In this document: positions 1 through 64,000 of the stretch, piece after piece
Layout of the letters: every line of letters starts with the position of its first letter
How positions within the stretch are numbered: the first letter of the stretch is position 1
DNA from: Trichosphaerium sp. ATCC 40318
Lineage: Eukaryota; Protista; Tubulinea
Assembly (NCBI GenBank): GCA_038496445.1
Contig: JALMLS010000268.1
Coordinates: 248,001-312,000, forward strand
Length of the DNA stretch: 64,000 nucleotides
Reading direction: 5' to 3'
Made by a program: the position numbers and the translations under genes
The notes under the pieces: generated by a model
Told to the model about the DNA's origin: nothing
Database searches by the model: none
The model's input: only the letters and a program-made list of their open reading frames with translations

Positions 1-62
1 TTGACACGTTTTTTCTTTTTTTTTTGTGTTTTTCTTTTTTTTGAAACTAACACGTGTGTAGG

Positions 63-438
63 TATAAAGGCGCTCGAAGAAATAAGATACTTGGTTGATA
101 ACAACTCACCTATACTACAAGCAAAGCTTAAATTCAGTGTTGTACCACCATGCCCAATATCGTTAATGATATCCAACCCAATGTGGAGAAAGTTGGCTAC
201 AAATGCATTGGATAAAGCTGGGATTGATTATAGTACATCCAAACATGATGATGGTTATGACTCAACTTGTTGGGTTATAACAGATACTATTTCAGAGACA
301 CAGAATATTCCTCCTTTGGCAAGTATTATTTTTCTGGCAAAAAGAATAGAAAATGATATTCCTGATCCTCCTGCAACTACTTTAGTGTCACCGATAGATT
401 ATAACTATATGGTGAAAATGATTACCACCAGTTTGTAA
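63..438 (+). CDS. 3'-terminal exon of an unknown protein (gene starts before the window)
   Basis: Pyrimidine tract and TAG acceptor at about 62, then an open frame to TAA 438; no family recognised. Confidence 0.55.
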
Positions 439-1016
439 AAAAAAAGAAAGTACGAAAAAGCTGTACAGCTTGTAGCCCTACAAGAAAGAAAAAAAAATAA
501 ATATTGTTTGTACATGCCTTTATTAAACCAATACGAGTTTGCAAATCAAGCAGCATTTCCACGCCTATTGCCTGAGTAAGGTAGTTACCATAACTCCTGA
601 GATTGGCTAGGCAGGGAATAACGTTAGTATTGATTAGAGGGGCATCGACAGTTTCGAAATACAAATTTTTGATTGGATATTTACCAGTTTTCGAGAATCT
701 TTGAGACCCTTTTGCTCACCTTAGAACCATCCTAAACTTAACCATGTAGCTACGATGCTATACTTACAGGCCCAAAAACAATTTTGTGATTCGTTTATGC
801 TGTACCCAGGAAAAGTAATCACACAGAAACTGGTTTGATTCAATACTTGATTTCAAAAGGAAAGGAGAATGTTTGCATCTCAAACGAATCACGTGATTCA
901 TATTGCTTTATGTGGATAGTGTTATTAGTGGCGAGGATATGTACTTATTAGCGGTTGTAGTGTAGAAACAATAAAAGAAATTGAAAAGACAAAAACTCTT
1001 TATTGTACATAGTTCA

Positions 1017-1910
1017 TTAACTGTTGACTTTTTTACCGTATCTGTAATAACTAGTTGTGGTAACTACACTTTCATTTTTATACTTATATGTCACGTGTTT
1101 ACCATGTATTCTATTCATATCATAGAAACAATGAACATATATTCTTCCATCTTGTCCGAAATAATGTTTATATTCTCCATGTTTCTTACCATCTTTAAAG
1201 TGACAACAAAGTACCAAGATACCAAACTGATTCCACTTTTTATACTCACCATTCTTTTGACCATCAACAAAATAAGTCATAGACTTTAACCTTGTACTGC
1301 TCCACCACTCTCTCTTTAAACCTTCAGGTTTGTTCATATTATAATTGCAGTGTACTTGTAAGAAATGAATAGCTGTCTTAGCACTATATTTAGTAATACC
1401 ATAGAGTTTATAGTCACCGTGTTTCATCCCATTTTTATAAAACAAATGTTTAATCAAGAAACCATTCTGACTCTCTTTGTACTCTCCATGTAATTGACCA
1501 TCTTTATAAGTTTTTAAAAGTTCTACTTTATCTCTAGAATAAGTATGAGTGCCATGTGGTACTCCATCTTTGAAGTGTTTTGTCATAAACAGCTTGTTAT
1601 TGTCATATTGTTTATCAACTTGTAATAATCCTGAAGAGTACTGTTGCTCTATGCGATGTACAAAACCACGAGCCTTCTTGTTGTAAGTGATGAAAAGACC
1701 ATGTTTTCTGAGGTTTGAATCGTATTTTGATGTCATAGCTGTCTGCTTGCATATTGAAGGCCATTTACTCTTTAAAACGCTATCAGCGGTGTCTTTAAAC
1801 ATCATCCAAAGGAGTTCTGGAGGTAAGTCAACTAAACAAGGATATTCTCTTTCTCGACGCTCGGTAGAGATACTTTTAACGTTGTACTGTGCGCTGGCAG
1901 GAAAGCTCAT
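1017..1910 (-). CDS. Intronless F-box-like + MORN-variant (MORN_2/YwqK-type) repeat protein
   Basis: 297-aa ORF with N-terminal LVDLPPELLWMMF (F-box-like) and repeated Y/F-K-D/N-G-x-x-H-G-E-Y-K units. Confidence 0.8.
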   Translation of the reverse strand: MSFPASAQYNVKSISTERREREYPCLVDLPPELLWMMFKDTADSVLKSKWPSICKQTAMTSKYDSNLRKHGLFITYNKKARGFVHRIEQQYSSGLLQVDKQYDNNKLFMTKHFKDGVPHGTHTYSRDKVELLKTYKDGQLHGEYKESQNGFLIKHLFYKNGMKHGDYKLYGITKYSAKTAIHFLQVHCNYNMNKPEGLKREWWSSTRLKSMTYFVDGQKNGEYKKWNQFGILVLCCHFKDGKKHGEYKHYFGQDGRIYVHCFYDMNRIHGKHVTYKYKNESVVTTTSYYRYGKKVNS

Positions 1911-2080
1911 AACGTTAGTTTCTAAATTTTGATTTTTTGAGTATTGAGGACAAAACTACCTGTAGAATAACAAAATAGTAAATACTACCTTCGTCGTTAA
2001 ACCATTGAACTGTTCAATGTACATATTGACGATTGTTGACCCTGAAATATCACGTGTGGAACGATTACAATTTGTATCTC

Positions 2081-2330
2081 ATGGCTACTCTACATCCTAT
2101 CACTTTACTACATATCGCTTAGCTCCTGGAGCAATTCACCCATAAAAGCATGCCAGATATCATGGCACACTTCAGCACGAAGATGGTGAAGACAAAAAAT
2201 GTGGGCAAGGCAAACAAAATTGTCAAGTAAATACGTGGTTCTAATGGTCAACTTGAGCAATACATGGCGGCTGACTGCAAACAATAGGGTGAGATGAAGA
2301 ACGGAGAGAAAACGGGAGTGTTGTTTAGGA
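2081..2330 (+). pseudogene. Possible decayed MORN-repeat paralog fragment
   Basis: One frame reads SNGQLEQY...Q*GEMKNGEKTG (2240-2320), resembling ENGQLKEQ and KNGMKHG of the flanking paralogs, with an in-frame TAG at 2285. Confidence 0.35.
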
Positions 2331-2488
2331 CGTTGGAACTGTTTCCGTTCAAACACAAAAAAAAAAAAACAAGAACGCACCGAAAGTTATTTCGGCGAAA
2401 ATATTTGTAAATTGTTTGACAACTATTGACGCTAAATCACATTATTTTACTGCTCATAATCACACAAAGCAACACAAAACCTAAAACG

Positions 2489-3235
2489 ATGAATACGTCA
2501 AAACAAGATATCTGTCACGTTTTACACCTTCCGTTGGAGCTTCAGCTCGAAATAGTTGATTTGGACTTCTCAGCGTATTTAATCTGGCCAATGTTATCCA
2601 AACAAACAGCGATGACGACAAGGTTTGATACACAGTTAGATAAACACGGTAAATGGCTAAAACAAGGTAAATTAGCTTCAAAGGTTATAAAACAACAGTA
2701 TTGGATACATGGTAAACGTGACGGTGAGTACAAAGAGTGGTATGCCCTCGGAACATTATCAAAGCAATGTCATTATTCCAATGATAAACTAGAAGGAGAT
2801 TACAAGATGTGGTATAGTAACGGAGTGCTATGGAAACATTGTGCTTATGTTAATGATACTCAACAAGGAGATTATAAGCACTGGTATGAAAATGGTCAGC
2901 TGAAAGAGCAGTCTTCTTATAACGCCAATCACAAGCTAGAAGGAGAAAACAAGTGGTGGTATGAAACTGGAATACTTATGTGTCATTGTAATTATATTGA
3001 TGGTAAACTTTCCGGTGAGTATAAGAGATGGTATGAAGATGGACAAATACAAGTCATACGTAATTATTCTAAGGGTAAAATCAGTGGAGATGTAAAGTGG
3101 TGGCATAAAAACGGACAACTTGCTGAGCATTGTGTTTATGTCAACGATAAGTTGGAAGGAGATTACAAGATATGGACATATCACGGACAACTTAAACACT
3201 GTGTACACTATAATAATGGTGAACCAACATATTAA
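2489..3235 (+). CDS. Intronless F-box-like + MORN-variant repeat protein, paralog of 1017-1910
   Basis: VLHLPLELQLEIV, a shared WPxxxKQTAMTxxxDxxLxKHG motif and about 8 repeats of G-E/D-Y-K-x-W-Y-x-N-G. Confidence 0.85.
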   Translation: MNTSKQDICHVLHLPLELQLEIVDLDFSAYLIWPMLSKQTAMTTRFDTQLDKHGKWLKQGKLASKVIKQQYWIHGKRDGEYKEWYALGTLSKQCHYSNDKLEGDYKMWYSNGVLWKHCAYVNDTQQGDYKHWYENGQLKEQSSYNANHKLEGENKWWYETGILMCHCNYIDGKLSGEYKRWYEDGQIQVIRNYSKGKISGDVKWWHKNGQLAEHCVYVNDKLEGDYKIWTYHGQLKHCVHYNNGEPTY

Positions 3236-3365
3236 CTGTACAAGGAATATCATAATAACAAACGTCATAACAACAGTGGAAAAAGAAACCCAAACAGACG
3301 TGGCCTTAACTAATAAATTTTTATTTATGAATTTTATAAATGTACATGATAGAACAATTATGCCC

Positions 3366-4515
3366 TCAAGAGTGAGTCTTGTCAGTACGGTAGTATTGCT
3401 GAGGTACTTCCATTTCAAGGCTATTAATATCATCAATCTTAACTAATGTTATGCCATCATCAAGTGTCAGAAAGCAAAAAACACTGCCGTTGAACATTGT
3501 TATGCCAGATACATATTCCAAATCATAAAGATTGAATGCTCTAATGTTGTCACTGAACAAATCATGCATTGTTATAAAACAAGGATATGTATGTGTTACA
3601 AGAACCTTAGATGCAACAGATAAATCTTGATCATTTTTATCATGATACAAACACATAAATCCTTCTTCTCCGGCATTGTATGTTTGATATTCCAAGTTTT
3701 TAGTTCCGTTTTCGTTTGACAAAAAGAACATTGGAAAATAAGTTCCATAAATACCTGGCATGCATTGATGTATAACAGAAGGTACGTTATTAAAAAACAA
3801 GTGCTTAGCAACTTGTCCGTAATATCCCTGGTCTGCAAAGTCATCTATCAAAGAAGACCAATATACGCATGTTGGCTTGTCAATCCAACACTTGTATATC
3901 CCTTGCTCTATTTTACCTTCTTTCTTTACAATAGTATAGTAAACACTCGGATCTTTGCTATCACAACACATTAAAACTATACTCTCATTCGAGATAACCT
4001 TGTCTTTGAACTTAATAGAAAAATCTCTGAGTATGCTTCCTGTTTTCAAGTCAACTACTGCAGACCGCGTTTCGCTTCTAACAACCATAAACTTTTCATC
4101 ACACGTGATAGATATTGAATAAATGTCTTGTATTTTTAGAAGAGTCCTTGGTTCCTTTGACGGTTGAGTCAAGTCGAACACTAATATAGTATCCCCTACA
4201 CCAACATACGCCTGAAAAAAAAAAATCAAAAAAAAAAGTACAAAAATAGAAAAGTGACATTGGTTTCAGTGTACAATTTTGCCTTAGAAATTCGTAAAAA
4301 GCGCCGTTGGTCAGTTTTAAAGTGTTTTACACAAAATGGCACTGCCCACAGACTGTTTTCCTTATTTTAGCGCTTAGCGACTTTAGGTATAAAGAATATG
4401 CGTCTGCGGAATGGTTTAAATAGCTGGAACGTACAAGGCCTGCCTTTGTGACTGAAATCTTACATTCAGTCTGTTCGTACATTCCTGGTACCTTGTAAGT
4501 CCAGTTGGGTATCAT
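3366..4515 (-). CDS. Hypothetical beta-rich (propeller-like) protein; 5' exons uncertain
   Basis: Long terminal exon 3366-4212 after a poly-T/CAG acceptor; no family recognised. Confidence 0.55.
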
Positions 4516-5083
4516 TGATGACGCTTTCACTGCACTCTGTCGATATAGTTAGTATAAATAGATAGAAACGTTACAATCGACAATTAAACTAGATTAATGG
4601 GTTGCAATAGTAATGAAAAGCTCTTGATAGCGTTTTAGGTTTCTAAGCATTCTTTGAGGTTCAAGCCGTACCATTTTAATGTTATTAGGTTGACGCTACT
4701 ATAGGTGTACGTTTGACACAATTGAGACGTTAATAGGCTTTGAATTGGTGTGATTCACAGAACACATTTATTAGCAATTGAAATCCTCACGACACAACTT
4801 ATCGTAAAAAGTAACAATGTTGGATTGTTGTTCCCAACGTTCTATTGCGGAGTTATACGCGGTCAATGACAACACCAAGACGTTTACTTTTAAGAAGGCC
4901 TCAAAAAAAAAGGTTAAGTTGTCTTCTATCAGTGTAACAAATTGAAGCACAATTTTCACTTGTTAACAACACTCTGCTTCCTTATTTAGAAGTGTAATTT
5001 GACAATGGTAACATACGCTATACGAACAAGTATTCATGCATTATGGGTACAAAGGTTTAAATGCAACAGAGTTGTTTTATTAA

Positions 5084-5161
5084 TTGTTTTTCTCTCATTT
5101 ATCAAAGTGTTTCATTCGTCAGGTTGTACGTTTGTGATACACTCCTCATTACAAAAAACAA
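5084..5161 (-). promoter_or_regulatory. Eukaryotic type II SECIS element in the 3' UTR
   Basis: Minus strand reads A-UGAG-GAGUGUAUCA-C-AAA-CGU-acaaccug-ACG-aa-UGAAACACUU-UGAU: UGAN/NGAN quartet, 10-bp helix II, unpaired AAA, mini-stem, and helix I UUGUUUU/AAAACAA; about 40 nt after the stop of a gene with an in-frame TGA. Confidence 0.85.
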
Positions 5162-5189
5162 TAAAGAAACTCAGTTAACAAAAATATCT

Positions 5190-6780
5190 TTAAACAGAGC
5201 CAAGATTGCCAAAACCGCTGGTTTGGAGTTGACGTTGAAACGTCATTAACTCATTAACTTTTAATCTGGTCTCGATCATTCTCTGACGAGTCAACTGCTG
5301 CAATGCAGCCATACCGCCTCTAATATCGCCGTTTCTGGTTTAAAGTTAAACTAGAACAAAACAAAAAAATATTTTATGTCACGTGCCTGAAGCGTTGTCT
5401 AATTTGTTGTGTTTGATAGAAATTCTTGAGACTTTTTTGAAGAAAATTTAAAAAAGAAGTCACACCAAAAAACCCATTTTGCATCTCATCCTTTACAGGT
5501 GATGAATGGCCTAAAGATATCTTCCCTTGGTCATCAAACGCACCACAACTAGCAAACCCGAAAGCAAATCTCCAGTTCCTCTTATAAACCATTTCAAGCA
5601 TTTTCATAGCAGGAATCTCAGAAGGAAAACCTTGACGAGTTACATTCACAGCAACAGGTACAAAATACGCATTGATGTAATTTATGACTGATTCGTTCGA
5701 AAGTACAGTCGAACGCATCTAAAACAATCAATATTTTTGAAATAGTATAAATGATAACGCACCAGTCTCCCACCCAGTCAGCAAACATTGCTATTTTGAT
5801 CAGCTAATCTTCCAACAACAATCTCAACAAAAATAGGTTTTTGCAAACGTTGAGCTAACGCTACGGCCTTGGAAAAGAAACATGCGTCAGTATGCAAATA
5901 GGCTACTAATACTACCGCAAGTATATAAATACCTGAGCTGGAGATTGAGCCCATTTAATCAAGTTCCATCTTTGTAATGGCTCGTTTTTAAGAGCAATAA
6001 GAAGCCTCTTCTTGCGACTTTCTGGTAGTTGTTCTGGATTCTTTCCAGCCTCAGTCAAGTGATTGGCCTAAAAACAAAATATTGTCTTTAGTACACGTGA
6101 TGCGAACAATTAAAAGAGAACTTACCACACCTTGCATGAACATACCAGCAATAGCATTAGCAAACGGGTTAGGTTCACTAGCAGCGTTTGCTTGGTTTGT
6201 TTGACCTCTCCTATTGTTCTGAGAAACTGCTCCAGCTTGATTTCGAATACCGTGACCGAGCTGTACTTTAGGTAGAAGTGCTACAATCGAAAAGTCATTC
6301 AACAATAGAAAAATGCGTTATGTGAATCCACGTGTGGTGGTCATACCTGCTTCAGTTGCCAAGTCTATCCATTGTGCAGCATTTTGAGGTACTCCTAAAT
6401 GGTTATCGGTTTGTCCTGGTACATTTGAGGCTTCAACAAATGTTAACGCTTAAAACCAGATCAAAGAACCACTCACCTTTGTTTGCGTTGTTGATAAGCG
6501 TATTCGCTCGAAATTGCTGTTCGTTGACAGCTTGCGCGTGGTTTTGAGGTGCTGTAAATCCTCTGGTTACAGTATCAGCAATGGCGGTAGCTACCACAGT
6601 GCGTACCCGTCTGTGAAGTTATTTGTCCATAAATTTGCAATCCCACCGAGTAAATTACCTTAGAAAAGGTAAGAAAAGCTTACGTGATGAATAGTATATA
6701 CCTAGAGACTCGTTTGACGGTTGTTGTGTGTTCGGGGATCTTGGAGGCCTGTTTGGAACTGGTGGAGGTCTACCTCTCAT
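5190..6780 (-). CDS. Selenoprotein with SelN-like/thioredoxin-fold C-terminal domain (Sec = TGA 5778-5780)
   Basis: Nine exons join in frame to ...IKWAQSPAQAVALAQRLQKPIFVEIVVGRLADQNSNVC-U-LGGRLMRSTVLSNESVINYINAYFVPV..., comparable to SELENON DDQSCUGSGRTLRETVL; downstream SECIS. Confidence 0.8.
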
Positions 6781-7063
6781 TTTATGCGTGAACCTTATGT
6801 GCTCTACACGCAACTTTAGCGGACCTGCCCAGAAATGCCGAAAAGTTGTCAAAAAGGTTGTGACAAAAAGGTCAACGATTTTATTTTGGGCTCAATTTCG
6901 GCGTCTTCTTTGCAAACTTCAATGATGCGCAGTGCGACCGATATACCACCACATTCCTCAATGAGGTATGCTGTTACGGTAGAAGGCATGGTAAGACAGT
7001 TTGGTCGTGCGACAGCAATGGCAAATATAATAAACAGTTTTTTTTTGCTTTATTTCATCGTTG

Positions 7064-9248
7064 CTATTGTACAAAGTCCATATCATCTTGCTGATCATCA
7101 GGTTGATTTATGTCAACATGTAATTGTTCGTCTATAGAATCAGACGGAAGAGAAAATCCTGTTGACTCCATCAAGGTGTCACCATCTTCAGGACCATTCT
7201 GTAAATGAACATCGCCACCCTTCAACAAATCAGTTAATAGTTTCGTTTAAAATCATAAAAATCAGCATTTGTTAACCGCCTTTAAACCACAACATTATAG
7301 GTAATCACCAAATGTAGGTGGTGATTTACAAGTGGATGATTAAGGCCAAAAAAAAGGAAAAGAAAAAATATGGATTTGTTTTGTTGTTTCTTACATGATG
7401 TTGCTCCGAAGATAAATACAATTGTTCCTTCTGTTTTGAAGCATCTAGTGGCAATGCATACCCAGCTGGTACCATTGGTAAACTTATTTGTTGTGGCATT
7501 GCAAAAGGTCCGCCAATATTGGGTATACTCAGTGGAGCCTACAAAAAACGATTAAGAAAAAAATAAGATTAACAAAACAAGTTTCAACTCATAACGGCCT
7601 CACAACCCAACATAATTTGATATGACTCAAAATTCAACTAGGGTATCGCAAACAGATACTTATTCGCCTTACAATAGATAATTTGGTGTCAAACGAGATA
7701 ATAAGAGAACTCGTGTTTGAGCGAAAAAAAAAATACAGTTTGAAGATTTTTTGACGTACTTGTCCCATTGCAAGGCCATATTGCTGACCTACATGCAACT
7801 GTGCTTGATTATAAGCTTGTAATTGTTGTTGTAGTCTCTGAACATCTTGTTCATTTTGTCCAGCTGTCATAGCAGGTTGTAATTGCTGTATGAGCTGAAA
7901 ATTGGATCTGGTATACTGTTCAATTTGTTGACTGGCCTGGAGCTATTCAAAAAAATATTTCCGTTAGTACAATAACGTAATAAGCCGTATCCGTACAATT
8001 GCCATTCTTTCAGCCATAGAAGGTTGTTTTTGTTGGTGATGACCCTAAAAATAAAAGTTAGCAAAATAAAAATCAATTCTTGACTAACCATCGGCGCTGC
8101 AGGAACATTATCCAACGCTACACCGTCAGAACTCGATCTACCATAATATTGGGGTGTTTGCGGTTCCGGTTGGGTTTCTGTGTTATGTACAAATTGCGCT
8201 GGCTATGAGTACATTTCCGTTAAAAATATGACATGAAAAAAAAAAAGGGAGAAAAGTGTGAACTCCATCTCAAGCGGAATAAGGCTATTACCTGCTGCTG
8301 ATAGAACTGTGAATTATACGTCCTCATCTTTGGTGCTGAAGGAACAATATCAATCAAAAAATCAAACGTCCTTGTGTTAGAAACAGCGGAAGCAATATCA
8401 TCCTTTGTAAGTGTTTTACGCTTATTCCTAAGAGTATTCTCCCAAGCCCTTACAGCCACTTCTCTTATAAATAAACAACAAGCCATACCAAATAAATCAC
8501 CAATCTCTCCACCAATCATCTATTTTATCAGAAGAGACACGAGTCAGTACACAACATTTCCATTAAAACAATTATTGAAATTACAATAATTTTCAAAAAA
8601 AAAAGAAAAGAAAAAAAAAGAGAAAGACATACATTTACATCTTCATCTAGAAGCATTATCTTTCTTATACGTGCAACAGGCATAGGTGATTTCCTCTTTT
8701 TCTGTTTAAAATCAATTGACTCTATTTGATCTTGCATCTCCTTCCAGAATGTCTTTGATGGGTCACGTAATGAGTACAAAGGAGGTGGTATATGCTCGAA
8801 ATTATTCAAAAGAGTTTCCTGCACGTGAGATGTTTGTTGAGGTAGTTGAGGCCTTGCAAACGCTTGCAAGTTTCCATACGCCGCCGCATGCGCTGCTTGT
8901 AATTGAGAAGCCAATTGTTGAGGTTGAGGCGGGAGATACGTATTTACGTTGGCATAAGGCAATGAAATAGGCAGCGCTTGCCCAGGTACCGTCAAAGCGG
9001 CTATGTGATCTTGTAACTGAGAATTTGATAAGGCGGTTGGCTGATTTTGCGGAATTTCATCATTTGGCGCTATATACCCGCCAACAGCGCTTGGTTGTAC
9101 GCGTATCGAACCCTGGCTTCTTGTATTGTAGGGTGGAGAATGTAAGGAGGATAATGAGCTGTTTGTTAAATGCTCATCGTCTCCTTTATCACTTTAGCGT
9201 TTTGTGTCACCAATTATGTTGAATTATATACGTACCGTCTAATTCCAT
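7064..9248 (-). CDS. NFYC: NF-YC/HAP5-like histone-fold CCAAT-binding subunit with Q/P-rich flanks
   Basis: MPVARIRKIMLLDEDVN-MIGGE...FIREVAVRAWENTLRNKRKTLTKDDIASAVSNTRTFDFLIDIVP is the NF-YC core; multi-exon. Confidence 0.85.
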
Positions 9249-9259
9249 AGAAATTACTA

Positions 9260-9295
9260 CCAATCAGATGCGACTTTGGAAATAATCCAACCAAT
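9260..9295. promoter_or_regulatory. Two CCAAT boxes in the NF-YC/TAF6 bidirectional promoter
   Basis: CCAATCAG at 9260 and CCAATGAA at 9291, same orientation, 31 bp apart, within a 158-bp head-to-head gap. Confidence 0.45.
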
Positions 9296-9406
9296 GAATG
9301 AGCGTTTCGTTAAGTGAGAGTGTACGCTTAAGAATAGCGATTTGTGCGATTTCTGGGCCTGCAAACGGCATTTTCTTTGCGAAATTAACAATCTGGTCGT
9401 GATACT

Positions 9407-11223
9407 ATGTCTATTGTAACACCAAAAGTGATCAAAATTATTGCTCAAGAAAAGACAGAATGTACTATTGCTGATAACGTAGCCAAGCAACTCGCAGAGG
9501 ATGCTGAGTATAGAGTGCGCCAAATTATACAGGTACAGGCCCGTTTGCGAAACAACACCACCAACAGCACCGCATAACATCATACAACGCAAATATTTAA
9601 AAATACTACAGGAAGCCGCTAAATTCATGCGGCACAGTAAACGGGATAAATTAATACCCTCTGACATTGACAACGCGTTGAAACAACAAAAAATAGAGGT
9701 AATTACAATGAAAGTTAACGTTTATGCTAAATATTGCCAAAAAGGGCTTATACGGCTACTCTGGGCCCATGAATCATCGTATTGTAACCGTGGCGGGAAC
9801 TAATTTATTCTATCCCTCCTCTGCAGAAGTAACGTTCGCGGATATCATACAAGGCACGCATCAACATCCACGCTCAAAACAAAAACAGTTTGATTGACTG
9901 TTTTGACAGAAAAGCTTCCTCCTACTCCAAGAGCGCCAAGCTTCCAATCTCACTGGCTAGCAATCCGTGGCGTACAACCAAGAATACCACAGAACCCACA
10001 AGAGGCAAGTACAGTGCCAGAAACCAAGACAGAAGAGACGTACGATCCAAAAAAAAAATCAAAAAATCAGTTCGATCAAAATTTATTTTTTTTAATTCGT
10101 TCTAGGCCAAAGACACAAACCAAAGATGGCGTAGAGATAAAACCTCCAGCGAAACACGTCCTATCAAAGGAACTACAGCTTTATTTCACAAAAGTGACAG
10201 AAGCAATTACAGCAGATGAATCGCCTGATGCATTGCGTGAACACGCTCTAAATACTCTAAATTCTGACCCTGGAATTTATCAGCTCTTACCATACTTTAC
10301 ACAGTACATTGCAGAACAAGTAGTCAAAAACTTGCGAAAATTGAAGCTCCTCAAGATGCTCATGAAAATGGCTCATGCCCTACTAACAAACGCTCATATC
10401 CAAGTGGACCCATATGTACGTCATTTTAAGCTATTGAGAGCAATCTAGAAGCAAGTTAACTCAAAATCAAGATTTTTTTATTCAAAAGCTCTGTGGCGTA
10501 CTAACATCGTGTCTGTAGTTACATCAGCTCATGCCTCCAATACTAACGTGTTTGGTTGGTAAACGGCTTTGTGATGAACCAAACGAGGACCATTGGTCGC
10601 TTCGCGATTACGCTGCCAAGTTGTCTGCCTTTATTTGCCAACGGTGAGTACATGAAGCACTTTTTAGTAGTGATAGCTGACATTGACATGGAGGTGGGGA
10701 AAAGTCTACAATGATTTACAACCAAGGATCACAAAAACCTTGATCCTGGCTCTTCTAGAACCTAAAAAACCATTGACTACCCATTATGGCGCAATGAGAG
10801 GATTGGCGGCTATGGGACCTCAAGTCGTTTCTCTTTTATTGCTTCCAAATATTACTGTGTACATTAAACTACTGAGAGACAGTGGTATGCTAAAGTCTGA
10901 TAACTTGTTCAAACGTCAAGAGGCAGAAAAGTGCCATGACACCCTCCTGGTACGCGTAAAAAAACCCTCCAAGAAAAAAAAGAAAAAAAAGTTCCCAAAA
11001 AATCCCAACTGACGGTAACTCTTAGAGGATTTGTGGCGATTTCTTGGCTTGGGTGGCTAGGATTTTTCAAAAAGTTGCTAGTAAATACGACAAAGATAAA
11101 CAAAAAGATGCCCTCAACAAAATTGTTCCAAACTTTACGAACATTTACAAAGAGCTTCAAACTATTTTCGGTGAGAGCTTGCAACCTTATATTCTCCCAA
11201 GCCTCAAGGCCTTTAACATGTAA
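9407..11223 (+). CDS. TAF6: TFIID subunit TAF6
   Basis: LAEDAEYRVRQIIQEAAKFMRHSKR, HWLAIRGVQPRIPQNP, KHVLSKELQLYF, DPGIYQLLPYF, THYGA motifs. Confidence 0.95.
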
Positions 11224-11405
11224 TTATAACACCCCAAAAAAAAAAAATCAAAAGAAAAAAAAATTTGACTTGTAAACCCCTTTCTTCGGTTCTTTTTTTC
11301 TAGACGATAGCGTCCGCGTTATCAAGATTATGAGTACTTCCAATAGAGCTTAAGTAGGCGAGAAATGGATGAACTGTGTGTGAATAATTTGTACACTTTT
11401 ATTGT

Positions 11406-11932
11406 TTATTCCATAGCTTTCAACTCGCGCAAACGACGGGTTGTGGATCGGACTGTGATACCTGGTTTGGTACTAATAGTGTGTAAGCGATTGACGATAG
11501 ATTTGATGATTAAAAGCGAAGAAAAATGATAAATTGGTGTATAAGCGTACGCAGGGATGTAAGCGCCACCAGCAATTTTTCTGTTGCATCCTGAGCATTC
11601 CCAGATGCCAATAGCACCGCGCTTTTGTTTATCCTTTATCAAATTTTTAGTTTTTCATCGTGTATCGGCGTCAAATGTACCTTTCCGCAGAAACTGCAAG
11701 TGTATTTGGCCTTTTGCGCACTCTCAATCTTCCTCAATTGTTTCCTGAGGGATGCACCATAACGTGTGGCGTATCTACCTGAAATACCGACCTTCTTTGT
11801 CCTACGTCTTCCCTACAATTTCTCATTTAGCCTCTGATCAGTTTGTATGTCAAAAAGCGCTTGAAATTATGTATAAACGCTGTATAACACTCGTAGTGCT
11901 ACAGGACAAAATTATTAACGACGATGTACCAT
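11406..11932 (-). CDS. RPL37A: 60S ribosomal protein eL43 (L37a)
   Basis: ATG-only first exon, then [24 protein letters not shown]...YTCSFCGK...GIWECSGC...AGGAY; 3 introns. Confidence 0.97.
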
Positions 11933-12354
11933 TATAAGCTTGTTGAGTTGTACAAAAAAAAACTGGGACTAAAATTGACCGTTCCGTCAAACTTTTTATT
12001 ATCAGCGAGTATGCCATAAATCTGCTACGGGTCGTATAAAGGCAGGTATCAGCCGCAAACTTACGTATTTGATTTTTATAACGTTTTATCACCAAAGCCA
12101 ACAATTATTCAACAAACGCGCAATATGGGGCGTCCTTTAGCGCCATCAATATCTTCACATCTTTTTTGCCGCACGACACTTGATGCATAATGATTACCAT
12201 AAGAAGAAACATCCTTTGACACTAGCCAATTGGATAATTACCTATACCAATAAAAGAAATGGTACGCTTTGCTACCAAGGTCCGACCTCCCGTGTAGCTG
12301 TTGTCAGTTCGTTTAAACAAGAAAAAAAATAATTTGTAGTCATATTTATTTATT

Positions 12355-15114
12355 CTACATGCCAATGCGTTCAGACGGTGCAGGGGATATACTACTCCTC
12401 TCTGACCGTATTGTTTCCATCAAATCGGCTTTACCCCTATGGCACATAGCCGCAATATCAAAATCGCCTTCAGCATCAAGAGCTGCCTCAATTCCTTCAC
12501 TCTCCAATAATTTCTCAATTTCGTGTAAGGATGCAGCGGATAAAGACGACTTCTCTATCGTCTTGAAATTCGTTTCAAACTTGTTTGCAATCTCTGTAGC
12601 GGATAATCCGCATCCAATAGACTCATAAAAGAGCTCAGCAGCAAGTCTGCGTAAAACTCGGTTCCATAGTATACCAGCAGCAGTAGTGAAGATTTGTTGA
12701 TGGTAACGCTTCTTGGAGGTACCTGACATCAAGATCATGGTCAATTTATCCTTCCAAGTGAGGTGCTTTATCAAAACCTTTGCAAAATCGGACCCATAAA
12801 ATTGACCATGCTCTTTAAACTCCCAGATTATTGAAAGACGTGCCATCATCTTTGCAACTATTCTTACGAGTTGTTGTGCACCACGGACCTTCTCATACTC
12901 TTGGAAGTAGTCGTTGATGGCATTCTTAGCGATCCTATCCTTCAAGTGGAACGAAACGTTCTGAGCTGAAATGAACGCTTCACGGACTACAATAGGTAGT
13001 ACCGAAAAAGTGTCATTAATGACATTCTCAAGGCCTACACAACAAGTCAAAAAAAAAAAAGAAAAAAAAAAGAAAAACCGCCAATGTCACTTTTCACAAA
13101 AAGTTTTAACAAAAGATTCTTCCACAGCAGCCACGTTAAGGTCACGTACCGTTTGGCATTGATAAATCATACTTAAAACCACAATTTTCACATTGAGCAC
13201 TACGTGTCTTCTTACGGATAGTTATATCATCGCTGTTACATTTTGGACACCTGGTAACCTCACGGAGACGAGGTTGAGGATGAGATACTGTGTCGTACAT
13301 GCCAATCATATTAGGTAAATCGGCTTCGACAATAATTTGCTTCAAATTTTCCCTAAACATACGTAAGAACAACACCAGTGAAAACTTGATTTTTTAGAGA
13401 ACAGTAAACAAATTTTTCAGATTTTTAAGAGATGACGTCACAGCCCTTTTCAAAAAAAAGTCGTTTATCTTGAAATGTCGACGTCGTTTTACCTGTCCTC
13501 TTCGCTACTAATATCAGCCTTATTAAGCAGAAACATGAGCGGTGCCATTGTAAAAAGTTCTTTGCATATCTTCTCTTCAAACGGCTCAAAGCGTGAATGT
13601 GCCGTGTTTATAATATACCAAATAACATGAATGGCATCTTTACTATCGCCCTAACAATTTTCAGTCAGTATCTACGCGTCAGTTTTGGTTTTTTTCCCTC
13701 CGTGTTGCTCCGAGGAGTAGCGCACAAACATTGGGTTCTTGGGTAAAGCTTCTTCCAGATGTCATACCGTTTGGCTAATAGAATGCTGTTCAAAAAATTC
13801 GAGGGTATCATCGATAAACTCCTCGTGAAATCCATGCTCAAGTCCACGAGAATCATAAATAACGACATTCATTTCCTTGCAGCTATATTTACTAAAAAGG
13901 AACCGAGTAAGTACGAAAAATATAAACAGGTGACGTTTACGTAAAATGTTGCGTGATTGGTCTACCAGCCCCAACTTCAGCTAAACTTTCGCCAAATATT
14001 TTGTTAATCAGCGCTAGAAGAGAGGTGTCAGTAGCGAAGAAAGACAGAAATTTGGTAGAATGTAGATACTACTTACAACTCTTTCCAGCACCAGCAATAC
14101 CGACAACCAATACGTTTGGCTTTTGTAGACCTTTAAAACATTTTAGTCAAAATTTTTTTTTCAACTACGCACCATTATTTATGGCTTTAAAAGACGCCAC
14201 AAATGACTCTACTAGCACATCCGCATCTTGATGTATATTCCCCTAGAATATTATAAGAAACGCGGGAAAAGAATAGACGTACATGTTCAAGAGATACAAA
14301 CTCTTGTAACATAGCATCCTCTACTTGTATACTCTTCTTTACTTTTCCGGGTTTTGGTTTCTGTCTCTTCAGGCTTGAAGACTTTGTGAGTCCTTTGTGT
14401 GATCCCTTATGAGATAGCGTGGGCGTATATTTCCCACTCATCTCTTTTAGCGACATAGAAGCTGATTTTGAGTGGTACTTTTTACGGCGGCTCTCCTTTG
14501 GGGAGAAACTTCCCTGGTCTCCCGAAGCGCCAAGGTGGTCCCTGCTTCTTGTGTGTGCCGTTTTGTCTAGTTTATGCGACGATTTTCGACGTTTTTTGCT
14601 TAAAGCTTGAAAAAAATAAAATTTAGACCAAATGAAATTTTGCAGTTTTCAAAGTACGAACAGGTTTCGGCGTATACATCCTCGTCGCTGGAAGGAGGGC
14701 TCTTACTCGATGGACTTCTAAAGGAATTAGTTAGGTGGGTTTTTTTTGAAATGAAAGGACGGAAATAGACACAAGGGAGCACTTTTGGTTGATCAAAATT
14801 ATATGTGTGTCCCGTATGTTTTTAAGAGCGTTTTGTGGAGGGTTTTAGACAAATAATTGTAGTCTTGTAAAAATTGTGTACAAGTGTGCTGTATCCTCGT
14901 TCAATGAGTCGAGCGTGTGAGCTGTATTTGCGCGCTTTTCTCGTGATTTGCTGCGTTTCACCTTTCTTTTACGTACATCGTCACCTGACGACGTTTGCCT
15001 ATGTTTTTTGGCAGTATTGTCATGCGCGGCGTGTTTGCCCTTCTTATTGTTACTGCGCTTTCTGTGGCTAGTTCCGCGTTTGCGTAGGCGGGGTTTAACC
15101 TCTGATGTTGACAT
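12355..15114 (-). CDS. P-loop GTPase (Era/MMR_HSR1-like) with basic low-complexity N-terminus and Zn-ribbon insert
   Basis: G1 VLVVGIAGAGKS, G3 YDSRG, G4 LNKAD; CPKC...CENC follows G4. Confidence 0.75.
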
Positions 15115-15892
15115 AGCGCCTCTCTACTATCTTGCAAAAGCGCTACTAAGCATTTAGAATTAAAAGAAGCTATTTAAAATAAAAATCAAGAGAACATTAT
15201 TTTCAGGCTTGGCGAAGATGGTTCCCAAAACCCGAAATTAACACTGCAAAACTGAATATTCGCTTGTAGGGATAACAAGGGAAGTAGGAAAATTTGAAAT
15301 CTGGTTTGCTTACAAGGTATGCTTGCGTATCGTACCAATTCGTAGGCCGTGGGCCTTTGGAAATTCAGAGAGCGAGTCGCACAGATAAAGTAAAAGTGCT
15401 TTATGATTTTTTGAAAAGTCAAACGTGGCGCAAGGTCTCTGCGCTATCAAACGACAACACCTCGCATGGTACACGCATGAACTGTGATGAGGTCGTGATA
15501 CTACTTTCAGGAACTATCAGTGTTGTACAGTATTGAGTAACTACTACCTCGTAAACTATTAAACTTACACATCCTCACGGTAAAATTGTTTGTTGGGTAT
15601 GCTTTAAACGTATTTGTTGAGTTCAAGGTTGTGTAAAAGAGCCGACATTGCGTAATTAAGTCGTTTTGGTTCAACGCTATTACTTTAACACTTGCTGTAA
15701 CTGACAATAAACAGCAACTAGCTATTGGTTCGTTGCTATTTGGCGAAATGAAAACGTAAGCTCCCCCAATTGATCCGTATAATTTACTTGCACCAACCTT
15801 TGCGTTATTTGTATCCAGTCCTTATTTTTATTGAAGGGCTGAACGCCAGGCTGTCTAAAAAGGGATAATTGTAAACGAATAACACGCGCTAA

Positions 15893-18800
15893 ATGACCAC
15901 TATTGTGGGTTGTGTTGTCTATGACTTCGTTCCAAAGGATGCAGCGATGAAACTCCCCTTAACAGTCGGTACGTGCCCCAAACGCCGCATTAATTGTATC
16001 AACGTACACTCTAATTGCAATATAGGCCAGAGCGTGACTATCTTGCAACAAGGTAACAACGGTTGGTCTGCTGGAGAGTGCAATGGCAATACAGGATGGT
16101 ACAGCTCTTTTTAAACCAGCCAAATACGGAATGGCCGTCGTTCCTATTTCCCCAATGACTTTATACCCATGGCTAACCATTGCATGAGGTTTCCATCGAA
16201 ATACGTAAAAATACAAGCGCCCGCGTCTCCTATCAACACTCCACCGGATGAACCAGTTTTTTTACCACCAGATAATCTACCACCTCCAACGAATAGGGCA
16301 TCTTCGCCACTATCAGTACAGAGACCGCTTGTAGATGTTGAATCGCGGTCAAAACAACCTGACGAATTGCCGCGTATTGCTTTGAAACCAAAGCGCCGCA
16401 TTGGCGGTAAGGTGAGCACACAGTCTTTACCATCTCCTGGTAGAGGCGGTAAGCGTGGTAGTGGCTCTTTTGGCGAGTACGTTGCTTTTGTTTTACATTA
16501 TGACATTTTTGTGTAAATAATTAATTGTGTTTAGCTTGCTATCCGATCTTGAGACGTCCTTGGTGGATTTTGACCCTCAATTGGTTGGATTTGATGAGAC
16601 ATTGGAGTATACTCTTCGTGAAGAAGAGGATAACAAAACTTTAGTGTCTCTAGTACCGCCGTCAGTGTCATTTGTTGCACAGCGACCACGCAAGGTATTT
16701 TAGGCTATTTACCCTTTTTGGTTAATATTGGTTTGTAGGTCCGTGCGTCTTGTGATTACTCTACCGATGACCCCAACAAACTCAATTTCTCTAAAGGAGA
16801 TACTATTGGCCTTTTGAGAACAGACCCAAGGTTCGTAAAAATGCATTGTTTATAATTCTTGTAATCAACACTTTACTGATAGTGGGTGGTATGAGGGAGT
16901 ATTTGAGGGAGCAGTTGGTTGGTTTCCTTCCCAGTTTTGCGAAGAAATCAACTTAAAAAAGAAAAAGAGGAGTCCAAAGCCAAAAAGGAGACGAGCATCA
17001 GAACCAATGCAAAAAATGACAAGTGCATCAAAGTAAATTCTTTCTCCCACTCTAATCAAGTTAACAATTTTGTAAAGGATTGATATAAGGCGTGCTAGAC
17101 GTGATAACAAATTTAATATGCAGTCGCGTAAATCAAAAGAGAAAATTGGTAAAATGCACGTAAAGCATGGAAAAAAATCAAAAGGAGTCGATAGTCCAAA
17201 ATCTAAGAAGCGTAAAAAACAAAAGAGTAAGACATCTAAAACATTACCAACAAGGGAGAGATCAGTATTTATTTCTGAAGTTGCAAAAGTACGTTTCTTT
17301 TGTAAAACACTTCAGTTCTTTATTATTGTGTCTGACGTGTTGTTTATTAGGCCAAACAAGCAGCAGCTAAGGAAGAAAAAGAAAAAACCGACAAGTTGCA
17401 CAGGCGTGCAGACTCAAGTCCAGCGGCAGTGGGGTCTAAGATTAGTAGTAAGAAGGGTAAACGCAAAGGCAAGCGTAAGAATTCTGCTTTAAGGAATAGA
17501 GTTGCACACTCGCCTATGAAAAAGGAATCTCATTCTGCTTTGCCACCGGCAGTTGTACACTATGAGGATTCAATTCGTGCAAAATCAGTTCAAATCGAAG
17601 ACGATACTATTTATCCACCTTCAGATAGCTTACCAACAACAGAGAGAAGTTTAAAAGGCTATTCTACTGGCGGACTACGCGGTTCTATGGCCAAAAAACT
17701 AAAGCAGAATGTACGCTTTTTAAAGTTGTCTGTACCTTTTTTATGCTCATTTTTTGGTTTTTAGCATGATGAGGATGATTCTGCTGAATACAAAAAGCTT
17801 CAATTAAAAACGAGTTGTTATCAAATTCCTGTTTTATTAAACAGGACTACCTCTACAATAACGCAAGAAAACAAACGTATAACTACTTTACGCAAACCAC
17901 AATTTGTAAATAGGCATTTAGAGATGTACGTAGTACTTGTTTCTTTACGCAGAGAGATCTTTTGATTACTGCATCCAGTAGTTAACTGTTTAATAGGATA
18001 GAAGCATCTTCAACAGACGAGTACAATGGTAATCTTGACGGGTCATTATCAGAGTCCGTAGACTCTCCTAGGGACTTAAGACCAGCTAATACACCACCAA
18101 GTATACCCGCTAAACCTTCAAGCTTTCCTACTACTAAACCACCAGCTGTTCCTAAAACTAAGCCTCCAACCTTGCCAAAGACAAAACCAAGTCCTCCTCC
18201 CATACCAAGTAGCCCTCCTCCTAACCGCATCCCTCCAACCAGACGGAATATTCCCTTGAGTAAACCACCGAGTAGTCCCGTACCACAATACAAACCTAGA
18301 GCCGATTTTTCCACAACAACTGAAGAGGAACCAACCTTGGACGCAGACGAAGAAGATGAATCAATAGTGAGAGTACCTCTCAGCAGTTTACCTCTTATTA
18401 CGACTGTGACATTACCTACTACTTCAAGAAGCTCAGGTTCTCCGCGCAAGAAGTCTTCTAGTATTCCGCCTCTCCCAAAACTATCACTGGAAACTAAGGT
18501 AACGCCACCAACATCAATATCATCGGTAGAATCACTTAGCAGAGATTCACCTCGAAAAAAACTGTTCTCTGGGGATTCTCCTAGAAGAGCGTCAATCGCA
18601 GTTATGGAGTTATCACCTCGTACTCTCGCATCAGCAGGATCGGACAAAGATAGTACAGGACGTGCACCTACCTATGCGTCGCCATCTGTGACTGTCAATA
18701 TCGTTCAACGTGCTACCTCTGTAGTTGCACTACCTACGGTTGTACAATCGATAGAAACAGTGCCAATAAGCGCTCAGTCGCTACCTCAACCTGCTACACC

Positions 18801-18987
18801 TGGCACTGGAATAGCATTGAACTTTAGTGGCCCTCCAAAAGTGCAGCACCTTGCAAGGAATACAGATAAGAAGGACCGTTTAACGCAGAGCGACAGAGGG
18901 CAATCTGGAGAAAGGACGTCGCTGCAGTCTTCTGAGCCTGCTTATAATATCAATTTTGCTCGGTTGCGCGCACGTTTTGAGAAGTGA
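15893..18987 (+). CDS. Protein with two SH3 domains and Lys-rich and Pro/Ser-rich regions
   Basis: VVYDFVPK...L.VGQSVTILQQGNNGWSAGECNGNTGWFPSKYV and CDYSTDDPNKLNFSKGD...GWYEGVFEGAVGWFPSQF. Confidence 0.85.
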
Positions 18988-19311
18988 TGACACTTCCTTC
19001 TCCCAGTTCTATCCTCTTATTTACTGCAAGAAAAAAAAAACAGGCAGTAATTTGATGCCAAAAAAAAGTCATACTGCGCCTACTACCCTTATATCAAACT
19101 AGACGTGTATTAACAGTTGTAACAATAATAAAAAAAAACTTTGTAAGTCATACCTGCCTTGGTTGACATCTGTCTTGGCGTTCAAAACTGAAACAACTTC
19201 GCAAAACGTTTAGTCCGTACAATAATTCCGAAAAAAGGAGAATAGTGCACAAATTCAAAAGTCGTTTTTATTCCTTTGTTATCGAATTCCTCCTTGATCT
19301 CACAACCTATC

Positions 19312-19680
19312 ATGATACAATTCATTCTTACATGCCTTGTATATATACGATCGGCTGTTACAGGCCGCCCTCGACAACCTCAGCGTAATGGTATAGCTTA
19401 TGTTGCTGCTCGCGCTCAAGAACAGCAACGAGATAATGCACTGCGTGAAGCGGCTGCAAAACAACAAGTGAACACACAACAAACCGAAACTAAACTGGAG
19501 AAGCTCAAGGGACCCTCCAAACTTGCTAAATGCAAGAAAATGACCAAGTATACAGTTATGCAAGCGATGAACAAAGCCAAAAAAGCGAGAAATACCACAA
19601 AGCGAGTGGTAAAGGCTTCTGCATTCACACAACATCTCAAAGAGAGAAGATCAAGGCGAAGTCCACGAGGTTCAGAATAA
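19312..19680 (+). CDS. Small basic hypothetical protein
   Basis: Intronless ORF of about 122 aa with a hydrophobic N-terminus; no homology recognised. Confidence 0.4.
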   Translation: MIQFILTCLVYIRSAVTGRPRQPQRNGIAYVAARAQEQQRDNALREAAAKQQVNTQQTETKLEKLKGPSKLAKCKKMTKYTVMQAMNKAKKARNTTKRVVKASAFTQHLKERRSRRSPRGSE

Positions 19681-20399
19681 AAAACCACCAGAAACACCTC
19701 CTGTACTTTACATGTAAATAAAACGCTTGTATATTATAACGGAGCTCGTTTTTAGCCAAATTTAGTGATTTATAAACCGTTGTGTCGTATCGGACGTGTT
19801 TTCTCGCAGCCTTACTATAATGAGCCAAAACGTTTTGGTATACGTTTTCAAGCGTAGAGAGTAATAATGAGAGTGTTTACCGCACATCACGTTTTAAATG
19901 CGTATTCCTAACGTAGAAAGTTCTCAATAAGTATTTCTTTGGTATAGGCGATGCTAGGTAGTGCTATTTAGGCCTGAAGAGTTTAAAATGCTCTATGGCG
20001 CCAATATTGTTAAACTCTTGAGATATTTTCAACGTCATCGTTTGATAGCACCTTAGCATATTGAGGTAGGAAGAGAGTTATGTAACGGTATTTGCTTTGA
20101 CTTTAAGTGCTTTTCGAAATAGGTACCTACAACATACAATAAAACGGTTTAATGAACTCTGCTACGCGCAAAGAGTCGCGAGCTAGCTTATTTAGGTTTT
20201 TTGTTGTGATTGTGGAATTCAAGATAATCAGACGAATGATATCATTGCCAGTAGTGAATGAACTTTGTACTCAACTACAACGTTGTTCTTTAATAGTTAA
20301 GCTTAGGCATCTACACAATAGCCAAATGAAACTGAGATTCGTCAATTACCAGATGATCACGTGAACCAAAGAGATACGCAAGCTTGGGCGCATACAATT

Positions 20400-21339
20400 C
20401 TACTCGTTTTCGATTATCTTGGACGACATGAGAGCAAATGCTTCTTCAACTAAAATACAAGTTAGCTTAGATTTTTAAAAGTAGGGTACCGTTGTTCCCG
20501 TGTTTAGATGAAGTTTCTATGTAGGGTATCTTGCATCTGTCTGCAAATTCCTAAATTCAAAGTGCATTAGGCATGTACGGTATCTCGATTGTTGTGTTTG
20601 TACCTGTGCAGTATCAGCATCTATTATGCGGTCATTTACTAAATCACATTTGGTAGCAACAAGTATTATTGTCACTTTGGAACTCGCATATCTTTCAATC
20701 TCTTTTAGCCACTGTTTAACATTATCGAAGCTATCTTTGTCGGTGCTATCATATGCAATAATAATACCGTGAGAGCCTACAGAATGATTGCGCTGTTGAC
20801 CTCGGAATCGTTTACTAGGATCTGAACACAGTGTGAGAAAGATATCGAAAAAGTAACTAACATTGTACAAACACAAATCGTGTGTGGACCAAGAAACATA
20901 CCAGGAGTATCCCAAACTTGTAGCTTAACCTTGGCTTGGTTGATGTCAATAGTCTTTAGTTTCTAATATCATCGTAAGTGTGTAAGAAACAGTGTAAGAA
21001 AACTAGCATACCCATTCCCATTCAACACCATTGTCTACATTAAAAGAGTCTTCCACAAATCTAATGATTAAACTGCTCTTTCCAACTCTAGGATCTCCAA
21101 CGACAAGGATCTTGAATATATGATCGCTACAAGAGCGTTACATGGTTAACAGCATGGTGGTGCTAGTACTAATCGCTCTTGGGTTCTGTACCAGCGTTTG
21201 ATCCTAAACAATGTCACAACTAGGCAGCGCTATAGTGCTGCGACTTGGTACGTTTAGTACTGTCATTAAAAGCAATATTGGTTTCAACTTGTTTTCGTTT
21301 ACCTTTAGTCTTGCCCTCTGTGCTGCTTTTACTACCCAT
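20400..21339 (-). CDS. Atypical Rab1-like small GTPase with N-terminal MGxxxS and no C-terminal Cys
   Basis: [60 protein letters not shown]; ends KIIENE*. Confidence 0.85.
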
Positions 21340-21582
21340 GTTCCTCAAGGGTTAAATGTTTTGGTTTGTACTTTCAAAGAAATGAGTGGCTCACTTAGTC
21401 TGTGCTCATACTTAAGTGCATACAATACAGCTGTCTGTTTGTAAGAGAAAAACATTAGAAGACAGTTTAATTTAAGAGATTTGGGTTCAATGGGGACCTC
21501 TTAATTATGAGAAGAGGGATAAAGTAGCGTGGTGTAATACGAATAGTTAATTTATTGTGTACAAGGAATGGAAGAAGCAAGT

Positions 21583-22757
21583 TTAATGATCGCCCTTAAA
21601 CCACTCGTCGGATGGGTTCCGGAATGGCCAGTTTTCTGAGAACATTTTTAAATACTTAGGATCTCTAGCCAAGTTGCTATCTTTCCACTGTGGTATCTCC
21701 ATACCAAGTTTATCAAACACAGCTTCCATCACTCTGGAGAACCAAAGTCAGAAAATTATCTAACATAGCAAACAAAAAAGGTTCAAGATACGCACTTGTC
21801 GACCTTCTCATAGATTCGAATGGAGCAACAATCATCATAAGGTGTTTTTTGTAAGTTTACAATGACCAATTGATGTTCTTCTAGTTTTTTTGCACCCTTC
21901 AGAGGCAAATCACATGCAGGTGATACACTTAAACAAAAGTAAGTATTTTTTGAAACTAAAAAAACAGTTGGTGTAGAATAGTACCGCATTGATGTTCCCA
22001 TACATAGAGCCAAGTCACACTTTTTAGAAACTCGAGATGCTTTGTACAAACAGTTATCAGGTAAGCTTTGAGAAAAAGCTACTGTAGTATAGCGTAGGCG
22101 ACCCTTTAGATAAAAATGTTAGCGACTATGAGCGAACCAAATTGACTACAACAAAAGACGTACTTGACATTTGTCACATTTTCTAGTCGTTAGTTTTGCT
22201 CTATTTCTGTTCGATCTGACTTTAAAAGGTCTATAATATACAGCGCCACATTGTGAACAAGCCTCTACAAAAGAGTTTCCATGTAACTCGCATATCTTTG
22301 GAACAAAGTCAATAAAGAAGGTTATTGTATTTTGTTTTTCTCACCTTGCTAGGACTTATACCGCTTTTAATATGAAGTCCATCACAATTTTGACTGATGA
22401 CATTCTTCAATATATCTTTATTCATAAGTTCAACAAGTGCCATGTGCGTTTTGGTAGGGCGAGCAACAGACCTAAACAGAAAAAAATAAGATAAAAACCG
22501 GCCAAAATATGTTTGAACACAAACCTGTCGGTTGTCTTCTTTGTACGCTTTATTCCTTTGGCTTTAAGTGTCCAAACACCGTCTGGACCTCTAAAATCAG
22601 GAATTCCAGCGGCCGTACTTATTCCAGCGCCAGTATAGACATTAAAATAATTACTTTTTTTGATAGCATCGACAAGTTCATTTATCTTCCTTTCAAATTC
22701 TTCTGGGCTATCGTAATGCTCCTTAATTTCTTTTTCGTTTAATGCTGTAGATGCCAT
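21583..22757 (-). CDS. NAD-dependent deacylase sirtuin, class IV (SIRT6/7-like)
   Basis: [36 protein letters not shown], CxxC...Cxx[20 protein letters not shown]. Confidence 0.92.
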
Positions 22758-23020
22758 AGTGTAATAAACTGTATTGGTTTGTTGTAGACGTACAAAGACT
22801 GCGTTAATTTGACTTCACTGAATTCCCTTTCACAAAGTCAACTCCTTTATGCCCTACATAGACAAATGATGTTCACACATAGCTTAAAAAAAAGCAATAA
22901 TAACAGTTTCATGAAAATGAATCTACCATTTGAAAAAAATCCAAGCAACTTCTTTTTTGAACGTGGTCAAGGCATCGACGTAATACACTCTTTTATTTAC
23001 AGTTTTTTTTGTTTGTTTTG

Positions 23021-26000
23021 TTACGTCCTACCTCTCCTTGTGTACACTTTAGACGTAGTCACTGTCTTGGCGTTAAATCTATCGCTGAGCTGTTTCTTAA
23101 TGTTAGGCTTAACACGGTCAACCTTTCGCTTCTTCTGCTGGACAGGTGACGTATCCTCATCACTTGCTCGCCGTTTAGCACGTTTAGAAGGTGATGAAGC
23201 TACTTGAATCATCTAAAAACAAGTTTAACACACGTCAACACGAACATGATAACAAAAAACAAAATCTAAAATCCAAAAGAACAGGTACCTGAATTGAAGG
23301 TAAATCAGAAAAGTCGAGGTTGATTGGCAAGTCCACAAGTGGCCTCTTTGAAATAGTTGGTGACTCTCTACCACGGAGACACATAATCCTAGACGGTGAT
23401 AAACTGCCACTAGACGATGTTGTGGCTGTTTTACGGTCTGGAGAAGACGACAGAGCTGGTTTTGGTTTAGCTCTTGAAAAAACTCTTGAGCTCCTGTTCG
23501 TATTCCTACTAACTTTCTTGCTGTTATCAGCATATCTCTTAGTGCGTAAACCACGCCATATATTCCATCCTTTGAGAACTGATGCATCTTGTTGCCCTGT
23601 AATAACCTTGTCTAACAATACGATCCACTTTAAATACTTATGATTATTTTTCTTCGCTTTTAAAATATGCATCTCTTGGTTCCACCCTGGAGCTCTACCT
23701 CCGTTCATTAAAGCCATCTTTAACGATTGAAGAGACTCATAGTACGCCCGAGACTCTTTATATATAAACGCAAGAAACCATGCCTCGGCAGCAAGCTGTG
23801 CATTGACCTATTCAAAAAAACGTTAAGAATATTAAAAACCCACTTGGTTAATAATTAAAGGGAATGTCGACAAAAAAGATGATTACCTTCAACAGATCTG
23901 GTGTGTACAATACTTCGTCAAGCGTCTCTATGCCTTAAAAAAGAATTTAGATTAAAGCAGAGAGCTAAAGCAAGTTGGTTTTCGGTTTTTTAAACCTTTT
24001 CCTTGTGGTGAAAACAAATGCCTACCTTTTTCAGTGTCATTATTTGCAAGCAAGAACGAAGCGTAGTTGCACAATAAAACCACATTTTCTCCATCAATTT
24101 CAAGCGCCTTTGCGAATAGCGCTTCACATTTTTTCTTTGCACCTAAGCCCGTCTGGAACATAAAGGTAGCAAAGCTTTGGAGAATCGCTGGATCATCAGG
24201 AGAAGCACGGTGTGCACGTTTAAACAAAACATTGGCAGCATCCCTCTCTTTTTTAAACTAAAAATAGAAAAATCAGACGTCACGTGACTCAAAAAAAAAC
24301 CATGAGAGGATAAGCAACTCATAATAAAGAATAACTCAAGTACATGCTTTTTCAAACAAACAAAAAAGGGGTACGTACCCAAGCTTCAAACATTGCAGCA
24401 TAATGCAAGAACCGAGGATTATCCGGGTACTTCTCAGTAACAGTCTGGTAATATATATCAGCCTTGGTAACATCTTGTAGCATAGTCATCAAGTAAGAAA
24501 AAATATGTTCCTCTTGTTTTGTAGTTGTATTGCCGATAGTCATGCTACGAAAAATATTGAGCCAATTGACCACAGGGGAGAGGAAAAAACATTAAAGAAT
24601 GACTGTACCTAACTTGATGCAAAACAGAATGTGGTCTTACAAGGTGACTATCTAGAGCCAATGCATCCATCGCATTTGTCTGTGCTTCTTCCCAGTCTTC
24701 ACACAAGGCACACAAGTGAGCCATTTCAGAGGCATACTGCGCTTGACTGAGATCATCCATTGATGCATTTTGGCATTGCTGTATCATCAAGTAGTCTCTG
24801 TATTGCTTTATGGCACTCAACCCTTCATCTTTTCGTTCTAGCTTAAGCAAAGCAGTACCATAAATCCCAAGAACAGAGTCATCCTCATCCCTGAGCGGTC
24901 CCAGCAGTTTAACGGTTTCAGCGCACTTATTGTTATCTAGACGCCCAATATCAGCACAAATACCGAAGAGGAACAGCCAACGTACCATTCAAATGTAAAC
25001 AAAGTGCACGGAGCCTAGGAACATCCCTAAAATCCTTTTTGTGAGCGTCTACACCATTAAAGTCGAATTGGTTCAAAAAATGTACCCAAATGTTATACGC
25101 CAATCTAAAGACTCGTGCAATTGTAACGTGTACGTGCGATTGACATCTTTGATTAATTTTCTCTCCCCTTTAGAGTTTGCGAATGCGTTTCCATTTTCTT
25201 TATCGTCGTAACCAGCTGCAGATAGAAGCAAATCATCATCCCAATCTACTTCCCTAGAATCTCTCACCATTTGTCGATTGGATGTATCTTCCTGTGCAGT
25301 AAACCTGCTTCCCCAAGCGCGGTAGTCTAAGACTTCCAATAAAGCATCTTGGACATCCTCATCACTTAAATCCCAAAGACGTGGAAAAATACTGACTTGT
25401 GCTGTAGCTAGCCAATCAATCCTAAAAAAGAGTTAGCTTTTGAAATGTTTTTTTATCAAATCAAACTGGAATTCGTCGCTGATGCGTACCTACGCCATTT
25501 AGAGCGACTAGCGACTGTTCCATATTCATTACCATCCTTATCTGTTCCTTTCACAGCAAATAAGGAGCCTCCACTGCCAATCTTTGTGCTTCTGTACTTT
25601 CGAGCGAAAGTAGTTTCTTTTTTGTGAAGCGTGTATAGCGTTGAAACGATAGTAGACAGCGCTTGTGTGGTTGGTAAGACGAACGTTGTATCAAAGGGGT
25701 TGACAGTAATCTTGTTTGAAAACGGTTTAAAGTATTGGTGACGGATTCGCGTCAAAACCCTATGTAGAGTTAGCACGCTGGTTAGATGTGATGTCGTACG
25801 TTAAGAGCTGTTTGCCATTGCCGAGTAACAGACGAAATATTGACGGTTTGTACTTATTGTGCCAGCATTGGTAGGTGGAAATATCAATCGGTAGTTCGGA
25901 TAACGCCCACCCAACTGCTTGAGTTGAACAATCGCCTAGAATCCATATGATCGTTCTTCCTTTACTCTCAGATACCCTAAAACGTTTTTAGTTCGGTATT

Positions 26001-26271
26001 GTCGGTTTCTGTACCTTTTTTCCAAAGTTTTCTGAAACAAATCTAGGAGCGCTGGGCGGTGTTTTACATAGTCTATTTTAGGGCTTGCTGTCTCATTTGA
26101 GGCGTCAAGTATTTTTCTAGCGTTAATAACATCAACCCAAGCATCAAAGCCATTCTCTTGCTTTGAAAATATGCTATGCGCGTGTTGTTCTGATTTATAC
26201 CATTAAACGTAGCTCAAACATCAGAAGTACCTGTGGTAAAGTCTATAACGATCCATTGTGTCGGTAGACAT
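23021..26271 (-). CDS. Large multi-exon TPR-repeat protein with basic/Ser-rich tail
   Basis: TPR-like helices (FKRAHRASPDDPAILQSFATFM; FAKALEIDGENVVLLCNYASFL). Confidence 0.7.
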
Positions 26272-26635
26272 TGTAATTCTGTTTGTAGAACGCAACTATC
26301 TTCAATTTCAGCCATTTAGCTCTTTTTCAAAAACTGGCGCAAAATGTTTGGCGCGGTTTTTGGCAATACAATTTTGCCCAGCAAAAACTGTGGCTAATTC
26401 TGGCTGGTGGCAGGCAACAGGAAACGCGACGTTATGTGTTGAAAGTATCTCTCGTCTCCACTCCTGACTATGTTATAGTTAATGGACTACTAACATAATC
26501 ACTAGCTGTTGAATTCAGGACGTCCTTATCAAAGCTATTATACAGGCCACGAGATCACGCACTTCAAATAGGCCATATTTAGTGTAACTTCACGTGATAG
26601 TACAAACTTTGACCGTGATACAGAGAAATTGTCAA

Positions 26636-27811
26636 ATGCATTGGGAGGCTGTGCTTGGTTTTGCCTTTGTGTGGATAACGTATTCGTTGACCTCCACGCT
26701 TTTACAGTATATTTACTACAGCAACGGCGCAAATAGAGCATCTTGTGCGTTTTGTGCTTCAATTTAGCCGAGATTAGCTTACAAGCCATTAAGCTTGGAA
26801 GACACAACATAAGAAGACAGATAACTTAGGTGACTATGCTTGGTGGCATCCTTTGTTTCAATTGTCCTCTAAGAAACGCGGACCATACCACAGCTTGTTT
26901 CATTCAATTAATTTATGCTTTGGTGCTGGTTTCTTCGCTTTTGTAACAGAAATGACAGTTCAGGGCAAAACGCGTATATATTGGACTACAGAAGGATACA
27001 GTACGTAACAGTAATAAACTACAGCTTACAAAAGTAAGGTATACTCGAACTTATTCTTATATCAACGATTGCGCCTCTGATATGGCAAGAAGTGTTAGAA
27101 TACTACTGGCATCGCGCGTTACATATACCAATGTTGTACAAAATTTTCCACAAGGTACCGCATTAATTTTGTTTACGTGATACTAATCACATAGTAAGTA
27201 TCACCATTATTACAAGAGTCCAGAGCCTTTTGATGATATGTAAGGAAGCAAAACCTATTTTTTTCTGAAAAAAAACCGTTCAGCCATTTTTCAACTAATT
27301 TGCGACACAGGTACATACACCCACTTGAGGCGTTTGGCTACTATTGTATTTTTTATAGGTGCGTATCTTAAACACTTGAGTCCATCTTACAAACTCATGG
27401 TAGCCCACCATTTGTATTTCCAATGCACTATTTGTACGTCTGAGATTATTGTTTTTTGGGTTTTTTAAACGAAGTTTTGTTCAGGTCATGGGCTATTTAT
27501 ATGATTGTTAATGGTACAACTGGTATTCTGGACCATTCTGGTATTAAATTTGAGCTACCTGGAGTTTATAACACTATCGATCATGGTAAGTATACCATCT
27601 GTTTTCGGAGATTAAGATTAATTTGATTTTTCTAGATAACCATCACAAAATGTTTAATGTTAACTACGGGTTTCCTTTCGCTTTCATGGACATCTTGCAC
27701 GGTACTTACTACGGAAAATATATGGGCACTGATTACAACCCACGTAACCACTTAACGAACACCTTAAACAGAGCAAAAATAGCCAAAGAACAAATAGCTG
27801 TTATGTCATAG
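26636..27811 (+). CDS. Fatty-acid hydroxylase / sterol desaturase superfamily membrane protein
   Basis: His boxes YWHRALH, HKYHH, DHSG, HDNHH...NYG. Confidence 0.88.
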
Positions 27812-28073
27812 AAAAAATACATAATCACAAAATAAAGAAAAAACAAACAAGAAATTCACTGTGGCACGTGCCGCGAGTTACGAAAATGTTAAATTAATCA
27901 TCAATTACGTGCAAATTGTGAGTGATGTTCATAATAAAACAGTCTAAAAAAAAGGTTTTGCCGACGTGTTTAAGTTTGGCCCGAATTTGACCGTTTCAAT
28001 AGTAAATTCTCAATAGAAGCCACACACGTTTGGTTTCTACACAATCCCCTAGTTTGTGTCGTCTAGACTCTAA

Positions 28074-31000
28074 ATGTCAACACAAACTATGGAAGCGGTA
28101 TCGACAGACTTACAACAAGCGATAGACAAATTTCGAAGCTCAACAAAGGACAGCTTTGAATTTATAAGGTAATCAGCTGCAGTAGAATCGAACATTATCA
28201 AAATGATTCGTAAAAGCCCACGCAGCGTGTTTTCACTACGTCGGTTTCCCTCAGACGCTTACAAGTAGTTTAGAACTGGTTGCGTTTCGTTTCCTGTTCA
28301 AGACGTGACAATCAACGTAAGGCATGTCAATATCGAACGATCGCACCTCCTTTTAGACCAGTATGAAGTAGATGTACGCTTGTTTTTTTTAGTTCTGTTG
28401 TATTTTGCTAGTACTAAGTGGCGGAGGTCGGGCATAGGCAAGAAGACTTTATGGATGACCTTATGACGGAAGCGCCAATGAAAAACAGGTTTTATTTTGA
28501 AGGTAGGCAAATATGCCATATGGTCACTAACAGAGCTCTAGGATACAAAACACATCATTTCTTGCTCGTTGGACCTCCATGTTCCGGCAAATCAAGTACG
28601 CAGTTGTTTGTAGCATCAAAGTGCATTTAAAAACAAATCTATTGGCGCTTTTAGCGCAAGGAACAAGTTTAAAAACCAAAATAGCAATTGTGCGCTTAAA
28701 ATTAATCACCATCGTGTTTAGCGCTCATGAGACAATTATTCTGGACTGTCAACTTCAACCCTGTAAGTAGCCATTTTCCTTTCAATGCACCATCACTTGC
28801 CATTAAAAAATAGGACTTTCCGAAAATGTCATGAACTAAATCTCGTTTTGTAGGAAGCTCTAGAGACAATCTCAAATGATCCATCTAGTTTTGCATTTTA
28901 TGGAATGGAAGATGATATGCAAGAATTTCGTGATGGGAAGGAGTTAATGGGTGTTTATCTTGATGCTCAAATTTTGTGGCAAAAAATACAAGGTGACAAG
29001 GATGACATTGTTGGTGCTGTAGCACAAGCAGCGTCAGAAACACTTGAGAAGCTTGTGGAAGGTATATAAAGATGATTTTTTTTTTGAGTTTTTTTCAAAA
29101 AAACTTGATTTTATGACTACGTGCTCACTTTTAGGCCTTAGGATGCAAGGTGGATGAATCCTGTATTAAAAAGATACTCAATGGATGCCGTCTTGCTCTT
29201 TTTGTAGAAGGAACAGACTATTTATTACGTGACGATCTCGTTGAATTTTTAAACGCGCTCAAACGCTTACCAAAGCATCTCCCTGGTATTTTTCGCACTT
29301 TTATTGGTGTGCGACCAGATACGCTATTCAAGCGTGCAGTACCAAGGGATTTTGTTTACATGTATTGCAACTCTGTCTGGGATATGGAAACAAAGCGTGC
29401 AATGCTTCAGCAACTTGCTGGATGTGCTAATAATCCAAACGTCAATTTGCTAAGAAACAAAGAATTTGAGAGGCACAGGGATAATATTTTACAGTATATG
29501 GATGATGCTAGCCTATTGACTCTTTTTATTGATACATTTGATGATGATACCTTCTCTTTGGGCGTCTATGGGATTTTAGAGAAACTCTTTAATGCGTATT
29601 TGGCTCATAGAGGCAAATCTATTTCTTATGAGCGGTTTGAGACGCATGAGGAAGATTTTATGCTTATGACGCATGTTACCGTTTTTTTGGCTTTTTGCTT
29701 GCAGCCTGCTGGACATCTTAAACAAGTGAATATGTTTAAAGAGATTATAGACGCAGTTGCACAATTATTAGCTGCACACGATGGTTTTTCTGATTTTTCA
29801 AAGTACCTCTCAGAAAAATGCAAAAATAAAATACCAGATTCGCTTGAAAAAGAAGCGGAGTACTTGGTCGCTCAAGTAATCACAGGTGCGCACACTATAA
29901 TTATTTTTTTTCTGAAAAGAAGAGAGTTGGTAGTAGATAGAGGCTTTATTTTCTAACTTTTTTTTTTTAGAGCTAGAGGCGTGTTCTCTTATTTACGTCG
30001 TCTCTGGTAATATCCAATTTGTAAATACTCAATTCGCACATTACCTCACAATCAAGTTGCTTGCTAGTGACGAGCATGCTTTTATATTAGACTTGTTACA
30101 CCAGCAGGTACAGTACCTCTTACAAAAAACAAAACCTATCATGAATTATTGTTGCGTCTAATTGTTACACTTGTAGAACTCACAACTAGACTTTTTTCAT
30201 TGGAGCGATCGCACTTTTATTGCACGTACTCAATTCCAGCGCGTTTTCGAGATGGTGGCATCAGCACGGTATGTGGAATCAATTTGATTTGCCTCACTCG
30301 CTTCTTCGCTTCTTAATTTTTATTTTTGTTTAGGGATGCTGTTTGGGTTTCTGACAAACTACTGCCGCCAAAAGAGAACTCTGTACTCGACTGGACAGCA
30401 CAAATTCGTATGAACGATGGCTTGGATATTCTAGATTTGGGTCACATGCGTTTCACCTTGTTCTTGCGGCTGTTTGCCCTCCAGGAGTTAGAACGTGCTT
30501 TAGGCCAGGTACAGCTTCACCACTTACCGTGATACACCAAGTTAAATGTTTCTAGCGCACCACACTGCCTGTAGATACCACTAAGGATGCTCTTGAAGCT
30601 ATCCTAGAAGCGTTGAGCACCACTTACCTCTCCATTCTGAGAGACAATTTTTCAGCCATTATACTTCTCGACGCTCATCCAATTAATACCCTCGCTTGTT
30701 TTTCAAAGAAAGGAGCAGCTATACTTGTTGACGATATTGTCGATCTCTTACAAAGAAGCACAGCGTTAGTTACAGCAGACTTGTGCCTTGTCTTTTACAA
30801 GAATGGCATGATGCCTGAATCCACACTACGTAAAGTAATGTACGTTGCATATTTTTTCTTTTGGTCTGTGCATTACGTTGATAGTAATTTTTCTTTTTAG
30901 AAGCGTTGTGGATTCTGGAAGCAAACACAGGTGCAGACGGCCAACAATGCGTCTATTAAATCAAATATACGAGTATGATGTCTCTTCTTGGATTGTTCCA

Positions 31001-34000
31001 CGCCTTGTAAAGGCTCTTGGTGATCGTGATGCCTCTGTACAAGTATGTCAAGATTTTTTTACTTTCAAAAAACGTCATGTATTAAGTTTGTGATTAGCAA
31101 GAAGCTGCTGCTGGTATGGAAAAGTTAGCAAATCTAAGTTTGGTTCAACACAAAAAAGAGATTGCTCTCATAGATGCGGATATCGCTTCAGGTGCTGATG
31201 TGTCTAGTAATAACATGTCAAGCATTACAACTCCTGGTTATCCTTCTTTAGAAGTACGCTTTTTTGAAGCCCAGAAGTGTTAAATTCTTTTGTGTTTACA
31301 AACGGTTCTTTTTTCAGCAAATGGACATTTCGGATGATGATTATACAAGTGATAGTTCTATTGCTGGTCCTACCATGAAGGAGAGGCTATTTAATGACGA
31401 CGAATGGGTTAAACTCATCTCAAGCTCAGTTACGCTTCTTGTTGCTATGGTGGAGCTCGATATTCATGAGAGCAAAGATCGTATTCCATCTATAGCTGAT
31501 AAACTGTCGCCTAAATGCAGAAAAGAACAGTGTACACATATACAAGCTATTCTTAGTATGCTAGAGAACAAGAGTTCTGGATGCCGCCTATTGAGGTACA
31601 ATCCATTTCTTTTAATCTAGATGCCTTGTGCTCACGTGATTTTTTTATTCTAGTTTTGTTATGCTTGGTAGACTTCGTGACACCAATGTTTATGGTGATA
31701 GAAAACTGGAAGAGCTTCAACTAAAAGCACAACTTTACGTTCTTTCTAAAGTTGGTACGTTTTTATAAGTTACTTATGAGAGAACCTGACATGGTTTGTA
31801 AGGTACGTACTACAAAGCTAGAGATCCGTATGCCGAGATGCTTGATGAGATAACAAAGAACCAAATTACAAAGACGATAGCTTATGTGTTCTGCGATACT
31901 CTTGGAAGACATGTACGTTTTTTTGACTACAGTGTGGTGTTTAGGGCTCAGTACTAAGTTCAACGTTAAGGCAGCAAAGTTTGTAGTTTTGCTAGATGAT
32001 CTAGTAAGGACTAAGCTCGATCTTCTTTGCCATGTGAACAAATGGGTTTGGACTCATCTTAGCAATAATGCAAGGACAGCACTCGCTTCTGAGCTCCTTA
32101 AAATACCAAACTACAACGTACAGAGGTACGACACGAACTCTTGATGTAAAGGGCTACGAAACTTACTCAAAGTCTAGAACCGTTATATCCATGTGTATGA
32201 ATTTTGACAAGTATGTTGGCGGTGGTGATAGTATAGAAGGGGAAGCTACTGATTTATTACGCTTGCTTGTAAATACAGACCCTAACACGTCTCCGTATGT
32301 ACAACAAGATTGCTTGTTGTACTTTGAAAAGCTTGTATTACACTTACCAGATGGTTGTGCATTGCAATCAACTGTAGCAGAAGTTCTGCTTGACTGTGTG
32401 GTACGGTTTCATTAATTCTTTTGTTTGGTTGTTTCCAAGAAAATATGGTGTTAACGTGGTTTTTGTTTTAGAAGAGTAGCGGCACTTGTATGCTTACGGA
32501 GATTGTATTGCGTACTATGTATGGATTACTTGAATCCAGAGATATAACAGGACGTCGTACGCTTGTGGATATGCTTGAAAAATACAACTTTAAGCAAGAT
32601 ATCATTATGCGATTCCTAAAAGAGAAGAAACAGGTAAGCTCGTTTGTCTTTTTTTATTCTTTCTTTGTATTAATTTTGTTTGTAGACGTATGCTATGTCC
32701 ACGTACTGTGTCAAACTGTTGGGATATTTCGCCCAAGAAGGTGATATTCCTACGTTCATTACAGCCTTAAATTCTCAGTCAATGGAAACAAGGTAGCGTT
32801 GATGTCATACCTGAGGCCTTTTTTTTCTAAAAACGTTTTAAAGGGAAGCAAGTTCAGCTATCTTGAAGGATTCACCTCAAAAACTGATTCCTGGGGTCAT
32901 AGAGCTTCTGTTCCCACAGCTTGCAAACCCAAAGGATCCATTCGTACAACGTTCGTTTGTTACACTATTGGGTTACTTTGGTAGATCAGGAACACCACAG
33001 GTACGTGAACAAGCTTGATATTTGAATACTCCAAAACTGTAGCAATTATTAACACGTGCCATTAGCAAGTTTCTATGGTTGCTCAGGGTATTGTTGCGCT
33101 ATTGAAGGAACACCAATATGTTCGACAGGTTCGTTTGATTGTGGTAACTGATTCAAGGCTGACATCTATGCGTGTAGGAGGCGGCAATGCGAGTTGTAAT
33201 GTTAATGGGTGATAATGGTCATGTTGAAGCCATTGAGAACCACGTCATGGAAGTTTTGAAATATCACATCAAAGCCAACAATGAAAAGAATCTCGACTTG
33301 AACGCAATCTCACTATTATGTGCTACTGTTCAAGTACGTACAACTTGAACAAAACCGAACTTGTTTGCTTTTTATGATATTCTAACTTCGTTTAAGGCCA
33401 TTGCAAAGGCAAAATTGTACAGAGAAGATATTGTAGACTCGTTATTCCATCTGTTGCAGGTCATTACAAACAAAATTTTGTTGATTAGTTTTGGTATTGC
33501 TCACTTTTTTTCAGATTAAAGCACAAGAGTTGAGAGTAGCTATTTTTGTATCTTTGAAGTCTATTTGTGGAGATTTGGATCCTGTACAATTAACTATGCA
33601 CGAATCGACAGTGTGCAACCTCCTTACATCTAAGGCACGTGATCTATTTTACAATAACACATCTATCGAGATTTTTCTGATGAACCTGTTAGAACCCTAT
33701 TGTAAGAGAAATGGCACTAAAGATATTGCACTTGTTTGGCGTAGAAACTATGCACCGATGTGTAGAAACTGTAACACAGCAACTCAAGGATGAGTCGCCA
33801 ACTTGCAGGTAAGATTAAAGGACTATGTTCTTTAGTGTGATTAAAAACTAACGATGACCTCAGAAAGCATGGTATCAAGTGTCTTGCTGCCTTGATTCCA
33901 GAACCACCTGAGAGTGGTGATGACCTAGACTTTGTAAAGCATTACAGTGAGGCTACAGTACGCCATAGCGGCTTTTTTTTGTTACTTACGCTTTGTGAAG

Positions 34001-35016
34001 CCTTTGGTTCCACCTGTTGTTCTGTGTTTAGCAGATAGCAGTGCTATCGTTGTAGTCCAAGCTCTCAAGTTCCTCCTCAAGTTTAAGAAGCCTGTTACTA
34101 TTCCAGATGATGCTCCAACTACTCTAGACAATCTAGAGAGCAATGAGTTCTATAGGGAGTATGTAATTGATCCAAACAAGATGAGAATACTTGGACTTCT
34201 TAAAAAGAAGATGTGGCGGTTTAATATTGAAATTAAACTTATGGTTCTTAAGCTCCTTGGTGAGACTCCTCATTTACATAAGCACATTGAACTCTTTGAC
34301 CATATTATAAACTCTGAGCGTGTATCTACATTAGTACAACTCTCTGATACTGTACGGTCTCTGGGCCCACAGGCACGTTAATTGCTGGTCTTGTTTTTTT
34401 TTTGACTTTTTTTTAAAAGGTGTTGCAATACATTCCTGGAATCATTCAAGTTGCACAACCTGGTTCTCCAATGGTCAGAAATATGGTTAGACAACTAAGT
34501 ACTTTAAAACTTTCAATTGATTCCGAGAGTATTGCTGAGTTGTTCCCTTTGGAAACAATAACAGCTTTGATTAAAAACAGGGATTCAGGTGTTAGGTAAT
34601 AATTCTGAGAAATTTTGTTCTTATCAACTAATCACTTATAAGGCGTGTTGGTGTTATGCTACTTGGTCATAAGTGTGAAGAACGCCAAAGACATCTATGG
34701 ATGCTAATAGAGAGATGGGTAGACAAGAACTCACGTGTCCGTAGAGAAGGTGCGAAAAGAATTTCTAATTTTTTTTTCTCCATTCGTTTTCTGGCTTTTA
34801 CTGATGGTTATTTGTGTAGTACTTGAAGTTCTTGGAGATATTGGTAAGAGATATCCTAACTATATACCAACAATGATGCAGTCAATCGACACAGACAGTG
34901 GTAATTTGATGGGTGTGTGGAGACATTTGAGTTACTCTTGGCATGATATTATTGCTGCTACTGATGACGAACAAGAGGGTGACATGGCAGCCGCGTACCC
35001 ATTCCAACCGTTTTAA
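28074..35016 (+). CDS. Large NACHT/STAND-like P-loop NTPase with C-terminal HEAT/ARM repeats
   Basis: Walker A LLVGPPCSGKS, Walker-B-like LALFVEGTD, HEAT-like IVPRLVKALGDRDASVQ and VVLCLADSSAIVVVQAL; many short introns. Confidence 0.6.
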
Positions 35017-35431
35017 AGGTTTAGTTCCATTAAGAAGAAGTTATCCTTTTGTTTAATGCGACGGGTGCTACCCAAACAGGACAATCAAAAAGGCGCTATC
35101 CACCCAAATAAAAAAGGCCAAAATAATAACCAAAAAAATATCATCAATTTTGATGAAGCTAAACTAATATTTAATTTGATGCCATTTGGCGCACTATATA
35201 ATAAAGAGTTTGCCCAATGTCGAAATATATCCAAGTTGGATGTTTGAAAGTAATCCTCATATTACAACGGAATCATCAAAACGAAAATGAAGACATTAAA
35301 CAGCGTTTTGCTTTTCATCTCTATCACTTATAGCATTGTTCGTTTCCTTTTCCATGACAAAGCCACAATGCCAGCGTGGTGGGTTACAATACAATTTATT
35401 TTTCTAATATACAACACGTGGACAAAGCACA

Positions 35432-36193
35432 TCATTCACTAGTATAATCATCACTATCATCGTCTTCACTCCAAGGTTCAATTTCATAAAACAACATATT
35501 TGTTAGTTCTTCATCATGCTTTACTTTTTTGCGTTTCATCTCTCTTGCACGTGATTCCCATTTTTCTAGTTTTCTTTTAAGCGTTTTATTCTCTTCCTTT
35601 ACTGTCTTTAACTCTTGTAATTTACGATTGGCTATTTGTTCACGTTTTTTGCTGGATGCGATTTCCTTTTGCAATTCCGCATGTCGCGCTTCAGCTAAAG
35701 CCTAAATGAGCCGTTAGTAGGCTTTACAATGCACTAAAATCAACATTGCAATCAAAAAGAGCCTTTATTCTTTGTGCTAAGTGAGAGAGGGTGAGTCAAA
35801 CATCCTTTTGAGCAGCCTGAGCCCAAAACGGTCTTTGACTCACCCAAGTCTCACATCGCTTCCTCCGCCAGCAATATACCGCAAGCGTTACTCTAGGGAC
35901 CTCGTACACCGAATAAAAGGTATATCGTTGTCTGTAAATCTATACGCGCGCTAAGTGAGAGAGGATAACGCAAAGACTGCTTGAGTAGTTCCCAAAGAGT
36001 CTTTGCGTCACCCAAGTCTCACATCGTTTCCTCCGCTAGCAATATACCACAAGCGTTACTCTAGGGACCTCGTACACGCGATTTACAGGCAAGATACCGA
36101 TTTTAATTACAAAAATGAATTTCGTGCCTTGTAATCATCAAAATTAAGCCGAAACTCTTTCATTTCTGCGTCTATCTTCTGAGCTTTGGACAT
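35432..36193 (-). CDS. Small coiled-coil protein (about 111 aa) with acidic tail; host of the intronic structured RNAs
   Basis: Exon 1 MSKAQKIDAEMKEFRLNFDDYK, donor AAG|GCACGA at 36127, CTAAC branch point and TTTAG acceptor at 35702, in-frame exon 2 ALAEARHAELQKE... Confidence 0.7.
35762..35920 (-). ncRNA. Unknown structured intronic RNA, copy A
   Basis: Own closing stem UUUAUUC/GAAUAAA, long variable hairpin, 70-nt core 67/70 identical to copy B. Confidence 0.7.
35919..36098 (-). ncRNA. Unknown structured intronic RNA, copy B
   Basis: Different closing stem CUGUAAAUC/GAUUUACAG; hairpin shows compensatory changes and G-U pairs only on the minus strand. Confidence 0.7.
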
Positions 36194-36349
36194 GCGCCTC
36201 TACGTTTGAAGTTATTGTATTTTACCGCCAAAAACCCGTTACTTAATTTAACCACAGGTTGACTTATTTAACCAAATTCTACGTTTTTTTCAGGTACAGT
36301 GTTTGTATTTACAGTGTCGTGAGCGTCCGATTTATGTCACAGTATACGC

Positions 36350-37085
36350 TCAAATGTTTTTAGATGCATCCGCGCCATCTACCAGGCAAAAGTCATCATC
36401 GCTCAACTCGCTCTCGTCGCGCTTTACTTGATCTGTTGGTGCTTCTTTCGTGTCCATTGTGGTCTCTGGCTGTTTTATTACCTTGTCGGAGTCCGCAATG
36501 TGAATAAAAGACATAGTAAGAGTAGAAGGCGCTGTTTCTTCTTCTGGTGTCTCAGGGTTTTCTTGTTGTGTTGTGGTAGGTGTTTCTGCCTGTTTTGGCT
36601 CAGTTTGTGGTGGTGTAATTGCGTTCACAACTGCTTTCGTGGAGGATGGGCTTGGAGCCTTTCGTGCCGTATCCGGGCGCTTTGGTGAGGTTTTATTGGA
36701 AGTGTCGCTTTTTGGTGCGTTTTCGAGCGGTTTTACGTCTCTTGGTTGTACAGAGCCCTGTTATTCGTTAGTAATGCTTTTGACGTTATTTTTTGTCTGA
36801 ACGTCGTAAATTTGTAGAGGATGGTGTACCTTTGAAGCATCTCTCTGTGTTACCAATGGTGAGCGTGTCGGAGTTGTCGCACGCTTTTTATTCGTCGTGG
36901 TCGTAGATTCTAAAATCAGTTAGCCCCAAGCGCTCTAAAGCGTAAAAAAATACTAGTTTCGAAAAGTGTAATTCATAGTGGCAATTCGTACTGTTGGACC
37001 GCATCTCATCCTCGCTTGGAGCCGGAAAGAACACTACAACGATAACTATAGCGATTATAAGAGTACCAAAGATGATAAAAAACAT
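36350..37085 (-). CDS. Single-pass membrane protein with T/P/E-rich low-complexity region; start uncertain
   Basis: Hydrophobic FFIIFGTLIIAIVIVVVFF followed by low-complexity exons. Confidence 0.5.
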
Positions 37086-37349
37086 TGCGAAGGTGCAGTT
37101 GGCCTAGTTTATTGCGTAGTCAACCAAAATACTCACAGTCAGAATTCCATGTCCAACAACGGACAGAGGTATTCATGTAACACTCAATAGCACTTGTCTG
37201 TAAGATTACAACATTGACTATTTATTCGTTAACGTGCTGTACGAAACGCACCACTCAGCGACACTGGTACTCTCCGAGTACCGAAAGGGACAGTTATTCT
37301 ATTGGAATTAAAAATAGGTCCTCGCAATGTTTGTACTGGCTACAAACTT

Positions 37350-38735
37350 ATGCGCGTTAAGCCAAGTGTCAACTGTCGGCTCTTTACCTGCATGTTGGGG
37401 CGATTGCTCAGTAGAACTTACACTCGCTACAGTGAAATTACGCATTATCGTAGGGAGTATTCAACGAGTGTAATAAAAAGCACAGAGCAGGTACCTCAAA
37501 CTTGTTATTTACGCTCATCCAATATAAGGTCGCTCATGTACGCGCATACGCTACTGCTGAGCACTATGACCTTACTACATTAATGAATACTCTAAAAACG
37601 AGCGAACTAGAGCCTACGATGTTAATAAAACCGCATAGATACACAGGGGCGCTATACCTTCGTCTTGAGCCCTCCACCAGCGAAAAGTATTTACAAAAGT
37701 CCTAATTTGATCCTCACGCTCTTTTACAGCACTAGTAATGCGTTTCCAGCGTTTACAGAAGGAGAAGGCACACGGGATGTATTCTTCTTGGGAAACGGTA
37801 CAACGGTAATTTGGAGTGACGTACCTGATGGTGCGTACCATGAATAATAGTTAGCGAGCAGTTGTAGCTAAAAATGTTCAGAGGGGAAAGACAAAACGGC
37901 TTCTGTTGAAGTGTCGCTCTTACACACTGCTAAAAGCGTGTCAAAGTCTCAGTACAAGAACAGAATGTTCCGCGAGATGGATGTGGCGATCGGCCAGCCT
38001 CTGATAGACATGCAAAACACAACAATAACGTTAGCGCCATCAGACAGGATGATACAAATGCTTGCACTGTCATACTGCATTGCAAGGTATGTCCAATGGG
38101 CTGATCACTATTTGAACTCTAAAACCGCGTGAAAAGGGAGCAGAAACTATCTTTACTAGAGGAAAGAATAGATGAGCTTGTACAGCACATTGTACGACAT
38201 GGAATCAACAAATATTTTATTTGGCAAAATGACTTACTGGATTTCTAGAACCACACGTCCAAGCTCCTCCAGGATGATGTATTGCCAGAGAACGCAATAG
38301 AAAGTACAATACAACTTACAGCACTTCGAGAGAAAGTGGATTCATCATACAAGGCCAATGATAGCCCTAGTTATCTATGGTAAAAAACAACTAAAAGCTC
38401 TTCATTTTGTAAATTTACCTACTTATTTTAAGGAATCAAATTGACGCAAAACACCTATTCACAAGCTTGGAACAAGCGTTCGAAATGAAGAAAAGGTGAG
38501 CGAGTGATTAGTGTTGCATAGCTTTAACTGGTTTTTTGTTTGTCTTAGAATCAGGATGGTAGTTAATCAGTTGGATGTTGCAGATAGGACAGCTACTTTG
38601 CTATCAAGTTGGGAGGCCCGCAAACTTTCTACACCACAGAAAGTAAAACGATCTGCTTTAGTTTTACTTATTTTAATTGAAGTCATGCTGTTGTTGCTCG
38701 ATAAGAGCGATATATGGCAGCAATTCTGTATATAA
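37350..38735 (+). CDS. RMND1/Sif2 (DUF155) family protein
   Basis: VRAYATAEHYDL, DVFFLGNGTTVIW, LALSYCIARSRKLSLLEE, C-terminal LILIEV helix. Confidence 0.75.
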
Positions 38736-38796
38736 AATCAATTCACCAAAAAAAGCACACGTTGTTTAATACCCATTCTGTAATTCTTCTTCTTTT

Positions 38797-40908
38797 TTAA
38801 CTGGTCAGTGTATGAGTTGAAACAAAATGGACAGGTATGTGGAAACTGAGGGCAGAAGTGTATCTTTACATTTACATAAAAAAATGGAACTAAATGAGGA
38901 AAGTAGTATTCTCATTTTGTTCGCGGTTTAGTACTGTTCCAGCATTTTAACGTATTTGTTGTACACCGAATCAAACATTGTGATAACGGATCGAGCATAA
39001 TCAGGTGTTCCACCTTTAACAAAAGTGTTATTGATCTACTATTTAAAGTATCACGTGATTTCACATACCATATCCCGTGCCTCCGTTTACTACAATACCC
39101 GTTTTTGAGCGGATATCTTGACCGCAATTTGTGCTATTAAGGCACTGCAACCACATAAAATATGCAGGTTCTTCATTAGCTATTCTTAGACCAGGCTTTC
39201 TTGCTATGAGTTTGACTAACTGGTCCCACCTTACCTCTTGCTATGAGAAACAAAGTTTTTACTCTATGTTAAGATACCTGTATTTAAGCGTTGATCTAAG
39301 TCCAGAAAAGAACTCATCACTATTTTCCAAAACCATTTGTAACAATCTGACAGTACGAATCCGAGCCTATTACTTAATTTTGTTAAAAAGTCATTCAAAA
39401 AAAAAAGAAAAAAAACTGACATCAACGCTGGGTGCAAGTGTAGTCGCTGATATCCAGCTAGCCATTCTATTTGCTACAGCTTCATTTTTAACAAGAGCCC
39501 ATCCTATTCGTCTAAAGTCGTTGATAAAGGACAAAGTAAATAGAATGGATGTGACTCACGTGGCTGAATGACCTGTAAGTTTACCTAAACTGAATACCAT
39601 GATATCCTCGTCCATTTGTTTATTCACATCGATATATGAAGGCCAGTAGTAAACCAAATCGTATATAGTATTAGTAGTATTGTAAAATGGGATAGCACGT
39701 CTTCCATCGGGATTGTTCGGGTAAGCCACCTTATCATAATTTTAAACAAAAGGTTTTTCTCCTATTTTTAATGTGTTACCATCTCAATGACATCGTCCTC
39801 GTTTAACTCTAATGATGTATTCCAAGGCGTTTCAATGGGTGTTATATCCGCCCATTTTTTGAAATTTGTGTAGTAAGGTGGTTTCGAAAATACAGTCATA
39901 CTGTCCTTTCCAGACAACTGTTGAAGGGCACTCCTAAATGCTTTCAAATCAACCTACAGTATTGGCACATATTTTATCATATCAGACTTACATTGCTGCT
40001 CTCACAACTTGCGTTGCACCATTTCCAACGACAATATACTTTCCTTCATGTACAGCATTCCCAACATGGGTATGGAGACCACTAGCAAGAAAATTAAAAG
40101 GTTGTTACTGACAACTTATAAATACCGAATTGCATCATTCAGCTGTTGCCTCAACAGAAAGTTTGAAGGGATTTCTTCTCTGTCAATAGGTATCGGACTT
40201 GTGGATGTGTATGACATGCGATAGTCTCCACGTATTGTCACTGTTGCTGCTTCTTCCGCATAAGACTGCCAGAATGGCGTCGCCACTTAATAAAGATAAA
40301 TCAAAACATCACAAAAACATGACTGTTCTTGCCTCGCAAGTCCATCTCGTTAGCTAGAAGCTGGCAATTAGGTATATCTTCAGAGCAGTCGTCTCCTTGG
40401 AAACACTATACTTCTCATGAGTGTTGCTTACGAGAAAAAGGTAGACGTCAGTGTCAATTTAACTGCTAGTTCACCTGGCTTTAAAATAATTCCAAACTTG
40501 TTCATAATTTGTGTACCTGAAAGCACTGGCATGCACGTGATTCTTCAACAAATATGAGACCTTGGTTATTGCATTTATCAGCTATTCAAATGTCTTAGTG
40601 TCACGCGCAACCGAAAGATTTTAAGTTGTTCAAACTGTACGTTTTTGTAGCACATAAAGGACGGCAAATAGAGCACTGCCAACTGCCGCAACAATTATAA
40701 GAGTAACCACTGATGTAATAATAAATCTAGACTTTTTAGCCTATTAAACAGTGTTATTAGAGCAATATTATAAAGTTATCACGTGTGGTACTGGTTTAGG
40801 TTCTGCTTTTTGTACAAGAGGCGTTCGCTCTGTTGGTCTTGCCTTCTGAGTTCCTTCATCGCCTTCAGAGCTAGCAGCACTTAAAGACTCTTCTCCTGTG
40901 TTACTCAT
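38797..40908 (-). CDS. Alliinase / tryptophan aminotransferase-related (TAA/TAR-like) PLP enzyme with TM anchor and EGF-like domain
   Basis: CNNQG...CQCFQCFQGDDCS, PFW...RMSY, YPNNPDG, IYDLVYYWP, DEDIMVFSLGKLTGH...RIGWALVK. Confidence 0.85.
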
Positions 40909-41216
40909 TGATTGACTAGGTGTAAAGACCCGATTTGGTCATTTCAAATTCAACACAGGACGTGATCGATAAAAATAAGAGCACAGGGTTTTACAAAAGG
41001 AGAAGGCTTTTACTTGATTTACAATACTTGGCTTCAAACGCCTAGATACCAATCTGCCAAGCATAGAGCCTTTACAGCGCTACTGGGACACGCCAAGGGC
41101 AACTATCCACGTGATCTTGGGGAAGTAGTATTCAAAAAGGATGAGATGAGCTGTAGACAGCTCAAAACAGTTTAAAAGGGTTTGGGTTTTTTCCATGTGT
41201 TCTTCTTGACTTGCAT

Positions 41217-43122
41217 TTACTCGTCATCAGAATTGTACAAGGAGATTGAATTGATCCTACTGGTGATTTTACCACCTCTGTAACCGCCACGCTTTTTCTT
41301 TGTTTTTTCGTGTCTGTAACGATCTCCAGATGTGTTTTTAAAAGAGTTGTAAGCACCTTTACCAAAGTCGTCTTCGCCCTATAACGAACAAAATAAGCTT
41401 CTTCAAAAAACTCAAAAAAGTACGCGAGGGTGCGTGAAAAAAAAAAATTGTTTTTCTTTGGCGTACCTTGGCGTGGAAACTGTTGTCTGATAATCTTCTG
41501 TCGTTGAATCTATCTTGTTCTCTTACGCGTTGGTATGTACGGCGTGTGCCTCCTTGGGAACCTGAGCTCATACGTCTATCTTGAACTCTTCCGTCGTTGT
41601 AGGTATCTTCTCTGTTATTGTTGTAAGCTTTTGTTGGTGTTTTTTCTACTTTAGCTGGCTTTTTCTCAACTGGTTTCTTTTCTTCTTTCTTTTCTTTTTT
41701 AGCCGGTTTCTTCTTTGATTCTGACGAGCTAGACGATGATGACGATGATGAACCAGAGTCTGAATCAGAGCTTGAAGAACTAGAAGAGCTTGAAGAGCTA
41801 GAAGAAGACGATTTCTTCTTCGTGGCAGGTGTTTTCTTGTCATCTTTTTTCTTGTCATCTTTTTTCTTGTCTTTCTTTGATTCTGATGAGCTAGACGAGG
41901 ATGAAGATGATGAACTGGAATCAGAGTCAGAAGAGCTTGAAGAGCTTGATGAACTTGAAGAGCTAGAAGAAGATGATTTCTTCTTCGTGGCAGGTGCTTT
42001 CTTGACCTCTTTTTTCTTGTCGTCTTTCTTTGCTTCTGATGAGCTAGACGAGGATGAAGATGATGAACTGGAGTCCGAATCAGAGGAGCTTGAGCTGCTA
42101 GAACTGCTTGATGATTTTTTCTTGGCAGGCGCTTTCTTGTCATCTTTTTTCTTGTCCTTGACATCAGTCATTTTTTCGTCTAACAGATGCATTAGTAAAT
42201 AGCAAAACAAAAAACCAAAAAAACAATAATAAAAATTACCGGAATCAGATGAGTCCGAGCTAGAGCTGTCTGAATCACTATCAGAGCTTGAGCTAGAATC
42301 ACTGTCAGAGCTTGAACTGTTAGAATCACTGTCAGAGCTTGAATCACTGTCAGAGCTTGAGGATGAGCCAGAAGAAGAAGAATCACTTTTCTTTGCGATT
42401 GGTTTTACTGTCTCTTTTGTTGAAGCTTTTGTCTTTTAGGAGTATACGTCAGTACAACAGCTAGCGTGGGACAATATTGGTACATACCTTGGCTTTTTTT
42501 GTGCCGTTAGTTTGTGCGTCTTCCCGTTTCCTCTTTGTACCAGCACCGTCTTTTGTAGCGTCCGTAGCAGATGTCAAAAGTGCCGTGAACCTGTCTTCGT
42601 GTTAAAAATGTTTAAAAACCAGTTATTAGGCGTACCATCTTAGCATTGTTGTGATTTCTGGTACGTCAGAGTCTTTTTTCAAGTTTTTGGCGTTTACGCC
42701 ACATTCTTTCTTAAACGCTGCCAAGGTCTTGGTGAGGCCCGCGTTTGTAAGGAAACTATTAATTAACGGATATACATGCTTTGCAGTTGTGACATCTGCC
42801 AAAAAACAGTTAGTGACGTAGTTTTAGCATAAGGAGTAGTAATAGGAACCAAAGCGAAATACGACGTAAAATAAGAAAAACTTGATAAAAAAAAAATTAA
42901 AACGCGCCAGCAAGCGCTATAGGCGCGTGCAAAGGGACCAGAAAAATTCTGTTCCTTAATGTCGCTTAGGCGTGCACTTCTGAGCGTATACGCACCTTTA
43001 ATGCCATTACCATCGCAGTATTTATTCAATCTTTTAATTGCTTGCACGCTTTGAACGTGACCGGCTTGGGCCAGATCAACGACCTTGGTGAACTCTGTAG
43101 CGAACTTGGTTTCATTGGACAT
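41217..43122 (-). CDS. NOLC1: Nopp140/SRP40-like nucleolar phosphoprotein
   Basis: LisH-like VYPLINSFLTNAGLTKTLAAFKKE, alternating poly-Ser/Lys blocks, SRP40_C-like YRHEKTKKKRGGYRGGKI. Confidence 0.9.
41710..42390 (-). repeat. Coding tandem repeats encoding Ser/Asp and Lys blocks of Nopp140
   Basis: Three near-identical units of about 110-120 nt plus 18-24 nt subrepeats (GAATCACTGTCAGAGCTT). Confidence 0.85.
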
Positions 43123-43279
43123 GTTGTACTATTGAGAATCGGTGCAGAAACTACGCAAGTGGCTTAATCACAAAACCAAAACGAGTCCAGTTTTCATAAA
43201 AATAAAAGTGAAACTAAACTATCTATAAAAGAAAGTCCGTTAATTACTACAATATAGCCACAAGGAACGGTAGCACATT

Positions 43280-46200
43280 ATGGAGCTGTTATTGCATATT
43301 TATAACACTTTAACGTTCTTTACCTTTGGTTTTTTAACCGGTATCGTGCTGTTGTTGTTTATACTGCGCTTTGGACCTATTTTGGCGATAGATATACTAG
43401 ACTTTTTAAATCAAATGGATGCAACGAATTTTTTGGTGCGTGTAGGGCGTGTTACTACCGCTAACTGTAAAAACTAGATAAAACCATCAAAATTTGCTCT
43501 TAATCATCGCCAAAAAGGCGCCAAATGGGCGCAAACAACTCAAGGTATGCACGCAGTACAGAAATATGTTCTTACTCTCGCAAAGAGCTACCAATCCTCA
43601 CAACGATGTTTAAACAGAAAATAAACATAGAGATAATCGAATCTGAATTGTTCCACGGTTACTCTTCCGCATGTACGTAAAATATCATCAAACGACGACC
43701 AAAAATCTCTAAATCGCTCACAGGCCATTTAAAATTGCGTATTGCAGAGAATAAATTCAAAACGAAAACGAGCTCAAAAACTCGGTTCCCGAATTGGCAA
43801 CAAACATTCTCCTGCACTGTTGGTAGTCCCAAGACAGAGTTTCTATACGTGCGCCTCGTACGCCATAAATACCGTCACGAGGAAACGCTCGTACGTCCTT
43901 TTTCAGCCCACACAAAAAGTTCAATTTAAAAATTCCTTTTTTTGGAAAAATACTAAACACTTTACAGGGTGAAGCCACTGTAGGTATGAGTGAATTACGG
44001 ATGGGTATAGCCAAGTTAGTAGCAGTACCTTTAAAGGCTAGAGATCCTAAAAAGGCCAATGTGAACGGTCTGGTTGGCACTCTTTGGATAAGAATAACTC
44101 AAACGAGAGCGGCTGATACCGCTGTCTCTGAATCACATAGCGAAGAAGCGTCAAATAGTGAGAGCGCTTCTTTAAGTAGAGCATCGCTCACTAGAGAAGC
44201 GTCAGCAACATTCACTCGAGAAGCGTCCTTCACTAGAGCGGAATCACTCACTAGATCAGAATCCGCGCAAGCAATGTTTTCAGGCATGCTACAAATCAAA
44301 CGCAGGCATCATAGCAAGAGTTCGGAGGCAGAAGCACGTTGGGCAGTATTGGATTCCGTTACAAACGAATTTCAAATATTTGCACGTCAGCACGTGCGTA
44401 CCACATGACAAGTGTAAACCACTCATTTTTTTGCTGTAGGACGCTGAACCGCTACACGCGACACCATTAGAACACCACACAGCGATTGCTTCAAGTGCAG
44501 GACCAAACACATTTGAGGTTATATCAAAGAATAGAAAATCTACAAAACGTCTTATCGCAAGAACACTATCAAAAAAACAAAAACAACATCACCTTATTTG
44601 TCAGACATCTTCTCCAGAAGATGTTAAAAGATGGCTCAAAGCATTTGAATTCATGCGCCTACAGATGCGTGTAAGAGAAATATTTATAGCAACTTAATGG
44701 TAAACTGACGTGGATTTAGGGTGGTATCACGTGTGAAGCTGTATCTAAAGAAGATGACGAAGAGGAGAGCGAGCAGAGACCTCAAACTCTTGGTTCGCAT
44801 CGTCGTGCACCTAGTGCCACATTTACTCTTAGTGAAAAGGAAGTACCTAAGGATTGTATTGATGCTATTTATACACAAATGTGAGTGCTTGAATTGAAGT
44901 CTGAGAGATTTATTTATGTTTTATTTAGGCTTCCAAAATTGAAAAAATCCGCACTTCCAAAGTATGAGCCTCCTGACTGCAACTTGATTCCACCTTCAGA
45001 GCCAGAACCTGATTTATCATGGTTCAACGCGTTAGTATCTAGGGTGTTTCCGCAGGTACATTAACTAATATTTGAAAGTTACAGCTCAACTTTATATTGT
45101 GCTAACCTGAGTTTCCAATTTAAGATGTCGATGGACCCTGGTTTCCAAGAGCTGATTATGGTAAAAATAAATGAAAAATTGATAGAAATCCCTAACAGAC
45201 CAGCCATCCTCGGGCCCTTGACAGTCACAGACTTTTACTTGGGACCTGATGTACCAGTAGTGCGTTTCTTTTTCAATCAAAAAATCCAATGGATTTACGT
45301 CGTTGTTGATGAATCCTTTTTAGTTCCAATCCATAAAGTCTGTTTTTACTGGCAACGAGAGCGAGTTGGTACGTTTTACTTTGTTTTTCACTTGCAATGG
45401 TTGGATTTTAACGTTTTTTTGATATGGTTTAGCTTATTGAACTTTCTGGCACTTATGGAGGTTTTGAGATGGCTCTAGAGGGACAGCTTGTATTACCAAT
45501 GACTGATATGGCGATATTACCATTTGAGGGACACGTACACTTAAAGTCTGTTGAGGCAACGATTGGATTTCGAATGGATCCTGATGTCGTTGGGAGATGG
45601 GAAATCCGTGTTATTGGTCAACCTAAAATACTAGATGTTGACATCACTGTACGTCACGTGCCCTCCTTTTGCACATAAAGACACGAAAAACCACTAACCA
45701 TAATCTTTCTAAGGCGTCATTTGGTAACCGTTTGTTGAGTATCAACCAGAACATACCGATGTTCAAGGAACTTGCCGAAAGGTACGGTACTTACCTTTCT
45801 TGTGAAAATTTGTTTTGACGTGTTTTTCATTTTTTGTTGTTTAGGGTAATCAAAAAAGTGCTTACACTCATAATCATCCCACCTGGTGGCATTGCATTCT
45901 TTATCCCGATGCCTGGTGTTAAAGCTGATGCTATTGTATATAATTTAGAAACAAAAAAAATGAGAAAGGTACAAACAAACTTAGCCCACAGCAATCCATT
46001 CTCTGTTGTATTAACCCCTCTTCATTTTTGTAGAAATTAAAGCCAACAAAAGGAAAACTTCATTCCCTGTTTTATAAGGAAACAACACTAACTATGCGGT
46101 AACCGAGCTGGATTCATTTTCATACTAATCTTTTTGTCAGACGTAAACACTTAATGGCACAATTCTTTGATTTGGCTCTTAATAAAAAGGATCTATCAGG

Positions 46201-46669
46201 TCTGCTTCTTTTTCTTTTTTTCAGTCTTGCTCGTTGCCCTTACTGGCTTGTAGTGCTACCTCAAGTATTCGATAAGAATGTACTAATATATGGGACTACT
46301 CTGAACAAGTCAACAACAAAGGGGATTCAACAGATTGAATCCTTTCTCACAAATTTACACAATGCGTTCAAGAAGTTGCAATTCCGTATTGAAGAGACAA
46401 CAGCTGGCTCTTATCAGGCATGAAAAATGATCATCTGTTGCATTATGGGTTTATCACGCTAACACTTGTCATAGATTGTCGCGCGATGGATTGCAAAGGG
46501 CTATCCACAACATTGCATTTGGCCAGAACAGGAAGAGTACATGGTCGCTTCACCAAAGGACCCAAAAGTGATGCAAGGTGTCATTATCGCACACTATGAT
46601 CAAGGAGACAAAGAAATTAGTCGAATGTGGTTCTACTGGAATCTTGGTAGTATCTACGACATTGTATAG
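43280..46669 (+). CDS. TM-C2-PH-PH-SMP lipid-transfer protein with SnoaL/NTF2-like C-terminus
   Basis: C2-like FKTKTSSKTRFPNWQQTF, PH-like SGMLQIKR...RWAVL, SMP-like LSWFNALVSRVF...LTVTDFYLGPDVP, terminal IVARWIAKG...MWFYWN. Confidence 0.65.
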
Positions 46670-46756
46670 CATAATCAAAAAAACAACATTACTGTTCACC
46701 TGCTGTAGCACGGTCCAAATATTTTATTTTTTACCAATTAATTTGATTTACACAGC

Positions 46757-49700
46757 CTAAAAGAACTGTACATAACCAGTTTCTTGTGAATATTTCCACG
46801 TGTTGCTCCAGAATCCAGCAGCAAGAAGGCCGCCATCACCTGCCCAACCCCAGTTAGGACCATAAACCGCGTAATCTGGGACCATATGCCCACTTTTTCT
46901 TGGGAACGCTGTGATTGCTTTTTTCAATCTAGTAGCAGTATTAATATAGATGCCAAAAACAAAAAAGGGTTTGTTAGAACATACCCATCCATGTCTGTGC
47001 CTGCGAGTATGGCTGCTACATGGTCACCTCCCCAAGACGTGAGAAAAGAGATTCCAGTTTTAGGCGTAGAGAAGGTTCTACTGTTGACTGAGAATGAGCC
47101 ATCCTCAAATGTGACTTGTTACAAACAAAAAGTTAACGGATATTCTCCACAAGCAACTTAAGTACCAGGCAGCTTCCCTGTATCTGACAACATGTCCGTT
47201 ACTTTATTTACGCTAGGACCTCCAAATAGTAACAAATTTTTGGCTTTGAAGTCTGTAGGGAGATTGGTATCCAGTACAATGTCCACCATTGAACGAATCT
47301 AAAAGCAGTATTAAGCAAAAATGATGGTGCGTTCTACTTGACATACTTGATAATGCCAAGAATTTGCTAGGAATGTAGCCCACATAAGCATTGTATTAGT
47401 ATCCGCTTTACTGCCTTTGGTACCAATAACAATCAGGAAAGGAGCTTCGATGACCTGAACAAGTGGTCCTAGAATACAAAAAAAAAGCTGAGCAAATTTG
47501 GTGGTTATGTTGGTCAACAACAATGTATACCTGTTGTAGCTGGAGAACGTTCTGCAACAGTCCAAGAGCTTCCATTGCAAATCTTCCATAACTTACCATC
47601 AACATTGCAAAAGTGTGAATCAGGTAGCAAGGCAGGGCGACCATCAAATGTTTGACCATCCAAAACGATACCTATAAATTGTTGATGCGATTGATTTGAC
47701 TAGTTCATTGTACCTTTTGAAGGAAAGTCGAGAGTTGGTATAGCATTAAATCCCAACCGACGTACGTTTTGTGTCTCTAATTCCCACAATGGGTTACGTG
47801 TGACTGATGTATGGTTAGTCTTTTTATGTCAGGATACAAAAATGATACTTGCCTTCAACAAAGGAAGCACGGTATGGAAGTACTTGTTGAACAACTTGAA
47901 TACCTCCCTATCGTTGAGTGAGAATAATTCCGCATTAACAGTGACGTACTCTACCAGTGGAAGAAGCAGTATGCATGGTAGTCACTACGAACTTTTGAGG
48001 TAGAGCTGGAAGCTTTGCTTTGAGATTACGATCAAAGAAAGCTTGCATTACAGGGCTATAAATACAGGTTAACTAAAAAAAAATAGAGCAAAACGATTGG
48101 TGAGCAATGCTCGTACCCATCCACCTAAGACTGCTGTTAATTGAGGACAACAAGATTAGATGTTTTACGTACAACACCGCTGAACCAGTGTGGTTGTCCT
48201 GGAACCTCTGAAACTTCAACCCACGTGGCATTTGAGTTGATTTGATCGACAAGCCGAGACTGTTACCAAAAGGTAATTAGACTTTTGTCAAAGACCACAA
48301 ATGAAAATAAGTGTACCATGCGTCTCATATGATATGGAGGTACATTTGTATCCTTGCCTCCAAATCGTGTTATCAATGGTAAACCAGCCAAGTTACGTGT
48401 GTAGAAATCAGTATTGTCCATTGAGATTGCGCTTTGTAGGATTTGCTGCAAGAAAGGAGATGCTAAAGAGTTACCAACACGAGTGAAGTATGGCTGATAC
48501 ATTGGAAATGAAATCCTAAAACGCTGTATGTCAGGAACAAAAAAGAGTAATCGGTGGTTAGTTTTTTTCATTCAAGAATCCGTGTAGTTTGTTTAACGAT
48601 TCGTACCAACCAGCTGCAGGTGCAACACCGAGAGCCTTATCTGGGTACTTTGTAGACATTGACCAACATCCATGACCACCCATACTGTGACCTACAAAAG
48701 GTGTAAAAAAGTGTAATTTAAATGTTTATTGTCATAAAAACAAAGGAATGTATACGTGCCTGCATAGAGTAATCTGTTTGGGTCAGGTTGCTTGGAGTCC
48801 AATGCGAACTGTGGGACACCAGGAATATTTTGAGTAAAGTAGTCTAGAGACTGTCTTGCGTTCATTCTCCCTGGTCCTTGAAAATCCCACCCATAATTGC
48901 GTCTGTTCGTGGGAAACAGAATCTATAAACAGAGCCCCAGTTAAAATCCAACTTGACGCTTATTTGCACTTTATAACGAACCCAATAATACTCTTGCTGA
49001 GAATAAGCACGTGTCCATGCATCAGTATTAGCGATTACAGCTGTCAAACGTCAGTTATACCAAAGCTGCAATACAGGGGGTGGTCAAGATCGTACCTGCG
49101 CCATGGAATGTGTACAGTATTGGACAAGATCCGCCTGGTGCTTTCTTGCAATCGCCTTTAGGTGCAACCAACATTGCGTATTGAATAGCCTAATTGGTTT
49201 TTTATGAGAAGCGCTTGAAACGAGCCTAAAGGTAACGTACGCCGTCAAAGTCAGGAAACGTAAATTTGTAAGGTTGTGAAGGCCATAATTTGCATTGTAG
49301 ACTGACTTCATGTATTATAGGACTTGTACCAGTAGCGGATATGCTTGACAATCCGGTTAAGGCTGACATTGTAAAAAAATTACAATATTACCTGATGTTA
49401 AACTTGTAAGAGCCATAAGGCTTCGTTGTTTCATTGCACTTGATGTGTGAAGTCAAACTCATTTCGAATCGAATAGGCCCTTAACGAGGTAGTTGTTTAG
49501 TAACAGTTACCTAAATAGCCCGTACGTGTTTGTCCTGGAGCCAAGGAAGGGAAATACTGTTTAGTTAGTTTAAAGGGAACTCCTGATGAAACTGAAACTG
49601 TCACGTCTGTCAAGAAGTTTGCAGTATCCATGTTCGTCACTGACACTGCAAAGTGACTAGAAGCCAATTGCTGCGTTGCATTCGCAATGATAACATCTGG

Positions 49701-50662
49701 TACTAGTGCCGGATAAGCCTACGAGTCAAACAATAAGAATAAACAAGAAATATAAAGTAATATGCTTAATAAACCTTAGTACCTCTCCTGGATGTGTAGG
49801 ACCAATAAGTGATGTGGATTCAGGTTCAAAAAACTGGCATGAGAATCCTTGATTGAGTAAATGAACATAAAACGTGTGTTTGCCCTAAAAAAACTGATGA
49901 GAAAGCGACCTCCCTTTTTTTACACTGTAGTGAGCTCAAATGATAAGCAAAACATACCTTGGTGAGCGTAACAGGGTGAATTGCAAGGTCAGCGCTATAA
50001 TAATCACCTTTGAATACTTTGTCATCAATGAAATACCTTTTTTTTGAAAAAATTATCACTGCCTTGGAATTTATCTTTTTTTCCTTACTCTGCCGAAACA
50101 CGTGAACATGAAACCATAAACGTGCCATCCTCCTCAACTTCAAACTCTCCAACGGCCCATCCTTGCCATGCCGTAGCTGAAGGACTCCTACAACACGGTA
50201 AATGGTAAAAACGCCATAACAAGCTTTACCATGCGTTGATAAGGTCAAAGTCCACAGTTGAAGCATTGAATGTAACATCTACTGCGCCCTTGACAGTTTT
50301 TACGGTGGTCCATTTTACACTGTCGGTTAATGATTGTAAAGTGCTGAAATGGGCTTACTGTCCTCCTGCAATAAGATCAGAGGGGTAAGACGCTGAAGCG
50401 TCGCCAATGGGAATGTTGAAGATGCCACCAAAAGCGTTGAGTACATCTACACCCACTTCGCGCGTGCCTGAAACGTTTAGGATGTCATAAACGCGTAAAC
50501 AGAAAAAAGTCGTACCAACAGGAAAAGGAGCGATAACATTCCACGACGAAGGAAGTGAAGGTGCTGCTATAGCCGCGCTACTGAAAGTTACGATGACAGC
50601 TTTGATTGAAGGTACCTTTGCGCTATTAGTAGTAGTACTAGCGCCACCACTATGTTGCACAT
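46757..50662 (-). CDS. Secreted S9 (prolyl oligopeptidase-like) alpha/beta hydrolase
   Basis: Signal peptide, WNVIAPFPVGTRE, nucleophile motif YAGHSMGGHG, GGKDTNVPP, HWF. Confidence 0.82.
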
Positions 50663-50765
50663 GTTGACGTTAATTTTGTAAACGGTTTTTCTGTTTGGGC
50701 TTGATTAAACGCAACTTATCAACTTAGTCATTTAGTCCAGTCAGTACACGTCTCCAATCTTGCTC

Positions 50766-51469
50766 ATGTCTCAGTGGGGCACAGAGATATTCGCAGGTTA
50801 CAGTTGCGTAAAGGGTTTGGCTACACGAAACTTGAATTGGGAAGAACTTGCTACTATCGTACGAGACGAGGAGTACCATCAACTGGGAAGGTTGAAAGCG
50901 GACCTTGAAGTGTATAGAGCTGTTTGTGCTGACTTACGGTAATACAATCACTTGAAACAGCTCGTGACACGTAAAAGGGATAAGTATGAGACAGTTGGAG
51001 ACTTCATTTTACATAGGGAATTCGCTGCCCCACTTAGCAAAGCGCCAAGTGGTAAACTGAAAGCCACACTTAGCGAGGTACGCTGTGACGCCAATTTTCG
51101 CTGACACATGTCAAAAGAACCAAGCAAATATTATTACATTTAAAAAAAATGATTATGGTTACTCCGTTGATCCAGGTATCCAACACTACCTTCTGTGGAG
51201 TCTAGGTACGTTATACTATATACTGGTAGTGTTTGCAAAAAGTAAGTTGTGTTTTAGGAGAGTGCAGCTCTAAAACAATAGAGGATACCATAGTTTCTAA
51301 TATTACTCAAGAGATAGATTACTTGTACTTGTGAGTTGTAGCATGCTATCGGCGTTGTTTTTGTTAAATTTCCTTTTTTTTCTGTAGCGTCAATCCTCCT
51401 GCCCTTAAATCAGTCGATAATGTCCACCACGCTCACGTTTTTTGGCGTTATAAAGTGACAATAAACTAA
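50766..51469 (+). CDS. DUF3605 / GIG1-like protein
   Basis: LNWEEL...LGR, NDYGYSVDPGIQHYLLWS, VNPPALKSV...HAHVF. Confidence 0.8.
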
Positions 51470-51642
51470 ATACTGTTTTTTGGACAGAAAAAACAAATAA
51501 TTCCTATTTACGGCCAACAATGCTAATATAACGTACTACGCTATACCGATGCAGCGGGAATAGTAGTGGGGTAGTAAACTTAATGTAAGTTGCTGCGTCA
51601 AGGCACGATTCAAAAATTGTCACATACTCCGTCGTCACACAG

Positions 51643-54052
51643 ATGAACACTACGGAGTTCAACTTAACAGCCACAGTGCTGGATTTGCAAGCCAGACTGG
51701 CTTCGCTTGAGACGATCAGTGCTGTCGATATTGAAAACCTTGATCATTCATGGCTACTACTTACAGGCGCTATTATATTTCGTGCGTGTGCTCAAAATCG
51801 CATGCTATAATTAAACTATGGATAGTTATGCAAACAGGCTTCTCTATGATAGAAGCTGGTGGCGTTGCGCGTGTTGCTAACGTTACAAATATTCTTCTTA
51901 AGGTATCGCAACAATAACTCTGTTTGGTATGCTGACTACGGTAGAATATGATGGATGCGTCTATTGGGGCGCTTGTTTGGTATATCGTTGGATTTGCATT
52001 CGCTTTCGGCAATAACACGAATAACGGGTTTATTGGCGATAGTTTCTTCGTTCTCAATAACTTACCTGCAGACCGCTACGCTTTTTGGTTTTTTCAAGTA
52101 CTTCACAGTTTACTACATAGTCTGGCAACAATTCCTAAATCGCGTTTCTAGTGGGCTTTTTCAGCAACAGCAGCAACAATCGTATCAGGAAGTGTTGCAG
52201 AACGAGCAAGGTTTCGCGCTTATATTCTGAACTCCATATTTCTTACTGCTTGGGTATATCCCGTTGTAGCGCATTGTACGTCAAATTTGTGTGTGCTTAT
52301 TGCTTCGAATCCATTTAACGTTTTGTCAAAAACAGGGGCTTGGTCAGAAACAGGCTTCATGTCTCCATTTCAACGTGATAAAAACAAAATTATTATAGGT
52401 ATGCAACATGGTTCTAATTGCACGAAAAAAACTTTTATTTAGCAAACAATTACATTGATTTCGCTGGAGATGGTCCAGTACACATGGTAGGTGGTGTCAC
52501 CGGTTTCATTGGTACGTGCACAGCAACAGTTTTTTTGTAGGAAAAATGAAATAATATTTGTTTGAAGTGTTTGTATATGTTGCTACTCACAATCACAACC
52601 GCTAGGCTCTATTATTGTTGGTGCACGTTACGCGCGTTGGGATCCAAAATTAAAGAATCATTTTGGTGCTCATGATGTGAAGACTGTGTCTCTAGGTGTA
52701 CGTGTAGCGTTGTTGTGCTGTTCTGTTCCAACCATAAATCTCATAAAGAACAATCATCTCACTTTTTTTTTTGTAGGTTCTCATGTTGTGGTTCACTTGG
52801 TATGGATTCAACCCTGGTTCAGCTCTGCTATCCGAATTTAATTCAGGATGTACCGGCTGTATTGCAGGTAATTTATTAAAACAAGACCCAAAGCGCACCA
52901 TGCTAGTAAGCTTACACTGCACGCAGGTTCCAATATTGCCAGTTTGTCAGCTGTAAACACTACACTTTCCACGGGTATAGCTACTATCACTGGTCTACTC
53001 CTCGCTGTATGTGCAATTAAAACTCGCAATTTACGGTTTATTTATTGCATGTCTTTAGCGCATTCACACTGGTAAGTGGGCTTTGGCACCTACTATGAAC
53101 GCACTGTTATCTGGCCTTGTACGTCGAATGGCTTTATGCAAAGAACTAAATGAAGTTCCTAGGTATCCATCACTGCTGCAGCTCATGTTGTTGAGCCATG
53201 GGGCGCGTTGATTATTGGATGTACGCTTCATTGACATGGGGGAAAAAAATTGCAATGCAGTTTTAACTCTTTCCCTAGTTATTGGTGCTTTTGTATATTA
53301 CGGGTCAGCACAACTCCTCTTGTACTTTCACATCGATGATCCACTCGAAGCTGCGCCTGTACATGCTGCTTGCGGCATATGGGGCTCGTTATCTGTTGGT
53401 ATATTTGCTATAAAGAGTAGAGTGATGGATGCCTACGGTATCATCAACCCTGATGGCCAAGCACATGGAGGTTTGGTATCTGTATGTCTTTCTTTAGTTT
53501 CGTTATAGTTGACTGACATTGACAATACAGGGAGAGGGTGGACAGCTTGCCGCTCAAATTCTAGGTGTAACTGTAATCATTCTATGGACGGCTTTCTGGG
53601 CCGCTCTCATGTTTGGCGGACTACACTTTGTAGGACTATTGCGTGTAGCTAAGGAGGCTGAAATTTCAGCTCTAGAACAAGTGCGTTTATTAGTGTTCGG
53701 ATACCATTTTTTGCATCCAAATTTAGATATTTTTCAACCCAAAAACACTAAGTGTCTTCTTTAGGAAGAAAAACTGAATAGTATCGCTAATAAATTGGCC
53801 AATGGTGCAGACACAGAACTTGTGATAGTGGATTCTTCATCTGAAGAAGAGGAATCGAGTGATAGTAGTGTTGAGATTAATCCACGTTCTGGTGGCAGAA
53901 GCCATAGAAGTTCACGAAGTCCTAGAAAACCCGTTTCCCGAGAGGCAAGTTACAGGTCTGCTAAACCAAAAAGTCCACGCAGTCAGCACTCTAAAAGCCT
54001 TCTCCCATTGCCGGACACTTCAACACGCTCAAGAAGAACCACAAAGGTGTAA
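51643..54052 (+). CDS. amt: Ammonium transporter (Amt/Mep family)
   Basis: MQTGFSMIEAG, FFQWAFSATAATIVSGSVAER, DFAGDGPVHMVGG, WYGFNPGS, IDDPLEAAPVH. Confidence 0.95.
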
Positions 54053-54294
54053 AATGCTAGATTGTAAATAAACCAACACTTTCACGTGATTTCGAGTGTT
54101 TGATTATGCTAAAACTGGATTCCTGAACCCTCCAAAGTTTGGCCTGTTGGTCAGCACGAACATATACACCCGTTGACAGCAAATACAAATTACGATCACG
54201 TGTAAGCCAGTTAGTGTTGTTTCAAGGATAACAAGAAGACTGGAGAGTACAAAGCGTGGTTTGAACGAATGTCCTTCACTGTCATAAGAGTTGA

Positions 54295-55510
54295 TCAAAA
54301 AGCTATCCAAGCACGAGAAGTTTTTCGTTTTTATTTTTTTTACATTTGACATAGCACATATTATGCACGGGTATTATTTTTTGTTTAATAGCGTTATCAC
54401 GTGCCATCTTCAATATCTGGTACATCCCAATAAAACCTGTAACCTAGTACCACTGGTTTTGTTAGTTTGTGCGTATTGAGAGCCCAATCAACCACAAATT
54501 TGTTTCCAAAAGGAGCCTCGGCACCAAAAACTACATTTTTCATTTTTATAGTGAGCTTGTCTTTCGAACGTAAATACCAAATCAACGCTTTGCTACTCTT
54601 TGATAATGCGTGATACAATGCCTCATCAAATACAATATCTTTGCTCTGCTTCATTAAATTAAACTCGTTTTCAAAGGCATCCATTGTGCTACAGGTCATT
54701 AAGGGACAAGGGGGTTCAGATTGAAGCAAATGTTGTTTTTTTGTATGTCTTTTTTTTCGTGCTATTACCTTTTGTGGCCACCCCACTTCTGATTGAAGCT
54801 TTCGTAAAAGCTATCCTCTGCTGGATAAAAGGTGGAAGAATAAATGACCCTTCTATTATTAGCACATCGCACAAAATCATAAACTAAAAAAGTTAACCAT
54901 GGTATTTTTTGTCACGTGATTTTCTCCCGTGTTCTCTTTTTTTTTTGGCGTACAAACAACCTTTCTAATCTTATCGAATTCCACCTTGTGCCGGTCATAC
55001 TGTGCCAGTTTGGATTCTGCTTTTTTTGTCGTGACAATGTGAACAAGTGCCGCATCTGATACTGAATTATGTGTCTCTATGCAGTAAAATGTGGCTTCTC
55101 TTTGTACATTTGCGTAGCTCGCTGTCTCCTGGTACAGAATTATTTTTTTTGATTGTGAAGGCAGTACAATATCATAAATGCGTGAATACCGTGCATATGA
55201 GTTCGCCAGTACGTAGATAATCGAGTAAAGGTTCAAAGAACCTACCTGTGTAAAACGAGTCACAAGGAGCCTCAATTTACGCTCTTTGTCGCTTACCGTT
55301 GCGATCTATAAAGTAATAGCCTTTGTCATCCTTTGTAGAATCCATTTTCTCACTCAGCAAAGCTGTAAAATAATTGTTCGCGGTGCCACCGCGTGTCTGT
55401 TCGTTGTAAGCGCATAAGTCGAGAATTCTAACACGTACGAGGGTAGCTTCTGTGGTTACATACTTATAACCGCCAATATTTAGTTTTACGATACGGGAGC
55501 CATTTTCCAT
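54295..55510 (-). CDS. KCTD-type BTB/POZ (BTB_2) protein; 3' end uncertain
   Basis: IVKLNIGGYKYVTTEATL...YYFIDRNG. Confidence 0.8.
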
Positions 55511-55729
55511 GACAGGTGGCACAAACTGTGCTCGAAACTTAAAATAAAATACTAGAACTGGTTTGACGATAGCAATTAGTAATTGTACCCATCGGCACTT
55601 ACGTGTACGTATCGTATAGCGTTTTACAGCCTCTAAGATGATTTCATTGAAGTGCCACTTGACCAAAAGCGTTAAGCAGCCACAACTTTTTTATAAAACG
55701 TTAAAACACCTCCAGGCCTTTTAAATACG

Positions 55730-56333
55730 ATGAATTTCTTAAAGAAGATAGGCGCTGTGGTGGTAGTAGGGGGTACTGTTGCTCTCGGCGTAAAAATGTA
55801 TTACGCTTATGAAGCCGCTGGAGTTGAGGCTGCACAAGAGTGCGAACGCCGTTTCAGCTGTTTTTAGTAATAACTCTACAATCAAGGGATGAACATAACG
55901 AAACTCTCAAGGAGATACACGATACGCGTCTAGCCAAGGCTATTGACAAAGCTGGATGGTCTTTATACATTAATAGGTAAGTTTACCAACATTTACATGT
56001 CACAGCGTCACAACTTGATTTTAGGAATTGCCCATGGTGTGTTAGACAACAACAAGAATTTGTAGGGTCATCTTTCGATGTGGTGAGTTTATTTGTTCAA
56101 TTCGTCATCTAACCCATCAAGCTCAATGTCATTGCCTGTGACGAAGATCCTCAAGCATGTGCATCACTCCAACTCGAAGGTGTACCAACATGGTACAACG
56201 AAAAGACAGGCAAGTCAAATCAACCAACTGTCATAAACTCGAATGCTTATGCTCTAAATCAGGAGGCAAATTGGCTGGGTTTATGCCTAACAATGTGATT
56301 GCGAAGAATCTACGGATTCCTGTGACATACTAA
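55730..56333 (+). CDS. Membrane-anchored thioredoxin/glutaredoxin-like protein (CPWC); missed by the ORF track
   Basis: Five exons in frame: TM helix, ...WSLYINRNCPWCVRQQQEF...VIACDEDPQACASLQLEGVPTW. Confidence 0.8.
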
Positions 56334-56464
56334 TACCACCTATTAAAAAACAACATGACCAAAAAACACAAATATTCAGAGTCTCTAGAGGACAGTTTGT
56401 ATAAATACAGTTTTCATTTTTTTATTATTATTTGCCTACTTTTCTTTGATGCTACACTCTACGT

Positions 56465-58066
56465 TTAGCATTCTACACACTTGATCAAAACTCTTTTTGA
56501 GGTTTTCTCCCATCTCAACACCCTGAAACAGAGAAATGTCAGATAACCATTAACAATATCAAGAGCTTGACGTACGTTTGTGGTATTGACTTGGTGCTTT
56601 GGCATCGACACGTGTAGTCTAAGCAATGATTTACACCTGCTGAGTACATCAAAAAGGTCTGGCAGGTTAGCATGCCCGACATCAGCAGAAATATCTGTCA
56701 AGTATCTCAAATTAGCTATGCTTCTTAGAGATTTTAGTGAAAATAACAACCGCCAACGCCTTGGACTATATCCAGACCGGTATATTTTAGGTTGTCTGAT
56801 GTGAAGATGCTGCAGTGCTGTAAACTTGGAAACTATAGTGAATATAGTATCGTTACACCTTGTAATGACCAGTTTTGTGAGATCTGTAAGTTTGAGAATT
56901 AAGCTCAAGGTATCATCTTGTTGTTGAAGTTAGTGCCACTGTCTATCGAACTAAGCGATCATTTGCGTACCTGTGTCCCATCCATCTACTCTCAAGGTAG
57001 TTATAGGTAGATCCACAAGCTGTTCCATAATTTTACCGGTAAGCTTGTAGAAGTGTACATCACTCAGGCTGAATAGCGTTTGTAATTCGTCTAGATTTTT
57101 GAAGTTGCACTTGGTAGATATAGCCAGCTTTTCCAAGAACGGAAAGGCGCGTGCGATTTCCGAAAAGTCTATACAGCCAGAATGGGCCTTATTTACGACT
57201 ATAGCTTTAACCACAGCACTGGCAGAGGAGCCTATACCGTGCTTGGTAAAGATGTCGTTGTCTGTAATATTATACAGAATTATCTGTTGCAAATTGCGGA
57301 ACCGAGCGATAGCTTGGATGGCCACATTATCTAGCTCTGTCAATTCTATAGAAAACAAGTTTGGAGCGAGGGATATAAGCTTGGGTGTCTCGTATGACTT
57401 CTAAATATGATGGTAAATGTAAAAGTTGTTCAACTTTTTACAATGAAACAATTCAAAGACGTACTGCTATCACGTTCTGTGGAATCAGGTTTTTTGCTGT
57501 GGTGAACGTCATAGACTCTCGTATCCCAGCACGACGAGATTTTGGGCCTGTTTTAATGTACATCTTCTGACTAAAGTTTATTCCTGCAACACACGTGATT
57601 GTCAGCATATATTTGGTTTTCTTTTCAGGTGTTTAAAACTGTTATGTTCCTTACCTGTAAACATGCTTTGCTTTATCTGTGTCATGCCTATTGTAATGCA
57701 TTCCAGGTTTTTGCATTTTCTAAGTGCCTTTTTCGCTGTTGAGTCCAGCTCAGTTAATAGATACAAGTTCAACTCTATCAAGTTTTTCATTTTGGTGATG
57801 AGTGACATGGCAGCACAGTGGCGAGGTTTAAATACTTCTATTGTTTCCCAGTGTACTTTCCTGAGCTGTTTGCACACTATCGTCCATGTCAGTACTTGAA
57901 AGAGGTAAAGTAAAACCAGCACAGCACATAAGGTTTACGTACCAATACTGAGATTGATGATATCTTCAGTTCTATTTAGAAAACCTGATATTAACCATAG
58001 GAGCTCATGTGGCAACCGTTTCACAAAATTCACACCGAAATCATCAATAATGGGTGCTGATAACAT
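56465..58066 (-). CDS. F-box + leucine-rich-repeat protein
   Basis: VKRLPHELLWLISGFL, then LRR-like units (MKNLIELNL, FRNLQQIIL, FPFLEKLAI). Confidence 0.75.
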
Positions 58067-58086
58067 ATCACGTGCGTGACGGTGAT

Positions 58087-60592
58087 CTAGCCAATCCTAG
58101 CGTAGGATAAATAGATGTATAATATAAAGTTACTTACATCTAGCTTTCCAAAGGATGACATTGTGCTCACAGTCGTCGTTATAAGATTTGGCATACGGTC
58201 TAGTATATCAATGTACTCAAAAACTGTGTGGCCTACCTGCAAAAAAATTAAGATGGGTGTTGGTGCATTGGTGCAACAATAAAAGTCTCTTATTTTAAAA
58301 CTATTGTTCAGTTGTTCTGTTTCAGCAGTATAACGACGTACAGTATTTGGACTGTAATTGTGCACAGTATTGCACTTCATTACTTTGTGTGTGCGCTTTC
58401 TGCGGTCAGCTTTGAGTCTACGGACCGTTCTAAACGCGCTAGAATAGTTTTTTTTTAGGAATATATTAGTTAAATTGAATGCACATACGTTGGTCTGTGC
58501 TGAGCGGTGGAGTCACTGTAGGACAGCTTTGGGCTAGTTATACCTTTCTTTTTGAATCTCAACCTACTATCTGAAAACGGACCTACTGAATCTGCTCCGT
58601 CCTATAAGATGATAAACTTTTGAGAACTTAATACAAAAATAGCAAAGTCTAGCGTACAGCTTGTGTTTTAGATTTCGCTTTGTTAATGTCAAGGTATGGC
58701 ACCACTCTATCACTGTCTACCGATGAAGGCGACTTTCGACGTTTTTTGGATCGTGCAGATCTTGGTTTAGATGATGGCACAGAACGTCTCGGTGAGAGAA
58801 CTTTCTTTGGTTTGGTTTCTCTCCCACAAAATCGGTTTAGTTTTACCAAATCACTTTGATTGCCTGTTTTCATGCCTTACAAGAAGTGAGCACGTGCTTT
58901 ACCAGACCAAACAAAGTAGCACCTTTCATAGAATCAAGTATCTGGCCTAGTAGTTGCTTTACTACAGTACTCTTGCTCCCTTGATTTTGCGTCAAATCTA
59001 CGAGCTTTGACACTAATTTACGGTCCAATAAAACTTGCGCCAGAGCTAACATTTAAGTATTAACAATGTCCACGTACCAATATAATTCGATTTACGTACT
59101 TTGATTTTGTAGTAGTATTATTATAGCACGAAGTGTCCGCGTTAATGTCGGTAGCTTAAGTGATTTCAAATAATTCAATATTTCAAACGCGACCAGTTCT
59201 TGATAAATCTCTAAAGAGAACGAAACTAATCAGCCAACAAAAAAACCAATAATGAAGAATGGTACATACCACTTTGTGAAGTAACATAACGCCATAGCTG
59301 TTCCAAACCTTCAGAACAAAATGAGATACAATAAGAAGACGAAGAAGGTACCGTACCAAATGGAAATGATAGCGTAGATACAGGACTTTTCAGCGTATCT
59401 TGTGACGATACCAAGCGTGTCAGTGATGAATATATATCATCTCCAAATTTGAAGGAAGCAGAACCTGGCGCTAGTTTGAATTGAAACTGTGCAACTTTAC
59501 CGTTGTCAAGTATAAAACAAAGGGTGAATTTTAGTTGATCCTTGCTACTGGACCGCACTAAATACCTAAGTACGCAAGCTCCTGTTAGTCACGTGTATTG
59601 TGTAAGTTTGACATTGTTACATAAACATACGTTCCAGGAGGTCGCCCAATGAGCTTGCGTCCCATCTTTTGATCGTCACACTGTACCACAAAATATCTAA
59701 TGATATTTATTATCAACATCTGCAAAATAACTCGTTACCTGTGCTTTATCCAAGGTGCTTTTAGTGTTTGTTTCAAAATATGATTGTGATCGGATACAAA
59801 GTCCTCAAAAGAAACGTAGGTTTTCGTTCCTGGTCGTCTTAGTGCTCAGAAACATATAACAGTCCACTGGTACCTGTTGCACAAGCTTCAATAAGCTCAC
59901 CGGAGCGACACGCCAGCGTCATATGGATCACTTGATCGTCTGTGTATGCTAATCAAAGTAAGCCTAAAATGTACAATTCATTGTAATGAATGGCTTCAAA
60001 CAGCTTACAAAGTGATAAGTAACCAGGATCGTTCGCAAATCTAACCAAGAAAGTTCCTAATCGGGCGTTACAACCAAGCGCGAATATCAATTGCAGAACA
60101 CCTTTTGTAGCTTGTTGCAACAGTTTTTGCACCTCTCTTGTATCTAGGTAGCCATAGAAGTATTCCCTCGAGAACAAATGCTTTGCCTGAAAATAGTAAG
60201 TCTTCAACGACTGCACCAACTCATAAAACCGCACATGAGAGATGCAACTGTCAATCCCACCAAACATTTTAAAAAAATGGCTAAAGCGTTCGCGGTACAC
60301 AACACCGGTAGAGTCATTGTCTTGCGCGTATTAGTGACGCAAGATAAACCGTGTAAACGCACTTAAAAAATAATGTAAGATATTCAACGCGAATATATCC
60401 ACTTCAAACTCTCTACGCGCGAACGGTTTGAAAATCGGCCAGCTTACGGCAATTACCTACATTTTTGTACAGATCAGTAAAGGAGGTACAATAAGCGACC
60501 AACAAGCGCCATACGCACTTCACAGTGTTCTTTATACGTACCTCACCAAATTCAGCATCCCACAAGGCTAATGGAGCTGTCAGATCGCTCAT
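58087..60592 (-). CDS. SH2-domain protein; exon structure partly unresolved
   Basis: YFYGYLDTREVQKLLQQATKGTFLVRFANDPGYLSL. Confidence 0.7.
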
Positions 60593-60782
60593 TTGACTAC
60601 AACAGTTTAAGCATTCACTAAACGCGGCTCCAACTGTGATGTATGTTTACAATATCGTAAAAAACAAGTCGTCAGTCAATGTCATTTTACCAATAAAATA
60701 ACGGATGATGTGAAATGCAATGTGTATGAAAACGCAGCGTTAAGTGAGATGTCTAAGCATAGTGAATCTCGCAGAATCCACA

Positions 60783-62083
60783 ATGTACACTTGGCAACAT
60801 ATCTTTTACGTTTTTGTGGCAGTTTTCGTTCTCCACGCCGCCTGCACCCGACTACTCATCGTACAAAACGCCCAGTACTGTCTTCTACCCGGTGGGACGT
60901 ACCCTACTAAGGACGGAGACAAGATAATCCCCGTTATCAACAGTATCAGAGCAAAATTTGATGGTTCGTTCTCAGAGGTGGCACACGCACAGGTGCGACC
61001 CTTTTTAAACCAAGATTGACGTTTTGCGATTCTCTGTGTACCGCAAAAACGGGAGAACGATTCACCATTGCTTTTCGCTTCGGAACTAACCAAAAGAAAA
61101 GCAATCTCACTGTAAAAATCACGTGTCATTCGCCTCATCGTATATCGGAGCTCTACCTGGACAAAACGTTACTCTGTCATACAACAGCGCCGGTTTCTTG
61201 TGTAAAAGCCCGGAGGTTCAGGTACGAATCTTTTTTTTGTCTATATTTTATTTTTTTGAGCCTGTGATTCTAAACTGTCTCTACATAGCTACCATACGCT
61301 GTGGATTGCGAAGCCGAAGATATAGAAAAAACCGTCGTTCAACAACTGCGCGCCGACCACTGCGTAGCAGAAACAGCTGATGCTAATCCAGCCAACGCAC
61401 GTCTATAGATAATTGACAGCCCAATAACGTTGCTTAGACATTGTTTTGGAAGCCTAAAGACGTTCTTGTGCACGTTGGAACAGAATGCGATGTGGATAAC
61501 GAGTCAGCTTTTGCCGAAGGTACTCTTATCCAAATGGTACGCACAGAAGGCGATTTAAAGAGTGACTATCTAATACCATGTAGAACGACACAATAGATAC
61601 TGTCTTTTTGGTCGGTATTGGCGTAGAAGCCTTGGCCCAAACCGCAATCGAGTCTGCCAAACACTTCACAACGTACCTCATAACTGACGCAGTTACTGGA
61701 CATGATGCCACCACAACCGCTGCTGCTATGGAAGCAATGAAAGAGGCTGGTGTTAAGATGATCACAACTAGCGATCTCAATGTTGTCATTGATCCTTCCT
61801 ACACTGTGCGAAAAAATATTCTTTGAGCTCACCCTCTTACGCCTACCTAGCCTCCTTTCTTGGGCGTTCATGTACCTCCTTGGTGGCAAGCCATCTTGTT
61901 GTTTATCGCCGTGGTAGTAGCAATTGCCTTGATTGTGTTCTTTACCGTCTTCCACAAGGTCAAACAGTACGTAATTTTTAAGTCATCAAGCCCAACCTCT
62001 TTTTTTCTAATTGTATCTGCAGCTCTGCCCGAGCAGAAAAGCAAAACTTAAGAGATGATGAGATTGTTCTAGAAGCACACTAA
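60783..62083 (+). CDS. Type I membrane nicotinamidase/isochorismatase-fold protein, probably catalytically degenerate
   Basis: Signal peptide, LPGG...GDKIIPVIN, HVSFASS, DHCV, C-terminal TM WWQAILLFIAVVVAIALIVFF. Confidence 0.75.
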
Positions 62084-62192
62084 GAAAACTGTTCGTTAAA
62101 ATGAAGTGACACGTGAATAAAATAGAGTGCTGTCTTGGCTTGACTTTTTTTTTTCCGTCTTTTCAAAAAGCTGTTAAACACTTGAGCGAGTT

Positions 62193-64000
62193 ATGGCCGG
62201 CGTGGCACGCTACAGTGCCGTAAGAACGCGCACTAGACCAGGTTGCTTGTAATATTACGTAGTTTCAGGCATTTACGTTACTACAGGCGCTGATGCTTCT
62301 GAAAATGTGCCTCGTGGATTCTGGAATAGCGAAAAACGCCAACGCTCAGCGATGAACGCCGCTGCTACAAAAATGGGTGTTAAAGTGTTGGATGACTGGC
62401 ACGCCATCGATATACATTCTTTACGGCGTGCAGGTGTGCGTGGGCTATTGTCTAGCAAGTACGAACAACAATTGGCTTGCCCATAACGTGTTTCAAGGTA
62501 CAAGACATCTCTTTTTGGTGCTTTGTCCCACTTGTACCCACTACATCACTGGCATGAGGAAAAATTTAGGTGTGTCTGTTTTTAAACAAATTGTTTACAA
62601 CGCCTTACCCCTCAATTAGTACGAATGGCTACTGGCATAATATAAAGAACCAAAGAGAGAGGCTTGATCAAATCGCCAAAAAACTAAATCTGCGGTCTTG
62701 GCAAGGCTGGTACAGCGTCACGTGCCAACAAGCCGAAAACGCGGGTGCTGATAGCATCCTAAACATGTACTGTAGCGACTTGCTTCTTCTGATACTCTAG
62801 TTACAATTTATAGATACCATGCTCTGTCACGTGTACTCCCCATGGCATATCCGGAACATCCTTGGGATGTGACACAGTTTAAGTGCGTCATTGCAATCAC
62901 ATCAGCATACAAACAACGATATAGGAAAAAAACACCAAGGCTGGCGTTGCACTCAAGACGCAGGAAGCTGGATTCTATGGCGCGCCAGTTGAGCGTTAAA
63001 GTGCTTAGTGACTGGTACAGAGTGACTAAAGAACAGGCGATTGACGCTGGAGGTCAGTGGTTGCTAAACAAGTGAGTGCATTGGCTTTGATATTACTGTC
63101 TTATACCTAACATCGCGTGTGCAGGTACAATCACTCGTTGATGACCACGCTGATCACAATTATACCTGAGTATGACTGGAAACCGTACCTATTCCAGTAC
63201 GATATTGTACACATTGATTAGTAGATTTACCAGCTGTTAATAGCATGAATGCTGGATATTGGCAAAGAGATAATCATGCCAGGAAGTTTATACATAAAGC
63301 AAAAAGAGAATTTGGTATAACAACATACGAGCAATGGTACCAAACGTCACGGCTTGTTGAGCTGAATTTTGAGAATAATAACTAAAGGGTTGATAGGTAT
63401 CGCGTTTCTCACAATCAGATAAAGTACACTCTAACTCCCCAAGCGTAACCGTTTTATGCTGATGCAAATGTAGAAGCTTAAATGCAGCTGGTATGCTCAG
63501 ATATTACCCTGAAATATTGGGTGTAATTTACCCTGAAATGGCGTGGGATTGGACTAAATTTTCGAGTTTTGACAAGAAGACTAAGCAACGGTAAAGCTTT
63601 CACGATTGACATATGCCCCTTTTTTGATTAAGTTCCTTAGCGTACTGCTGGATTGCATAAAAACGCTTTATCCATACAATGTGGTGCAAGAGGAGCACGC
63701 TATTGGTTTACGATACAGCACAGGCGCACCTGTTACAATCGACATATACGTGGCGGATTACAATCTCGCTATAGAATACCAGGGCATGCAGTTTTGTGAA
63801 GGAGCGTTCGGATTTGATTATTAACTTCAAAACATAGGGGAGCACCACTACCATCAAGTACTTACACATACAGCACCTCTCGGTGTATTCGAAGCACGTG
63901 ATGTAGAGAAAAAAGAGTGTTTAGAAGCCATGGGTACGCGTTCGCCTTGAACACTTTTAACAGGGATTTTGACTTATGCTTCATGCCCATAGGAATTACG
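62193..64000 (+). CDS. Trp-rich helical repeat protein with C-terminal PD-(D/E)XK/RAP-like domain (runs off the window)
   Basis: Repeats GFW...QR...DW.V...YPE.W; terminal IDIYVADYNLAIEYQGEHHY; Arg-rich N-terminus. Confidence 0.7.

Follow-up and report, generated by a model that had tools for sequence, protein, structure and literature searches.

A nine-exon gene of Trichosphaerium sp. that probably encodes a Cys-Sec selenoprotein with a thioredoxin-like domain, from an unnamed family of protists and bacteria

Does an in-frame TGA in a gene of the marine protist Trichosphaerium sp. ATCC 40318 specify selenocysteine (Sec), and is the product a relative of selenoprotein N (SelN)? The question is raised by a minus-strand locus in a 64,000-nucleotide stretch of assembly GCA_038496445.1 (contig JALMLS010000268.1, positions 248,001 to 312,000), hereafter the window, to which all coordinates below refer. 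An initial annotation, made from the letters alone, had described this locus as a hidden SelN-like selenoprotein gene, with the UGA in a Cys-Sec pair and a type II SECIS element downstream. SelN is a human muscle-disease protein. To our knowledge, the structure of its catalytic domain has not been solved, the substrate chemistry of the domain is not known, and no origin outside animals is accepted for it. It is a 590-aa type II membrane glycoprotein of the ER (PMC12839072, PMC8148124, PMC8967691), the active site of which consists of adjacent Cys and Sec residues in a thioredoxin-like domain (PMC8148124, PMC12839072).

The gene runs from ATG 6780-6778 to TAA 5192-5190 on the minus strand and comprises nine exons and 390 codons, codon 227 being the TGA. 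The TGC-TGA pair announced by the initial annotation is found at 5783-5778, with Cys226 encoded by TGC 5783-5781 and Sec227 by TGA 5780-5778, inside the thioredoxin-like domain. The features of the locus are the following.

6702..6855, minus strand: exon 1, with a 5'UTR of at least 75 nt, then ATG 6780-6778 and a Pro/Arg/Asn-rich N-terminus; matches transcript contig L017
6607..6658, minus strand: exon 2, from the spliced L017 alignment; flanked by GT-AG introns of 43 and 44 nt
6477..6562, minus strand: exon 3, from the L017 alignment
6347..6430, minus strand: exon 4, with the N-terminal motif H-L-G-V-P-Q-N ..., conserved in eukaryotic orthologues; from L017 and orthologue comparison
6126..6280, minus strand: exon 5, N/Q/A-rich and of low complexity; from the L017 alignment
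5933..6067, minus strand: exon 6, where the thioredoxin-like domain begins (W-x-x-I-x-W motif); from the match of L017:532-753 to the N-terminal half of bacterial homologue P0054
5763..5867, minus strand: exon 7, the Sec exon (105 nt, 35 codons, phase 0), with the K-P-I-F-V strand, Cys226, Sec227 and L-G-G-R-L; from TGC-TGA conservation
5778..5780, minus strand: UGA codon, read as Sec, residue 227; kept in the spliced transcript, with protein conservation in one frame on either side
5387..5718, minus strand: exon 8, the remainder of the thioredoxin-like domain; from 63 phmmer matches and alignment A1
5335..5386, minus strand: last intron, GC-AG, 52 nt; the sole junction that reproduces both L017 and the public 158-aa product P0001
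5062..5334, minus strand: exon 9, with a C-terminal helical tail, TAA 5192-5190 and a 3'UTR of about 128 nt; from L017, the tail being conserved in orthologues P0002 and P0005
5092..5160, minus strand: SECIS-like element, type II; from a structural model, a SECIS_1 alignment in the same register and a six-member RNAalifold consensus

The exon structure is documented by a public transcript contig, L017 (1376 nt), which originates from JGI sample 3300016894 and the product of which is also recorded under MMETSP. In a spliced alignment this contig differs from the window at 5 internal mismatches over 1374 positions, with one amino-acid difference. The TGA is kept in frame in the spliced transcript, which covers the SECIS-like element too. 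Since L017 matches the nine exons with the TGA in frame, the mature mRNA still contains the UGA, a point on which the initial annotation had asked for RNA evidence. All eight introns have valid splice sites; seven are of the GT-AG type, 43-66 nt long, and the last is GC-AG. An end of the ORF at TAA 5376-5374 was considered and ruled out by the transcript and the orthologues, which indicate the GC-AG intron and a further exon. At the 5' side, an in-frame genomic stop lies 37 codons upstream of ATG 6780 with no intervening Met, so that this ATG is the first one. The copy in the window carries a single TGA among its 390 codons, the conserved one, and this is its sole defect-like codon.

Several particulars of the initial annotation can be compared directly with this gene model. 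The Sec exon, given there as 5763-5868, exists, but it starts at 5867, since the acceptor AG occupies 5869-5868. The expected run of about 160 further in-frame residues amounts to 163 codons after the UGA, extending over two further exons to TAA 5192-5190. The warning that standard gene callers would truncate or split the gene proved apt: the public ORF calls on L017 present the protein in two pieces, of 251 aa and 158 aa, the latter being the ORF that follows the UGA. Our own searches were run exon by exon or per ORF piece, and exons were joined solely for the transcript comparison.

Conservation on both sides of the TGA carries most directly on its decoding. Exon 8 covers residues 233-346, the 114 residues after the motif, and was compared by exhaustive phmmer search with 1.84 billion representatives. 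This gave 63 matches, 26 of them at E <= 1e-10; one (P0034) is an unrelated repeat protein, which leaves 62 family matches. A word-index protein search with P0001 returned P0001 as its sole match. As many as 46 of the 62 start at the equivalent of Met233, six codons past the UGA, the pattern expected of ORF callers that resume behind a stop. In alignment A1, the nearly invariant positions of exon 8 are L238, S239, I244, N257, T259, F263, P264, F287 and G297. At the nucleotide level, TGC-TGA followed by L-x-G-R, with conservation on either side, is seen in orthologue contigs L013, L015, L016 and L026, which are intron-less and mRNA-like; one contig of this set (L013, L015/L016, L026) ends in a poly(A) tail, and the protein encoded by L013 is 51% identical to that of the window. 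Another contig, L025, begins at the TGA. The arrangement extends to bacteria, where contigs L022/L023, from groundwater, and L024 read C-TGA-L-G-G-R, likewise with the codons TGC-TGA, amid bacterial neighbours and with N-terminal signal peptides.

There are also bacterial proteins without any interruption (P0054, P0055 and P0063) with each of which both halves of the window protein align. The piece that precedes Sec (L017:532-753) aligns pairwise with the N-terminal half of P0054 at E = 3e-4, while exon 8 aligns with its C-terminal half. Across the site these three homologues read C-D, C-E or C-L, with one residue fewer, and hence do not represent Sec-to-Cys replacements; a Cys at the Sec position is absent from all three, and the remaining phmmer matches are split at the site. 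Thus, of the Sec and Cys homologues that the initial annotation proposed to look for, Sec-form orthologues and bacterial homologues were found but no Cys form among the three uninterrupted proteins. Instead of homologues that end at the site, a prospect which the initial annotation had raised against its own reading, the downstream frame shows protein-level conservation from protists to bacteria, in phase with the TGA and with the next Met 5 to 6 codons on.

A SECIS-like element lies in the 3'UTR. Its core ATGA (5149-5146) is situated 40 nt past the stop TAA and 535 nt past the UGA in the mRNA. In the structural model, this core and GA 5103-5102, within the 3' UGAU, close a helix II of ten positions; an unpaired AAA follows 12 nt after the core, and then a three-pair CGU/ACG mini-stem with an eight-base loop, which is the type II layout. 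Helix I, beneath the core, is U-rich on one side and A-rich on the other. Pairing of the ATGA with the nearer GA 5120-5119 was also tried and dropped, as it is GA 5103-5102 that yields a proper helix II and mini-stem.

The description of this element as a textbook SECIS holds for its place and its type II layout but is unwarranted by score, because Rfam SECIS_1, run on short transcripts, assigns it 18 bits (E = 8.2, in the same register) where the gathering score is 35, an Rfam search over the surrounding 4 kb at E <= 10 does not report it, and the 3'UTR, when folded without constraints, takes up a different structure with a stability like that of shuffled sequences (z = +0.56). In 128 kb, both strands of the window taken together, 30 cores pass a loose structural filter, two of them with comparable energies, including the SECIS-like element with its core at 5149-5146. 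The weight of the SECIS-like element comes from its context rather than from its score. Indeed, the same hairpin architecture recurs 20-35 nt past the stop in the orthologue mRNAs L013, L015/L016 and L026, as well as downstream of the paralogues L020 and L021. An RNAalifold consensus of six family elements has the ATGA and the 3' TGA invariant, and 12 pairs, with compensatory changes in 9 of them. Because L020 and L021 are near-duplicates, these six elements amount to five independent ones.

The Sec machinery was searched in the genome assembly (70 Mb, 642 contigs). Infernal detects a tRNA-Sec whose anticodon is UCA (61.7 bits; cut-off 47), a gene that ARAGORN missed. SepSecS is present as a multi-exon gene; exons of SelD were also found, and one of the matches includes a TGA. 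PSTK, eEFSec and SBP2 were not identified in the assembly: TIGR03575 was blank, and the matches to TIGR00475 are generic GTPases. Sec machinery, for which the initial annotation had called, is thus present in the genome in the form of tRNA-Sec, SepSecS and SelD; eEFSec and SBP2 are not among the components found.

Three rival readings of this gene were weighed. If the UGA were an ordinary stop, the gene would encode a protein of 226 residues, and the downstream frame would be a separate or an untranslated ORF. The two pieces in the public ORF calls on L017 agree with this, as does the sub-threshold score of the SECIS. However, a stop at this position would interrupt one fold domain after its strand 1 and before its helix 1; it also has against it the conservation of the downstream frame from protists to bacteria in phase with the TGA, and the co-occurrence of SECIS hairpins in six members of the family. 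We regard termination at this codon as very improbable. The same holds for a UGA read as Cys or Trp through a variant code or near-cognate read-through, with no selenium involved. Nothing specific speaks in favour of such decoding, whereas a dedicated tRNA-Sec, SepSecS and SelD are encoded in the genome, the single TGA in 390 codons falls on the site conserved in the family, and the orthologue L013, which has a TGA at the Sec site, uses TGA as its actual stop too.

That the locus might be a decaying pseudogene or an assembly artefact is suggested by one other copy, L019. This copy lies at a distance of 79 kb on the contig that carries the gene, is 87-98% identical to it and contains in-frame TAA stops and frame changes. 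Two further paralogues, L020 and L021, are 40% identical. The window copy, in contrast, is free of defects save for the conserved TGA, has eight valid introns, and shows only 5 mismatches and one amino-acid difference over the 1374 positions compared with an independent transcript. Decay or artefact is accordingly given almost no credence; it is the window copy that is intact and expressed. Taken with the conservation across the codon, this leads us to a main reading to which we assign a probability of about 0.9: the locus is an intact, transcribed gene of nine exons that encodes, through standard recoding, a selenoprotein of 390 residues belonging to an unnamed family with a thioredoxin-like domain.

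The fold of this domain is predicted to be thioredoxin-like, closest to Thioredoxin_7 and DUF255 (Thioredox_DsbH), and the bacterial members are what makes this clear. The assignment rests on these intermediates because the exons of the window match no Pfam family and give no alignment to DUF255. Pfam searches with five exon pieces and with the N-terminal 251 aa returned 0 families, NCBIfam gave no useful match, a pairwise comparison of a window exon with a DUF255 protein produced no alignment, and phmmer with the C-terminal exon against PDB sequences returned nothing. P0055, on the other hand, scores 31.9 bits against Pfam Thioredox_DsbH (DUF255, PF03190), above the cut-off of 27. A profile built from alignment A1 hits PDB 3ira, a DUF255 structure, at E = 0.011, lining up the Cys of the family with the first cysteine in CHWC. 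P0054, in its AlphaFold model (pLDDT 91), is thioredoxin-like, with Cys85 directly before helix 86-93. Foldseek with this model retrieves 3f9u, 3ira and 7tkv at E = 7e-5 to 9e-4, then ERp19, AGR2/3 and DsbH, and lower down a UAS domain. A locus search with P0045 alone gave ordinary CxxC DUF255 genes exclusively.

Thioredox_DsbH/DUF255 (PF03190; YyaL, SPATA20) and Thioredoxin_7 (PF13899) have the same thioredoxin-like subfold as the window family. The likeness to DUF255 continues beyond the family Cys into the next helix, which aligns too (S-D-x-x-V-I ... F-V/I-P-V). In contrast, DUF255 proteins contain CxxC and no Sec, whereas the window family has C-U, with one more residue separating its Cys from the S-D motif. 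ERp18/ERp19 (TXNDC12) and AGR2/AGR3, among the nearest solved structures to the P0054 model, are ER proteins with CxxC or CxxS, without Sec and with 11-16% identity.

The first 180 residues or so of the window protein are of low complexity and rich in N, A, P and Q, with short motifs that are common to the eukaryotic orthologues. No transmembrane segment, signal peptide or EF-hand was detected in the protein; the maximal 19-residue Kyte-Doolittle mean is 1.09, and it falls inside a strand of the thioredoxin-like domain. The initial annotation had likewise noted a P/N/Q-rich N-terminus and no evident membrane or EF-hand region, and the blank Pfam searches agree. Because it has neither a signal peptide nor a membrane segment, the protein of the protist probably stays in solution inside the cell, without being secreted; in the bacterial members, by contrast, a signal peptide is present. 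The proposal of a distinct soluble protist family thus stands with respect to probable solubility; the family is not protist-specific, because bacterial members with C-TGA-L-G-G-R exist.

As to mechanism, the tRNA-Sec would decode UGA 5780-5778 as Sec227 under the direction of the type II SECIS in the 3'UTR, 535 nt downstream. Sec227 and Cys226 would then sit where helix 1 of the thioredoxin-like domain begins, in the place of the first CxxC cysteine. Most likely they cycle between the selenolate/thiol state and a vicinal selenenylsulfide, the protein acting as a thiol-disulfide oxidoreductase. Judging from the fold and the motif, an oxidoreductase based on a Cys226/Sec227 redox couple is most likely. 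Pro264, in the nearly invariant G-F-P, would occupy the place of the cis-Pro loop of thioredoxin.

Adjacent Cys and Sec are known from thioredoxin reductase, where the pair in G-C-U-G is likewise vicinal and able to form an eight-membered selenenylsulfide ring. In that case, however, the pair is borne by the flexible C-terminal tail of a flavoenzyme, whereas in the window protein it takes the CxxC position within a thioredoxin fold. Among catalogued bacterial families, Trx7/PDZ (NF041199) and VPGUxxT (NF041383) also combine Sec with a thioredoxin fold; their motifs, CxxU and VPGU, are different, and the bacterial members of the present family score 16.6 bits against a cut-off of 275 for NF041199 and 10.9 against 300 for NF041383. 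Within the part of the table covered and a full-text term search, the 2026 inventory of prokaryotic selenoproteins (PMC13188914) yielded no matching entry. Ten cluster representatives that were looked up all come from metagenomes or metatranscriptomes, and none bears an informative name. No Pfam or NCBIfam model covers the family, the bacterial branch of which matched none of the NCBIfam models checked, while there is nothing unusual about the recoding mechanism or the fold class. Sequence comparison thus points to an unnamed family shared by various protists and bacteria, the members of which gene callers nearly always break at the Sec codon.

How this family relates to SelN is a separate matter. 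The window protein may be a distant orthologue of animal SelN, reduced to the catalytic domain without membrane anchor and calcium sensor, and a number of features fit. The initial annotation took the run xGRxxRxTVL behind the pair to be characteristic of SelN, in which x-x-G-R-x-x-R-x-T-V-L would likewise follow the Sec; this may be a lead towards kinship. Like SelN as its active site has been described (PMC8148124, PMC12839072), the window protein has adjacent Cys and Sec in a thioredoxin-like domain; in both, a UGA is decoded by means of a SECIS in the 3'UTR, and roughly 130-160 residues follow the Sec. The Arg at U+4 is shared as well: U227 and R231 in the window protein correspond to Sec462 and the disease residue Arg466 of human SelN (PMC8967691, PMC12839072). 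Moreover, SELENON has been reported from a few algae, almost only in its Sec form (PMC7539508).

Against such orthology stand differences in size, motif and relatives. SelN, of about 556-590 aa, has a transmembrane anchor and a luminal EF-hand, whereas the window protein, of 390 aa, has neither (the hydropathy maximum of 1.09 applies here) and begins with an N/Q/P-rich N-terminus. The motif itself differs, being S-C-U-G in SelN (PMC12839072, PMC8967691) and V-C-U-L-G in the window protein, with C-U-L in all homologues. The SECIS of human SelN is of type I (PMC3753652) and that of the window gene of type II. None of the 63 matches obtained with residues 233-346 in the exhaustive phmmer search is an animal-sized SelN, a remote kinship being invisible at 1.84e9 representatives, and the relatives that can be detected are DUF255 and Thioredoxin_7 proteins. 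A literature search found no paper linking SelN to bacteria or amoebae. On balance, orthology with SelN is plausible but less likely than not. Of the label SelN-like, the Cys-Sec adjacency and the Arg at U+4, as known from the literature, are what remains; the Leu after the Sec, the missing membrane and EF-hand regions and the want of a SelN among the 63 matches do not fit it.

A broader and still more tentative model, which we consider rather unlikely, takes the C-U-L-G-G-R proteins as an uncatalogued family, nearly always in Sec form, that occurs in many protists as well as in bacteria (Planctomycetota, Verrucomicrobiota and Poribacteria-like lineages) and is the free-standing ancestor or the sister of the catalytic domain of SelN. 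If this were true, animals would later have fused the domain to a membrane anchor and an EF-hand, thereby making SelN.

Should a relationship with SelN hold, a small and soluble Cys-Sec protein with a thioredoxin fold, which is also found in bacteria, would offer a tractable model of SelN chemistry. Even without that link, the locus would introduce a widespread Sec-dependent family that is missing from Pfam, from NCBIfam and, as far as the parts covered here go, from the 2026 inventory (PMC13188914), and that public ORF calls systematically cut at the Sec codon.

The selenoprotein gene has paralogues in the Trichosphaerium genome, outside the window, at the following loci.

G000:C27:172963-176241, paralogue (L019), on the same contig as the window and 79 kb from the selenoprotein gene
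G000:C342:920-4210, paralogue (L020)
G000:C386:4310-7600, paralogue (L021)

Compared exon by exon, L019 is 87-98% identical to the gene of the window. In-frame TAA stops and frame changes interrupt its reading frame, so that it is either a duplicate that was disabled recently or a product of mis-assembly. L020 and L021 share about 40% identity with the selenoprotein of the window and are nearly identical to one another; the pair may represent alleles or a recent duplication. Each of these two loci carries a SECIS-like hairpin of its own (AUGA...AA...GA).

The final intron of the selenoprotein gene (window 5335-5386, minus strand, 52 nt) is of the GC-AG type, as confirmed by the transcript. Among the eukaryotic orthologues, one contig (L014) falls out of frame just 5' of the thioredoxin-like domain (L014:506-672) when compared with L015 and L016; the apparent cause is intron retention or an indel in a metatranscriptome assembly.

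Other features were observed in the window, two of them unrelated to the selenoprotein gene: neighbouring ORFs that resemble an intron-split histone-fold (NF-YC/Dr1-like) gene (8220-8995, minus strand) and a MORN-repeat-like ORF (2426-3235, plus strand). A weak C/D-box snoRNA-like match at 4510-4564, plus strand (Rfam sn3071, 17 bits, E = 8.3), is probably due to chance.

The Cys-Sec family also has members on three bacterial contigs.

L022:1839-2573, bacterial member
L023:1246-1980, bacterial member
L024:2-607, bacterial member

In all three, L-G-G-R comes after TGC-TGA, the N-terminus carries a signal peptide and a hairpin-prone stretch lies 3' of the UGA. None of the NCBIfam selenoprotein models checked matches them, nor does any of the entries consulted in the 2026 table of prokaryotic selenoproteins (PMC13188914). 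These proteins may constitute an uncatalogued family of bacterial selenoproteins.

Follow-up and report, generated by a model that had tools for sequence, protein, structure and literature searches.

Stable RNAs derived from introns are known and, to our knowledge, nearly all of those with conserved sequence are snoRNAs, scaRNAs or miRNA precursors. In yeast, neither the sequence nor the fold of a stable intron matters for its protection, and the 3' end is found downstream of the branch; FLEXIs are full-length introns. Zipper stems in long yeast introns are established as well, and we know of no report in which such structures form duplicated, sequence-invariant modules that accumulate above the mRNA. 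According to papers on stable excised introns, those of yeast are defined by a short distance between the branch point and the 3' splice site and are protected by the spliceosome, and human FLEXI RNAs measure at most ~300 nt (10.1101/426049; PMC11460701; PMC10948791; PMC7137253). Natural hairpin ribozymes are known from RNA replicons only and never from DNA or any genome. Seven nucleotides (G+1, G8, A22, A23, A24, C25 and A38) are invariant in them, and A22, invariant in 941 natural hairpin ribozymes, is intolerant of mutation (PMC8216279).

The locus described here belongs to a 64-kb window, by which the whole stretch of DNA that was analysed is meant. A 426-nt intron in this window is spliced out and is then found as a real, stable and abundant structured RNA which matches no known family. 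It is probably a new lineage-specific non-coding RNA. We put at about one half the probability that the intron is the main product of its gene, namely an excised and trimmed two-module RNA that acts as a small RNP or guide-like RNA.

Host gene and the 426-nt intron

All features below are given in window coordinates and lie on the minus strand, the sense strand of the host gene. The coding part of exon 1 (36128-36193) provides 22 codons from the ATG, corresponding to the N-terminus of the 111-aa protein P0001, and that of exon 2 (35432-35701) provides 89 codons and the stop; their translation is an orphan coiled-coil protein. Between them lies a spliceosomal GC..AG intron with the donor GCACGA. 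The joining of tacaag to gctttag in the public transcript contig L001 places this intron exactly at 35702-36127, and a skip of 426 nt also occurs in RNA contigs of runs X1 and X2; the register of this joint is ambiguous by 4 nt, GC..AG being the only near-canonical choice. The extent and splice-site class given in the earlier note are thereby borne out. That note had stressed an oversized GC-AG intron, of which the size is indeed unusual whereas the GC donor is ordinary: GCACGT occurs 44 times in the 64-kb window against 71 for GTACGT. On these counts GCACG-type GC donors appear common in this genome, so that the GC-AG donor of the 426-nt intron would not be special. The branch-site consensus UACUAAC lies at 35713-35719, its branch A (35714) standing 12 nt ahead of the 3' splice site, and a UACUAAC-type branch motif is also carried by the confirmed 72-nt intron of the neighbouring gene.

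The host protein is represented by a single contig, a spliced transcript. Searches for its homologues returned self-matches only among 5.8 billion clusters and 1.84 billion representatives, no Pfam family scored above the cut-off, and a search for orthologous loci with the neighbouring 144-aa exon gave no match. An open reading frame lacking homologues is to be expected in a gene that is kept mainly as an RNA host.

Two paralogous units, their folding and known RNA classes

Two units related to each other occupy the interior of the intron. The core of unit A (35950-36078, 129 nt) consists of an invariant 5' block, a long hairpin and a 3' tail ending in UUAGC, and that of unit B (35776-35910, 135 nt) is its paralogue; both were delimited by repeat alignment and score 151 and 161.6 bits, respectively, with the covariance model R1. 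The 5' block spans 56 nt in each unit (36023-36078 in A, 35855-35910 in B) and contains, in unit A, GAGGUC, AGAGUAAC, GGUAUAUUGC and GGAGGAA. A direct repeat (35823-35909 and 35991-36077) shows 91% identity over 87 nt, and a second block is common to both units (35776-35800 and 35950-35974). The 70-nt block proposed earlier differs at exactly three positions, all of them transitions (alignment columns 30, 42 and 52), and the 15-mer at 35776-35790 recurs without change at 35950-35964, as had been claimed. A 26-mer of the core occurs twice in the window against 0 expected.

Divergence between the units is very uneven. The 5' block is identical at 52 of 56 positions (93%) and the 3' end at 13 of 13 (100%), whereas the 40-nt flanks agree at 11/40 and 10/40 positions (25-28%), which is the random level. 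The core thus appears far more conserved than its flanks, and the alignment suggests that this unevenness, together with the pairing-preserving changes described below, is not neutral. The likeness of units A and B could partly reflect gene conversion, the comparison being one of two paralogues within one intron. In the organism-A strain the differences cluster at 36042-36046, one short stretch of unit A, where the GUAUAUU motif is lost, and one more falls at 36089, a position already mismatched in the closing stem of that unit. Apart from the two units and their reverse strands, no further copy was found in the 64-kb window by a 26-mer search with three mismatches, by BLAST at word size 7 or by R1 with filters off. 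The core patterns had no match in three public collections (metagenomes, bacterial and archaeal genomes, viruses); the 15-mer gave 32 matches in the viral collection, all of which were chance when scored with R1, and a literature search for the core sequence returned nothing.

Folding is strand-asymmetric. The whole intron folds at -156.5 kcal/mol (z -7.56) in the sense direction and at -122.6 kcal/mol (z -4.17) in the antisense direction; unit A reaches -54.3 kcal/mol (z -4.5) on the minus strand and -36.5 kcal/mol (z -1.7) on the plus strand, and unit B -55.6 kcal/mol (z -3.6). The long hairpin of unit A (35955-36022) is predicted as 6 bp, a small internal loop, 16 bp, a mismatch and 6 bp, with pair probabilities of 0.89-1.00 for these minimum-energy helices. 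That of unit B (35781-35854) is predicted as 6 bp, an internal loop, 12 bp, an irregular middle and 8 bp, its main helices having probabilities of 0.98-1.00. The conserved parts of the hairpin are the base of its 5' arm and its 3' arm. In the 12-bp helix six bases differ between the units and all 12 pairs are kept; in a simulation starting from unit B, six random substitutions in this helix kept every pair in 0.08-0.7% of cases (p 0.0008-0.007). Between the units, four pairs have changed on both sides, six on one side and none is broken. The two compensatory pairs noted earlier are real (G-C to C-G and U-A to G-C), and the accompanying claim of wobble specific to the minus strand also stands, since two more hairpin changes, from G-C to G-U, pair on that strand alone. 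Covariation is confined to the long hairpin and the other helices never vary between units; a formal covariation test on these two sequences only is at its floor (31/500 shuffles).

The statement that each unit is closed by its own unrelated stem holds well for unit A and weakly for unit B. In unit A the 5' arm (36074-36092) contains the inverted repeat I3 (13 nt at 92%) and the 3' arm (35928-35951) is likewise supported by an inverted repeat; the predicted helices, 36087-36080/35940-35933 and 36079-36074/35951-35946, belong to a stem of 13 bp plus 6 bp with a duplex energy of -18.7 kcal/mol and pair probabilities of 0.67-0.94. The arms proposed for unit B from duplex energy (35911-35920, 5', and 35762-35770, 3') reach -8.2 kcal/mol and are missing from the minimum-energy folds. 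Outside both units, a terminal zipper helix is predicted between 36101-36127, which includes the first four intron bases GCAC, and 35731-35757. Its component helices are 36127-36124/35734-35731 (probability 1.00), 36118-36116/35742-35740 (0.94) and 36112-36101/35757-35746 (0.96). The modelled fold of the invariant block is ambiguous, as two models fit both inter-unit differences, and the upper part of the RNAalifold model is at odds with the variant found in the organism-A strain.

The earlier note also held that the RNA belongs to no known family, and Rfam, searched as it had advised, gave no match at any threshold. The whole window had 0 matches at the gathering score, and the search of all 4227 families of Rfam 15 at E<=10 with stretches of 901, 203, 166 and 63 nt returned generic hairpin noise only; unit A had no Rfam match, and neither had the 5' block of unit B even when searched alone. 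A motif scan of the intron confirmed the absence of C/D, H/ACA and Sm signals, and a K-turn was among the known RNP signatures looked for and not found. A box C/D snoRNA was rejected because the sense strand lacks any CUGA and only unit A has a terminal stem; the sole C-box-like heptamer (one mismatch to RUGAUGA) lies at 35746, outside both units. A box H/ACA snoRNA was rejected as well, there being no hinge/ACA arrangement and no pseudouridylation pocket, with hairpin internal loops of 3x2 nt. An ACA directly follows the core of unit B (35775) and stands 15-19 nt further on in unit A, inside the closing stem (35935 and 35931), while the best Rfam H/ACA similarity, on the opposite strand, scores 18.6 bits where the threshold is 48. 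A tRNA scan found no tRNA-like gene. The cores start with GUACGA and end with a pyrimidine run and UUAG, and the units were considered as nested introns; this was rejected because they have no UACUAAC-type branch site and RNA contigs keep both of them. U-runs after each unit and AT-rich boxes upstream recall independent pol III genes; no pol III A or B boxes are present, and in the contigs the units are continuous with the intron leader.

The earlier reading of selection on RNA structure thus stands in so far as the sense strand encodes a structured RNA, the core is conserved over its flanks and the hairpin pairing is kept. Its ribozyme or riboswitch part does not, and such a role for the units is unsupported; the tertiary fold that it named likewise finds no support in a comparison of two paralogous copies.

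Accumulation of the intron RNA and competing explanations

The region is transcribed, and the intron body stands far above the host mRNA in three public RNA runs. Expressed as assembler word depths of contigs, which are not read counts and leave local profiles and true ends uncertain, intron body and host exons have 48.1 vs 2 in X1, 6.9 vs 0 in X3 and 14.5 vs 0 in X4. Run X2 has the mRNA at 8x and no intron signal, which is expected if the intron RNA is non-polyadenylated. In X1 a neighbouring gene has a depth of 8.9 and shows no retention of its 72-nt intron; two silent stretches (35000-35447 and 36216-36279) are at 0, the latter being the only intergenic bin at 0 in X1. Contamination by DNA and general intron retention are excluded by the neighbouring intron and these silent stretches. 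The high-depth contig of X1 spans the unique spacers and the trailer, so that stacking of the shared cores does not account for its depth. The excised intron accumulates above, or independently of, the mRNA, which is the property that marks a stable intron RNA.

The contigs are colinear and uncut through both units. On the 5' side that of X3 extends to 36120, leaving 7 nt to the 5' splice site, and that of X1 stops at 36081, while the contig of X4 covers 35735-35930 only. The apparent 3' end of the accumulating RNA is at 35728, where the X1 contig of depth 48 runs into adapter and below which no contig of X1, X3 or X4 passes, so that this end is based on one adapter-joined contig and the lack of longer ones. 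This position follows the predicted terminal helix after 3 nt and precedes the branch A by 14 nt. A 3' limit on the upstream side of the branch A (35728 against 35714) suggests a linear, trimmed RNA, as far as contig ends rather than reads can tell.

If the intron is indeed the main product of its gene, the following course may be proposed. After GC-AG splicing the excised intron would escape degradation, and a highly base-paired RNA, probably non-polyadenylated, would accumulate. Splicing would free a lariat, debranching would linearise it, and exonucleases would be halted by the terminal helix with 3 nt still overhanging on its 3' side. In this helix the very first intron bases would be paired with the segment just upstream of the branch site, and two paralogous modules of ~130 nt would be nested within it. 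Each module may resemble a three-way junction, composed of a closing helix from non-homologous flanks, the near-invariant 56-nt block with the short 3' tail, and the long hairpin, in which pairing alone would be maintained and sequence would be free. The invariant block might offer a sequence-specific surface to a protein or another RNA, through which the RNA could act in trans, with the hairpin and closing helices as scaffolding. The active form could be the whole trimmed intron of ~400 nt, or unit-sized pieces produced by cutting.

A rather unlikely alternative is that the fold is a splicing device in cis, which brings the 5' splice site near the branch site by a zipper stem or hides the GC donor for regulation, the stable RNA being a by-product. 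The first four intron bases are predicted to pair with 35734-35731, 17 nt from the branch A; the terminal helix and the two closed domains would cut an effective distance of 413 nt to <20 nt, and the closing and terminal helices are of non-homologous sequence, as if pairing alone mattered. Such a device leaves unexplained the 93-100% identity of the 56-nt block, largely non-helical, and of the 3' tail, as well as the retention of the intron in an orphan gene and the 7- to 24-fold excess over mRNA. The same block speaks against another and improbable view, in which the long hairpins are precursors of miRNA- or siRNA-like small RNAs, an intronic two-hairpin cluster with the mature RNA in the conserved lower arms: this most conserved part lies outside the hairpin and is not accounted for. 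The stem geometry would fit, each hairpin having ~30 bp with small internal loops, and conservation within the hairpin is indeed concentrated at the base of its 5' arm and in its 3' arm. Rfam offers weak similarity to generic miRNA precursor models only, but at 12-18 bits against thresholds of 53-105 all of these matches are at chance level, and the contigs show long intact RNA at high depth in which the hairpins are not depleted. A low probability also attaches to a functionless origin, in which the intron interior would be a tandem duplication in decay or the remnant of an introner-, SINE- or MITE-like mobile or repetitive element and the depth would be inflated by other genomic copies. A 4-nt repeat, AGGC, stands at both ends of the intron; however, AG|G at both junctions is ordinary splice-site context, no other copy exists in the 64-kb window or the public collections searched, and the X1 depth covers unique spacers and trailer rather than the shared cores alone. 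In addition, a transposon with terminal repeats would show the reverse of the pattern seen here, where the inverted repeats at the flanks vary from unit to unit around a conserved interior, and uneven divergence with kept pairing does not look neutral.

It is highly improbable that the units are self-cleaving or self-ligating relatives of the hairpin ribozyme, perhaps working in tandem by docking the loop-A-like element of one unit on the loop-B-like element of its partner. When aligned with the classical enzyme strand (sequence from PMC5379106), unit columns 8-38 match positions 8-42, including a 12-nt identity, UUGUGGUAUAUU; the score is 33, where shuffles average 15.4 (sd 2.8) and one of the 3000 scores as high. 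Yet an equal score occurs at one tile elsewhere among 2108 tiles of the window, giving p ~5e-4 before correction for many comparable motifs. Equivalents of G8, A9, C25, A23, A24 and A38 are present, and AGGUC and AGGAA oppose each other across an internal loop, as in loop A with one extra G per strand. On the other hand, the equivalent of A22 is U (column 21) and that of A43 is G, helix 4 lacks its 5' strand (a 3-nt gap in the alignment), and there is neither a substrate strand (helix-2 partner, N|G, helix-1 partner) nor a G+1 in substrate context. In the ribozyme, loop A sits between helices 1 and 2 and loop B between helices 3 and 4, and the junction of the domains at helices 2/3 allows docking. 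The loop-A-like and loop-B-like elements here lie 6-7 bp apart on one continuous hairpin, so docking in cis could not take place, and the internal loop of the long hairpin (CUU/UC) lacks catalytic purines. Moreover, no Rfam hairpin family appeared at E<=10 in the searches of 63, 166, 203 and 901 nt, contigs at depth 7-48 run colinearly across both predicted sites and none shows the back-joint that a 168-nt circle would give, and the GUAUAUU motif of unit A is gone in the organism-A strain. That the units are the first DNA-encoded relatives of this ribozyme, with loop-A- and loop-B-like elements fused on one hairpin, with a predicted catalysis that needs two tandem units docking reciprocally and with an intron that delivers the pair, is accordingly scarcely credible.

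Comparison with known systems

The units recall the hairpin ribozyme of the sTRSV type in AGAGUAAC and GGUAUAUU, loop-B-like strands on either side of a helix-3-like stem, and in their GUC- and GAA-containing strands, and their tandem order recalls multimeric ribozyme-bearing repeats. They depart from the hairpin ribozyme in failing A22 and in lacking helix 4, the substrate strand, the helix 2/3 junction, a covariance-model match and any sign of cleavage or of a circle. Parallels are also found among intronic snoRNAs, including polycistronic ones with external stems, sno-lncRNAs and snoRNA-bearing stable lariats (PMC8609340), where small structured RNAs, here two, lie in one intron of a weakly expressed host. 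As in intron-encoded snoRNAs, the closing stems are built from non-conserved flanks, the RNA stands far above the host mRNA and the host ORF has no homologues; unlike in them, there is no C box, CUGA, hinge/ACA, pocket or Rfam snoRNA match.

The terminal helix resembles the zipper stems of long yeast introns such as the RPL22 and RPS9 switches (PMC13630204; PMC3315480), as its predicted long-range pairing would set the 5' splice site by the branch site. The setting is also similar, with a UACUAAC-type branch signal and short introns (~50-70 nt) in this genome. The RPL22 and RPS9 intron structures, however, occur as single copies and act upon the pre-mRNA that contains them. The present locus yields an abundant and structurally constrained intron RNA of two modules, with a 56-nt invariant block that bears no known protein-binding or guide signature, in an orphan host. 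If a partner were found, intron-hosted RNP RNAs would gain a new class, in a eukaryotic lineage that has been little studied.

In behaviour the RNA resembles stable excised linear introns, namely those of stationary-phase yeast, FLEXIs, the sliRNAs from NAP-seq and sisRNAs: the RNA is excised, outlasts the mRNA, and appears non-polyadenylated, structured and linear. Unlike in the stable introns of yeast, its end lies upstream of the branch, at the terminal helix, and its interior carries two sequence-conserved paralogous modules. A terminal helix that apparently sets the 3' end suggests a simple rule by which an intron may escape turnover.

An oversized intron in a compact locus

The two RNA units lie head-to-tail at 35702-36127 on the minus strand, inside the sole intron of a two-exon gene. 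By translation, exon 1 (36193-36128) and exon 2 (35701-35432), both on the minus strand, encode a 111-aa coiled-coil protein rich in lysine and glutamate. Searches of 5.8 billion clusters and of 1.84 billion representatives gave this protein no relative, and Pfam has no family matching it above threshold. The splice junction, tacaag joined to gctttag, is present exactly in the public transcript contig of the locus, L001, and the same 426 nt are skipped in RNA contigs from two runs. The junction register is ambiguous by 4 nt, GC..AG being the only near-canonical option. A branch signal, UACUAAC, can be read at 35719-35713 on the minus strand, and the same motif recurs in the confirmed 72-nt intron of the upstream gene (36757-36828; donor GTACAC, branch TTACTAAC). 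Because this neighbour measures 72 nt and candidate introns in the window have a mode of 50-70 nt in a crude scan, the host intron is unusual in size, as the earlier note had claimed. That note had also called it a GC-AG intron. Its GC..AG ends hold; a GC donor is probably nothing out of the ordinary here, judging from hexamer counts in the window (39% GC): GTACGT occurs 71 times and GCACGT 44 times, where a random hexamer would be expected about 31 times, both being over-represented.

The upstream gene (36350-36950, minus strand) gives a sub-threshold match to a neurotransmitter-gated ion channel transmembrane region. L001 (1-1139; window about 35400-36950) covers this gene, a 156-nt spacer and the entire host gene; it lacks both introns and has no intervening poly(A), so the transcripts of this very compact locus either overlap or read through from one gene into the next. 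Elsewhere in the window, a clear exon of the TAF6 C-terminal domain is found at 9894-10448 (plus strand, E 1.9e-32), and a lysine-rich ORF with serine runs (41359-42210, minus strand) has a sub-threshold match to the splicing protein SR-25.

Conservation and predicted fold of the tandem units

A repeat finder paired 35823-35909 with 35991-36077 (87 nt, 91%) and 35776-35800 with 35950-35974. In the alignment of the cores of unit A (35950-36078) and unit B (35776-35910), 52 of the 56 nt of the 5' block are identical, and the 6-nt hairpin foot and the 13 nt at the 3' end do not differ at all, while the 40-nt flanks on either side fall to a random level of 25-28% identity. A 26-mer from the 5' block occurs twice in the window, with 0 expected. 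The three transitions previously reported within a shared 70-nt block were recovered in this alignment, and the identical 15-mer and the two double compensatory pairs in the long hairpin were likewise verified; 32 viral matches to the 15-mer were dismissed as chance. Six bases of the 12-bp helix adjoining the hairpin foot differ between the units with every pair retained, two pairs being changed on both sides and two others from G-C to G-U; simulated random substitution starting from unit B retained this pairing in 0.08-0.7% of trials. In the RNAalifold structure of the two sequences, four pairs are changed on both sides, six on one side and none is broken, the covariation shuffle control having a floor of 31/500 with only two sequences. 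The 5' hairpin and foot do not vary between the units and are uninformative on covariation. Gene conversion between the units could have contributed to the identity of the 5' block; it leaves unexplained how the long hairpin diverged with its pairing kept.

The whole intron is predicted to fold at -156.5 kcal/mol (z -7.56) on the sense strand and -122.6 (z -4.17) on the antisense strand, and unit A alone at -54.3 vs -36.5, in keeping with the earlier observation that G-U pairs form only on the minus strand. In the minimum-energy structure, a terminal helix pairs GCAC (36127-36124) with GUGC (35734-35731) at probability 1.00 and is continued by a 12-bp helix (36112-36101/35757-35746); both units carry a long hairpin of ~30 bp. 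A closing stem of its own had been ascribed to each unit: unit A has one of 8+6 bp, whereas in unit B the stem is weak, at -8.2 kcal/mol, and missing from the best folds. The fold of the 5' block is ambiguous, since two models fit the inter-unit transitions at alignment columns 30 and 42, either as C-G to U-A exchange in a small 4-bp hairpin or as loop and wobble changes in a longer RNAalifold hairpin. The strain behind runs X1 and X3 carries two transitions and a 1-nt deletion within 36042-36046 of unit A (GGUAUAUUGC to GGCACAUGC), changes that the small-hairpin loop accommodates but that would disrupt the upper half of the longer hairpin. X3 also differs at 36089, where the closing stem of unit A has a mismatch in any case, and unit B shows zero differences in this strain.

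Both cores start with GUACGA (36066-36078; 35898-35910), near the dominant donor of the genome, GUACGU, and the host donor, GCACGA, and finish in a pyrimidine run plus UUAG (35950-35962; 35776-35788), resembling a 3' splice site. The units might be bound by splicing factors. That the units are themselves spliced out as introns was rejected, as a UACUAAC-type branch site is absent inside them and RNA contigs retain both. Runs of 4-5 U (35753-35757, 35922-35925, 36111-36115) lie shortly after each closing stem and once before unit A, and TATA-like AT-rich boxes stand 20-30 nt upstream of both cores; as motifs, these resemble pol III-type signals and could have arisen by chance in an AT-rich intron.

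Intron RNA in public runs

Four public RNA runs were mapped to 35000-36900, values being assembler word depths of contigs and not read counts. In X1 the intron body forms one contig (35728-36081) at depth 48.1, with host exons at 2 and the upstream gene at 8.9. X3 yielded a contig at 35763-36120 (depth 6.9; host exons 0), and the environmental sample X4 one at 35735-35930 (depth 14.5), with host exons at 0 and nothing over the rest of the locus. Transcription of the region, on which the earlier note had made its reading depend, is seen over the intron in X1, X3 and X4. X2 has nothing over the intron body, 8 over host exons (spliced mRNA) and 91 over the upstream gene, as would be expected if the library was poly(A)-selected, as it appears to have been, and the intron RNA lacks a poly(A) tail. 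The neighbouring 72-nt intron occurs in spliced form only, 35000-35447 is at depth 0 in X1, X3 and X4, and the intergenic bin 36216-36279 is at 0 in X1; these within-run controls speak against carried-over DNA and against a general retention of introns. The X1 depth is not a pile-up of the repeated core, because the contig takes in unique spacers.

No contig extends below 35728, where the X1 contig joins sequencing adapter exactly, a join that requires several fragments with that terminal base. The terminal helix stops 3 nt before this apparent 3' end, and branch A 35714 follows 14 nt downstream of it. The X3 contig extends to 36120, 7 nt short of the 5' splice site; the other limits (X1 at 36081, X4 at 35930) are compatible with the whole intron or smaller pieces as final product. 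The X4 contig comprises unit B, flanks and the 3' trailer, with unit A absent, which hints at a possible cut of the intron between the two domains or at a polymorphism of unit A in the sampled material.

Possible nature of the RNA and comparison with the hairpin ribozyme

The preferred reading, at a probability of about 0.5, is a functional, stable, structured intron-derived RNA belonging to a so far undescribed class. The debranched linear intron would be trimmed back to the terminal helix, which would also bury the 5' end; the 5' block may act as a recognition surface on a scaffold of helices, and the host gene may be mainly a carrier. Rfam gave no match for the whole window at curated thresholds, only chance hairpin matches of 12-18 bits at permissive settings, and none for the 5' block alone at E<=10, so the earlier note's impression of an unfamiliar RNA stands. 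Its failure to see C/D, H/ACA or Sm signals was confirmed by a motif scan of the sense strand (no CUGA, no C box within the units, no consistent ACA, no Sm-like site), and no tRNA-like element was found. A purely cis-acting splicing scaffold is considerably less probable than such an RNA, and hairpins serving as small-RNA precursors are unlikely. A relic repeat or mobile element is just as doubtful: no further copy of the units occurs in the window, and the core patterns have none in metagenome, viral and prokaryote genome collections. The inverted repeats on the flanks differ from one unit to the other and the interior is conserved, the reverse of the pattern for a terminal-repeat transposon.

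Kinship with the hairpin ribozyme is very improbable, despite a local likeness to the classical sequence (PMC5379106). Unit columns 8-38 align to enzyme-strand positions 8-42 with a 12-nt identity, scoring 33 vs 15.4 ± 2.8 for shuffles (1/3000 equally high); however, among 2108 other tiles across the window, one reaches the same score, covariance models do not recognise the ribozyme in the units, and the abundant RNA stays colinear where cleavage is predicted in the two units and shows no back-joint. The earlier suggestion of a ribozyme gains little support from this family, whose rules include an invariant A22 (PMC8216279). Unlike the ribozyme, the units have U at A22 and G at the A43 equivalent, lack the 5' strand of helix 4 and the substrate strand, and carry loop-A-like (AGGUC/AGGAA) and loop-B-like elements 6-7 bp apart on a single hairpin, where docking is impossible.
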